Below are positions 1 to 51,814 of a DNA stretch of 51,814 nt, in pieces. The DNA is taken from assembly GCA_905216045.1 (NCBI GenBank), contig CAJMSL010000001.1, positions 1 through 51,814 of the forward strand, given 5' to 3'. The position numbers and the translations under genes were made by a program. Below the pieces are notes generated by a model. The model saw only the letters and a list, made by a program, of their open reading frames with translations, searched no databases and was not told the origin of the DNA. The DNA is from an uncultured bacterium. Lineage in GTDB: Bacteria; Actinomycetota; Coriobacteriia; Coriobacteriales; Coriobacteriaceae. Each line of letters opens with the position of its first letter. Position 1 is the stretch's first letter.

Positions 1-117
1 GCCTTGAAACATGGCGGCAGTGATCTTCTGATCATGCCGCCGAAGTTGAAAGGCAGATTGCCGCTCTGGCGGGCTTGCAGCGTCAACTGGTTACGCGGGT
101 TGGTAAACCCGCGTAAC
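1..117. repeat. Structured intergenic element A, copy 1 (cut by window edge)
   Basis: GCCTT-GAAAC..GGCGGCA-g-TGATC-TTCT-GATCA-TGCCGCC-GAAGTTGA-AAGGC..GCAGCGTC..GTTACGCGGGTT/AACCCGCGTAAC; same architecture as 19931-20096 and 23370-23537. Confidence 0.85.
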
Positions 118-533
118 TACAAATCCCCGCCGGCGCCCAGCAGCTTGCGCATGACTTGCTCGGGGTTAACTGAGCCGTCGCGCGGGGCCAGGGCGGTGAT
201 CTTCTTTTGCATCTTGTACTCGTGCAGCTCGTCCTCGAGCTGGCGTACGCGGGCGCGGAGCTTCTCGTTCTCGCGTTCGCGCTCCTCGGCACGCTCCTTC
301 ATATCGAGGATGCGCACCACGCCGGCGAGGTTGATGCCCTCGTCGGTCAGTTGGTTGATGAGCTCCAGGCGCTCGATATCGGCACGCGAATACAGACGCG
401 TGTTGCCGCCCGAGCGCTGGGGATTCACCAAGCCTTTGGACTCGTAGACGCGCAGAGTCTGCGGGTGCATGCCGGTCAGCTCGGCCGCCACGCTGATCAT
501 GTACAGCGGTTTGTTCCTATTGTCCTCGGCCAT
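117..533 (-). CDS. hspR: Heat-shock repressor HspR (MerR family)
   Basis: YMISVAAELTGMHPQTLRVYE..R.S.G.TRLYS MerR HTH; last gene of dnaK-grpE-dnaJ operon. Confidence 0.93.
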   Translation of the reverse strand: MAEDNRNKPLYMISVAAELTGMHPQTLRVYESKGLVNPQRSGGNTRLYSRADIERLELINQLTDEGINLAGVVRILDMKERAEERERENEKLRARVRQLEDELHEYKMQKKITALAPRDGSVNPEQVMRKLLGAGGDL

Positions 534-605
534 GCTACCTGACCCCTTTCCGTCTCGTTATTGTCCATCATAAGCCCGTGGGCGCGGGCGTGCGCCGCGA
601 CCGCC

Positions 606-1571
606 CTAGTACGTCGCCTTGTAACGGTTGACCTTCTCGCGATAGTCGCGTGTGTCGGTCTCGCGCAGCTTGGTCATGGCATCGCGCTCGTCATCGGATA
701 GGTTCGTGGGGACCTGCACCTTGATCTCGACGAGCAGCGCGCCTGTGCGGCCACGGTGCTTAACGTCGGGCGCCCCCATTTCCTTAAAGCGGAACTTCTT
801 GCCCGTCTGGGTACCCGCGGGCACCTTCAGACGAACCGTCGCACCGCCGGGCGTCGGCACGTCCACCGTGCAGCCGAGCGCCGCCTCGTAGACCGAGACC
901 GGTACCTCCATGGTCACGTCGGCACCTTTGCGCTTAAACAGCGGGTGCTCCTCCACATGCGTGGTCACGACCAGGTCGCCGCGCTCGCCACCCGCAACGC
1001 CATACTCGCCGCGACGCTTGTAGCGCAGCTTGCCGCCGTCGACCGCACCCGCAGGCACCGAGACCGTAATGGTCTGCTGCTCACCTGTCGAGGGAATGCG
1101 ATAGGTGACCTTGTGCGTCACACCGCGAAACGCGTCCTCGGCCGTCACATCGACGGTCAGCGACAGGTCGCCGCCCTTGCGAGCACGGCTGCGGCCAGCG
1201 CCGGCACCGGCAGCGCCCGCAGCCCCGGCAAAGCCCGAGCCCCAATCGCTGCCCCAGGCGCCGTTGCCGCTAAAGATGCTGTCGAAGATGTCGCCCCAGC
1301 CGCTGGCACCCGCGCCGGCACCGTAGCCGCCGCCATACGCGCCGCCCGCGCCCGGCATACCGCCAAACATGAGCATCTGGTCGTACTCTTTGCGCTTCTT
1401 CTCGTCCGAAAGCGTCTCATAGGCCTCGCTGATCTCCTTAAACTTGGCCTCGTCGCCGCCGGCATCGGGGTGATATTTTTGCGCGAGCTTGCGAAACGCG
1501 CTCTTGATCTCTTTGTCGGAGGCGCTCTTGGATACGCCCAGGATGTCATAGAAGGTTTTGCCTGCAGCCAT
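606..1571 (-). CDS. dnaJ: DnaJ-class co-chaperone (class B, no Zn finger)
   Basis: J-domain with HPD, G/F-rich linker, C-terminal domain, no CxxCxGxG; ATG at 1571 with AGGAG RBS. Confidence 0.92.
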
Positions 1572-1644
1572 CGTAGCTCCTCTCCTGTTACGTCCGCCGC
1601 CCATGCAGACGACGGTTCATGCTTTCATATGGCACTAGGCCAGA

Positions 1645-1674
1645 AAGGGCCCCGGGTGTTGCCCCGGGGCCCTT
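1645..1674 (-). terminator. GC-rich hairpin between grpE and dnaJ (partial terminator or stabiliser)
   Basis: AAGGGCCCCGGG/CCCGGGGCCCTT inverted repeat just after grpE stop. Confidence 0.55.
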
Positions 1675-1679
1675 CTCAA

Positions 1680-2522
1680 TTACTCCTCGGTGCTCTCGGC
1701 CGTATCGGCCGTAGCATCCTCGGGCGCCGCTTCGGGCTCCGGTGCGGGGCGCTTCTCGCCACCGTAGGTCACCGTCACCATCGCGGAACGCAGGATGCGA
1801 TCCGCCATGCGGTAGCCCTTCTGGTACACATCGTTGACGGTCTCGTCGTACTGCGACGCGTCCTCGACGCGACCCACGGCCTGGTGCTCGAGCGGATCGA
1901 ACGCCTCGCCCTTGGGGTCGATTGGCTCAACGCCCTCGTGCGCGAACACGTCGAGCAGCTTGGCATGTACCGCGTCAACGCCATCGACGAACTGCTTAAA
2001 GTCGTCGGAAAGCTCTTGACTGCGGGCATGGTCAATCGCGCGCTCGATATCGTCGATCACCGGCAACAGCGCGGTGACAAGCTTCTCGGTCGCGCGCTCG
2101 CGCTCGGCGATACGCTCATTGGCGGTGCGGCGACGGAAGTTCTCCCAGTCGGCCTGCAGACGGGCGGTGCGCTCGGTGGCGTCCTTTGCCTTGTCCTCTG
2201 CGGCCTTCTGAGCCTCTGCCGCAGCATCGAGCTCGCTGCGCACGTCGGCGAGCTCCTTTTGGGCCTGCTCGAACTTGAGCTTAAAGTCGTTGTCGGCGGC
2301 TTCCTCACCGGCGCGGATAGCAGCTTCCACCATCTCGTCCTCGGTCATCGTCGCCTCCTTGTTGGAATCCTCTACCTGGTTCTCGGCAGCCTCGGCGGCC
2401 GCGGCCTCGTTGGCCTCGGTATCGTCGACGGCCTCTACGGGAATCTTCACGTCCTTCTCCTCAGAGTCAACGGGGGCGGCGCCAGCGGCAGCCGCCTCCG
2501 TGCGAGCTTTACGGGCGGACAT
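1680..2522 (-). CDS. grpE: Nucleotide exchange factor GrpE with long acidic N-terminus
   Basis: RLQADWENFRRR, LLPVIDDIERA, FDPLEHQAV, QKGY..LRSAMVTV. Confidence 0.95.
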   Translation of the reverse strand: MSARKARTEAAAAGAAPVDSEEKDVKIPVEAVDDTEANEAAAAEAAENQVEDSNKEATMTEDEMVEAAIRAGEEAADNDFKLKFEQAQKELADVRSELDAAAEAQKAAEDKAKDATERTARLQADWENFRRRTANERIAERERATEKLVTALLPVIDDIERAIDHARSQELSDDFKQFVDGVDAVHAKLLDVFAHEGVEPIDPKGEAFDPLEHQAVGRVEDASQYDETVNDVYQKGYRMADRILRSAMVTVTYGGEKRPAPEPEAAPEDATADTAESTEE

Positions 2523-2524
2523 GA

Positions 2525-4417
2525 TTACTTGTCCTCGTCGTCCACAACCTCGTAGTCGGCGTCGACGACGTCATCATCGGCGGGCTGGGCACCGGCGGCA
2601 CCGTCGGTCTGCTGCTGAGCGTCGGCGTAGACAACCTGGGCCAGCTCGTAGGCCACGGACTGCAGGGACTCACCGGCGGCCTTGATGGCCGCGACGTCAG
2701 AGCCCTCGAGCGCCTTCTTGGCGTCGGCGATAGCGGCCTCGGCCTTGGACTTCACGTCGGCGGAAACCTTGTCACCGAGCTCGTTGAGGGTCTGCTCGGT
2801 GGAGTAGCACAGGCTGTCGGTCTGGTTGCGGACCTCGACCTCTTCCTTCTGTTTCTTGTCCTCCTCGGCATGAGCCTCGGCGTCCTTGACCATGCGATCG
2901 ACTTCGTCATCGGAAAGCGCGGTGGAGCCGGAGATGGTGATCTGCTGCTCCTTGCCGGTGCCCTTGTCCTTAGCGGAAACCTTGACGATGCCGTTGGCGT
3001 CAATGTCGAAGGTGACCTCGATCTGCGGCACGCCGCGGCGAGCAGCCGGGATGCCGGTCAGCTGGAACTTACCGAGCGACTTGTTGTCGCGGGCAAGCTC
3101 GCGCTCGCCCTGGAGCACGTTGATCTCGACGCTGGTCTGGTTGTCGGCAGCGGTGGAGTAGACCTCGGTCTTGGAGGTCGGGATCGTGGTGTTGCGGTCG
3201 ATCATCTTGGTCATGATGCCGCCCATGGTCTCGACGCCCAGCGACAGCGGGGTAACGTCGAGCAGCAGGATGCCCTCGACGTCGCCGGTGAGCACGCCGC
3301 CCTGGACGGCAGCACCGTCGGCAACGACCTCGTCGGGGTTCACGGACATGTTGGGCTGCTTGCCGGTCATGGTCTTGACGAGCTCCTGGACGGCGGGCAT
3401 ACGGGTGGAGCCGCCGACGAGGATGACCTCGGTCAGATCGGAGAGCTTAAGCTTGGCGTCGCGCAGGGCGTTGGTGACAGGCTGCTTGCAGCGCTCGAGC
3501 AGGTCGCGGGTGATCTTCTCGAACTCAGCGCGGGTCAGCGTGTAGTTGAGGTGCAGCGGGCCGGACTGGTTCATGGTAATGAACGGCAGGTTGATGGTGG
3601 TCTGCTGGGCGGCGGAGAGCTCCTTCTTGGCGTTCTCGGCAGCCTCCTTCAGACGCTGCAGGGCCATGGGGTCCTGACGCAGGTCGACACCGTTCTCCTG
3701 CTGGAACTTATCGGCCATCCAGTCGATGACGCGCTGATCCCAGTCGTCGCCGCCCAGGTGGTTGTCGCCCGAGGTGGACAGAACCTCAAACACGCCGTCG
3801 GCGAGGTCGAGGATGGAGACGTCGAAGGTGCCGCCGCCCAGGTCGAAGACCAGGATGCGCTGGTCGGTGCCCTGCTTGTCCAGGCCATAGGCAAGAGCAG
3901 CAGCGGTCGGCTCGTTAACGATACGCTTGACGTTGAGGCCGGCGATCTTACCGGCGTCCTTGGTGGCCTGACGCTGGGCGTCGTTGAAGTAGGCCGGGAC
4001 GGTGATGACGGCGTCGGTGACGGTCTCGCCCAGATACTTCTCGGCGTCGGCCTTCATCTTTGCGAGCGTCATGGCGCTCACCTGCTCGGCGGTATAATCC
4101 TTGCCCTCGATATCGACGACGGCACGGCCACCCTGGCCCTCCTTGACCTCATACGGCACGGTCTTGATCTCGGAGGTGCACTCGGAGTACTTGCGGCCCA
4201 TGAAGCGCTTGATGGAGAACACGGTGTTCTTGGGGTTGGTGACAGCCTGGTTCTTAGCGGCCTTACCCACGACGCGGTCGCCGTCGGCACGGAAGCCCAC
4301 GACGGACGGGGTGGTGCGGTCGCCCTCGGCGTTCACGATAATGGTCGGAGAACCGCCCTCGAGAACGGCCATTGCGGAGTTAGTAGTACCAAGGTCGATA
4401 CCAAGAATCTTGCCCAT
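2525..4417 (-). CDS. dnaK: Chaperone DnaK (Hsp70)
   Basis: [27 protein letters not shown] signatures. Confidence 0.99.
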
Positions 4418-4525
4418 TAGAAATTCCCTCTCTCTTGTGCGTTTGCACCGACTCGGCGGTCTGCCGAGCGGTGTTTCGGCTTGTCTTTCAGGATGTAGTG
4501 TATCCCCTTATGGGCCGGAATATAC

Positions 4526-4553
4526 AAAATCTAAGTCAATTCATATAAGATTT
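4526..4553. promoter_or_regulatory. AT-rich imperfect palindrome upstream of dnaK, possible degenerate HAIR (HspR operator)
   Basis: AAATCTAAGTCAATTCATATAAGATTT; only partial match to CTTGAGT-N7-ACTCAAG; position fits. Confidence 0.35.
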
Positions 4554-4680
4554 CTTATTGCCAAGAGTTTAGGTTCTTAAATACGCAGGTAGATGCGCTG
4601 ATTGAGTTCTCGGCAAATCTATCGAGATCTATGTAGAGATGGCTGAGGTTTGCGTCCGGGGGTGCCTAGGGGCCGTCTTG

Positions 4681-4852
4681 CGGAAAGCCCATCCCGGTTT
4701 GAGCGTGGATTCCGGGTCGCAGTTTCCGTCTGAAGGCTCAACCGGAAACCGTATCCCGTTTTGAGAGCTGACACCGGGTCGCAGTTTCCGCTAGCGGGCC
4801 CAACCGGAAACCACGACCCGGTTTTCGGCCAAATAACGGGATGCCCTTTCCG
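4681..4852. repeat. Array of three 62-bp-period palindromic units
   Basis: CGGAAA starts at 4681, 4743, 4805; each ~48-bp unit CGGAAA..CCCG..CGGG..TTTCCG plus 14-bp spacer. Confidence 0.85.
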
Positions 4853-5075
4853 CAGGCGCGCTCAATAGCTCAATATTTCAAGTCACCTTTAGCTAACATT
4901 TGCGCAGCTCAACGGCCCCACCTGCGCGTTTTTTAGTAAACCTTGGCATACTCGGCGAACGGTATGAAGATGCCGGCCAGAGGGTATTGCAAACGGTCGC
5001 TCCCGTGGTATGTTTTTGCCCGAATCAAACCGGCGCGCATCGTCTGTAGCGTCGGTCAACAGAGAGGAAACTACC

Positions 5076-5261
5076 ATGGCTCATCCCGTAATTGATGCCG
5101 ACGAGTGCATCGCTTGTGGCGTTTGCGTCGACTCCTGCCCCGCTGGCGTTCTGGAGCTCCAGGACGTCGCTACCGTCGCTGACGAGGATTCCTGCGTCGC
5201 CTGTGGCGCTTGCCAGGACGCTTGCCCCGCCGGCGCGATCACCGAGATCGTCGAGGAGTAA
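5076..5261 (+). CDS. 2[4Fe-4S] ferredoxin
   Basis: Two CxxCxxCxxxCP motifs; GAGG RBS before ATG 5076. Confidence 0.95.
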   Translation: MAHPVIDADECIACGVCVDSCPAGVLELQDVATVADEDSCVACGACQDACPAGAITEIVEE

Positions 5262-5299
5262 CAACTCCCCCACTGCACACTCAAAAGTACACCGTGCAC

Positions 5300-5339
5300 A
5301 AAAAGGAGGCCTCCGCATCGCCGCGGAGGCCTCCTTTTG
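5300..5339. terminator. Bidirectional intrinsic terminator
   Basis: AAAAGGAGGCCTCCGC/GCGGAGGCCTCCTTTT between convergent ferredoxin and niaR. Confidence 0.85.
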
Positions 5340-5351
5340 CATTCGTCGTTA

Positions 5352-5897
5352 CTAGGACAGGCCGTCTTCGTAGGGCATTAGGTCCGCCAAGTAGCCTTTC
5401 TCCTTGAGCATCGCCTCGATCTCGTCGAGGGTCTGTTCGTCCTCCGCCGCAATGCGATGGAAGTGGTAGCCGCTGGTCACCGTCAGCAGCGGAAAGCTCT
5501 TGCCGCTCTCGATATCGCGCAGATAGCGCTCGACATCGCGACGATTGCGGATGTCCAGGTCGGCCGTAATCTTACCGTACACGCGGTGATTGACAATCAC
5601 GTTGAGCACGGCGCCGCCGGCGTCGACGATACTCGTGAGCTCATCGCCTGCCTGCTCCACGCTGTGGCGAACCTTGACCAAGCGCGTAGGCACGGCGGGG
5701 CTGCTGGGGGCCTCCTGCAGCACGTAGCCGCGGTTGGTCGCCACGATATCGTGCCCATCGGCGCGCAGCAGGGCGATGTCCTGCACCACGATCTGGCGGC
5801 TCACACCCACCTCGCGGGCAAGCGCGCTGCCCGATACGGGCCCCTTGGCCCCCTCGAGCACGGCCATGATGGCACGGCGACGCTCGCGGGCGTTCAT
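5352..5897 (-). CDS. niaR: Niacin-responsive repressor NiaR (HTH_11 + 3H domain)
   Basis: VSRQIVVQDIALLR HTH, H..H.VYG..GYHFH 3H histidines; in nad operon. Confidence 0.92.
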   Translation of the reverse strand: MNARERRRAIMAVLEGAKGPVSGSALAREVGVSRQIVVQDIALLRADGHDIVATNRGYVLQEAPSSPAVPTRLVKVRHSVEQAGDELTSIVDAGGAVLNVIVNHRVYGKITADLDIRNRRDVERYLRDIESGKSFPLLTVTSGYHFHRIAAEDEQTLDEIEAMLKEKGYLADLMPYEDGLS

Positions 5898-6757
5898 TAT
5901 TTACCGTCCAGCAGACGCAGGTGCTTAAGCGAGAGATCGAGGATCGGCGCGGAGTGCGTCAGGGCGCCCGAGCTAATGAAGTCAACGCCCAGGTCGGCCA
6001 GGGCGCGAATGTTGTTGGCGTCCACGTTGCCCGAGCACTCGGTCTTGGCGCGACCGGCGATAAGCTCTATGGCGGCGGCCATGTCGTCATGGGTCATGTT
6101 GTCGAACATGATGATATCGGCACCGGCCTCCACGGCCTCGCGCACCATGTCCAGGTTCTCGCACTCGATCTCGACCGTCGTGGTAAACGACGCATGAGCG
6201 CGCGCCATCTCGATCGCGCGTGCCACGCCACCGGCGGCGTCGATGTGGTTGTCCTTGAGCATGACAGCCGTCGACAGGTTATAGCGGTGGTTGCTGCCAC
6301 CGCCGATCTCAACTGCCGCCTTTTCAAACACACGCATGCCCGGTGTGGTCTTGCGCGTGTCGACAAGCACGGTCTTGGTGCCCTCGAGCGCAGCCGCCAT
6401 CCGATGCGTGTAGGTAGCGATGCCGCTCATGCGTTGCAGGTAGTTGAGCGCCACGCGCTCGCCCGAAAGCAGCACACGCGCATCGCCGCGCACCTGACCC
6501 ACGTGGTCGCCGGCATGCACCTCGTCACCGTCGGCAACATCAAACAGCACCGAGCTCTGCGAATCCAGCAGTTCAAAGGTGCGAGCGAACACATCCAGGC
6601 CGGCGATGATGCCATCGGCTTTGGCGATAAGCTCCACCGTGGCGGGACGCGCCGTGGGGCACACGCTCGCCGTGCTCACGTCCTCAAACGTAATGTCCTC
6701 GCGCAGGGCCTGCAGAATCAGATCATCGACGACGAGCTTCATGGTAATGGGATTCAT
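5897..6757 (-). CDS. nadC: Quinolinate phosphoribosyltransferase
   Basis: DTRKTTPG, NHR, LKDNH, GALTHSA..D.SL. Confidence 0.97.
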   Translation of the reverse strand: MNPITMKLVVDDLILQALREDITFEDVSTASVCPTARPATVELIAKADGIIAGLDVFARTFELLDSQSSVLFDVADGDEVHAGDHVGQVRGDARVLLSGERVALNYLQRMSGIATYTHRMAAALEGTKTVLVDTRKTTPGMRVFEKAAVEIGGGSNHRYNLSTAVMLKDNHIDAAGGVARAIEMARAHASFTTTVEIECENLDMVREAVEAGADIIMFDNMTHDDMAAAIELIAGRAKTECSGNVDANNIRALADLGVDFISSGALTHSAPILDLSLKHLRLLDGK

Positions 6758-6760
6758 GGT

Positions 6761-8137
6761 CTACTCCTCCACGGCCTGCGTGCCGGCGGCACGGGCCAAA
6801 TCATCGATTGCCAGGGTGTCGGCGCCCAGGGCGCGATGACGGCCATCGAGCGCGGGATCGCCCGCCTGCTCCACGGCCAGCGACTCGCCGGTACGCATGT
6901 ACCACGCGGCGCGACGACCCCAGACCAGTGCTTCGAGCAGACTGTTTGATGCAAGGCGGTTCTTGCCATGAACGCCGTTGCAAGCCGTCTCGCCCGCGGC
7001 GTAGAGCTCGGGCATCGAAGTGCGGCCGTCCTTGTCGACCCACACGCCGCCCATAAAGTAGTGCTGCGTGGGCGTAACGGGGATGGGCTCGTCCAAGATG
7101 TCGCGGCCGTCCTCCAGACAGCGCGCGCGGATATTGGCAAAGTGCCCGGTCACCACGTCGCGCTCGACGGGGGCAAAGCTCAGCCACTCGTGCTCGGTAC
7201 CGTCCTGCTTCATCTGCTCGCGGATGGCGGCGGCGACAACGTCGCGCGGCTGCAACTCGTCGGTAAAACGCTCGCCGGCGGCGTTGAGCAAAATCGCGCC
7301 CTCGCCGCGGCAGCTCTCGCTGATCAGGAACGTGCGACCCGGCTGCGGCGAGAACAGACCCGTGGGATGGATCTGCACGTAGTCCAGGTGCTCCATCTTA
7401 ATGCCATGCTCCTGAGCGATGTAGCAGGCGTCGCCCGTGAGCTGCGGGTAGTTGGTCGAGTGGTCGTACACGCCGCCAATGCCACCCGTCGCCCACAGCG
7501 TGTGGCGGGCATGGATCTTAAACGGCTTACCGGCATGCACGCCCTCAGCGGCATTTGCCAGCTCGTCGGCGGGGCGAACCGAGTTGTCCTCGTCCACGGC
7601 TACGGCGACGACGCCGGTGCACACCGTGGCGCCATCGCGCTCGGCGGTCAGGATGTCGGTCATGGCAACGTGTTCGAGAATCTGCACGTTGTCCAGCTTG
7701 CGGACAGCCTGAAGCAGCTTGGTCGTAATCTCCTTGCCGGTGATATCGGCATGGAAGGCAATGCGCGGACGGCTGTGCGCGCCCTCGCGGGTAAAGTCGA
7801 GGCTGCCGTCGGCCTTGCGCTCAAAATCCACGCCCATCGCTAGCAGGTCGTTGATGACCGAGCGGCTCGAGCGAATCATGATGTCGACGCTCTCGCGGCG
7901 GTTCTCGTAATGGCCGGCGTGCATGGTGTCCTCAAAGAAGGCGTCGTAGTCCGAGCCTTCGGGCAGCACGCAGATGCCGCCCTGCGCGAGCATCGAATCG
8001 CACTCGTCGACAGCGCCCTTGGAGAGCATGATCACGCGCGTGCTCGTCGGCAGGTTGAGAGCTGCATACAGGCCCGCCACGCCGCAGCCGGCAATAACGA
8101 CGTCGCACTCCATATCGGGGTATTGCTTGGTTTCCAC
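6761..8137 (-). CDS. nadB: L-aspartate oxidase
   Basis: GxGxAG FAD site, AQGGI, REGAHS, QIHPT, HYFMGG, GVHGKNRLASNSLLE; GTG 8137 chosen by RBS (start uncertain). Confidence 0.95.
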   Translation of the reverse strand: METKQYPDMECDVVIAGCGVAGLYAALNLPTSTRVIMLSKGAVDECDSMLAQGGICVLPEGSDYDAFFEDTMHAGHYENRRESVDIMIRSSRSVINDLLAMGVDFERKADGSLDFTREGAHSRPRIAFHADITGKEITTKLLQAVRKLDNVQILEHVAMTDILTAERDGATVCTGVVAVAVDEDNSVRPADELANAAEGVHAGKPFKIHARHTLWATGGIGGVYDHSTNYPQLTGDACYIAQEHGIKMEHLDYVQIHPTGLFSPQPGRTFLISESCRGEGAILLNAAGERFTDELQPRDVVAAAIREQMKQDGTEHEWLSFAPVERDVVTGHFANIRARCLEDGRDILDEPIPVTPTQHYFMGGVWVDKDGRTSMPELYAAGETACNGVHGKNRLASNSLLEALVWGRRAAWYMRTGESLAVEQAGDPALDGRHRALGADTLAIDDLARAAGTQAVEE

Positions 8138-8192
8138 AGGAATCCTCTCCCTTGAATGTGACATAAGGGACCGTCCCTCATGCAACATTGTT

Positions 8193-9218
8193 CTAGCGTG
8201 CTGCGTACTCGAGCATACGGTCGAGCGTGAGCTTGGCCTGGTCTGCTGCCTCGTCCGAGACGCCGATCTGCACCTCGCCCTCGCCCGTCTCCAGGCAGCG
8301 CACGAGCTTCTCGAGCGTGATGAGATCCATGTTGACGCAGGTGGGCTGCACCACGGGGAAGTAGAACTTCTTGCCGGTGCCCTGGCAGCGGCGCTCGAGC
8401 TCGTAGAGCACGCCGCGGACCGTCACGATAATGAACTCGCTCGCGTCGGACTCCTCGGCATACTTGATGATGCCGGCGGTGGAGCCGATGTAGTCGGCCT
8501 CGGCCAGGACGTCGGCCTTGCACTCGGGGTGCGCCAGCACGAGCGCGTCGGGGTGGGCCTCCGTCGCGTCGACGATCTGCTCGACGGTGATGATGTGATG
8601 GCGCGGGCAGTAGCCGTTGTTGAGGATGACGTGCTTTTGCGGCACCTGCTCGGCTACGAAGCGTCCCAGGTTTTGGTCGGGAATGAACAAAATATGCTGC
8701 TGCGGCAGCTCGGACACGATCTTAACGGCGTTGGAACTGGTGACGCACACGTCGCTCCAGCTCTTGATCTCGACCGTGGAGTTGACGTAGCACACCACGG
8801 CCAGGTCGTCGCCGTACTCGGCGCGCGCCGCGTCGACCGTCTCGCGCTTGACCATGTGCGCCATGGGACAGTCCGCGCCCGGCTCGGGCAGCAGCACGGT
8901 CTTAGTGGGATTGAGCAGCTTGGCGCTCTCGCCCATAAACTCCACGCCGCACAACACGATGGTCTGCTGCGGCAGGCTTTTGGCGAGCTTTGCCAGGTAG
9001 AAGCTGTCGCCGACGTAATCGGCAACGGCTTGGACCTCGGGCGCCACGTAATAGTGCGCCAGGATCACCGCGTCACGTTGGGTTTTTAGTTGCTGAATGG
9101 CCTCGACGAGCTCTGCGGGCACCAGTGCCGCACGCTCCGTTGCCGTCGTTGCCGATGCCAAGCCGGCCGCGATATCGCGTGCAAGCTCCGACGCATCCAT
9201 GTTCGCGCTCTGTGCCAT
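8193..9218 (-). CDS. nadA: Quinolinate synthase
   Basis: ILAHYY, GDS, CGVEFM, CPMA, YVNS, HPEC, C..M Fe-S cysteines. Confidence 0.97.
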   Translation of the reverse strand: MAQSANMDASELARDIAAGLASATTATERAALVPAELVEAIQQLKTQRDAVILAHYYVAPEVQAVADYVGDSFYLAKLAKSLPQQTIVLCGVEFMGESAKLLNPTKTVLLPEPGADCPMAHMVKRETVDAARAEYGDDLAVVCYVNSTVEIKSWSDVCVTSSNAVKIVSELPQQHILFIPDQNLGRFVAEQVPQKHVILNNGYCPRHHIITVEQIVDATEAHPDALVLAHPECKADVLAEADYIGSTAGIIKYAEESDASEFIIVTVRGVLYELERRCQGTGKKFYFPVVQPTCVNMDLITLEKLVRCLETGEGEVQIGVSDEAADQAKLTLDRMLEYAAR

Positions 9219-9259
9219 CAAGGCCCCTCTCTTTTGGCGAATCTTGGGGCTTTAGTATG

Positions 9260-9303
9260 ACACCTAGGTTTACAGCTGACAAGACAGCTGTAAACCTAGG
9301 TGT
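9260..9303. promoter_or_regulatory. NiaR operator within a perfect 19-bp-arm palindrome
   Basis: ACACCTAGGTTTACAGCTG-acaaga-CAGCTGTAAACCTAGGTGT; core resembles the Firmicutes NiaR box TACAGGTGTCTTGACACCTGTA; ~40 bp upstream of nadA. Confidence 0.8.
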
Positions 9304-9510
9304 AAAGTTGAAATAAAGATTCAATCATGTGGCAGGTCCATATTCGAACTGGCAAGCTGAGGATAGCTGAGCTCTCGATAGCGCAGGAAGCATCTTTCGC
9401 CACCGCAATACCGCTCGGCGCGAGTTGCACGCCGTGGGGCGCAAACGGTCCGCACCCCCGCAAGCGGCGCGTGCCCGATGTGGCAAAATCGAACTACTTA
9501 AGGGGGCCGA

Positions 9511-10233
9511 ATGCTCAAGATTATTGCCTGCGACGATGATGTCGCTTTTCTAGATAGACTGCACCGGATGATCGACCGTTGGTCGACCGAGACGGGCACG
9601 GCGGTCGATGTTGCGCTCGTCACGCGCGGCGAGGACCTGCTGGCCCGCCATGCCGCATCGCGCGCCGACATCATTCTGCTCGACATGATCATGCCGCTCG
9701 TCAACGGCATGGACACCGCACGCGAACTGCGCCAGGCCGACACCGCCGTGCGCCTGGTGTTCCTCACCTCGTCGCCCGAGTTCGCGCTGGAATCCTACGA
9801 GGTCCGCGCCTTCGACTATCTGCTCAAGCCCGTGACTTACGAACGCCTGGCGCGATTACTCGACGAGCTTTCGAGCATGCGCCCGGCGGCAACCGACGAG
9901 CTCGTGATCAAAACTTCCTTTGGCTACCACGCCCTGCGCCTGTCCGACATCGAATATGCCGAGGCGCGCAACAAGCACGTGGTCTTCCACCTGCGCGACG
10001 GACGCGATATCGAGGCACTCGAGTCGTTCCGCAGCGTCGAGGACCGCTTGGAGCAAAACGCGGTCTTCTTTAAATGCCACCGCAGCTACCAGGTCAACCT
10101 GCGCAATATCGATCACTTTGACCGCACGGACATCGTCATGCGCTCGGGCGCGTGCATCCCGCTTTCGCGCAGCTGCAAGCAGGGATTCCAAGACGCCTAC
10201 TTTGCGGCGCGCTTTGAGGGTGGGAGACACTGA
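9511..10233 (+). CDS. LytTR-family response regulator
   Basis: REC (DDD, LLDM.M, DYLLKP) plus LytTR (FFKCHRSY.VNL). Confidence 0.93.
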   Translation: MLKIIACDDDVAFLDRLHRMIDRWSTETGTAVDVALVTRGEDLLARHAASRADIILLDMIMPLVNGMDTARELRQADTAVRLVFLTSSPEFALESYEVRAFDYLLKPVTYERLARLLDELSSMRPAATDELVIKTSFGYHALRLSDIEYAEARNKHVVFHLRDGRDIEALESFRSVEDRLEQNAVFFKCHRSYQVNLRNIDHFDRTDIVMRSGACIPLSRSCKQGFQDAYFAARFEGGRH

Positions 10234-11510
10234 TGGTCTCCTCGGCCGAAATGGTCCTTTGGGCAATCCACCACGCCACGACGCTGCTCTTTGGCGTCTT
10301 TGCCTCGGCGGCACTGTGCGGTGTCGAGATCAACCGGCGTCATGCGCTTGAACTGGTGTTGGTCGGTGCCGTAACCGGATGCGCATTTGGCCTCGCCAAT
10401 GCCGTCGGCGGCGAGCTTTTTGCCCGCCAGGTATATCCGCTCGTCGTGCATCTGCCGCTCGTCATCTATTTGTGCGCGCGCTACCGCCTGAGCCCGCTGC
10501 TTGCCGTGCTCGGCATTACGAGTGCCTATCTGAGCTGCCAGTTCAGCAATTGGATGGGCATCGCCGCATTTGCCGCAACCGATTCTCAGATCGCGTACTA
10601 TCTGGCGCGCATCGCGACCACACTCGCCGTCTTTGCCGTCCTGATGCATTGGGCCGGCGACATCGGTCCGCGCTTGGCGATTAAAAGCACCACCGAGCTG
10701 GGCATCCTTTTAATCCTGCCGCTCGTCTATTACGTCTTTGACTATGCCACCAACGTCTACACCACGCTGTTCCACTCGGGCTCGGTGGTGACGGTTGAGT
10801 TTTTGGCATTTGCGCTCTGTGCCTTCTATCTTATGTTTCTTGCCGTTTACCTGCGCGAATACGAAGAAAAGGAAACCGCCGAGCGAGAGCGCTGGATGCT
10901 CGAAACCCGCGACAACGCCGCCATCAAAGCGCTCGAGGCTTGGCGTCAATCTGGGCGCGAGCTGTCGATTCTTCGCCACGATATGCGCCACTTCCTACGC
11001 GGCCTGGCCGCTTTAATTGAGGAGGGCCACACCGACGAGGCGCTCAAACGCATCGATGAACTCTGCGAAGTCGGCGATCGCACCGCCGTACGTCGCTTCT
11101 GCGCCAACGAGACCGTAAACATCGCGCTTTCGTCATTTAACTCGGATATCAATAGAAACGGCATTACCGCCAACCTGCGCGCCGCCGTACCCGAAACCAT
11201 CCACGTAGGTGACGCCGACCTGTTTAGCGTGCTCTCAAATGCCTTGGAAAACGCTATCACCGCCGCAAGCGCCGCACCCCAAGGAAAGCGATTCGTCGAC
11301 TTTGACCTGCGATTAGAGGACGGCCAGCTGCTGCTGTTAGTTTCCAACACGTTTGACCGCGCGCCGCGCATGGTCGATGGCATGCCCGTGACCCGGCATG
11401 CGGGCCACGGCTTTGGCACCAGGAGCATCAAACTTGCCGTGGAGCGCATGAACGGCAACTGTCAGTTCCGCATTAACGGCGATCGGTTTGAGCTGCGCGC
11501 TGTGATGTAG
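10233..11510 (+). CDS. Membrane GHKL sensor histidine kinase (AgrC/VirS-like)
   Basis: Multi-TM N-terminus, LRHDMRH H-box, NALENAI N-box, GHGFG G-box; coupled to the regulator. Confidence 0.9.
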   Translation: MVSSAEMVLWAIHHATTLLFGVFASAALCGVEINRRHALELVLVGAVTGCAFGLANAVGGELFARQVYPLVVHLPLVIYLCARYRLSPLLAVLGITSAYLSCQFSNWMGIAAFAATDSQIAYYLARIATTLAVFAVLMHWAGDIGPRLAIKSTTELGILLILPLVYYVFDYATNVYTTLFHSGSVVTVEFLAFALCAFYLMFLAVYLREYEEKETAERERWMLETRDNAAIKALEAWRQSGRELSILRHDMRHFLRGLAALIEEGHTDEALKRIDELCEVGDRTAVRRFCANETVNIALSSFNSDINRNGITANLRAAVPETIHVGDADLFSVLSNALENAITAASAAPQGKRFVDFDLRLEDGQLLLLVSNTFDRAPRMVDGMPVTRHAGHGFGTRSIKLAVERMNGNCQFRINGDRFELRAVM

Positions 11511-11574
11511 AAGTGCGGCGCCGATCTCGAGGCGCGCCTTGCCCGCCAGGCAATCGCTCGCCGGCGCCAATCCG

Positions 11575-12150
11575 CTACAGCGGCGCGGCTGCCGGGGTCA
11601 GCTGCTTGATGTATGCCCACATGCGCTGCTTGGCGGCTTTGTCAGTGAGCGCCGCCTCAAAACCGTCGAGCGCGAGCACGCGGCGACCCTGCACATGGGC
11701 GACCAAGCCGGGCTTGAGCATGGCGGTGTCGAAGTCATCGATCGCCACGAGCATATCGGCGTAGGTCTCGCGCATGGCGTCAGCCGCGTTGTTGTCGAGC
11801 AGTAGCACCGCCTCGGGGTCCAAAGCCTCAAGCGCCTCACGGAACAGCTCGCACGGCAGAGTCTCGCCCACCGCGACCGCTCCGTCACCCACGCCGGCGA
11901 CGCTTGCCAGCACGCAAAAATCCTCGGGCGCGTAGCCGATGGCCCCAAGCGCCTTGCGCAACGCCGCGCCATCCGGGCCGGCGGCAAGCTCGCCACCCGA
12001 ACGCTCGGCCTCGTCCAAATCGCCTTTGACCAGCACGATCGGCGAGCACGCGTTGCCCGCAATACGCACGCCACGGACCGCAAGCGATGTGAGCTCCTGC
12101 TCGGCCGCCTGGGCGATGGCTTCTTTTTTCTGGCTTTGTGACGTGGACAT
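11575..12150 (-). CDS. Hypothetical protein, degenerate uracil-DNA glycosylase family-4-like fold
   Basis: GN..SPIVLVKG..E..G...AGPDG.ALRKAL.AIG...C..F.E.LEALDPEAVLLL...AA spacing resembles UDG4, catalytic motifs absent. Confidence 0.5.
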   Translation of the reverse strand: MSTSQSQKKEAIAQAAEQELTSLAVRGVRIAGNACSPIVLVKGDLDEAERSGGELAAGPDGAALRKALGAIGYAPEDFCVLASVAGVGDGAVAVGETLPCELFREALEALDPEAVLLLDNNAADAMRETYADMLVAIDDFDTAMLKPGLVAHVQGRRVLALDGFEAALTDKAAKQRMWAYIKQLTPAAAPL

Positions 12151-12286
12151 GCGCTCTCCAATCGTTTGCGTGCCCACCATTATATAAAAGAGCTGCCCGC
12201 GAGTGGTTGCTTTGCGGGCGGCTGGGTATAAGCACGGTCGTACTGAGTTTTACGCGGCCGAGCCGCGTCGCATTATGGAGGTCACC

Positions 12287-12607
12287 ATGGCTGACATTAA
12301 TCAGATTACCCCCGAGAACTTCGATTCCATCGTTAACGACAGCCTGCCCGTGCTGGTCGATTTTTGGGCACCGTGGTGCGGGCCCTGTCGATCCCTCTCG
12401 CCCATCGTTGACGAGGTTGCCGATGAGCTGGCGGGCAAGCTCGCCGTTGCCAAGTGCAACGTCGACGACAACCAGGACCTGGCCATGAAGTATGGCGTCA
12501 TGAGCATCCCCACGCTGATTGTGTTTAAGAACGGCGAGGAGATTGACCGCTCAGTTGGCGCTCTGCCCAAGGCGAGGCTGCAGGCGCTGCTGGAAAAGCA
12601 TCTGTAA
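12287..12607 (+). CDS. trxA: Thioredoxin
   Basis: DFWAPWCGPC, SIPTL; GGAGG RBS before ATG 12287. Confidence 0.97.
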   Translation: MADINQITPENFDSIVNDSLPVLVDFWAPWCGPCRSLSPIVDEVADELAGKLAVAKCNVDDNQDLAMKYGVMSIPTLIVFKNGEEIDRSVGALPKARLQALLEKHL

Positions 12608-12828
12608 TACGCTTGTTACTTACCCGCCGTCTATGAGCGCTTTTGCACCGCTCGCCGGACTTCTGGATGCACCGAGTGCAACCACGGATAATATGGTAGT
12701 CACAAACAGCCCCCAGTGAACGGGTGCGGGTCGCACAGACTCGTACCCGTTTTCTTATGCAGCTGTGCGCAGAGCGGGCGTAGTAAAATCTGAACCACTG
12801 AACTGCCCCATACAAAAGGAGATTTCCC

Positions 12829-13077
12829 ATGCATGATGTTGGAATGAACATGAGCCAGCTTGCCATGAGCGTCAAACAGGTCGACGACACCATCGAGCTC
12901 GCTCATGAGTGGAGCCATCAGTTGCTGCATGCGACCGAGAATTTTGACATGGAGCGCATCGGCGCCAAGCTCGAGGCCGCCATGGCCGCGCTCCACGAGG
13001 CGCATGACGCGCTCGAGGGCTACGAGGAAGCCATCGAGGCCGACCACAACTCCGTCGGCTCCGTGAAGCTGGTGTAA
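12829..13077 (+). CDS. Small His/Glu-rich helical protein of unknown function
   Basis: AGGAG RBS, 82 aa, abuts nikR. Confidence 0.75.
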   Translation: MHDVGMNMSQLAMSVKQVDDTIELAHEWSHQLLHATENFDMERIGAKLEAAMAALHEAHDALEGYEEAIEADHNSVGSVKLV

Positions 13078-13078
13078 G

Positions 13079-13591
13079 GTGGCCGAACACGAGCACTGCT
13101 GCGAGTACGAGCACGAGCATCCGCACGGGGCGGACGGTGACGCGGGCTGCCACTGTAGTGGCTCCGGCTCCGAGCTGGTCCGTTTTTCGGTTACCGCACC
13201 CGACGACCTGCTGCGCCGTTTTGACGAGCAGATCGCGCGCCGCGGCGACGTGGCCAACCGCTCCGAGGCCGTGCGCGATTTGATTCGCGCCTCGATCGCC
13301 AAAGAGCAGATGCGCACGCCCGATGAGCACGTTATCGGGTCGCTCACCATGATCTACGACCATCACACCGGCGATCTGACGCGCCGCCTGGACGAGGTGC
13401 AGCACGACTACACCGACGAGATCGTATCGACGATGCACGTGCATTTGGATCACCACAACTGCTTGGAAATCCTGGCACTCAAGGGTCGCGGCGAGCGCGT
13501 CTACGAACTAGCCGACCGCCTGCTGGGCCTGCGCGGCGTTAAGCACGGCGAGCTCACGTGCGCCGCCACCAAGCAGAGCCTGGGGCTGTAG
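13079..13591 (+). CDS. nikR: Nickel-responsive regulator NikR with His/Cys-rich N-terminal tail
   Basis: RFSV RHH, NRSEAVRDLIR, YDHH, H.HLDHHNCLE. Confidence 0.93.
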   Translation: MAEHEHCCEYEHEHPHGADGDAGCHCSGSGSELVRFSVTAPDDLLRRFDEQIARRGDVANRSEAVRDLIRASIAKEQMRTPDEHVIGSLTMIYDHHTGDLTRRLDEVQHDYTDEIVSTMHVHLDHHNCLEILALKGRGERVYELADRLLGLRGVKHGELTCAATKQSLGL

Positions 13592-13609
13592 CGGGATTTC
13601 CCGCAGCGC

Positions 13610-13689
13610 ACCTGCCAAATAGGGACAGGTTTGTTTTGGCAGGTTTAGAAGTTTTACCTACCAAAATAAACCTGTCTATTTTGGTCGGT
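13610..13689. repeat. Inverted pair of REP-like hairpins (CCAAAA.AAACCTGTC family)
   Basis: ACCTGCCAAA-tagggacaggtttgt-TTTGGCAGGT then ACCTACCAAAATAAACCTGTCTATTTTGGTCGGT; third copy at 21705. Confidence 0.75.
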
Positions 13690-13707
13690 TTTGATGAGGG
13701 GTGTCGC

Positions 13708-16179
13708 ATGCGGCATGTGCATATTCATGTGACGGGCATTGTGCAGGGCGTTGGCATGCGACCGTTTGTGTATCGCGAGGCCATGGCGCATGGCATTTGC
13801 GGATGGGTGCTCAATGCGGGCGACGGCGTGCATATCGAGGCGCACGCTCCGGCCGATGCGCTCGATGCTTTTGTTGCCGCGCTTTCTGAGCATGCACCTG
13901 CAGCAGCCCGCATAGAGTATGTCGAGGTTGTGGACCTGGCAGCCAACGGTTGGGATGCCGCCGATGAACAGGGCTTTCGCATCGTAGCATCGCAGGGCCA
14001 GCCCGCACACACGACGCTCGTCTCGCCCGACATCGCTACCTGTGACGATTGCCTGCGCGAATTGTTCGATCCCGCCGACCGACGCTATCACTACCCCTTT
14101 ATCAACTGCACTAACTGCGGCCCACGCTTTACCATCATCCGATCGCTGCCTTATGACCGAGCGGCCACGTCGATGGATTGTTTTCCCATGTGTCCCAAGT
14201 GCGCTGCGGAGTATGTCGACCCACTCGACCGGCGTTTTCACGCGCAGCCCGATGCCTGCTTTGATTGCGGGCCGCATATTACGTGGCGCGAGGTTGTAAA
14301 CGGCAATGCGTGCGGGAATTCGTCCGCGACACCGGCCGTCGGCACCACACGCGAGGCCAGCGACGCTATCATCGAGCGCTGCGTTGAGCTGCTGGCCAGC
14401 GGTGGCATCGTCGCCATCAAGGGCCTGGGCGGATTCCATCTAGCCTGTGACGCTGCCAACGAGCAGGCGGTGGCCGAGTTGCGCCGTCGCAAACGCCGCA
14501 GCAACAAACCACTTGCCGTCATGGTACGTAGTCTTGCTGATACCGAGCGCCTGTGTCATATCGATGATGCTGAACGCGATCTGCTCGCTGGCAGTATCCG
14601 CCCCATCGTGCTGCTGCGCCGGCGCACTGTTAGCGAGGACAACGACGGTTCCCCCGACATCCTCGCCCTCGCGCCATCTGTCGCGCACGACCTGCCCGAG
14701 CTCGGCGTCATGCTCCCCTATACGCCGCTTCAACATCTGTTGCTTGCCGCGGCAGAAGTCTGCGGTATGCACGCGCTCGTCATGACCAGCGGAAACCTGA
14801 GCGAAGAACCCATCGAGACCGACGACGACCTTGCCTGGGAACACCTCGTTGCCGCCGGCATCGCCGACGCGCTGCTCGGTAACGACCGCGCGATCCTCTC
14901 GCGCTACGACGACTCTGTAGTGCGCGTGGTCGACGGCGCCATTATGCCCGTTCGCCGCGCTCGCGGATATGCACCCCAGCCACTGCCGTTGCCGGCGCTC
15001 GACGGCGCTCCGTCCTGCGTGCTCGCCTGCGGGCCACAACAAAAGGCCACGATTGCGCTCACGCGTGAAGGGACGAACGGCGAGGCGACCTGTTTTGTGT
15101 CGCAGCATATCGGCGATGTTGAAAACGGCGGGACCTTCGATGCCTGGAACGCCGCGCGCACGCGCTTGGAAGATCTCTTTGACTTGGCGCCCGCCGCCTT
15201 GGCCTGCGATGTGCACCCCAGCTATCTATCGGGCCAGTGGGCGCGCGAGCAGGCGCGAAAATGCAATCTGCCGCTCGTCGAGGTGCGGCACCATCATGCG
15301 CATATCGCGAGCGTAATGGCCGAGGCCATCGCCGCGGGCCAGCTTACAACCGACGCGCGTGTCCTTGGCATCGCCTTTGACGGCACCGGCGCCGGCACCG
15401 ATGGGACCATTTGGGGCGGCGAGTTTCTTGTTGCCAGCCTTGGCGGCTTTGAGCACGCCGCGCATTTGCGCACTTGGGCGCTCCCCGGTGGGGCGGCCTC
15501 CGTGCGCGACGCCCGCCGCAACGCCTTTGCCCTGCTCAGTGAGCTCGGCCTGCTCGAGCACCCAGGTGCCGCTCGGCTTTTGGACAGCCTCGACGAGCAA
15601 ACGCGCAGCGTGACAGCTACCATGATCGAGCGCGGCATCAACAGCCCGCGTACCAGCAGCATGGGGCGTCTCTTTGATGCCGCGGCGGCGATTCTGGGCA
15701 TCTGCAACAAGGCAACCTACGAGGGCGAACCCGCCATCGAGCTTGAGGCCGCCGCCTGGCGCGCGCTCGACAACGAAATCGCCCATTTTCCCGACGACAA
15801 CGCCGGCTATTTCGCATCTTGCCCATCGTGGCTGGACGGCCCCTATGTTCTAGACCAGAAAGCACTCTTTGAGGCACTTTTGGGAGGAATTGAAGCCGGA
15901 GCGCCCGCCGACAGGCTCGCACTCGACTTCCATGTCGCCGTCGCGCGCTCCTCGGCGCGCATCGCCAGCGATATCTGCGTGCACGAGGGCATCGACACCG
16001 TCGCGCTCTCGGGCGGCGTGTTCATGAACCGACTTCTGCTTCAGCTTCTCACCCGCGAGCTCAAAAGCATGGGTCTCACTGTCTTGATTCCCCAAACCGT
16101 GCCCGTTAACGACGGCTGCATCGCCTACGGTCAGGCGGCAGTCGCAAGCGCTCGTCTTGCGCAGATTGCATCGCAGTAG
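13708..16179 (+). CDS. hypF: Carbamoyltransferase HypF
   Basis: G.VQGVGMRPFVY acylphosphatase domain, CxxC Zn fingers, IKGLGGFHLAC, HHHAH, DG.G.G.DG..WGGE, NDG.IA.GQ. Confidence 0.97.
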   Translation: MRHVHIHVTGIVQGVGMRPFVYREAMAHGICGWVLNAGDGVHIEAHAPADALDAFVAALSEHAPAAARIEYVEVVDLAANGWDAADEQGFRIVASQGQPAHTTLVSPDIATCDDCLRELFDPADRRYHYPFINCTNCGPRFTIIRSLPYDRAATSMDCFPMCPKCAAEYVDPLDRRFHAQPDACFDCGPHITWREVVNGNACGNSSATPAVGTTREASDAIIERCVELLASGGIVAIKGLGGFHLACDAANEQAVAELRRRKRRSNKPLAVMVRSLADTERLCHIDDAERDLLAGSIRPIVLLRRRTVSEDNDGSPDILALAPSVAHDLPELGVMLPYTPLQHLLLAAAEVCGMHALVMTSGNLSEEPIETDDDLAWEHLVAAGIADALLGNDRAILSRYDDSVVRVVDGAIMPVRRARGYAPQPLPLPALDGAPSCVLACGPQQKATIALTREGTNGEATCFVSQHIGDVENGGTFDAWNAARTRLEDLFDLAPAALACDVHPSYLSGQWAREQARKCNLPLVEVRHHHAHIASVMAEAIAAGQLTTDARVLGIAFDGTGAGTDGTIWGGEFLVASLGGFEHAAHLRTWALPGGAASVRDARRNAFALLSELGLLEHPGAARLLDSLDEQTRSVTATMIERGINSPRTSSMGRLFDAAAAILGICNKATYEGEPAIELEAAAWRALDNEIAHFPDDNAGYFASCPSWLDGPYVLDQKALFEALLGGIEAGAPADRLALDFHVAVARSSARIASDICVHEGIDTVALSGGVFMNRLLLQLLTRELKSMGLTVLIPQTVPVNDGCIAYGQAAVASARLAQIASQ

Positions 16180-16310
16180 GCTGTTCGGCCAGCCCGCAAG
16201 CCGCCGTCTCACAGGTGTAGCGCGTTTGCCCGCAGCGCCCGCGAGCGCTACCATCAACTGATGGATTATTGAGCGCCCGTCCAGCGCAAAGCGTATAAAA
16301 GGGGAACAAT

Positions 16311-16571
16311 ATGTGCCTTGCCGTTCCCGGTAAAGTAGTCAAACGCGACGACGACCTCAAGGCCACCGTCGACATGATGGGCATCGAGCGCCCCGTGTCG
16401 CTGCGACTCGTGCCGATGGCGCAGGTTGGCGACTATATTCTCGTACACGCCGGCTTTGGCATCCAGATTGTCGACGAGCAGGAAGCACAGGAAACGCTCG
16501 AGCTTGTTAATGCCATGTCCGAGCTGGTCGAAGAAGACCAGCTGGCCACCAACCCGGCGGAGGCTTACTAG
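16311..16571 (+). CDS. hypC: Hydrogenase maturation chaperone HypC
   Basis: MCLAVPG N-terminus, GDY.LVHAGF. Confidence 0.97.
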   Translation: MCLAVPGKVVKRDDDLKATVDMMGIERPVSLRLVPMAQVGDYILVHAGFGIQIVDEQEAQETLELVNAMSELVEEDQLATNPAEAY

Positions 16572-17686
16572 TGGCGCCCGAGCAGCCGGCTCGCTCCGGT
16601 ATCGATTTCTCAGCATTCCGCGATCCCAAGCTGGCTCGCGAGCTCATCGAGCGCATTCATGAGCTTGTCGGCGACCGCACCATCAACCTTATGGAAGTCT
16701 GCGGCACGCATACCGTGAGCATCGGGCGCTATGGCTTTCGCTCCATTATGCCGGCCGGGCTCAAGCTGCTGAGCGGCCCGGGCTGCCCCGTCTGCGTCAC
16801 CGCCAACCGCGACATCGACCACGCAATCGCGCTCGCCAACATAGACGGCGCCATCATCACCACCTTTGGCGACATGATGCGCGTGCCCGGATCATCCACC
16901 TCGCTCGCTGCGCAAAAGGCGGCGGGGCGCGATATCCGCATTGTGTACTCCCCGCTCGACGCGCTCGACATTGCCGAGCAAAACCCTGATCGCCCGGTCA
17001 TTTTTATGGGCGTGGGCTTCGAGACTACGACGCCCACCATCGCCGCCGCCATCTTGGAGGCCGAGGCGCGCGGGCTTTTGAACTTCTCGGTCTATTGCGC
17101 CCACAAGACCACGCCGCCGGCGTTGCGCGCCATCGCCAACGACCCCGAGACCGCCATCGACGGCTTTATCCTGCCGGGCCACGTCGCCACCATCACGGGC
17201 TTGGCGCCCTTCAGCTTTTTGGTCGACGAGTTCGATACCCCGGGCGTGGTCACGGGATTTGAACCGGTCGATATCCTGCAGGGCATCTGCATGCTGGTCC
17301 AGATGGTTGTCGAGGACAGGCCGGCGATCGACAATGCCTACCGCCGCGGTGTCAATGCGAACGGCAACCCCGTGGCGCGCCAACTGGTCGAGCAGGTGTT
17401 TGAGCCGTGCGGCACCACATGGCGCGGTCTGGGGCCGATTGCCAACTCGGGCCTCGCAATCCGCCCCGAGTTCTTGCGTTTTGATGCCCGTGCTCGCTTT
17501 GACGTGCCCGTTGAGGCGACGGTCGAGCCGCGTGGATGCCGCTGCGGCGACGTGCTGCGCGGGGCCATTACGCCAAGCAGCTGCCCGCTCTTTGGCCGCA
17601 CCTGCACGCCCGAGCACCCCGTCGGCCCGTGCATGGTGAGCTCCGAGGGCAGCTGCGCGGCTTACTACCGCTACCGCGACTATTAG
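16571..17686 (+). CDS. hypD: Hydrogenase maturation protein HypD
   Basis: MEVCGTH, GPGCPVC, GFETT, PGHV, CMVSSEGSCAAYY. Confidence 0.98.
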   Translation: MAPEQPARSGIDFSAFRDPKLARELIERIHELVGDRTINLMEVCGTHTVSIGRYGFRSIMPAGLKLLSGPGCPVCVTANRDIDHAIALANIDGAIITTFGDMMRVPGSSTSLAAQKAAGRDIRIVYSPLDALDIAEQNPDRPVIFMGVGFETTTPTIAAAILEAEARGLLNFSVYCAHKTTPPALRAIANDPETAIDGFILPGHVATITGLAPFSFLVDEFDTPGVVTGFEPVDILQGICMLVQMVVEDRPAIDNAYRRGVNANGNPVARQLVEQVFEPCGTTWRGLGPIANSGLAIRPEFLRFDARARFDVPVEATVEPRGCRCGDVLRGAITPSSCPLFGRTCTPEHPVGPCMVSSEGSCAAYYRYRDY

Positions 17687-17767
17687 GTTCCGCCGTTCTA
17701 ACGAATGGCGGACCGATCGACGCCGCCCCTCACCCATATAATTCCACCCACGATTGGAGTTTTCGAT

Positions 17768-18802
17768 ATGTCCCATAGCATCACCGATAGCACCGTCCTG
17801 TTGGGCCACGGCTCCGGCGGACAGATGATGAAGCGCATCATCGATGAGGTCTTTTTGGATGCCTTTGGTTCGCCCGAGCTGCTCGAAGGCAACGATGCCG
17901 GCGTCGCCGCGCTGCCCGCGAGCGGGCGCATCGCCATGTCGACCGACAGCTTTGTAGTCTCGCCGCAGTTCTTCCCCGGTGGCAACATCGGCCGCCTCGC
18001 CGTGTGCGGAACCGTCAACGACGTCGCGACCTCGGGTGCCAACGTGCGCTACCTGTCGTGCGGCTTTATCCTCGAAGAGGGCTATCCCATGGATAGGCTC
18101 CGCCAGATTGTGCAGACGATGGCCGAGACGGCGCACGAGGCGGGCGTGTCCATAATCACGGGCGACACCAAGGTGGTCGAGCGCGGCGGGGCCGACGGCG
18201 TCTATATCAATACCGCCGGCGTGGGCGAGGTGCCTGCGGGCGTGGCGCTCAGCGGCGCAAACTGCCAGCCCGGCGATGTCATCCTGGTCTCGGGTACACT
18301 GGGCGACCACGGCATCGCTATCATGAGCCAACGCGAGGGTCTGGCGTTTTCGAGCACGATCGAAAGCGACGCCGCGCCGCTCAACCACCTGATTGCCGAT
18401 GTGCTTTCCGCAGCACCCGACACACGCTGCTTCCGCGACCCCACGCGCGGTGGCCTGGCCTCGACGCTCAACGAGTTTGCGCAGGCCAGCGGCGTTGCCA
18501 TGGAGATCGACGAGGACGATGTGCCCGTGCGCCCCGACGTGCAGGCAGCCTGCGAGATGCTCGGCTACGATGTGCTGCAGGTGGCAAACGAGGGCAAGAT
18601 GGTTGCCGTCGTGCCGGCCGAGCAAGCCGATGCCGCGCTGAGCGCCATGCGCGCCGCCCGCTACGGCGAGAATGCCGCCATCATCGGCCGCGTGCTGCCA
18701 CTTGCCGAGGGCGCCCATCCCGCCGTGCGCGTGCGCACCGGCTGGGGCTCGACCCGCATCCTCGACATGCTCGTAGGAGAGCAGCTGCCGAGGATTTGCT
18801 AA
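17768..18802 (+). CDS. hypE: Carbamoyl dehydratase HypE
   Basis: HGSGG, TDSFVV, GTVND, GDTKVV, RDPTRGG, C-terminal PRIC. Confidence 0.98.
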   Translation: MSHSITDSTVLLGHGSGGQMMKRIIDEVFLDAFGSPELLEGNDAGVAALPASGRIAMSTDSFVVSPQFFPGGNIGRLAVCGTVNDVATSGANVRYLSCGFILEEGYPMDRLRQIVQTMAETAHEAGVSIITGDTKVVERGGADGVYINTAGVGEVPAGVALSGANCQPGDVILVSGTLGDHGIAIMSQREGLAFSSTIESDAAPLNHLIADVLSAAPDTRCFRDPTRGGLASTLNEFAQASGVAMEIDEDDVPVRPDVQAACEMLGYDVLQVANEGKMVAVVPAEQADAALSAMRAARYGENAAIIGRVLPLAEGAHPAVRVRTGWGSTRILDMLVGEQLPRIC

Positions 18803-18906
18803 CGACAAAGGCTCAGGGCTATTAAAGATATTCAGATTCCAAACATGCCCGGCACGCATGCCCAGTATTATGAGGTGCGTTTTGAAACCCAATGACGGGA
18901 GCTTTC

Positions 18907-19575
18907 ATGGCAGCAGCTTTTTCCCATGTGATTTTTGATCTGGACGGCACCATCCTCAACACGCTCGAGGACCTGGCGGCCGCCGGCAACCATACCTGCG
19001 AGGCGCACGGCTGGCCCACGTTTGCCGTTGACGAGTACCGCTACAAGGTGGGAAACGGCATGCTCAAGCTGGTTGAGCGCTTTATGCCCGCCGAGTACGC
19101 AGGCGACGGCCGCATGTTTGAGCAGACGCTTGCCGAGTTTAGGGCTTACTACGGCGAGCACAAGGAAGACCACACCGCTCCCTATGCCGGCACGATCGAG
19201 ATGCTCGACCGCTTGCGCGCCGCGGGCGTTCAGCTTGCCGTGCTCACTAACAAGGACCACGTCTCGGCGGCTCCGCTTATCGAAAAGTATTTTGGTTCCG
19301 AGCGCTTTGCGCTGGTGCAGGGCCGTGTCGATGCGTTTCCGCCCAAGCCCGAGGCGCCTGTTACGCTGCATGTGATGGAGGAGCTGGGCGCCGATCCGTC
19401 GACCACGCTCTATGTGGGCGATTCCAATGTCGATATCCTGACCGGTCACAACGCCGGCCTTAAGAGTGCAGGCGTCAGCTGGGGCTTCCGCGGCCGCGCA
19501 GAGCTGGAGTCCGCCGGCGCCGACTACGTGGTGGATAGCCAGGCAGAGCTCGCGGCGCTGGTGCTGGGCGAGTAA
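18907..19575 (+). CDS. HAD-family phosphatase (phosphoglycolate phosphatase-like)
   Basis: FDLDGT, LTNK, KP.., YVGDS..D. Confidence 0.9.
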   Translation: MAAAFSHVIFDLDGTILNTLEDLAAAGNHTCEAHGWPTFAVDEYRYKVGNGMLKLVERFMPAEYAGDGRMFEQTLAEFRAYYGEHKEDHTAPYAGTIEMLDRLRAAGVQLAVLTNKDHVSAAPLIEKYFGSERFALVQGRVDAFPPKPEAPVTLHVMEELGADPSTTLYVGDSNVDILTGHNAGLKSAGVSWGFRGRAELESAGADYVVDSQAELAALVLGE

Positions 19576-19616
19576 CGAGCGACACTGCTTAACGCAGCTG
19601 CGACAATTCTTCCGCG

Positions 19617-19788
19617 CGGAAAGCGCATCCCGTTTTGGAGCTCCGGAATGGGATATGCTTTCCGTTTGAGGCGCATCAGGGAAACCGCATCCCGTTTCAG
19701 AGCAATATTCCGGGTCGCACTTTCCGCAACCCACCCCATCCGGAAAATGCGACCCACTATTCGGCCAAAAACCGGGTCGCATCTTCCC
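19617..19788. repeat. Second array of three 62-bp-period palindromic units
   Basis: (C/G)GGAAA at 19617, 19679, 19741; same unit as 4681-4852. Confidence 0.85.
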
Positions 19789-19862
19789 AAGCACTCGATG
19801 CAACGCTGGCACAAGGAGTGTCCCCAACTACCGGCAGAAAAGGAACGTCCCCAAGTGCCGCC

Positions 19863-19910
19863 TGGTCATTTAAGAACGTCCCCAATGACTAAGAACGTCC
19901 CCAATGACTA
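19863..19910. repeat. GTCCCC-loop hairpin with 19-bp tandem duplication
   Basis: GTCATT-TAAGAACGTCCCC-AATGAC then AAGAACGTCCCCAATGACT again. Confidence 0.8.
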
Positions 19911-19930
19911 CAAGTGCCGCACCATGGCAA

Positions 19931-20096
19931 CGACGCAGGTAGAGAATGGACAGCGAGCGACGTCCAGGACGAACAAGTTGGCATGAAAAAGGCGAGGCAT
20001 AGACCTTCTGGTCATGCCTCGCCTTTTGAATGCCAAATTGTCGTCCTGGGCGGCGCGCAGCGTCAACTGGTTACGCGGTTCGTAGAACCGCGTAAC
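19931..20096. repeat. Structured intergenic element A, copy 2
   Basis: CGCAGGTAGAGAATGGACAGCGAGCG + long hairpin with GACC-TTCT-GGTC apex + GCAGCGTC + GTTACGCGGTTC/GAACCGCGTAAC. Confidence 0.88.
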
Positions 20097-20099
20097 CCC

Positions 20100-20657
20100 C
20101 TAGCTCAGCATTGCATCCATCATCTCGGAGTTGACGGAGTCGTCGGCAGACCACTCGCCGTCGTCGTTGCAGGTGTACTTGAAGATAACCGTGGTCTTCC
20201 TGGGCTCGGTGGCCTTGGTCACATCGACCATAACCTGACCGGCCATCTTGTACAGCTCGTCATCGGAAGGAACCGTGTCAAGCGCGGCGACCTTCTCCTG
20301 ATACTGGGTGGAGAAGTCCTCGACGATCTTGTTCATAGACTTGCAGGTGATAGAGACCTCGGCGGTCGCGACACCCTTGTCCTCGTCGACCGTCACGTCG
20401 CCGATCTTGTAGTCAAAGCCCTCGAGATAGGTCTTGGCATACTCCTTGGGATCGATACCCAGCTGCTCGAACTCGTCGCCCGAAGCTTCCTCCAGACCAG
20501 AAAGGAAGTCGTCGCCACCGTTCTTGACCTCGTCAAACTGAGTCGTAAGATCCTCGGTGATGAGCTCCTCAACCGAAGGACCTCCACAGCCGGAAAGCAC
20601 GACCACACATGCAACCAAGACGGCCATGAGGGGTGCAAGCAGCAGCTTCTTTTTCAT
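20100..20657 (-). CDS. Lipoprotein of unknown function
   Basis: MKKK + hydrophobic signal + LSGC lipobox; acidic mature domain; GGGAGG RBS. Confidence 0.85.
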   Translation of the reverse strand: MKKKLLLAPLMAVLVACVVVLSGCGGPSVEELITEDLTTQFDEVKNGGDDFLSGLEEASGDEFEQLGIDPKEYAKTYLEGFDYKIGDVTVDEDKGVATAEVSITCKSMNKIVEDFSTQYQEKVAALDTVPSDDELYKMAGQVMVDVTKATEPRKTTVIFKYTCNDDGEWSADDSVNSEMMDAMLS

Positions 20658-20838
20658 GTTGTTCCTCCCAATGAGCGGCACTGCGCTTCCCAGACGCGGC
20701 GCACGTTGTAATAAGTAAGCCCATACTATCCGCTTATGAACACCCTCGGCAACGCGAAGGCACGGTCGGTTCGTTTTAGCGTCCGAACGGTTTGCAAGCC
20801 CGCCCAACGTGCAATAAAACGCTTTCCCGCGGTGCAAT

Positions 20839-20870
20839 AAAAAAGGTGGCCGGAAAACCCGACCACCCTT
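20839..20870 (-). terminator. Intrinsic terminator after PTS IIA gene
   Basis: Minus strand GGTGGTCGG/CCGGCCACC + T6. Confidence 0.75.
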
Positions 20871-20893
20871 GCACATCCTTTGGATGCCGCAAT

Positions 20894-21430
20894 TTACTTG
20901 CGGACGACCTTAACGATGGCGTCACCGGCGGCGACAGCGGAGTCGGCCTCGACGGCGAGTTCGACATCGGCAAACTCGGCGGTGTTGGACACGGCCACGA
21001 CGACGCAGTCCTTGTAACCGGCAGCAGCGATCTTGGCACGGTCGATCTTGAGAATGGGCTGGCCGGCCTTCACGACGTCGTCGGCCTTGACGAAGCCCTC
21101 GAAGCCGTCGCCGTTCATGTTGACGGTATCGACGCCAACGTGCACCAGAACCTCGATGCCGCTATCGGACTGCAAGCCCACGGCGTGACCCATGGTGACG
21201 GTCACCTTACCGTCGCAGGGAGCGTAGACCAGATCGTCCTCGGGCCACACGGCACAGCCCTTGCCCAGAACCTCGCCACCAAAGACGGGATCGGGCACGT
21301 CAGCCATCTTGATGACCTTGCCCTTGACGGGCGAGCACAGCACGTCGGCGCCAGCAGAAGCAGAGATAGAGGCCGGAGCAGCGGCAGCCGCGGGCTCAGC
21401 CTTCTTCTTGAACATGTCAAACAGACCCAT
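20894..21430 (-). CDS. PTS glucose-family EIIA component (standalone)
   Basis: MGLF..F amphipathic N-terminus, VPDPVF, G.EVLVHVGVDTV.M.G.GF. Confidence 0.93.
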   Translation of the reverse strand: MGLFDMFKKKAEPAAAAAPASISASAGADVLCSPVKGKVIKMADVPDPVFGGEVLGKGCAVWPEDDLVYAPCDGKVTVTMGHAVGLQSDSGIEVLVHVGVDTVNMNGDGFEGFVKADDVVKAGQPILKIDRAKIAAAGYKDCVVVAVSNTAEFADVELAVEADSAVAAGDAIVKVVRK

Positions 21431-21704
21431 ACGTTTTCTCCTCTTGATTAAGCGCAACGTTGTGCGCATGCCTACGGTAATTATAGTGCCAAATGGTTCA
21501 AATGCTAAGGTGGGGACTCGAATCGCGAGCCCTTCCCGGTAGCGCTCGTGGAATGGAGCGTCTCCTTTGCATCGCGGATCGATAAGCCGAGTATCGCCCG
21601 CGCACGGGACGGGCAGAAGCGGGCGCGTCAAACCCGGCACTTCTTTTCGCTCTCGAGTCCTGTCGCCGCCTTGTCCCTAACACTTCCTGACACCGACCGA
21701 AGCG

Positions 21705-21734
21705 TGCCAAAATAAACCTGTCCTTTTTGGTAGG
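21705..21734. repeat. REP-like hairpin (same family as 13610-13689)
   Basis: TGCCAAAATAAACCTGTCCTTTTTGGTAGG. Confidence 0.7.
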
Positions 21735-21766
21735 TTTGGCGAGTGTGGATTTTTGGACGCTTAACT

Positions 21767-21836
21767 AGCGAACGTGGATAATCTCCTACTTTGAGGCCGT
21801 CACCGAGCCAAAAACGGGAGATTATCCGCTCTCATT
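21767..21836. repeat. 70-bp palindromic direct repeat, left of fic
   Basis: AGCGAACGTGGATAATCTCC..GCCAAAAACGGGAGATTATCC..CTCATT; near copy at 23207. Confidence 0.88.
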
Positions 21837-21881
21837 TTGGATAACCCCCCCCCTTGTACCAAGCCGAGCTCCATGGTCAAG

Positions 21882-21981
21882 TAATAACGACTTCTCATCA
21901 TTAGATTGTTTACATCAATTCTAATAACTATTTAATCCTTAAACTCGTTATTAGAATTGATATGATTAGCCTAATAACGAG
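21882..21981. promoter_or_regulatory. AT-rich fic promoter with repeated TAATAAC boxes
   Basis: TAATAAC at ~21882, 21922, 21972 and inverted at 21947; perfect 15-bp inverted repeat ATCAATTCTAATAAC/GTTATTAGAATTGAT. Confidence 0.6.
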
Positions 21982-22010
21982 TTTCCGGCACTAAAGATAT
22001 GGAGGGCGCG

Positions 22011-23183
22011 ATGCAAATCGAGGAGAACGGCCAGGGAACGCTCCGCAATAATCTATCGGGGAAATTGGCTTACTATTCGTTTTTTCCAACGCCCTTGCAA
22101 TCATTGAGGCAGCTAAACCTCACCGAGGAAACCTATCGCACGCTTTCCGCATGCTCACGAAAGCTTGGAGAGCTTGAAGGCATGCTCTACTTTGTTCCCA
22201 ACGCCGACATGTATCTGACAATGTACGTGCGCAAAGAAGCACTCCTTTCTTCGCAAATTGAGGGAACCCAGTGCACGTTTGACGACCTACTTAGTCCATC
22301 GCAAACACAACTCCATCATAAAGATGTCGCAGACGTCGTGAATTACGTCCGTGCTGTCGACCGCGGCGTAGAACTGCTCAAAAAGATGCCCTTGTGCACG
22401 AGACTTCTTAGGCAAGTTCATGCGGTCCTGCTGGACGGAGTGCGCGGAACGGAGAAGAATCCAGGCGAGCTGCGCTCCTCACAAAACTGGATTGGCCCCT
22501 CAGGCTGCACCATTGCAACCGCATCGTTTGTCCCTCCAAACATTGAAGATTTGAGTAACACGCTCCAGGACCTCGAACGCTTTATCAATGAGCCTCAAGT
22601 CGAAATGGATCCGATTGTGCGGGCGGCGCTCGTCCATTACCAATTTGAAACTGCCCATCCATTCCTAGACGGAAACGGTCGCCTGGGCAGGCTTCTCATT
22701 ACACTTATGCTCATCAATGATGGCGTTCTTCATTCTTGCTTGTTCTATCCATCGTTCCAGTTCAAGAAAAATCGAAGCGAGTACTACCGGCAACTCACAT
22801 CCGTAAGGGAGAGAGGCACTTACGAGGAATGGATAGAGTTTTTCTGCAACAGTCTTCTCGAGAGTGCGAAGGACTCGGTAGGGTCTTTAAAAAACCTTGA
22901 TGACCTCCATAACCGTTCCACAGCAACCATTACCGAAAATCTCGGAAGGACTGCTGCAAACGGGCAAAGGCTGTTGGGCATTCTTGAAGAGCACCCCATC
23001 GTCGACACCGCATTCATCGCTGCCCAACTCGATATCGGCAGGAGTACCGCGAGCTCGCTCGTCAAATCATTTGAAGAATTGGGTATCCTCCGTCCGCTCG
23101 ACGAGTCAAGACAGAGATACCGGCAGTACGGGTATGAAGAGTATCTTTCGATTCTCAGGGAAGACGCCGAGCCGATTAGATAG
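22011..23183 (+). CDS. Fic-family protein (class II, C-terminal HTH)
   Basis: HPFLDGNGRLGR catalytic motif, SSQIEG inhibitory motif; codons visibly more AT-rich than neighbours. Confidence 0.93.
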   Translation: MQIEENGQGTLRNNLSGKLAYYSFFPTPLQSLRQLNLTEETYRTLSACSRKLGELEGMLYFVPNADMYLTMYVRKEALLSSQIEGTQCTFDDLLSPSQTQLHHKDVADVVNYVRAVDRGVELLKKMPLCTRLLRQVHAVLLDGVRGTEKNPGELRSSQNWIGPSGCTIATASFVPPNIEDLSNTLQDLERFINEPQVEMDPIVRAALVHYQFETAHPFLDGNGRLGRLLITLMLINDGVLHSCLFYPSFQFKKNRSEYYRQLTSVRERGTYEEWIEFFCNSLLESAKDSVGSLKNLDDLHNRSTATITENLGRTAANGQRLLGILEEHPIVDTAFIAAQLDIGRSTASSLVKSFEELGILRPLDESRQRYRQYGYEEYLSILREDAEPIR

Positions 23184-23206
23184 GCATCGCAGCCCAGGCA
23201 AATTAA

Positions 23207-23276
23207 AGCGAGCGTGGATAATCTCCCACTTTGAGCCCGCACACAGGCCAAAAACGGGAGATTATCCACGCTCATT
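23207..23276. repeat. 70-bp palindromic direct repeat, right of fic
   Basis: AGCGAGCGTGGATAATCTCCC..GGGAGATTATCCACGCTCATT. Confidence 0.88.
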
Positions 23277-23282
23277 CCTGAG

Positions 23283-23311
23283 TAGTCATTTATGAACGTC
23301 CCCAATGACTA
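23283..23311. repeat. GTCCCC-loop hairpin
   Basis: TAGTCATT-TATGAACGTCCCC-AATGACTA. Confidence 0.8.
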
Positions 23312-23369
23312 GTCCGGCAACGCCGATGTTTCGGCAACGACAGCGAGCGAGCCGCATTCGGAGCAAGAC

Positions 23370-23537
23370 GACGCCGCAGGTAGAGAACGGACAGCGAGCG
23401 GGTCGCATTTGAGGCAAGGTGACGTGAAACGAAAGGGCGCTGACCTTCTGGTCGCGCCCTTGAAGTTGAACGTCAGATTGTCCAAATGCGGCCCGCGCAG
23501 CGTCGAGCAGTTACGGCGTTTGGTAAAACGCCGTAAC
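23370..23537. repeat. Structured intergenic element A, copy 3
   Basis: CGCAGGTAGAGAACGGACAGCGAGCG + long hairpin with GACC-TTCT-GGTC apex + GCAGCGTC + GTTACGGCGTTT/AAACGCCGTAAC. Confidence 0.88.
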
Positions 23538-24217
23538 TAACGTGCTCCGTACTTCTCGTAGTAGGCGTCGATGGCAGTCTTGAGCTCGTCGTCGATGACA
23601 ACCTTGCCGTCGATCTCGTGGTTGTAGAGGGTCTCGACGACCTCGGCCATGGAGACGATGCTCGCGACGGGGAAACCGTACTTGGCCTCGATCTCCTTCT
23701 GAGCGGTGGTCACACCGCCCTTGCCGACCTCCATGCGGTTGAGGGACACGATCAGGCCCTTGATCTCGACATCGGCAGCAGCCTTGACCTTAGGATAGGT
23801 CTCGTCGATGGACTTGCCGCTGGTGGTGACGTCCTCGACCATGACCACACGGTCGCCGTCCTTGGGCTCATAACCCAGCAGGTTGCCCTTATCGGCACCG
23901 TGGTCCTTGGCCTCCTTGCGGTCGCAGCAGTACTTGACCTCCTTGCCGTACAGCTCGTGGTAGGCAATTGCGGTCACGACGGCCAGCGGAATGCCCTTGT
24001 AGGCCGGTCCAAACAGCACATCAAAGTCGTCGCCGAAGTTATCGTGGATGGCTTGGGCGTAATACTCGCCCAGCTTCTTGAGCTGATAGCCCGTCACGTA
24101 AGCGCCGGCGTTCATAAAGAACGGGGACTGACGGCCGCTCTTGAGCGTAAAGCTGCCGAACTTAAGGACGTCGGACTCGACCATAAACTTGATGAACTCT
24201 TGCTTGTAAGCCTCCAT
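23537..24217 (-). CDS. pyrE: Orotate phosphoribosyltransferase
   Basis: FGSFTLKSGRQSP.F.N, GPAYKGIP, RKEAKDHG, VEDVTTSG. Confidence 0.97.
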   Translation of the reverse strand: MEAYKQEFIKFMVESDVLKFGSFTLKSGRQSPFFMNAGAYVTGYQLKKLGEYYAQAIHDNFGDDFDVLFGPAYKGIPLAVVTAIAYHELYGKEVKYCCDRKEAKDHGADKGNLLGYEPKDGDRVVMVEDVTTSGKSIDETYPKVKAAADVEIKGLIVSLNRMEVGKGGVTTAQKEIEAKYGFPVASIVSMAEVVETLYNHEIDGKVVIDDELKTAIDAYYEKYGAR

Positions 24218-24347
24218 GCGGGCTCCTCTCGTAATCGCGTACGTGCCTTCCAGTTTAGCGCAGGCGAAGCGTAGATGCGGGCGCGCTTTGGGGCCACGGC
24301 ATTCTGTAAAGGCTTTGTCAGGGGGAATGGTTTTCCGAACAATGGGG

Positions 24348-24376
24348 TTGACATGTCAAACCCCCTCATCAAGAAT
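24348..24376 (+). promoter_or_regulatory. Putative sigma70 promoter of mgtA leader
   Basis: TTGACA-N17-AAGAAT, embedded in GGGGTTGACATGTCAAACCCC palindrome. Confidence 0.5.
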
Positions 24377-24443
24377 ACGGGCGGATTAAAAAGGGGTACG
24401 AGATACCCAAAGCGCGCTGCGCTCAGCCTTTAGGAGGTGTGCC

Positions 24444-24515
24444 ATGGAAGGCAGTCCTAGTCGAAAAACCTGCATGTCGCCCTCGGCGCGCCGCGAGGAC
24501 TCCGCACACGCATAA
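24444..24515 (+). CDS. Putative 23-aa leader peptide of mgtA
   Basis: AGGAGG-N6-ATG; MEGSPSRKTCMSPSARREDSAHA*. Confidence 0.5.
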   Translation: MEGSPSRKTCMSPSARREDSAHA

Positions 24516-24654
24516 ACGCCACCGGCAGATCGCCAAAACCACCGCAAAGGCGCGCTGCACCCTTTGTGGGCTCAAGAGCTTGACGTGAGCGACATCTAGG
24601 TTTTTTGAAGCAAATACGACACGTACGCTAACTCCCCTCAACAAGGAGGACCCT

Positions 24655-27423
24655 ATGCTGATGCTCAAAACCGTCACGGTACTCGAAGCCATCTCCAAGC
24701 GCCGCCGCACGGCGCGCCCTGCCGCTCATACCGGCCTGTCCAAGAACACCATATTCGCCGCCACCCATAGTGCCGAGGACGCCCTCGTACTGCTTGACGC
24801 CACGGCAAACGGCCTCACCGTCGAGCAGGCAACTGAGCGCCTGAACGCCGTCGGCCCCAACACCATCGAGGCAACGACCAAAACGCTCGCCCGCCGCATC
24901 GCCGACGCGTTCATCGATCCCTTCGCCGGCATCCTCGCCGCGCTCGCGCTGGTCTCGCTCTACATCGACGTGCTCGCCGTACCCGAGCCGCAGCGCGACC
25001 CCTCCACGGTCATCGTCATCGGCATCATGCTGCTGGTATCGGGCGGTATGAAGTTTATCCAGGAAGCCCGCAGCGGCAATGCGGCCGAGGCCCTCAAGGA
25101 CCTGGTCTCCAACACTTGCACCGCCCTGCGCGACGGCGAGCGCATCGAGATCCCCTTCGACGAGCTCGTCCCCGGCGATGTAATCCGTCTCTCTGCCGGC
25201 GATATGGTGCCGGCAGATGCCCGCATCATCACCGCGCGCGACCTGTTTGTGATCGAGTCCGCACTCACCGGCGAGAGCGAGGCCGTCGAGAAGACCACCG
25301 CCGTCACCGTCGTCGAGGGCGCCGACGGCTCCGCACTGCCACTCTCTGCCTGCAAGAACATCGTCTTTACCGGCACCTCCGTGCAAAACGGCGCCGCCAT
25401 GGCGCTTGTCGTTGCCACCGGCTCGGACACCTACCTGGGCGGCATCGCCAAGATGCTCAACGGGCGCGGCGAAAAAAGCGCGTTTGACCGCGGCGTCTCG
25501 AGCGTCTCCATGCTGCTGGTGCGCCTGATGCTCGTTATGGCGCCGGCCGTCTTTGCCATCAACGCCGCCACCAAGGGCAACGTCATCGACGCGCTGCTGT
25601 TCGCCACGAGCGTGGCCGTGGGCATCACGCCGCAGATGCTTCCCGTCATCGTGACCACGAGCCTGTCGCAGGGCGCCAAGGACCTCGCCCGTCGCCAGGT
25701 TATCGTCAAGGAGCTGCCGGCGATTCAAAACCTCGGAGCGATGGACGTCCTGTGCTGCGACAAGACCGGCACCCTCACCGAAGACCGCATCGTGCTCGAG
25801 CGCTACCTCAACACCGATGGCAACGAGGACGCGCGCGTGCTGCGCCATGCGTTTTTGAATAGCTTCTTCCAAACCGGCCTCAAAAACCTTATCGACCTGG
25901 CCGTAATCGACCGTGCCGATGTGACGCCCTCGACCGTCGTGCCCGATTCTATGCTGGACCAGAGTCTGCGCGACCGCTATACCAAGGTCGACGAGGTTCC
26001 CTTCGATTTCTCGCGCCGTCGCCTGAGCGTAGTTGTCGCCGACGCCCAAGGCAAAACCCAGATGGTTACCAAGGGCGCTGCCGAGGAAATGTTCGAGATC
26101 TGCTCCTTTGTCGAGATCGATGGCATCGCTCAGCCGCTCACCGACGAGAAGCTCGCCCAGATTCGCAAGCAGATCGCCGGACTTAACGCCGAGGGCCTAC
26201 GCGTAATTGCCGTGGCGCAGAAGACCAATCCGCGCTGCGTGGGCGAGTTTGGTATCGCCGACGAGTGCGACATGGTGCTGATGGGCTTTTTGGCCTTCCT
26301 CGATCCGCCCAAAGCAAGTGCCGCGGGCGCCGTCGCCACCCTCGAGGCCAAGGGCGTGGCGGTCAAGGTCCTAACCGGCGACAACGACCGCGTCGCCGCC
26401 ACCGTCTGCGAGCAGATTGGTATCGATGCGAGCAACGTCTTGCTCGGCTCCGAGATCGATGCGCTCGATGACGCCGAACTTGCCGAGCGCGCCGAGAAAA
26501 CCCACCTCTTCGCCAAGCTCTCGCCGCTGCAGAAGGCGCGCCTGGTACGTGTCATGCGCGAGATGCTCGGCCACACCGTGGGCTTTATGGGCGACGGCAT
26601 CAACGACGCCGCCGCCATGCGTGCGAGCGATTGCGGCATCTCGGTCGATTCGGCCGTCGATATTGCCAAGGAATCCGCCGATATCATCTTGCTTCAGAAG
26701 GACCTGGGCGTGCTCGAGCGCGGCATCATCGAAGGCCGCCGCACTTACGGCAACCTGCTCAAGTACCTCAAGACCACGGTGAGCTCCAACTTTGGCAATG
26801 TGCTGTCCGTGACCGTCGCGAGCCTGTTCTTGCCGTTTTTGCCCATGAGCGCCCTGCAGCTGGTACTGCTGTCGCTGGTCTACGAGATCGTGTGCATCGC
26901 ACTGCCGTGGGACACCGTCGATGACGCCTGGACTGCCCGCCCGCGTGCCTGGGACGCCGCATCCATCAAGGGCTTTATGCTCGAGCTGGGCCCCGTGAGC
27001 TCGCTGTTTGACATCGTGACCTTCGCCGCGCTCTTCTTTGTCGTGTGCCCCGCCGCCGTGGACGCAAGCTGGTCCGAGCTTGCCGCCGCGGGCGACGTCG
27101 CGGGTATGGCGACCTTTGCTGCGCTCTTCCAGAGCGGCTGGTTTGTCGAGTCCATGTGGTCGCAGACACTCGTGGTCCACATGTTGCGCTCCCCGCATCT
27201 GCCGAGCCCGCGCGACCACGCCGCGCCCGCATTGTGCGTTCTTACCGTGCTGGGCCTGGCGCTCGTCACCTGGCTGCCGGCAAGCCCCATCGCCGATGCG
27301 CTCGGCCTCATGCCGCTGCCCACGAGCTTTTTTGGGCTGCTCATTGGCATCGTTACCGCCTATATCGCGCTCACCCAGCTGGCGAAGCGCCGCTACATTG
27401 CCCGCCACGGCGAGCTGCTGTAG
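24655..27423 (+). CDS. mgtA: Mg2+-transporting-type P-type ATPase (P3B)
   Basis: TGES, DKTGTLT, NS.FQTGLKNLID.A, PFDF.RRR.SV, TGDN, GDGINDA, FQSGWFVES. Confidence 0.92.
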   Translation: MLMLKTVTVLEAISKRRRTARPAAHTGLSKNTIFAATHSAEDALVLLDATANGLTVEQATERLNAVGPNTIEATTKTLARRIADAFIDPFAGILAALALVSLYIDVLAVPEPQRDPSTVIVIGIMLLVSGGMKFIQEARSGNAAEALKDLVSNTCTALRDGERIEIPFDELVPGDVIRLSAGDMVPADARIITARDLFVIESALTGESEAVEKTTAVTVVEGADGSALPLSACKNIVFTGTSVQNGAAMALVVATGSDTYLGGIAKMLNGRGEKSAFDRGVSSVSMLLVRLMLVMAPAVFAINAATKGNVIDALLFATSVAVGITPQMLPVIVTTSLSQGAKDLARRQVIVKELPAIQNLGAMDVLCCDKTGTLTEDRIVLERYLNTDGNEDARVLRHAFLNSFFQTGLKNLIDLAVIDRADVTPSTVVPDSMLDQSLRDRYTKVDEVPFDFSRRRLSVVVADAQGKTQMVTKGAAEEMFEICSFVEIDGIAQPLTDEKLAQIRKQIAGLNAEGLRVIAVAQKTNPRCVGEFGIADECDMVLMGFLAFLDPPKASAAGAVATLEAKGVAVKVLTGDNDRVAATVCEQIGIDASNVLLGSEIDALDDAELAERAEKTHLFAKLSPLQKARLVRVMREMLGHTVGFMGDGINDAAAMRASDCGISVDSAVDIAKESADIILLQKDLGVLERGIIEGRRTYGNLLKYLKTTVSSNFGNVLSVTVASLFLPFLPMSALQLVLLSLVYEIVCIALPWDTVDDAWTARPRAWDAASIKGFMLELGPVSSLFDIVTFAALFFVVCPAAVDASWSELAAAGDVAGMATFAALFQSGWFVESMWSQTLVVHMLRSPHLPSPRDHAAPALCVLTVLGLALVTWLPASPIADALGLMPLPTSFFGLLIGIVTAYIALTQLAKRRYIARHGELL

Positions 27424-27523
27424 CAAGTAGACGGAAAACACCCTGCCAGCTGCCGTTGCCACTACCACAGCTGCCAACGCCGCTGCCGTTGCCTCTGCCG
27501 CCGCCGCAGTCTATCCCCCCAGC

Positions 27524-27590
27524 AGTTGCGGTGAAATAGTTCCTGTTTAAAGCCCCGTGACTTTAATTTAGGGACTATTCCACCGCAACT
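27524..27590. repeat. Intergenic palindrome between convergent mgtA and luxR-family gene
   Basis: AGTTGCGGTGAAATAGTTCCT / AGGGACTATTCCACCGCAACT, 21-bp arms with 2 mismatches. Confidence 0.7.
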
Positions 27591-27604
27591 TATTGGAGGA
27601 TTAG

Positions 27605-29149
27605 CTAGTCCTTGGGCGTCCAGGACCAGAAGAAGTTGATAAGGGCTACACGCGAGGCGGTACCGGCCTTTTTGTTGATCGAGGAAATGTGGCGGTAGAG
27701 CGTGAAGCGCGAAAGAAAGAGCGTTGTGGCGATGTCCTGAACGCTCTGGTCCGAAACGACCAAGACCTCAAGAATATCGCGCTCGCGCTCTGTAAGCCCA
27801 AAGGTGGCGACGAAGGCATCGAGGCGTTCATCGGACGTGAGCTCCGCTGCCTCCACGGGCTCGGGGTCGGAGCATGTGGGCGCAAGATCCCCACCAAGAT
27901 CGTCGGTGGCAAGCGGCAGTCCGTCCCGCATCGCGGCATCATCGGCTCGTTGCCCCAACTGCCCCAGCAGCGTAATCGCAATGCCCACAAACATCACGAG
28001 CGCCGCACCGACCGCAGCCAGCACATTTTGACTCGAGATAATCGCCACTGCCGGCGCCGTCACGAACATCGAGCACACGTTGTTGACGACGCGACCCATG
28101 CACGGCCAAAAATATGACCAGCGCGCATAGAGCGAGACGGCGGCATATTTTGTGGTAAAGAACACCACGAAAAAGCCCGAGCCCAGATAAAAGATGATCG
28201 TGGCAGCAAGCTCGTTGCCGCCATTGCCATCGACGATGAGCACAAAGAACGAAAGCGTGGACAGTATGGCGGCACATGTCATGCCGATATTCATATACGA
28301 GCGGCCGTGCAGGTCAAATAGTGCGCCAGCGACCAACGAGCTCACGACAAGCAGCAGGCGCGGCCAATCGCCCAAATCGACGGTTCCGACAGCATGCAGG
28401 GTCGTGAAGCCCGCGTTGAGAGCGGCGAATACGCTGGAAAGATACGCCGTCGCCACGGTCAGGCGAACTACGGCGCGACGGAATGCCGCCTTTGCCTCGG
28501 GATCGTCATGCCACTTGGCGCCATATTCCAGAGCATCTACCGAAAGCCCGGCAGCACTGGGTTCAAAGCTGGGATCGGACTCGTCGCGCAGCTTGGCGCG
28601 TCGGGCACCGTGGAGCAACGCCACCTGCGCGATCGCACAGACGACCAGAACAGCCTGCTGAGGAATGCCGACAGGCATCACCATGTGGTTGAGAACCTGC
28701 ACCAGAACGCCCATGGCGTAAGAAAGTGCGGCGGCGCGCGCCAAGCAGGGCGTTCGCGCAAAGCGCCTCGCAAAATTTGCATGAGCAGTCGATCCGCAGT
28801 AGCCCAGCGCGCAGCACGCCACCAAACCGCCGGCAATTACCACCTCAACCTGAACCGCCATAATCAACAGCAGCAATGCCGCCACCAGCAAAACGCCCGT
28901 GACGTCACTCGTTGCGTCGATAGCATGGGGACGGCGATAGTACAGAATGGGACGCACAAAGAAGCCAATCACGCTCGCGCCGATGACAAGGCTCTCATAA
29001 ATAACAACCTCGTCCGGAGACACGAACTCGGCCATGCGCACATCAAAAAGATACTCGCACGCCAAAAACGTGAAGAAGAACAGCGCCAGGCATATAATCT
29101 CCCGAATGCCCCGACGCAAATATGCGGTTGTGTCTCCCATGCCCCTCAT
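27605..29149 (-). CDS. Polytopic membrane LuxR-family one-component regulator
   Basis: About 12 hydrophobic segments then FGLTERERDIL..IA..LFLS..T..RH HTH; start uncertain (29140-29170). Confidence 0.88.
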   Translation of the reverse strand: MRGMGDTTAYLRRGIREIICLALFFFTFLACEYLFDVRMAEFVSPDEVVIYESLVIGASVIGFFVRPILYYRRPHAIDATSDVTGVLLVAALLLLIMAVQVEVVIAGGLVACCALGYCGSTAHANFARRFARTPCLARAAALSYAMGVLVQVLNHMVMPVGIPQQAVLVVCAIAQVALLHGARRAKLRDESDPSFEPSAAGLSVDALEYGAKWHDDPEAKAAFRRAVVRLTVATAYLSSVFAALNAGFTTLHAVGTVDLGDWPRLLLVVSSLVAGALFDLHGRSYMNIGMTCAAILSTLSFFVLIVDGNGGNELAATIIFYLGSGFFVVFFTTKYAAVSLYARWSYFWPCMGRVVNNVCSMFVTAPAVAIISSQNVLAAVGAALVMFVGIAITLLGQLGQRADDAAMRDGLPLATDDLGGDLAPTCSDPEPVEAAELTSDERLDAFVATFGLTERERDILEVLVVSDQSVQDIATTLFLSRFTLYRHISSINKKAGTASRVALINFFWSWTPKD

Positions 29150-29334
29150 GGTTAACCCCCAGCCGCTCAATTGTCTGGAAATCTATTTTAATAAAGAACC
29201 AGTCTCAATATCGAAGCCAGGCTCGAAATGCTGCCAATTCGACCCCAGCCGTCCACATCACGCCGCGATTTTGAGCCGCATGGACCAGAAGGGACACGCG
29301 CGATCTCTAGCTCGGCCAGGAGTGTCTCCAACTA

Positions 29335-29365
29335 CCACTCATTTAAGTACGTCCCCAATGAGTGG
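29335..29365. repeat. GTCCCC-loop hairpin with compensatory stem
   Basis: CCACTCATT-TAAGTACGTCCCC-AATGAGTGG. Confidence 0.75.
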
Positions 29366-29510
29366 CCGAAGAGTGTCCCCCGCGTCCAATCAAAAAATGG
29401 GCCATGTGTCCCAGTTGTGGAGACTCGTTGAGCCGTCTGGGTATCGTGAAAGATCGCGCACTCCCCCATCATCAAAAGTGACACACGCTACCAGTTGATG
29501 GGAGGCAGCC

Positions 29511-30248
29511 ATGGGCTTCTTTGACAAGATGTTCGAGAAGAAAGAGTGCGCGATTTGCGGTACCGAGCTGGGACTTCTAGGTAAGACAAAAATCAATGAA
29601 GGCTACCTGTGCAAAGAGTGCGCCGGCAAGCTCTCCCCCTACTTTCACGGCTATCGCTCCAGCACCGCGGACGATATCCGTGAGCAACTCGCCTACCGCG
29701 AGGCCAACGCCGAGCGCCTGTCTTCGTTCAACCCCACGCGCACGCTTTCTGCCGGGCGCACCAATATTATGCTCGATGAGGACGCGGGCCTGCTGATCAT
29801 CACTTCGCAGAGCCGCTGGCGCGACGCCAATCCCGACATCATCGAGTTCTCGCAGGTACTCGGCTGCGATATGGATATCGACGAGCAGCGCACCGAGATC
29901 TATCGCGAGACCAAGGACGGCGAGCGCGAGAGCTACAACCCGCCGCGCTACGACCTGGATTACGACTTTAATCTGACCATCCACGTCAACACGCCGTACT
30001 TTACCGAGATCAACCTGCGCGTGAACGACTCCACCATCGATCAGCGCGGCTCCATCGAATACCGCGAGGCCAAGCGCCAGGCAACCGAAGTCCGCGATGC
30101 GCTGGTGCAGCTGCGCCAGGAGACGCGCGACAGCGTCGTGGCCGCCAAGGCCCCCAAGACCGCGGTGACCTGCCCCTTCTGCGGAGCCACCACCATTCCC
30201 GATGCCAGCGGGCGCTGCGAATACTGCGGCGGCGCCATCGGCGCATAG
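29511..30248 (+). CDS. DUF4428-like protein with N- and C-terminal Zn ribbons
   Basis: KKECAICG..GYLCKEC N-terminus; CPFCG..CEYCG C-terminus; GGAGG RBS. Confidence 0.8.
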   Translation: MGFFDKMFEKKECAICGTELGLLGKTKINEGYLCKECAGKLSPYFHGYRSSTADDIREQLAYREANAERLSSFNPTRTLSAGRTNIMLDEDAGLLIITSQSRWRDANPDIIEFSQVLGCDMDIDEQRTEIYRETKDGERESYNPPRYDLDYDFNLTIHVNTPYFTEINLRVNDSTIDQRGSIEYREAKRQATEVRDALVQLRQETRDSVVAAKAPKTAVTCPFCGATTIPDASGRCEYCGGAIGA

Positions 30249-30272
30249 CCCCCGGCACGGAAAGGACCGATC

Positions 30273-31595
30273 ATGGCCTTCGAGAGCGTTAACTATCAGT
30301 GCCCTGCCTGCGGTGGCCCCTTGCATTTTGCAAGCGCCGAGCAAAAGCTCGTCTGCGACTACTGTGACTCGCGCTTTGAAGTCGAAGAAGTCGAGGCCCT
30401 CTATCGCGAGCGCCAGGACAAGGCCGATGCCAAAGCCGATGCGGCAGCCGCAACGCCCAAGCCTGCTGTCGACGATGCCGTGCAGGAGCTGGCCCAAAAC
30501 GCCGGCTACATCTGCTCGTCGTGCGGCGCCGAGCTCGTGTCCGACGGCACCGTCGCCGTCACCACCTGCCCGTACTGCGGCAACTCCGCCGTGGCGCCCG
30601 GCCAGCTCTCGGGCGACTGCTCGCCCGACCTGGTAATTCCGTTTAAGCTCGGCCGCGACGACGTTATGGCCGCGCTCAAAGAGCACTACAAGGGCAAGAT
30701 CCTGCTGCCCAAGAGCTTTGTCACCGGCAACCACATCGACGAAGTCCAAGGCGTTTACGTGCCGTTTTGGCTTTACGGCGCCCGCGTGGACGGCGAAGTG
30801 TGCTTCGATGCGACCAACGAGACCGTGACCGAGGAATCCGACCGCACCGTCACGACCACCGACCACTACGACGCCTACCGCAAGGGAAACATCTCGTTTA
30901 AGCGCGTGCCCGTCGACGGATCGTCCAAGATGCCCGACGGCCACATGGCCGCCATCGCGCCGTTTGACTACGATGCCCTGCGCCCGATTTCGGTCGCGTA
31001 TATGCCCGGCTACATCGCCAACCGCTACGACGAGGCCTGCGAAACCTGCAAGGCGCGCGCCGAACGCCGCATGGAGGAAAGCACGATCTCGGCCCTGCGC
31101 GAAACCGTCGTCGACGAATACGACGATGCCACGGTCGAAAGCAAGCAGCTCGACTACACCTGGGAAGACAGCGACTATGCCCTGTTCCCCGTGTGGATGC
31201 TTTCCACCTCGTGGAACGGCAAGAGCTACCTGTTTGCCATGAACGGCCAAACCGGCCGTATGGTCGGCGAGCTTCCTTGCTCCAAGCCCAAGCTCGCTAT
31301 CGCCTCGGTGCTGTTCTTTGTGATCGGATTTGTCCTCTCCCAGATCCTCTTCATGGGTGAGAACGCCTTCGATCCGGATTACCTCACCTTTGATATCGAG
31401 GGCATCCTCATCAACATCGTCGCGCCGCTGATCATCGTGGTCATCGCAGACGTGCTGCTGGTGGGCCAGCTCAAGACGGCCAACGAGGCCACCCACGCCG
31501 ATTGCTACTGTGGCGAGCTCGACCTGACCGAGAAGCACGACACCTTCAGCCACACCGAGACCACCGTTGTCATGAAGGACGACAAGGACGATTAA
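30273..31595 (+). CDS. Double Zn-ribbon membrane protein (YdjG-like)
   Basis: CPACGG..CDYC, CSSCGA..CPYCG, G.YVPFW, PVW, MNGQTG, two C-terminal TMs. Confidence 0.75.
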   Translation: MAFESVNYQCPACGGPLHFASAEQKLVCDYCDSRFEVEEVEALYRERQDKADAKADAAAATPKPAVDDAVQELAQNAGYICSSCGAELVSDGTVAVTTCPYCGNSAVAPGQLSGDCSPDLVIPFKLGRDDVMAALKEHYKGKILLPKSFVTGNHIDEVQGVYVPFWLYGARVDGEVCFDATNETVTEESDRTVTTTDHYDAYRKGNISFKRVPVDGSSKMPDGHMAAIAPFDYDALRPISVAYMPGYIANRYDEACETCKARAERRMEESTISALRETVVDEYDDATVESKQLDYTWEDSDYALFPVWMLSTSWNGKSYLFAMNGQTGRMVGELPCSKPKLAIASVLFFVIGFVLSQILFMGENAFDPDYLTFDIEGILINIVAPLIIVVIADVLLVGQLKTANEATHADCYCGELDLTEKHDTFSHTETTVVMKDDKDD

Positions 31596-31643
31596 CCATC
31601 CTGACCAATACCACCCGGCCTTTGACGAGAAAGGAAGATCACC

Positions 31644-32879
31644 ATGGGACTCTTGAAAGCTGGATTGGGTGCTGCCGGCGGCGTCATGGCCGACCAGTGG
31701 AAGGAATTTATCTACTGCGAATCGATGCCCGCTGACGTCTTGGCCTGCAAGGGCAGCAAGCGCACCGGCGGCCGCAGCTCCAACACGCGCGGCGAGGACA
31801 ACGTCATCTCCAACGGCTCGGTCATCGCCGTCAACGACGGCCAGGGCATGCTCGTGGTGCAAAACGGCAAGATCATCGAAGTCGCGCTGGAGCCCGGTGA
31901 GTTCGTCTTTGACACCGGCAGCGAGCCGAGCGTCTTTAGCGGCAACCTGGGCGACTCCATCAAGGAGACCTTCGCCAATATCGGCAGCCGCTTTACCTTT
32001 GGCGGCGACGCGGGCAAGGACCAGCGCGTCTACTTCATCAACACCAAGGAGATCATCGGCAACAAGTACGGCACCGCCTCTCCCGTGCCCTTCCGCGTAG
32101 TCGACAACAATATCGGTCTGGATGTCGACATCTCCGTTCGCTGCAACGGCGAGTATTCGTACCGTATCACCAACCCGCTGCTGTTCTACACCAATGTGTG
32201 CGGCAACGTGACCGATAGCTATACGCGCGACAAGATCGACAGCCAGCTTAAGTCCGAGCTGCTCACCGCCCTGCAGCCCGCCTTTGCCAAGATCTCGGAG
32301 ATGGGCATCCGCTACAGCGCCATCCCCGGCCACACCACCGAGCTCGCCCGCGCGCTCAACGAGGTCCTCTCTGCCGACTGGCGTGACCTGCGCGGCGTTG
32401 AGATCGTAAGCTTTGGCGTCAACTCCATCGCCGCCTCGCAAGAAGACGAGCAGATGATCAAGGACCTGCAGAAAGCCGCGGTCATGCGCGATCCCACCAT
32501 GGCGGCAGCCAACATCGCCAGCGCCCAGAGCGATGCGATGCGCGCGGCAGCCGCCAACCCCAACGGCGCGATGGCAGGCTTTATGGGCATGGGCATGGCA
32601 GGTGGCATGGGCGGCATGAACGCTAGCCAGCTGTTCGCCGCCGGTCAGGCACAGCAGCAGGCTGCCCCGCAGCCGGCTCCGGCACCCGCCCCGGCTCCTG
32701 TCGCCGCACCTGCGGCCGGCACGTGGACCTGCAGCTGCGGCGCCACCAACACCGGCAAGTTCTGCTCCGAGTGCGGTAGTCCCGCACCCGCCCCGGCACC
32801 GGCCAAGTGGTTCTGCCCCAACTGCGGCAGCGAAAACGGCGGCAAGTTCTGCAGCAACTGCGGAACGCCCAGGCCCTAG
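31644..32879 (+). CDS. SPFH-domain protein with C-terminal Zn ribbons (YdjI-like)
   Basis: DQWKEF, ISNGS.I.V, RVYFINTKE, G/M/A-rich linker, WTCSCG..FCSECG, WFCPNCG..FCSNCG. Confidence 0.8.
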   Translation: MGLLKAGLGAAGGVMADQWKEFIYCESMPADVLACKGSKRTGGRSSNTRGEDNVISNGSVIAVNDGQGMLVVQNGKIIEVALEPGEFVFDTGSEPSVFSGNLGDSIKETFANIGSRFTFGGDAGKDQRVYFINTKEIIGNKYGTASPVPFRVVDNNIGLDVDISVRCNGEYSYRITNPLLFYTNVCGNVTDSYTRDKIDSQLKSELLTALQPAFAKISEMGIRYSAIPGHTTELARALNEVLSADWRDLRGVEIVSFGVNSIAASQEDEQMIKDLQKAAVMRDPTMAAANIASAQSDAMRAAAANPNGAMAGFMGMGMAGGMGGMNASQLFAAGQAQQQAAPQPAPAPAPAPVAAPAAGTWTCSCGATNTGKFCSECGSPAPAPAPAKWFCPNCGSENGGKFCSNCGTPRP

Positions 32880-32960
32880 CCCCTCTATCCGGTAATTGGC
32901 GGGGAGGTCCGCCACCCCCGCATTTGCTTCTATGGGTTTCGTTCGATAAAGGAGGACACC

Positions 32961-33803
32961 ATGAAGACAACGTTCAAAAAGTCCGCACTCGCATTTCTGA
33001 CATGCGTCCTGGCGCTCGCCTTTGCCCTGACGGGCTGCAGCGGCGGCGGCAAAGACCCCAAGGCCAACTTCGTCGGCAGCTGGGAACTCTCGGGTGGAAC
33101 CGTGGATGGCGAAGAGCTAACCGATGAGTACATGAAGATGCTCGAGGATTGGGGTGTCCACTGCGTCCTGATTCTCGATGAGGACGGTACAGGTGCCCTC
33201 GACCTGTTCCTTGAAGTCGTCGACCTTAAATGGGAGGCAAAGGACGCCACCACCGTAACCCTCACCGCCGAAGACGAGTCGTATGACATGAAGCTCAAGG
33301 ACGGCAAACTCATCCTCGAAGAAGATGACGGAAATCTTGTCTTTACCAAGTCCGACAAGGACCTGTCCGGCACGGTGAAGAAGGATCGCGAGGCGGCCGA
33401 GAAGGAAGAGGAGATCGATGAGGCCGTCGAAGACGACGATGTCCAGAACGTCGAAATCTCCCCCGCCGTCACCGTCGCCGATGACGATCTGTGCACCATC
33501 ACCATCACCGAGAAGCTCAAGGACGACTGGGGCGATATCGGCTTTGTCGTCAACATCACCAACAAGAGTGACAAGGACCTGACCTTCTACGCCCCCACCG
33601 GCAAGACCAACGTCAACGGCACCATGAAGGAAGCCTGGTTCTCGGCTCACCTGATGCCCGGCACCAACGCCACCGAGGAATTCACGTTCTCGAACGGCAC
33701 GCTCGATAGCCTTGACGACCTCGTCAATACGACCATCGGCATCGACGCCTACCTGACCGATTCCTACGAGGACGTCGCCTCTTACAGCGCAACCATCGCG
33801 TAA
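32961..33803 (+). CDS. Acidic two-domain lipoprotein
   Basis: Signal peptide with LTGC lipobox, FVGSWEL; AGGAGG RBS. Confidence 0.85.
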   Translation: MKTTFKKSALAFLTCVLALAFALTGCSGGGKDPKANFVGSWELSGGTVDGEELTDEYMKMLEDWGVHCVLILDEDGTGALDLFLEVVDLKWEAKDATTVTLTAEDESYDMKLKDGKLILEEDDGNLVFTKSDKDLSGTVKKDREAAEKEEEIDEAVEDDDVQNVEISPAVTVADDDLCTITITEKLKDDWGDIGFVVNITNKSDKDLTFYAPTGKTNVNGTMKEAWFSAHLMPGTNATEEFTFSNGTLDSLDDLVNTTIGIDAYLTDSYEDVASYSATIA

Positions 33804-34421
33804 CGGCAGATACCGATAGCCGCGGATTGGCGGACATATCCGCGCACATGCCAGGCGCATGATGTTGTCGTAGCCGGTCTTATTGAGAATCTCCGAGATG
33901 CGGCGTTTGATGGTGCCCTCGCTCATAAACAGCTCGGCCGCGATCTCGCGGCGGCTCTTACCCTCGCAGGCAAGGCGCAAGATCGACAGCTCGACATCGT
34001 CGAGGGCCGCCGTGCCCGAGAAGATGCTCTCGGGCGGCTTGGGAAACGTGCAGTAACCCGCCAGCGCGGAGCGCATCACGGCGAACAGCTCGTCGATACC
34101 GACGTTCTTGTACACAAAGCTGTCGACGCCCGCCTCGCGCGCCTGGTCCACAAAGGTGATTTCGGGCATACCCGTCATGATAATGACGCGGCACTCGGGC
34201 AGTTGTTCTTTAATGCGCGCCGCCGCCACGATGCCGTTGGAATCATGCTCGGTGCATACGTCCATCAGTATCATGTCCGGGCGCTCCTTGAGCGCGACAC
34301 CCAAGGCCTCGGAAGCATCGGCAATGGCGGAAACAACGGTCATATCGGGCTGGTCGCCAACGGAGCGCGCTAGGCTCTCGCGCAGGATGGCCTGGTCTTC
34401 GACTATAAGGACGCGGATCAT
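33117..34421 (-). CDS. NarL/LuxR-type response regulator, native 3' end apparently lost (homology ends ~33850)
   Basis: REC (VEDQ, LMD, YK) + HTH (EIAAELFMSEGTIKRRISEILNK); ORF then runs antisense through the lipoprotein gene. Confidence 0.75.
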   Translation of the reverse strand: MIRVLIVEDQAILRESLARSVGDQPDMTVVSAIADASEALGVALKERPDMILMDVCTEHDSNGIVAAARIKEQLPECRVIIMTGMPEITFVDQAREAGVDSFVYKNVGIDELFAVMRSALAGYCTFPKPPESIFSGTAALDDVELSILRLACEGKSRREIAAELFMSEGTIKRRISEILNKTGYDNIMRLACARICPPIRGYRYLPLRDGCAVRGDVLVGIGQVGVDADGRIDEVVKAIERAVREREFLGGVGAGHQVSREPGFLHGAVDVGLAGGGVEGQVLVTLVGDVDDKADIAPVVLELLGDGDGAQIVIGDGDGGGDFDVLDIVVFDGLIDLLFLLGRLAILLHRAGQVLVGLGKDKISVIFFEDEFAVLELHVIRLVFGGEGYGGGVLCLPFKVDDFKEQVEGTCTVLIENQDAVDTPILEHLHVLIG

Positions 34422-35917
34422 GAGCTTCTCCTTTGAGCTGTGGCGCTGGCGTTGAGCGGGATGGACACCGCAAGCGTAAAGGGCGGGGCGGCATGGATTT
34501 CCAGGCAGCCGCCCAGATCTTGCGCGACATGCCTCATACCTGGGATACCCGTTCCCTCGCGATACGATACGGGTGCAGGCGCGCCGTCGTTAGAAACGGT
34601 CATCCGCGCAACAGCGCTGTCTTCCGACGTCTCCCGCCACAGGCGCACATGGACCCGATGGGCCTGTGCATGCTTGGTGGCATTGGTCGAGGCCTCACGG
34701 ATAATCTGCAAAAATGCGGCGGCGACACGCGCGTCCTCAGGCAGCGCACCCTCAACATCGATCTGCACACTCACCAGGCCAAAAGCATGGACGATATCAC
34801 CCAGCTGCTCTGCAGGCTCGCTGGCACCGCCACTGCGCAAATCGGCGGCAATTGAGCGCAGCAGCGGGTCGATCTGCTCGAGCGACTCGTCATCCAGGCG
34901 CCCCTCCTCCAGATAACGATGGAGGATGGACAGGCGCTGCCCGATCACGTCGTGCACGCGAGCGCGCATACGCAGATAGGCCGCATTGTCAGCAACTTTT
35001 TTGACTTCTTCGATCTGGGCTTGGAGCTCTTGGCCCGCAAGCTCAAGCAGGTGGTTGGCTTGCGCTAGGCGATCATGAGCATGCGCATACTCTGTTACAT
35101 CCAGGCCGATAATGCGCTCAAAGAGGCGGCCCGAAACCATAACGTCATCGTGCACAAACAAGCGAATCTCGGCGGGAGAAACCTCGACCACCGCCCGCGC
35201 CTCACCAAAGCGGTCCAGATTAATCCGCACACGGTTCTGGCTGCTTTCGGGCATTTGCATGCTGAGTTTGCGCAGGCCGTTCCATGTACCGCTCATATCG
35301 CCTAGGTCGGTGGGCATATGAAGCTCCACCAGGTTTTTGCGCATGCAGCGGTTCATGAGCAGCGGACGGCCCCTCGGGTCCAGATACAGGATGCCCACGG
35401 GAATCACGTTGATGGTCTCGATCGTCGAGAACGCGGTGATATCCTCCTGGCGGTTACGGACGTCCATCAAGAGCGCCGCGATGGAACGGAACAGGAAGAA
35501 CGCTCCCTCTGCGATAAGGACAACGGTCCACGCCGAGCCCATGGCAAAAACCACCGGCGGCGTCACGGCGACAACAAGCAGCAGCTCGACCAGCATGACG
35601 GGGCGACGATAGCGCACCATAAGCACCACGCCATAGGCAAAGATTGCGGCATTGAGCCACAGCGCTCCGCCCATTGCCCTGGCGCAAACGTCAAGCGGCG
35701 CCACCAGATACGAGCCAGACGACGCGAACAGGATAAGCGCCGAAACCACCAGGTGAAGCACGAGGCTCGCCTCGTAGGTGCAAACCGCCTTACGGTTATA
35801 GGACGAGCGGCGCGATGCGATGAGCGGAACGTGGATCGTCTGCAGGCACGCAGCCAGGGCAAAGACAATATCGAGTGCAACGATTTGGGGAAGGATGAGC
35901 GAAATCTGCATCGTCAC
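34418..35917 (-). CDS. Membrane sensor histidine kinase (HisKA_3-type)
   Basis: RVHDVIGQRLS H-box, REASTNATKHA N-box, NDG, GTGI.GM. Confidence 0.88.
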   Translation of the reverse strand: MTMQISLILPQIVALDIVFALAACLQTIHVPLIASRRSSYNRKAVCTYEASLVLHLVVSALILFASSGSYLVAPLDVCARAMGGALWLNAAIFAYGVVLMVRYRRPVMLVELLLVVAVTPPVVFAMGSAWTVVLIAEGAFFLFRSIAALLMDVRNRQEDITAFSTIETINVIPVGILYLDPRGRPLLMNRCMRKNLVELHMPTDLGDMSGTWNGLRKLSMQMPESSQNRVRINLDRFGEARAVVEVSPAEIRLFVHDDVMVSGRLFERIIGLDVTEYAHAHDRLAQANHLLELAGQELQAQIEEVKKVADNAAYLRMRARVHDVIGQRLSILHRYLEEGRLDDESLEQIDPLLRSIAADLRSGGASEPAEQLGDIVHAFGLVSVQIDVEGALPEDARVAAAFLQIIREASTNATKHAQAHRVHVRLWRETSEDSAVARMTVSNDGAPAPVSYREGTGIPGMRHVAQDLGGCLEIHAAPPFTLAVSIPLNASATAQRRSS

Positions 35918-37797
35918 TCACCCGCCCGCGGCATCAACACGATCATACGCAACTGGCCGGGTTCGCCCTCAAGGCGGTATGCCACGTTGCGCCCTTGCAG
36001 AGCGCTTTCGAGCTCTTGCGCAGCGGGCGTCTGCGAAAGATCTTCATCATCGTTGGAAAAAAGCGTGGCACGCAGCTCGACACTGCACCGGTCATGGTCG
36101 CCCAAGTGATACATAAGCGCCGGATGGTCGGTGGTGTAGGCAAAAAACGCAAAGTCATACACGCAGTCGTACAGGGCGCTTACTGTACTGGCGTGCAACG
36201 GGCGCCGTATGGCGATAATCGAGGCGCAATCGATATCGATGGTGCGCAGGTCGCTTGCGAGCTCGTTGGCAATGAGCTGAATGCGGTCGCGATCAAAGCC
36301 GCTCTCCCCGTGCTGCGCCAACGTGAGTGACCCCTTGCGCTTGCAATAGGCGACGAGCATCTTGGCGCGCTGCAGCATGCGGCAACGCTCGTGCGAAGAC
36401 ACTTCGTCGGTCAACGGCGGCAGCGAGCTCAGCAGGTCGTACATCCCTTCGAGCGCGCGGGCAAGCGCTTGATCCACGTCTTGGACCAGCAAGGTCTCGG
36501 CCTCTTGATCTGCCAAATGCGTCTTAAGGTCGTAGTCGGCGGCGAGCAGCTCATTTTGACGCTGCAGTTCCATGCGACGATGTGCCAGTTCACGGTTAAG
36601 CTCGTTGAGCTCCGACACGTCTTGGGCGAGCAGGGCCGATCCGCCCAGCAGTGGAAAGGCACGGTACATCACATCGGGATCGGACGCCACGGCAAAGGCA
36701 TGGGCGCGGCCGTGCTCCTGGGTCCGCAACTCCTCGCGCACGCCTACCGGCGTTGGCTTTGACACCGGCGTGGCATAGACCTCCTGCAGGTCGCGCGTTA
36801 GAACTTTGAGGTCAAGCGGCAAGGTGTCGAAGATGCCGGCGATGTCGTGATACGACGGAACGACACCGCAATCGAGACAGATTTCCATCGCCACCACGCA
36901 CAAGACGCAATAGATGAGCGAGAAGTTGAGCCTCCATGCCCAGGGCACGCGCAACGCATATGAGATGGCAAAGAACGCGCCGCCCAGCAGCACGAGCGCC
37001 GCCGTGCCCGAGAAACGTTGGATGCGAAAGGACGAGGACCGGCCCACCAGGATAAAAAAGGCCACAAAGTTAAAGGCCGTCCACACGAGGACGGCGAAAT
37101 AACCCCAGCCGTACGTGTAATCGTTGCTCCAGGTGTCGCTTGTACGGTCAAAGTGGAAGACCTGCTGGTGAAAATCGTTGGTGAGAACAAATCCGATAAG
37201 CAGGATAGCCACAATCCACAGCGCAGCGCAGTAGCGGCGACCCAGGCGGTGTTGCTCCAGGCCCGCAAGGCGCAAACCACACAACTGGTAGAGCAGCGGA
37301 ATGAGCGTCATGGGCACGTAGTACAGGTACCACAGCACGGTGGCATAGAACGGCGTGAACGACTTGTACTTGAGAATGACTTCGATCATCCACAGGGCGC
37401 AGATGGTGGCGACGGCAACAAGGCGGCGGCGCAGCACATAGTCCAAACAGCGCAGATAGACCGATACGCCCCAGATCGAAAATGCAATTGCGGCAACAAG
37501 CAACGGCAGAGAGCTCGAATGGACGAGCGCATCCACGACCTCTTCGGACACCTCGCTATAGGCGGGCACGGCGTTAGAAAGTTTGGGGTCGAAGGCGAAC
37601 AGCGCCGGCAAGACTGCCAAAAGCATGAGGAACATCGCGGTGATGACACCGGCGATAGCAAAGACGCGGTGACGGTACACCTGATGTGTTATGCCAACCA
37701 GGAATCGCGGCATAGCGAACAACCTGCCGCCCCTGGGATCCGCCACGGGAGCGAATCGGGCGGCCGCGTGGCCGATATGTCGCTCGCGGGTACCCAT
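35914..37797 (-). CDS. Multi-TM kinase-like protein lacking recognisable H/N/G boxes
   Basis: HisKA_7TM-like region (WYLYY.P, LTNDFHQ.VF), PAS-like, coiled coil; stop overlaps next start; start uncertain. Confidence 0.7.
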   Translation of the reverse strand: MGTRERHIGHAAARFAPVADPRGGRLFAMPRFLVGITHQVYRHRVFAIAGVITAMFLMLLAVLPALFAFDPKLSNAVPAYSEVSEEVVDALVHSSSLPLLVAAIAFSIWGVSVYLRCLDYVLRRRLVAVATICALWMIEVILKYKSFTPFYATVLWYLYYVPMTLIPLLYQLCGLRLAGLEQHRLGRRYCAALWIVAILLIGFVLTNDFHQQVFHFDRTSDTWSNDYTYGWGYFAVLVWTAFNFVAFFILVGRSSSFRIQRFSGTAALVLLGGAFFAISYALRVPWAWRLNFSLIYCVLCVVAMEICLDCGVVPSYHDIAGIFDTLPLDLKVLTRDLQEVYATPVSKPTPVGVREELRTQEHGRAHAFAVASDPDVMYRAFPLLGGSALLAQDVSELNELNRELAHRRMELQRQNELLAADYDLKTHLADQEAETLLVQDVDQALARALEGMYDLLSSLPPLTDEVSSHERCRMLQRAKMLVAYCKRKGSLTLAQHGESGFDRDRIQLIANELASDLRTIDIDCASIIAIRRPLHASTVSALYDCVYDFAFFAYTTDHPALMYHLGDHDRCSVELRATLFSNDDEDLSQTPAAQELESALQGRNVAYRLEGEPGQLRMIVLMPRAGE

Positions 37798-37939
37798 AGT
37801 GCTTTTAGTGTACCGACAGATGGGTCGAAAAAGCGGGCCGCATGTCCCAAAATCCGCAGACGGCAAGGCGCCCGGCAAGCATTAACTGCTCGCCGGGCGC
37901 CTTGGTCAGAAGGCTATGAAGTTGAGTGTCTCAGCTTCC

Positions 37940-39372
<1,433 letters not shown>

Positions 39373-39521
39373 TCAATCCTTTCGCACGCTGTTTGTCGTG
39401 GTTTCAGTATCCCTACAAACAACGCGTCGCTCAACGGCAACGACGTAGGCCGATACTTCTTTTCGCACGCAGGTGCTCGACAGCCGCCCCGTCTGACACT
39501 TTTTGATACCCGCCTGCCAAT

Positions 39522-39765
39522 CACCACAAAGGGGACAGGCACCTTTGTGGCGGTTGGGGGCGGTTTGTCTCGATCTGTAACAGGTAGGCAGCCAAAACCG
39601 GGCCTGATGTTACAGATCGAGATTGTTCGGTCAGCTTCTGCAGTTTGTCTAAATCTGTAACAGGTAGAGACGATTTAGCCCGCTAGATGTTACAGACCGA
39701 GACAGAAGATTCTAGTCGCAGGTGATGCCGAGGTTTTGCCGACGAGGCCTACGTAACCGCCTTCG
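39522..39765. repeat. ~245-bp direct repeat, left of ATPase gene
   Basis: GGGGACAGGC-loop hairpin + two 80-bp-period CTGTAACA/TGTTACAG palindromes + degenerate copy of the DUF4867-like gene 3' end. Confidence 0.92.
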
Positions 39766-39830
39766 CTCAGCAATTCATTTGACTGAATAGGAAAGAAAGG
39801 AAAAAATAGGAAAAAAAGGAAAGGAGACTT

Positions 39831-40937
39831 ATGACTGAAACCATCTTCTCCCCCTCATTTGGAAATCGCCCGTCCTATCTGGTGGGTCGCGGGAACGTGA
39901 TTTCGACATTCATCTCCGGTCTTGAGCAGGAGCCGGGCAATCGAGACCGAGCCATGCTCATGCTCGGCCAGCGAGGCAGCGGCAAGACGGTTCTTCTGTG
40001 GGAACTTGCCGACCGCGCACGCAAGCTCGGTTTTGTTGTCGCCACACCCACCGTAGCCTCCGAAGATATGCTTGAGCGCATTGTTGAAAAAATCCAAGAA
40101 GCAGGCGAGCCTTATGTCAGCAAGCGTCATCTCCCCAAACTTTCTGGCGGTAGCTTGAGCGTCTTCGGCTTCTCAGCCGGTCTCGAGTTCACACGCGATG
40201 TGCAGGAGACCAAGAGTTTCCAGTTCAAACTCACGCAGCTGGCGCGCAAGCTGACCGAGCAGGGGCACGGCATCCTCATCCTTATCGATGAGCTCCAAGC
40301 TAATTCACCTGAGATTAGACAGCTCGTCACCGCCTATCAAGAGCTGGTCGGTGAGGGACTCAACGTCGCGCTTGTTATGGCAGGTCTCCCGGGAGCCGTC
40401 TGTGCAACGCTCAATGACCGCGTGCTGACATTTCTCAACCGCGCTCGCAAGGTCACGCTCGAACCGCTTTCAGTCGGAGATGTCGATGCCTATTATCAGC
40501 GGGCTTTCGAAGAGCTCGACCTTGATATTCCAGGCGATCTTCGCCTCCGTGCCGCTCGCGCAACCCAAGGCTCGCCCTATATGCTGCAGCTCATCGGCTA
40601 TAACATCGGCAATCGCTGCAAGACAGGAGAACACGTAACGCCAGAGCAAGTCGACGGAGCTATCGAAGCGTCAAAAGCCGATTTCGAAAACGATGTTTGT
40701 GAAACGACGCTCGCCGCGCTATCGGACCAAGACGTCGCGTTTCTCGACGCAATGACTGATGACGAAGACGCCGTTTCGCGCATTTCCGATGTAGCGAAAC
40801 GTATGTCAGTCACACCCGACTATGCGCAAAAGTATCGCCGGCGCCTCATCGACGCCGGCGTAATCGAACAGGCGCGCCGCGGTTACGTGCGTTTCGCCGT
40901 TCCATATATGGCTGACTATCTGCGCAGCCAACTCTAG
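39831..40937 (+). CDS. AAA/STAND-like ATPase with C-terminal winged helix
   Basis: LVGR, GQRGSGKT Walker A, ILILIDE Walker B, G.PY..QL, YRRRLIDAGVI. Confidence 0.88.
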   Translation: MTETIFSPSFGNRPSYLVGRGNVISTFISGLEQEPGNRDRAMLMLGQRGSGKTVLLWELADRARKLGFVVATPTVASEDMLERIVEKIQEAGEPYVSKRHLPKLSGGSLSVFGFSAGLEFTRDVQETKSFQFKLTQLARKLTEQGHGILILIDELQANSPEIRQLVTAYQELVGEGLNVALVMAGLPGAVCATLNDRVLTFLNRARKVTLEPLSVGDVDAYYQRAFEELDLDIPGDLRLRAARATQGSPYMLQLIGYNIGNRCKTGEHVTPEQVDGAIEASKADFENDVCETTLAALSDQDVAFLDAMTDDEDAVSRISDVAKRMSVTPDYAQKYRRRLIDAGVIEQARRGYVRFAVPYMADYLRSQL

Positions 40938-40942
40938 GCAGC

Positions 40943-41188
40943 CACCGCAATGGGGACAGGCACCTTTGTGGTGGTTTGGGCCCGTTTGTCTCGATCTGTA
41001 ACAGGTAGGCCGTCAAAACCGGGCCTGGTGTTACAGATCGAGATTGTTCGGTCTGTCCCCTGCAGTTTGTCTAAATCTGTAACAGGTAGAGACGATTTAG
41101 CCCGCTAGATGTTACAGATCGAGACGGAAGATTCTAGTCCACGGTGATGTCGAGGTTCTTGCCGATGAGGCCTACGTAGCCGCCTTCG
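40943..41188. repeat. ~245-bp direct repeat, right of ATPase gene
   Basis: Near-identical to 39522-39765; last ~55 bp are the real 3' end of the DUF4867-like gene. Confidence 0.92.
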
Positions 41189-41778
41189 GCTGCCTTGGGG
41201 CTGTCAGCATGGCAGAGGACCCACTTGTCGGCCTTCCAGCAGCAGTAGCTGTCGCCGGCCGCAGGCATGTCGGCCGCGACCTCGGGGCGCGGGCCGTTGG
41301 TGCCGGCGGGCAGCGCCACCATCACCTGGAAGCCACCGTCGTCGACCATGCACGGCGTGTAGTGGAGCGTGGTGTTGAAGACTTCGACGACCGTACCCGC
41401 CGGCACGCGAAACGCCTTGACACACGCGGTGTCGAGCTTGCCGTCCTCGATCTCCCAGCGATGCGCCACGAGCAGGATAAAGTCGCGAGCGCCCAGGTTG
41501 AATTCGCTCGCGCGGTGATACTCCAGGCAGTTGAGCTGCGTGTTGTGGCCGTTGCACCAGCCGAGCTGGAAGGGACGGCCGCCAAACATGAGAAAGCCCA
41601 GTTTATCGGCATCTTTGACGCCCTCGAGCTCCGGCGCGCTTGCTACGTACTTGCTGCCCTCGGGAATGGGCGTGGCTGAGAGCGCCTCGAGCACGGGCGA
41701 CGTGAGCTCGGACGGAACGTCATCCCAAACGTTGCCATAGGATTTGAACTCGGGATCGTTGACAGAGTAGATATGCAT
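41134..41778 (-). CDS. DUF4867-like (ureidoglycolate lyase/cupin-like) protein
   Basis: Q.GWCNGHN..LN.LEYH..SE, TTLHYTPC, V.LP.GTN; AGGAG RBS. Confidence 0.75.
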   Translation of the reverse strand: MHIYSVNDPEFKSYGNVWDDVPSELTSPVLEALSATPIPEGSKYVASAPELEGVKDADKLGFLMFGGRPFQLGWCNGHNTQLNCLEYHRASEFNLGARDFILLVAHRWEIEDGKLDTACVKAFRVPAGTVVEVFNTTLHYTPCMVDDGGFQVMVALPAGTNGPRPEVAADMPAAGDSYCCWKADKWVLCHADSPKAAEGGYVGLIGKNLDITVD

Positions 41779-41862
41779 GTTCACTCCTGTTCGTAAATGT
41801 GACTATACGAACATTCTAGAACAAACATGAGCGATTTTGAATGCTCTTCCCGACCAATCAAC

Positions 41863-41893
41863 AAAAAGGCGCCCCCGCATAAGCGAAGGCGCC
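41863..41893 (-). terminator. Putative terminator after luxS
   Basis: GGCGCC..GGCGCC + T5 on minus strand. Confidence 0.55.
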
Positions 41894-41922
41894 CAATGCA
41901 CGCGTTTTGGGCGATAAAACCC

Positions 41923-42411
41923 TTACGCCTGCTGATAGTGCAGATGCTTCTCGTCGATATCGGCCAGGTCGCGGTCGAGGTAGCGACGCGCAAGCCAGTT
42001 GGCCATGGGGAGGTTCTGGTCCAGGTAGTTGCCGCATTCCTCGGGAGCGGCACCGGGAACATCGCCCTCAAAACCGGCGACAAACTCGAACAGCTCACGC
42101 ACGAGCGGCAGAATCTCCTCGCTCGTCACTTCGCCAAATACGACGAGGTAAAAGCCCGTGCGGCAGCCCATGGGGCCAAAGTAGACAATGCGGCCCGACC
42201 ACTCGGCATGATTGCGAAGGAACGTCGCACCCAGGTGCTCGATGGTGTGGCACTCGGCCGTGTTCATGACCGGCTCCTTGTTGGGCGTAGTCAGGCGCAG
42301 GTCAAACGTGGTGACGGCGGCACCGGTCGCCGGATCGCGATCGATGCGGCTCACATACACGCCGGGCTCAAGCAGCAGATGATCAACGGAAAAGCTGGCG
42401 ATGCGCTCCAT
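41923..42411 (-). CDS. luxS: S-ribosylhomocysteine lyase
   Basis: SF.VDH, HTIEH, GPMGCRTGFY, CGNY. Confidence 0.97.
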   Translation of the reverse strand: MERIASFSVDHLLLEPGVYVSRIDRDPATGAAVTTFDLRLTTPNKEPVMNTAECHTIEHLGATFLRNHAEWSGRIVYFGPMGCRTGFYLVVFGEVTSEEILPLVRELFEFVAGFEGDVPGAAPEECGNYLDQNLPMANWLARRYLDRDLADIDEKHLHYQQA

Positions 42412-42434
42412 GGCAGATCCTCTCGATAGTCAAA

Positions 42435-42505
42435 TTGGGACGGGGCTCTTTTAGCTGGTTCGAATGGTCGCACCAATCATACCAGTCAAAAAAGCCCCGT
42501 CCCAA
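42435..42505. repeat. Intergenic inverted repeat with GGGAC arms
   Basis: TTGGGACGGGGCT / AGCCCCGTCCCAA, 13-bp perfect arms. Confidence 0.7.
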
Positions 42506-42514
42506 AAAGACAAC

Positions 42515-43489
42515 TTAGCCAAGGACGCGGGCCATACGTGTCTTGAACTCGGACAGGAAGCGCGGAGCATCCACGGTCAGTGCCACAAGCGCGCTCTTGT
42601 CCGGATCGGACAGGCGGCGCTCATCGCAGATGGTGCGGCCGCGATACTCGCCTAGCAGATCAACACGCAGATTGCAGCCGAGCGCACCCACGAGCGTAGG
42701 GTCGATCGCCACGGCAACGGCCAGAGGATCGTGCAGCGCACAGCCACCCAGGTAGGGTGCGTTCATCTCGTACGAGCCAATGTAGTGCTCGACCATGCTC
42801 GCAAATGCGCAGCCCGCCATGGTGCCCGAGCCCGTCCAGCCGGCAATGTCGCGGCGTGTGAGCACCACGCGATGCGACACGTCCAGACCCACCATGGTGA
42901 GCTTACGGCCCGAGCGCAGCACCGCGTCGGCTGCCTCGGGGTCGCTCGCCATGTTGGCCTCGGCGCCCGCGCTCACGTTACCGGGCACGGTAAGGGCGCC
43001 GCCCATCACGACCACGCGGCCAATGGACATCATCGCCGCCGCATCGCGCTCCAGGGCGAGTGCCAGGTTGGAGAGCGGGCCAGTCGCTACGTAGACCAGA
43101 TCGGGACCATAGGTGCGCGCGGCATCGATCAGATAATCGACCGCAGCGTTGCCGTCGGCCGAGGTCGCCCCCACCGGCTCGTAGGGCGACGCGGGCACGC
43201 TCGCGCCGCCGATGCCGTTCTTGCCGTGAATGAGCGCGGTGGACGCCGGCGGCGTATAGGGCTCAGTCGCCTGCAGAGGACGGTCGGCACCCAGGTACAC
43301 CGGAACCTCGGGGCGACCCAGCAGATCGAGCACCGCCAGGCAATTGTGCGCCGATTGCTCGACGCGCACGTTACCAAAGCACGTGGTGATGCCCACGAGC
43401 TCCACCTCGGGGCTCGCGATGGCATAGGCCAGCGCCATCGCATCGTCAACACCCATATCCAGATCAAGGATCAGCTTCTTGATTGCCAT
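42515..43489 (-). CDS. Inosine/uridine-preferring nucleoside hydrolase
   Basis: DLDMGVDDA, GN, HG.NG.G, TGPLSNLA, MGG, E.N, LHDP. Confidence 0.93.
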   Translation of the reverse strand: MAIKKLILDLDMGVDDAMALAYAIASPEVELVGITTCFGNVRVEQSAHNCLAVLDLLGRPEVPVYLGADRPLQATEPYTPPASTALIHGKNGIGGASVPASPYEPVGATSADGNAAVDYLIDAARTYGPDLVYVATGPLSNLALALERDAAAMMSIGRVVVMGGALTVPGNVSAGAEANMASDPEAADAVLRSGRKLTMVGLDVSHRVVLTRRDIAGWTGSGTMAGCAFASMVEHYIGSYEMNAPYLGGCALHDPLAVAVAIDPTLVGALGCNLRVDLLGEYRGRTICDERRLSDPDKSALVALTVDAPRFLSEFKTRMARVLG

Positions 43490-43519
43490 TGTTCTACTCC
43501 GCTTCTCCGTCTTTATCGT

Positions 43520-44482
43520 TTAACCAAACCAATGTTCAACTTCGGCGCGCGTGGGAATCGATTGCTGAGCGCCCAGGCGCGACACCGTCACTGCCGAGGC
43601 GCGAGCACCCGCAGCCATGCACTCAAAGAGCGGCAAGCCCTCTAGGCGAGCCGCCGCCAACGCGCCGATAAACGTATCGCCGGCGGCCGTGGTATCGACT
43701 ACCGTACTCGAAAGTGCCGGCATGCGCAGCAGCTCGCCGTCATCGCCGAGCGTAACCGACCCGGCGCCGCCCAACGTGATGACCGCAGCTCCGGCACCCT
43801 TGTCGAGCAGCGCATTGAGCGCGGCGACGCAACTCGCATCATCCGTGGGCAGAATGCCCGTCAGCACCTGGCACTCGGTCTCGTTGGGGCAGACCAGGTC
43901 GACCGCGGACCAGGCCTCCGCAGGCACATCGCAGGCAGGCGCCGGATTAAAGACTGTATAGAACCCGAGCTCGTGAGCGCAAACAAGCGCCTCGGCCGTC
44001 GCTACAAGGTCACATTCACCCTGGGCGATAAAGACGCTTCCGGCAGCCGGGGCAATCTTGCTGGCGTCACTATCGAGTTCATCGGCCACCAGACGCCTCA
44101 GCGCGCGGGCAACGTCCTCGCCCGCAAGCGCATGGTTGGCGCCCGGCGACAGCACGATGCGGTTGTCTCCCTCGCAGCGAATGATGGTCGCCGTTCCCGT
44201 CTCCACATCATCGCGATGCACTACAAAGTCACAGTCCACGCCGGCGTCTTGGAGCCCCGCCACGAGCGACGCGCCGAACGCGTCGCGACCGACCGCGCCG
44301 ATCATGTGCGTGCAAGCGCCCATACGCGCGGCAGCTACGGCCTGATTGGCGCCCTTGCCGCCGACGTTGGTGATAAACCCGCTGCCGCCGACGGTCTCGC
44401 CCGCACGCGGTATGCGCTCGCACGCCACCGAAAGGTCCATGTTCATGCTGCCGAACACCGCAACGATGCCGCGATCTGCCAT
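43520..44482 (-). CDS. rbsK: Ribokinase (PfkB family)
   Basis: [32 protein letters not shown]. Confidence 0.9.
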
Positions 44483-44668
44483 GGAAACCTCCTCATCTGC
44501 GGGCCTTATGCCCACCGCAGCCGTCGATCGTGCACTCTCGCACCCCCTATAACTTTAGTTCACTTTGATGTGGACGCGCGCTTGAGCTTGCGCCAGCAGC
44601 AAGCATTCACAGGAGCAGGCAGCTACAATGAAGGCGTGCTGATTATTCTCGTCATTGGATGATGTTTT

Positions 44669-46885
44669 ATGGAACAACTCTCGCAATCGGGCTCGCGCGG
44701 TCGACACCGCACGGGCAACGAGCCGGCGCCGCACGAACGCGTGAAGGGCGAACGCCGTGCCAACGAACCGCGACGCACCGTGAGCCCCCATCGTGCTTCT
44801 GCCAACAACGCGGGCCGCGCCAACACTCCCGCCGAGGAGCAGACGCCTGCTCGCCCTAAGTCCCGCTACATCCCTGCCCTTGACGGCCTGCGCACGCTTG
44901 CCGTCGTCGCGGTGGTGCTCTATCACCTCAACCTCACGTGGGCGCAGGGCGGTCTGCTCGGCGTCACGATCTTCTTTGTGCTTTCGGGCTATCTGATCAC
45001 GCGCTTGCTGCTCAACGAAGTCGCTAAGACCGGACGCATCGACCTCAAGAGCTTCTGGATTCGCCGCATCCGTCGCCTGGTCCCCGCCGTGGTAACGGTA
45101 GTGTTTGTAACCTGCGCGCTGTGCACTATCTTTAACCACGTGATGCTCACCAAGATGCGCCCCGACATCCTGCCGTCGCTGCTGTTCTTCAACAACTGGT
45201 GGCAGATTGCCCAAAACGTCTCGTACTTCAATGCTCTGGGCGACCCCTCGCCGCTCACGCACTTTTGGTCGCTTGCCATCGAGGAACAGTTCTACCTGAT
45301 TTGGCCGCCACTGCTGTTTGCCATGGTATCCATGCATGTGAGCAAGCCCAACACGCGCCGCGTGGTTCTGGGCCTTGCCGTGGTATCTGCCCTAGCCATG
45401 ATGGTGCTTTACAACCCTGCCGCCGACCCCAGCCGCGTGTACTACGGCACCGACACCCGCGTGTTCTCGCTGCTGCTGGGTGCCTGGATGGCCTTTATCC
45501 CCGATCGCGACCTGGCGCCGGTGCGTCTCGCTCATCGTTTGGGGCTCAATCGCCTGGCTGGCGCCGCCAAGCACGGCAAGAACGCCGAGGGCAAACCTGG
45601 CGAGAAGGCCGACGAAGCAGCCGAGACCGCCCCGGCACAGCCGAGCGCCCTCGTGCGTTTTTGGTCCTCGCCCGCATCCATCGATGTGTTGGGCGTCGTG
45701 GGTCTGGTTGGCCTTGCCGCCATGGTCGCGCTCACCAACGGCTACACCGCCTTCCAGTATCGCGGAGGCACGCTGCTGTGCTCGATCCTCACGCTCATGG
45801 TCATCGCGGCCTGCGTGCAGCCCCAGGGAATGGTTGCCCGCGCGCTATCCGCCGAGCCACTCGTGTGGGTTGGCAAGCGCTCCTACAGCATCTACCTGTG
45901 GCACTATCCGATGCTGCTCCTCATGAACCCGGTTGCCAACATCAACGATATGCCGTGGTGGCAGTACATTTTGCAGGTGTTGTTGGTGGTCGCCGTGGCA
46001 GAGTGCTGCTATCGCTTTATCGAGACTCCGTTTAGGAAGGGCGCCTTTGGGCGCACCGTCGCCGAATTCCGCGATGGCACCACCACGCCCGCCAACTGGG
46101 CACGCACGCACATCCCTGTCTGCGCAGCCTGCGCTGTCGTGTTGGTCGTTGCACTGGGCGGCCTGATCTTTGTGCCCGAGACGTCTGCGCTGAGCGGCGA
46201 TGGCGCCGAAGTTCTGAACAAGGAAGCCAAGAACACCGCGCCCACCGCCCAGCAGGCGGCCGACGACACCGACAAGGACAACGACGGCTTCCCCGATGGC
46301 TCCTACGATCTGCTTATGATCGGCGACTCCGTGTCGCTGCGTGCCGTAGACACCTTTGACGGCGTGTTCCCGCACAGCCATATCGATGCCGAAAAGGGCC
46401 GCCAGTTTGATGCGGGGCGCGCGACATTTGAGGGCTATATCCAGCAGAACCTTGCCGGCAAGATCGTGGTCTTTGCCCTGGGCACCAACGGCTTGGTAAC
46501 CGACGACCAGATCGACGCCATCATGGCCGATGCAGGAGATAAGCGTATTGTGGTGTTTGTGAACACGCGCAGCCCGCAGCCGTGGGTTGGCTCTACCAAC
46601 CAGGCCATCGCCAACGCCGCTACGCGCTACAAGAACGTGCGCGTTATCGATTGGTACGGATACAGTGCCAACCGCAACGACCTGTTCGATGGCGATGGCA
46701 CGCACCTATCGACCACTGGCGTGACTGAGTACCTCAACTTGATCCACGATGCCGTCAAGAAGGACCTGCCCGTACACCCCGAGGATCACGTCAACGATCC
46801 GCAGCCGGCAGCCGTCAAGTCTGCCACCGACGCACTCGTCAATGCGCTCGCTCTCAAGCCGCACAAGCTGGGCACCGACAAGTAA
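44669..46885 (+). CDS. OatA-like O-acyltransferase (AT3 + SGNH)
   Basis: LDGLR, FFVLSGYLIT, HFWSLAIEEQFY, SYSIYLWHYP; GDS, GTNG, DG.H. Confidence 0.92.
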   Translation: MEQLSQSGSRGRHRTGNEPAPHERVKGERRANEPRRTVSPHRASANNAGRANTPAEEQTPARPKSRYIPALDGLRTLAVVAVVLYHLNLTWAQGGLLGVTIFFVLSGYLITRLLLNEVAKTGRIDLKSFWIRRIRRLVPAVVTVVFVTCALCTIFNHVMLTKMRPDILPSLLFFNNWWQIAQNVSYFNALGDPSPLTHFWSLAIEEQFYLIWPPLLFAMVSMHVSKPNTRRVVLGLAVVSALAMMVLYNPAADPSRVYYGTDTRVFSLLLGAWMAFIPDRDLAPVRLAHRLGLNRLAGAAKHGKNAEGKPGEKADEAAETAPAQPSALVRFWSSPASIDVLGVVGLVGLAAMVALTNGYTAFQYRGGTLLCSILTLMVIAACVQPQGMVARALSAEPLVWVGKRSYSIYLWHYPMLLLMNPVANINDMPWWQYILQVLLVVAVAECCYRFIETPFRKGAFGRTVAEFRDGTTTPANWARTHIPVCAACAVVLVVALGGLIFVPETSALSGDGAEVLNKEAKNTAPTAQQAADDTDKDNDGFPDGSYDLLMIGDSVSLRAVDTFDGVFPHSHIDAEKGRQFDAGRATFEGYIQQNLAGKIVVFALGTNGLVTDDQIDAIMADAGDKRIVVFVNTRSPQPWVGSTNQAIANAATRYKNVRVIDWYGYSANRNDLFDGDGTHLSTTGVTEYLNLIHDAVKKDLPVHPEDHVNDPQPAAVKSATDALVNALALKPHKLGTDK

Positions 46886-46908
46886 CCTGCAGCGCAAACT
46901 TCCCACAT

Positions 46909-46946
46909 CCGGAGGGGGTGTCTGCCACGGCAGACACCCCCTCCGG
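46909..46946. terminator. Perfect 18-bp hairpin after acyltransferase (no U tract)
   Basis: CCGGAGGGGGTGTCTGCC-ac-GGCAGACACCCCCTCCGG. Confidence 0.6.
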
Positions 46947-47091
46947 CAGTTAGGGACACTCCTGGCGCAGCCAATGAAGACCTCTACGGATGAATTCCAG
47001 GCCGCTCCGTCGCTCCAGACATCGTTTCCGCGCCTCGTGCCTGCCCCAAACAATCAAAACAAGCCCTTTTCGCCGCACCCTCAAAGGTCTG

Positions 47092-47319
47092 TGGGCAAAA
47101 AAGGGCAAATATGAGTACTGTTACCATTTTAGTAGCAGGCAAAACCACCCAAAATGACGTCCGAGCGACCCCTACAACCCCCTAAAGCAGCCAACCTGAC
47201 TGGTTTAAGGCGTATTGAAGCCAATTTTAATGAACATACTATAGGCTATGTTCATTATCTTTTAGGATGTAAATGCTATTCACTTAGCAACAGTACTCAT
47301 ATTTGGCATTTTTTGTCCA
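47092..47319. mobile_element. AT-rich 228-bp MITE-like element with ~31-bp terminal inverted repeats
   Basis: TGGGCAAAAAAGGGCAAATATGAGTACTGTT / AACAGTACTCATATTTGGCATTTTTTGTCCA; no listed ORF; no clear target duplication. Confidence 0.55.
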
Positions 47320-47349
47320 TTGCTATATAACTAACACCCTATAGCAGAC

Positions 47350-47384
47350 AAAAAACAGGCCGCGCCCCATCGCTGCGGCCTGTT
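47350..47384 (-). terminator. Intrinsic terminator after Nramp gene
   Basis: AACAGGCCGC/GCGGCCTGTT + T run on minus strand. Confidence 0.8.
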
Positions 47385-47402
47385 CGGAAGCAAAAGTGGG
47401 CG

Positions 47403-48665
47403 TTAAGCGCTGTAGCCCATCGCTTGCAGGACAAACATGACGACCGTGAGCACCGTAATCACGGCGATAGTCGCCCAAGTGAGCATGTTCCACACGCGAC
47501 CGTTGCGGTTGGCACCCATAATGTGACGGTCGGCCGCGATAACCACCTGGAATACCAAGACTACAGGCAGCAGCACGCCATTGATGACCTGCGAGGTCAT
47601 CATAATCTGGAACAGATCGACGCCGGGCATAAGCACCAGCACGGCAGAGATACCGATGATGGCCGTAATGATGCCGCGGTAAACCGGGGCCTCGTCCCAG
47701 CTGCGGTCGGCACCGCGCTCCCAGCCAAATGCCTCGCAGATAGCGCTCGACGTAACGCCCGGCAGCACGCAGGCGGCCAAGAAGCTCGCCGCGACCAGGC
47801 CCGAGGCAAACAGTACCGTGGACCACTGACCCGCAATAGGCTCCAGCGCGCGGGCGGCATCGGCGGCATCGCTAATCTGAACACCCGCCGGGAACAGCAC
47901 CGTACCGGTCGTGATGATAATGAAGCCCGCAATGATATCAGCAGCGATCGAGCCGCTCACGGTATCGATACGCTGCAGCACGATGTCGTCCTCGCCCGCG
48001 TTCTTATCGACCACGTTGTTCTGCGCCAAGAAAATCATCCACGGCGCGATGGTGGTACCGATCGTTGCGACCACGAGCGACACGTAGCTGGGGTCATTTT
48101 GAATGTTAGGCACGACCAGGTCGACCGCGACCTCACCCCAGTTGGGGCCAGCCATAAACGCGGCGACAATATAGGTCACGAAGACGCAGCTTACCAGCAG
48201 CAGAATCTTCTCGATGCGCTGGAAACTACCCGACATGGTAAGCATCCACACCAGCAGCGCCACCAACGGCACCGAGATGCTCGCCGGCACGCCAAAGAGA
48301 GCAAGGCCGCTGGCGATACCCGCAAACTCCGAAATGGTCACAGCCGTGTTGGCGATCAACAGCGCCGCCATAGCAAGTACACTCTTGCGCACGCCAAAGC
48401 GCTCGCGGATGAGCGATGCCAGGCCCTTGCCCGTGACGCAGCCGCAGCGCGCCGCGGTCTCCTGCGTCACGATGAGCAGCACAGTCATGACGGGAAGCAT
48501 CCAGAGCATCTTGTAGCCATAGCTGGCGCCCGCACTGGAATACGTTGCAATGCCGCCGGCGTCATTGCCCGAAAGCGCCGCCAGCAGACCGGGGCCCATA
48601 GCGCCAAAGATGGCCGCGATGGTCAACTTTTGCTTGGTGCCCGACTTTTGCTTGGTATTTTGCAC
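47403..48665 (-). CDS. Nramp/SLC11-family transporter, NRMT (Mg2+)-like
   Basis: GPG......DAGG.ATY (not DPGN), G.G...LIRE.FG, GTTIAPW; GTG start with AGGTGG RBS. Confidence 0.85.
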   Translation of the reverse strand: MQNTKQKSGTKQKLTIAAIFGAMGPGLLAALSGNDAGGIATYSSAGASYGYKMLWMLPVMTVLLIVTQETAARCGCVTGKGLASLIRERFGVRKSVLAMAALLIANTAVTISEFAGIASGLALFGVPASISVPLVALLVWMLTMSGSFQRIEKILLLVSCVFVTYIVAAFMAGPNWGEVAVDLVVPNIQNDPSYVSLVVATIGTTIAPWMIFLAQNNVVDKNAGEDDIVLQRIDTVSGSIAADIIAGFIIITTGTVLFPAGVQISDAADAARALEPIAGQWSTVLFASGLVAASFLAACVLPGVTSSAICEAFGWERGADRSWDEAPVYRGIITAIIGISAVLVLMPGVDLFQIMMTSQVINGVLLPVVLVFQVVIAADRHIMGANRNGRVWNMLTWATIAVITVLTVVMFVLQAMGYSA

Positions 48666-48673
48666 GCGACCAC

Positions 48674-50518
48674 CTAGCCAATGACCGACATGGTGAGCAG
48701 CACCGCAGCGGCGCAGTACGCTACGCACGAGATCATGACGGCAATAACGTTCATGGCGGTGCCCGACGTGTTGAGGTCATGCTCGTCACGCCAGAACAGC
48801 ACCATCAGGTAAATCACGGCACTCATGTTGCCAACCAGGCAAATGATAGCAGCGATATTAAAACACCCGGTAAAGAGCTGCTCCTCAAACATAGGGGCAT
48901 CGAGGAACGCGGCAGTGCGCACCAGCTGCGCGCACAGGTAAGTAACAAGCGAAAGGATCAGGCCCATACCCGTGCTCTGGAAGAAGAATCCCAGGTACGG
49001 TTTGGGCTCGTCGTCGTGACCGTCGTACTCGAGGAAGTAGTTCTTGACGAACGACACCATGCGCGAGGCCGCCAGCAGCACGAGCGGCATGGCGCACATG
49101 GGGAACACCACCAGATGCGCGGAGCCCAGCGCCGTCCCCAGCACCGTCGCCATAATGCACGAGGCGATGCCCCACACGACGACCCAGTACTGACGATGCA
49201 CGAACCAGCTGAGCACGTTCGTCGAGTCGTCCGACGCGCTATCGCCCGAGCCGACACCGGCGATCTGCAGGTCCTCCTGATGCTCCTCGGCGATAACGTC
49301 CATGGCGTCGTCGAAGGTCACGATGCCCAGGATATGACGGTTCTCGTCGCAGACAGGGATGGCAACCAGGTCGTACTTGGTCATCTCGTCCGTCACGTCT
49401 TCCTGGTCCTCGTCGGGCGACACGTAGACCAGGTCGCGATAGGCGAGCTGGCCCAGCGTGGCATCGCGGTCGGCCACGATCAACGTGCGCAGCGAGAGCA
49501 CGCCGGTGAGCATGCCGCTCGGATCCTCGGTATAGACGTAATAGACACTCTCGAAGTCCTCATCGAGTTTGCGAATCGCCTCGATGGCATCGCCGACCGT
49601 CGCCGTGGCGGGCAGCGAGACAAACTCCGAGGTCATGATGCGACCGGCGGTGTTGTCCTCATAACCCAGCAGGTTACGAATCGCCTTCTCCTCCTTGACG
49701 CCCATCAGGCGCAGGAGCTTCTCGGCCTTCTCGTAATCGAGCTCGTCGATCAGGTCAGCTGCATCGTCCGGGTCCATCATGGCCAGCATCGACGATGCGT
49801 CCGTGTCGGACAGGCCCTCGAGCATCTCGGTCATAAGCTCGTCGTCATCGAACTCCGAGATGGCCTCGGCGGCCTGGGCAGTATCGAGCTGCGCAAACAC
49901 CTGCGCACGTAGGCGCGGGTCGAGCTGCTCGATAATATCGGCGATGTCGGCAGGGTGCAGCTCGCCGAGCGTCTTGTGCGACACCGAAAGTTGAATGTTC
50001 TTGGTCGAGCGGTCGAGCAGGTCCATGTAGGACCAAGCGATGATGTCCTCACTGAGCGGCTTGCCCAGGTGCTTCATAAAGCCTTCGACGATATGCTCGA
50101 GCGCGGGGCTGATGGCGCGTAGCAGACCGCGGGCACCGACCTCGGCGCCCAGCAGGCGCAGCTGATTTTCGCCCGACATGGAAAACTTGATGTCGTTTAC
50201 GCGCACGACCTTCATGCCCTGCGTGTCGACAATCTGCTTGTTGAGCACGTCGCGGGCAAGCAAGAGTTCGGTCGGCTGCAGGTACGAAAAACGGATTTCG
50301 GTGGCCGACGTCTTAAGGTGTACACCCGTCTCGTCGATACGGTCGACCCATTTGCGCCAGCTGATCATAAACGGCGTCTTGCCGGGACCGCGGAACGCGA
50401 GCGACGTCACGTGCGGAAAAACTTCGCCGGTAGCAATACCAAAATCGTTCACCACGCCGAGCTTTTCTCCATCGACGTCCAAGACCGGCAATTTGAGCAT
50501 CTCACTCAGATAATTCAA
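48674..50518 (-). CDS. MgtE-like protein (PRC-barrel-like, MgtE_N, CBS pair, divergent TM domain)
   Basis: LLL.RD.L.KQIVD.QG.KVVRVND, LHPADIAD, M.PDDAAD, TAG.IMT, GIVT.DD. Confidence 0.85.
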   Translation of the reverse strand: MNYLSEMLKLPVLDVDGEKLGVVNDFGIATGEVFPHVTSLAFRGPGKTPFMISWRKWVDRIDETGVHLKTSATEIRFSYLQPTELLLARDVLNKQIVDTQGMKVVRVNDIKFSMSGENQLRLLGAEVGARGLLRAISPALEHIVEGFMKHLGKPLSEDIIAWSYMDLLDRSTKNIQLSVSHKTLGELHPADIADIIEQLDPRLRAQVFAQLDTAQAAEAISEFDDDELMTEMLEGLSDTDASSMLAMMDPDDAADLIDELDYEKAEKLLRLMGVKEEKAIRNLLGYEDNTAGRIMTSEFVSLPATATVGDAIEAIRKLDEDFESVYYVYTEDPSGMLTGVLSLRTLIVADRDATLGQLAYRDLVYVSPDEDQEDVTDEMTKYDLVAIPVCDENRHILGIVTFDDAMDVIAEEHQEDLQIAGVGSGDSASDDSTNVLSWFVHRQYWVVVWGIASCIMATVLGTALGSAHLVVFPMCAMPLVLLAASRMVSFVKNYFLEYDGHDDEPKPYLGFFFQSTGMGLILSLVTYLCAQLVRTAAFLDAPMFEEQLFTGCFNIAAIICLVGNMSAVIYLMVLFWRDEHDLNTSGTAMNVIAVMISCVAYCAAAVLLTMSVIG

Positions 50519-50657
50519 TGGTGCTCCCCATCATTATTCCTCCGGACGCGGCCGCATGTGCGACGTCCGGGGGCTTCTGGATATGTATACGCATGCGCGG
50601 GCGGCACGCCGCTCGACGCTTACACCCCGTGCATGCGCAAAAAGCACCTGCATGGGG

Positions 50658-50690
50658 TCATCGACTGTATGGTCGAGGTTTGGATTTCAC
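50658..50690 (-). CDS. Putative 10-aa leader peptide upstream of mgtE-like gene
   Basis: AGAAAGG-N6-GTG; MKSKPRPYSR*. Confidence 0.35.
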   Translation of the reverse strand: MKSKPRPYSR

Positions 50691-50809
50691 CTGTAACCTT
50701 TCTCTTGACCCTCATTAACCGCAGTAACTATAGCATCAGCATCGCCCTGCGGCATCGAATTTATGCGCTGCACATTGCAGGCATACCAAACGCTGACGCA
50801 TCCGTGACA

Positions 50810-50850
50810 TAGTCATTGGGGACGTTCTTAAATGACTACCCAATGACTAC
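50810..50850. repeat. GTCCCC-loop hairpin (reverse orientation) plus extra half-arm at deacetylase stop
   Basis: TAGTCATT-GGGGACGTTCTTA-AATGACTA-CCCAATGACTAC. Confidence 0.8.
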
Positions 50851-51814
50851 TCTGTGGTATCTTCGTCCTCGGCAAGTTGGGGGAACACGGCGTCCTTGGG
50901 CATGGTGACCTTCGTCAGCGAGGTGAGCTTTTTGCTCAATGCCGTGTCCGTCTTGACCAGGTCGCTGAGCGTCACGATCTTGTAGCCGTCGGCAATGAGG
51001 CCGTCGATAATCTGCGGCAGCGCCTCGAGCGTCTGCTCGGCGCATTCGTCTCTATCGGTGAGCAGCACGATATTGCCCGGCGTCACCGAATCGAGCACCG
51101 TCGAGACCTGCTCGTCGACACCGTTGAGCAGCCAGTCGCCCGAGTCGATATTCCACGAGACCACGGCGGAGACCAGGTCCATCGCATCGATCCAGTTTTG
51201 CTCGTCAAAGGCAGCGTAGGGAGCACGCAGCAGCATCGTCTTCACGCCGGTCGCCGACTTAATCGCATCGGTGCCTTTCGTGATCTGTTCGCGTACCGCC
51301 TCAAGGTCCTGACCCTTGAGCGAATCGTCGCTGTAGCTGTTGGATCCGATCTCGCACCCGGCATCGACAATCGCCTTGGCCGTGGCAGGCGAGGCCTCGG
51401 CCGCATCGCCCGAAAGGAAGAACGTCGCGGTGACGCCCTTTTCCTTGAGCACCTGCAAGATCTGTTTGGTGGCGCCGCTCGGACCCTCGTCAAACGTCAG
51501 CGCCACGTACTTTTTGTTGCCCTTGGGCGCCACGCTGGCGCACGCAACAACGCAATCGGTGGCGGGCACGACCTCGCCGCGGTCCTGCGTCTTGCCCGAT
51601 TGCTCACCAACCCACACCTCGGAGCGGCCCTGGGCACCCCACGTCTGCACATACTCGATAGCGCCCGTGCCCTCGACCTTGAGCTTGGGCTCGATAACCG
51701 TAGCCTGAACCTCGTGCTTCTCGTAGGTGTTACGGCCATCCTTGACCGTCACCTTCTCGCCGCCCTCAAGTTCGCGGCTATCCCATTTGCCCTGCTTCAC
51801 GCGCTTGCCGTCGA
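50847..51814 (-). CDS. Polysaccharide deacetylase (NodB/CE4)-like protein, 5' partial
   Basis: VALTFDEGP, ATFF, RAPY, W.IDS.DW, G.IVLL.D; frame continues to the window end. Confidence 0.85.
   Translation of the reverse strand, partial: DGKRVKQGKWDSRELEGGEKVTVKDGRNTYEKHEVQATVIEPKLKVEGTGAIEYVQTWGAQGRSEVWVGEQSGKTQDRGEVVPATDCVVACASVAPKGNKKYVALTFDEGPSGATKQILQVLKEKGVTATFFLSGDAAEASPATAKAIVDAGCEIGSNSYSDDSLKGQDLEAVREQITKGTDAIKSATGVKTMLLRAPYAAFDEQNWIDAMDLVSAVVSWNIDSGDWLLNGVDEQVSTVLDSVTPGNIVLLTDRDECAEQTLEALPQIIDGLIADGYKIVTLSDLVKTDTALSKKLTSLTKVTMPKDAVFPQLAEDEDTTE

Follow-up and report, generated by a model that had tools for sequence, protein, structure and literature searches.

The window analysed here, the whole stretch of 51,814 nucleotides, is contig C1 of a Collinsella draft genome (2.02 Mb in 222 contigs, 60% G+C) and contains three related hairpin elements, each lying against the 3′ end of a gene (Table 1). 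All three have the same orientation on the + strand, and the neighbouring genes are on the − strand and convergent with them. A sequence-only reading of this DNA had described three equally oriented copies placed against the TAG stop codons of an hspR-like, a lipoprotein and a pyrE-like gene, and this arrangement is correct: the terminal GTAAC lies at −1, +3 and −1 nt from the respective TAG, and at copies 1 and 3 the last C is common to the element and the stop codon. No Pfam match was found for the lipobox protein. Copy 2 has internal loops of AACAAGTT opposite AAATTG and TGAA opposite TGAA, and the apex GACCTTCTGGTC. Copy 3 matches a copy on contig C4 (30707-30858) at 97% identity over 153 nt. 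Just upstream of it lies what is left of an older copy, and this layout of remnant plus full copy is present at six loci (L097, L107, L136, L140, L147 and L163).

Table 1. Features at the three element copies in the window and their neighbours
Feature	Position	Strand	Remarks
Copy 1	1..117	+	Rod 3′ half, GCAGCGTC, terminal hairpin 90-117; contig start cuts the copy
MerR-family (HspR-like) gene	117..557	-	PF13411, E 3.4e-21; TAG overlaps copy 1 end by 1 nt
Small-hairpin-repeat cluster, core GAACGTCCCCAA	19816..19904	+	On the 5′ side of copy 2; separate family
Copy 2, whole	~19922-20096	+	Core 19947-20096
Copy 2, 5′ module of CGCAGGTAGAGAATGG type	19922..19946	+	
Copy 2, core to linker	19947..20069	+	CAGCGA, rod ~19957-20056, GCAGCGTC 20057-20064, linker
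Copy 2, terminal hairpin GTTACGCGGT-TCGTA-GAACCGCGTAAC	20070..20096	+	+3 nt from TAG of convergent gene
Lipobox-protein ORF (MKKKLLL..LSGC)	20100..20876	-	Stop TAG 20100-20102
Older-copy remnant	23316..23367	+	ATGTTTCGGCAACG-type 5′ module, CAGCGAGCG, start of 5′ arm; ends GCAAG
Copy 3, complete	~23366-23537	+	5′ module, core 23388-23537, terminal hairpin 23510-23537
PyrE-like phosphoribosyltransferase gene	23537..24217	-	Docked by copy 3

The three hairpins are copies of one family of structured non-coding repeats of about 180 nt. Read 5′ to 3′ on the + strand, the parts are a 5′ module, CAGCGA, a rod, GCAGCGTC, a 5-nt linker and a terminal hairpin. The 5′ module is ~25-30 nt long and has at least three alternative forms (CGATGTTTTGGCAACG, CGCAGGTTGAGCATAAGT and CGCAGGTAGAGRACGG); the CGCAGGTAGAGAAYGG stretch that the sequence-only reading had listed among the conserved unpaired parts is present, but is one of these alternatives and not a constant of the family. 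The rod is ~50 bp with fixed purine-rich internal loops, GCAAGGT opposite CAGATTG and TGAA opposite TGAA (the tandem G-A type), and is capped by GACC-TTCT-GGTC, one subfamily having a C(UUCG)G apex on the + strand. The terminal hairpin, GTTACGCGGTT-(GGTA)-AACCGCGTAAC, has GTTAC..GTAAC ends and a stem of 12-13 bp with a 4-nt GGYA loop, and the idea that it is an 11-6-11 recombinase core site was dropped on this reading of the stem. The 3′ end of the element is sharp at GTAAC, with a weak T/A preference at the next base (0.35 bits); the 5′ end is fuzzy, with conservation across 41 genomic slots (see below) fading ~30 nt before the core. The fold of copy 2 has a predicted energy of -105.4 kcal/mol compared with -56.7 +/- 4.2 in 200 shuffles (z = -11.7).

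Three copies proved to be a large undercount. An nhmmer search of the draft genome with a two-copy seed gave 38 matches, or 35 places after removing reverse self-hits, 28 of which are full length and four of which run off contig ends. A covariance model (CM) was built from 24 of the 28 full copies, leaving out four without the hairpin or the 5′ arm, and it has 41 matches in the draft genome, a few being pieces of one copy. A family-wide CM survey, with up to 25 candidates scored per genome, was positive in 104 of 121 genomes of the same bacterial family, with 86 of 91 in the genus itself and 2/3, 0/1, 6/12, 5/9 and 4/4 in other genera. Across the class there are matches in 42 of 151 genomes, among them 25/30 in f1 and 16/24 in a second family of the order (f3); the 96 genomes surveyed from 21 further families gave none. 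The sequence-only reading of the element as a multi-copy family is thereby supported. Five of the f3 genomes have 39, 46, 39, 38 and 13 matches. A few Collinsella species have 1-4 copies or none, and in one single-copy species the copy is behind the same class II tRNA-synthetase gene as a copy here (on contig C5). The family is ancient, within the order Coriobacteriales. Searches of Rfam 15 gave no match at the gathering score in the whole window, and at E <= 10 the interval 19780-20140 returned only miRNA-precursor and hairpin noise, scoring 10-35 bits where the cut-offs are 40-100; we therefore reject a known RNA family as its identity, and the sequence-only reading was right to recognise none. 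A Collinsella-1 motif is said to have been described by Weinberg et al. in 2010, and neither Rfam search returned such a match. Our full-text search for repeats and RNA motifs of Collinsella or Coriobacteriaceae found nothing on the element.

Selection clearly acts on the fold and not on the sequence of the stems. In a plain MAFFT alignment of the 24 draft-genome copies, 94.8% of cells are paired, compared with 75.4% in shuffles and 30-40% when the partner is slid, and 34 of the 52 pairs have changed on both sides. Corresponding values are 95.4% and 37 of 52 for 105 distinct copies from ~100 other Collinsella loci, and 90.3% and 40 of 52 for 31 f3 copies from four genera, both of these alignments being fitted to the CM and so leaning towards the model. 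In each of the three alignments none of 500 shuffles reached the observed pairing values. The strength of the covariation is on par with that of accepted structured RNAs. The earlier claims that paired segments differ yet stay complementary, and that it is the structure that is selected, thus hold in the draft genome, in other Collinsella and in f3. The apex CTT, TGAA/TTGAA, GCAGCGTC and the terminal hairpin are invariant columns, again as claimed, and both bacterial families retain CAGCGA(G) and GCAGCGTCG as unpaired blocks.

Most of the Collinsella copies are docked at gene ends. In the draft genome the stop codon of a convergent long ORF is -1 to +8 nt from the final C of the hairpin in 20 of the 28 full copies (TAG 14, TAA 6, TGA 0), and the eight undocked copies include one that runs off its contig. 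Among other Collinsella, 66 of 90 copies are docked (TAG 48, TAA 18, TGA 0), at distances of -1 (20 copies), 0 (17), +1 (6), +2 (4), +3 (13) and +4 to +6 nt (6); in f3 docking is seen in 14 of 31 copies, with TGA at 3 of the 14 stops. A co-directional stop codon within 8 nt of the 5′ end of the element is present in just 5 of 85 copies (other Collinsella). One copy faces a convergent tRNA-Gly gene, whose 3′ end is 5 nt away. There are exceptions, including a C4 copy at 14663 between two co-directional genes and a slot in which the next gene has its start codon 5-7 nt beyond the hairpin. The element always meets the stop codon hairpin first, and is therefore transcribed as the 3′ untranslated region of the docked gene. 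Crude ORF calling in the draft genome gives 709 TAG, 574 TAA and 271 TGA stops (n = 1554), and because TAG is the commonest stop anyway, it is only mildly enriched at docked genes (14/20, p = 0.04). The absence of TGA at docked Collinsella stops is more telling than the excess of TAG, although this is not so in f3. The proposed placement 'right after TAG' therefore stands as regards docking, but TAG is partly a property of the genome and the f3 copies also dock at TGA. A TA-dinucleotide target in the style of Tc1, IS630 or ERIC is suggested by the lack of TGA among the 20 and 66 docked stops and at all 27 docked slots; it is weakened by the TGA stops in f3, by spacings that vary between -1 and +8 nt, and by there being no TA that marks a defined 5′ end.

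When the 123 copies from the draft genome and foreign loci are grouped by their 3′ flanks they form 41 clusters, or slots, of which 27 are docked (19 at TAG and 8 at TAA), and because so many copies share only 41 slots, many must be orthologous. The copy at the lipoprotein gene is present in most Collinsella species, and slots behind genes for class II tRNA synthetase, NrdD, DAHP synthase and PyrE-like proteins are kept across species. The occupants of a slot can differ, and in 15 of 29 multi-copy slots the basal stem is different between species. The lipoprotein slot, for example, is a mosaic in which four types of rod are combined with two 5′ modules and three types of hairpin, and in three species a 10-nt remnant of an older hairpin lies between the new copy and the stop codon; the DAHP synthase slot has three subfamilies in three species. 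There are also unrelated loci with cores up to 97% identical and different 5′ modules, and several loci, including copy 3, where the 5′ part of an older copy is upstream of a full one. This patchwork is the outcome that would be expected from copy-to-copy recombination through the conserved blocks, and is by itself no proof of transposition.

In four distant Collinsella species the pyrE stop codon is followed by unrelated sequence and the element is absent, and since these sites hold unrelated sequence, new slots appear to have been colonised at some time. We looked for empty sites among distant pyrE orthologues, in near relatives of contigs C32 and C4, and by comparing the flanks of 95 foreign copies with the draft genome. 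The five candidate empty sites and the four distant pyrE sites all have a replaced, unrelated or decayed spacer (at one candidate just the last 14 nt of a decayed copy are left), and the comparison of filled and empty sites between relatives that the sequence-only reading had in mind gave no clean pair, exact junction or target duplication. Past insertion is thus something that we infer, because neither these nor terminal inverted repeats were found. GTTAC is present at two empty sites and was considered as an insertion target, an idea dropped when three other empty pyrE sites were seen to have none. Two element-free slots (C99 and C22) have what reads by eye as an ordinary terminator-like hairpin. 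Differences in gene content are also seen, with a 3.3-kb block containing an amino-acid permease and a split agmatine deiminase lying between two direct copies; the block is missing in two relatives, where one copy is kept.

Stranded RNA-seq was examined in three runs of a single study on a relative (90% likeness), and the reads mix paralogous copies of another strain. Most of the RNA there is from the − strand, in the same sense as the docked genes: depth with the first mate on the + strand versus on the − strand is 418 versus 57 at copy 2, 192-340 versus 50-98 at copy 3 and, with the same polarity, 590 versus 49 in pyrE. In these paralogue-mixed reads, gene-sense depth declines from ~590 in pyrE to 340, 192 and 32 across and beyond copy 3, and at copy 2 gene-sense reads pass through without a clear drop. 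RNA of the + strand contributes ~12-30% of depth over the copies, and the lipoprotein gene has zero depth. No discrete RNA starts or ends were seen in the relative's raw stranded reads, and ends could not be called because the listed 'begins' are clipped reads of paralogues. In the gene sense, just 13 of the 24 copies have UUU(U) after the rod (pair 11/113).

The wobble pairs point to the other strand. In the two well-aligned helices of the Collinsella copies, G-U on the + strand outnumbers A-C by 70 to 31 (18 versus 6 positions), with a count over all helices of 77 versus 72 because one subfamily is misaligned in the apical helix. In f3, outside a poorly aligned helix, the + strand counts are 91 versus 9 (17 versus 6 positions); two neighbouring conserved positions account for 37 of the 91, and the 30 loci are a best-scoring set that may favour G-U. 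The + strand also folds ~10 kcal/mol better in 27 of 28 copies, which is owed to the loops and not to wobble, because G-U counts are equal in the two MFE folds (46 and 45). Together this is moderate evidence that the fold is kept on the strand antisense to the docked gene, and the wobble asymmetry fits poorly with a function in gene-sense RNA. In the complete genome G140, taking the origin to be beside dnaA, the + strand is the presumed leading-strand template (that is, lagging-strand sequence) in 28 of 36 copies, but this decides nothing, because gene orientation alone predicts the same bias.

A nuclease, recombinase or reverse transcriptase gene next to some copies had been suggested as something to look for, and Y1/HUH, TnpB and reverse transcriptase genes do not co-occur with the element. 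The draft genome has one Y1_Tnp-domain gene (on C50, 269 aa), situated between sufU-like and cysteine-desulfurase-like genes and with no element copies near it; from its motifs, read by eye, we take it to have HVR at the position of the HUH motif and to lack the Tyr where one would normally stand. Its homologues are present in 27 of 30 f1 genomes, 2 of 24 f3 genomes and also in element-free families. A Y1/HUH (RAYT-like) partner is rejected on motifs, context and co-occurrence, the f3 figure of 2/24 for the protein comparing with 16/24 for the element. No TnpB scored over the cut-off in the draft genome, and a TnpB/omega-RNA link is rejected on that ground, as is an IS110 bridge-RNA-like origin on the ground that the three IS110-family loci have no CM match. 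Reverse transcriptase (RVT_1) was not found in the draft genome and is patchy elsewhere (8/26 in the genus and 6/24 in f3), and retro-mobilisation is likewise rejected. Four tyrosine-recombinase genes are present in the draft genome. No transposase gene is joined to any copy in the flanks examined there, and no arrays were seen, the copies being dispersed over the 41 slots. As a separate observation, one IS110 element is inserted in the small companion repeat.

The explanation that we favour, at a probability of roughly 0.45, is that this is an ancient structured repeat of the ERIC, REPIN or MITE kind, docked at gene ends and kept by inheritance and copy-to-copy recombination. The family would have colonised ~40 gene-end slots per genome; the copies seen today would mostly be inherited in place and would have been reshuffled between slots by recombination, with the conserved blocks providing the homology and probably with no dedicated transposase taking part. 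The fold, and not the stem sequence, may be read by RNA machinery at gene ends or by some other factor.

Several other explanations account for part of these data. The copies could be a host cis-acting RNA module of the 3′ untranslated region (a 3′-end stem-loop, a stabiliser, or a device for termination or translation termination), selection for which would account for the placement at stop codons, with mobility being incidental. The dominance of gene-sense transcription and the drop in depth at copy 3 agree with this, as do the housekeeping-gene slots kept across species, the terminator-like hairpins that stand in its place at the two element-free slots, and the upkeep of the fold in more than 130 copies with no enzyme in sight; in E. 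coli, REP hairpins within ~15 nt of a stop codon reportedly have an effect on how translation terminates (Liang, Rudd and Deutscher 2015). However, on the gene-sense strand each G-U pair turns into a C-A mismatch, and it is the opposite strand that carries the conserved purine-rich loops and, in one subfamily, the UUCG apex. The U run is present in about half of the copies, copy 2 is read through, and a quarter or more of the copies are away from a convergent stop (8/28 here and 24/90 elsewhere), and we regard this module as unlikely. The strand asymmetry that troubles it would instead suit a non-coding RNA gene in many copies, transcribed on the + strand and running antisense to the end of the docked gene, for which the greater + strand stability, the C(UUCG)G apex and tandem G-A type loops, and the + strand share of the RNA could also be cited. 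Such a gene is nonetheless very improbable: its three alternative 5′ modules have no shared promoter-like motif by eye, the stranded reads have no discrete starts or ends, in 47 of 85 copies the 300 nt upstream contain no co-directional gene, and an independent gene would not need a position and orientation tied to its neighbour's stop codon.

The folded + strand could also be recognised as single-stranded DNA by a recombinase or nuclease, much as integron attC sites, IS200/IS605 ends or Xer-exploiting elements are, and that enzyme would move the elements and sometimes the genes between them. The excess of G-U over A-C on one DNA strand is compatible with this, and CAGCGA and GCAGCGTC flank a covarying rod as unpaired blocks in two bacterial families; the sharp 3′ and fuzzy 5′ ends, the stacked and truncated copies at one slot, the four tyrosine-recombinase genes, and the 3.3-kb block that is absent in two relatives leaving one copy are of the same kind. 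We nevertheless consider it unlikely. The only Y1/HUH gene does not look active and fails on co-occurrence, TnpB does not reach the cut-off, the IS110 copies are without the element and one of them targets the small repeat, there are no arrays, slots are conserved across species, and the + strand is the presumed leading-strand template at 28 of 36 G140 copies, subject to the assumed origin and the confounding with gene orientation. The sequence-only reading had offered either a protein-read single-stranded DNA site or a structured 3′ untranslated region or non-coding RNA; the HUH/attC side is opposed by the results for Y1_Tnp, TnpB and reverse transcriptase genes and by the lack of a clean filled/empty pair, and the untranslated-region side gains from the gene-sense RNA and loses by the G-U pairs on the opposite strand. 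A decidedly unlikely variant is that rod and hairpin form a strand-specific recognition structure for a putative trans-acting factor conserved in Coriobacteriales, acting on the strand antisense to the docked gene either as folded DNA through which elements and adjoining gene blocks are exchanged at gene ends or as an RNA device guarding those ends. If true, a dominant genus of the human gut would have a new class of structured nucleic-acid element, and the DNA version would amount to chromosomal cassette exchange, integron- or pdif-like, without a known enzyme.

Whatever its role, one conserved fold makes up ~0.3% of each genome (~40 copies x 180 nt) in common human-gut bacteria. The element marks exactly where housekeeping genes end, it coincides with differences in gene content between species, and it breaks short-read assemblies, several contigs of the draft genome starting or ending inside copies. 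It is also a natural case for the question of whether repeats that hug stop codons are selfish DNA, gene-end signals, or both, a question that can be tested here because the strand on which the fold is kept is not the one that is mostly transcribed.

The element can be compared with several known systems. An intrinsic terminator would have a GC-rich hairpin with a U run behind it in the transcribed sense and transcripts that end there; here the U run is present in 13/24 copies, and depth falls at copy 3 and not at copy 2 (in paralogue-mixed reads). The element resembles attC sites and IS200/IS605 ends (PATEs) in being a hairpin defined by structure and specific to one strand, in keeping certain bases unpaired, in its place at gene 3′ ends, and in the one gene block bounded by two copies. 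However, there are no cassette arrays and no integron integrase was identified, although the four tyrosine-recombinase genes exist. In attC sites GTT/AAC is at the inner end of the stem, whereas in the Coriobacteria element it is at the outer end. As regards IS200/IS605, neither TnpA nor TnpB was identified in the draft genome, and whereas the active strand of that family would be on the lagging-strand template, the better-folding + strand is on the presumed leading-strand template in 28/36 G140 copies, with the origin assumed at dnaA. With MITEs the element shares a short (~180 nt), non-coding, multi-copy (35-41) nature and a long hairpin fold, but searches for Y1_Tnp, TnpB, IS110 and reverse transcriptase gave no transposase partner, and terminal inverted repeats and target duplication were not demonstrated. 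REP, BIME and REPIN sequences are likewise abundant extragenic palindromes behind genes, with covarying stems, fixed short motifs and coexisting subfamilies per genome, and IS110-family elements insert into such hairpins; the Coriobacteria rod is much longer and its arms are not themselves palindromes, and it differs from REPIN-RAYT systems in having no single-copy RAYT gene that is flanked by it or co-occurs with it.

ERIC is described as a ~127-bp MITE found at 3′ end regions that is co-transcribed and affects mRNA stability, and has terminal inverted repeats, target duplications and a TA motif at both ends (PMC3184786). The Coriobacteria element is like ERIC/IRU in being a dispersed non-coding repeat of 100-200 bp with one long imperfect hairpin, located at gene 3′ ends, co-transcribed, orientation-dependent and shared by the members of a bacterial family. 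A relation in sequence would not be expected, the two come from different phyla (Actinomycetota for the Coriobacteria element), and the likeness is of kind only. It departs from ERIC in its two-part construction, a rod with a separate 12-bp hairpin, in its alternative 5′ modules, and in having no demonstrable terminal inverted repeats or TA duplications; its hairpin end lies 0-8 nt from the stop codon, and its wobble asymmetry is on the strand antisense to the gene. With these departures noted, the closest systems in kind are the structured intergenic repeats of the ERIC and REP/REPIN types.

A second dispersed repeat, a hairpin of ~27 nt (TAGTCATT-GGGGACGTTCTTA-AATGACTA), is spread through the draft Collinsella genome G000, which also carries the rod element (the ~180-nt structured repeat). 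Its core, GAACGTCCCCAA, occurs 27 times exactly and 62 times with at most one mismatch, compared with 0 and 10 occurrences respectively in the reversed genome. These occurrences form 47 clusters in both orientations, ten of which adjoin rod elements. In one variant a GGCACTT/AAGTGCC stem encloses the identical loop and thus this small repeat, like the rod element, has covarying stems around a fixed loop. There is also a third type of hairpin repeat, with the sequence GTTGCGGTGAAATAGTTCC ... GGAACTATTCCACCGCAAC followed by ACATCGAGCTGTTAGG. One of the slots (conserved genomic places, mostly gene ends, occupied by the rod element across species) contains a rod element in G000 (contig C32, 8877–9136), and has the third repeat instead in three relatives. 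Positions of these and other features are listed in the table.

Hairpin repeats, genes and contig ends (contigs, C, are those of G000; L, individual loci; G, genomes)
Feature	Location	Position	Remark
Small hairpin repeat	window	19816–19904, 23280–23312, 29347–29358, 50816–50827	
Third hairpin repeat, orthologous slot	L070–L072 (G167, G002, G156)		
Third hairpin repeat, elsewhere	L086, L174, L088	5′ flanks	
Fic/DOC-domain gene with HTH tail	window	21999–23183	5′ side of rod-element copy 3
Y1_Tnp-domain protein gene	L076 (C50)	513–1322	269 aa
IS110-family element	L078 (C37)	~1195–2640	DEDD_Tnp_IS110, 118 bits
Contig ends inside rod elements	C1, C69, C164, C124	start	
Contig ends inside rod elements	C7, C201	end	

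The rod-element copy at 9167–9317 of contig C2 has a 3′ arm that is exactly complementary to its 5′ arm, so that both internal loops are erased, and it looks as if one arm has been copied from the other. In this short-read assembly a number of contig boundaries fall within rod-element copies; the repeat therefore breaks the assembly, and the true copy number in G000 may be higher.

Gene content varies near some of the copies. Two direct copies of the rod element flank an amino-acid permease gene and an agmatine-deiminase gene that is split into two frames (L056, contig C4 9000–16000; 2349–5663). Both genes are missing from G156 and G167, and at the same place G002 and G004 have extra genes, including those for a carbamoyltransferase, a LuxR-type regulator and an AAA/DUF4143 protein. 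At the place of the Fic/DOC-domain gene, ~1.8 kb is absent from another Collinsella, and RNA-seq reads from a relative give zero depth over 21979–23100 of the window. The commonest stop codon of G000 is TAG (709 of 1554 ORFs, with 574 TAA and 271 TGA), an unusual preference for bacteria; these counts are of ORFs of at least 150 codons, called crudely from stop to stop and filtered on GC3.

The Y1_Tnp-domain protein of G000 has HVR in place of HUH and lacks a tyrosine at the usual place (motifs read by eye), and has an HTH-like tail at its C-terminus. This protein, conserved across 27 of the family's 30 genomes, looks like an inactive, domesticated relative of a transposase. On contig C37, one of the small hairpin repeats has its loop interrupted by the IS110-family element, which is preceded by GAACGTCC and followed by CCAACGACTA; such targeting of REP-like hairpins is a known trait of the IS110 family.
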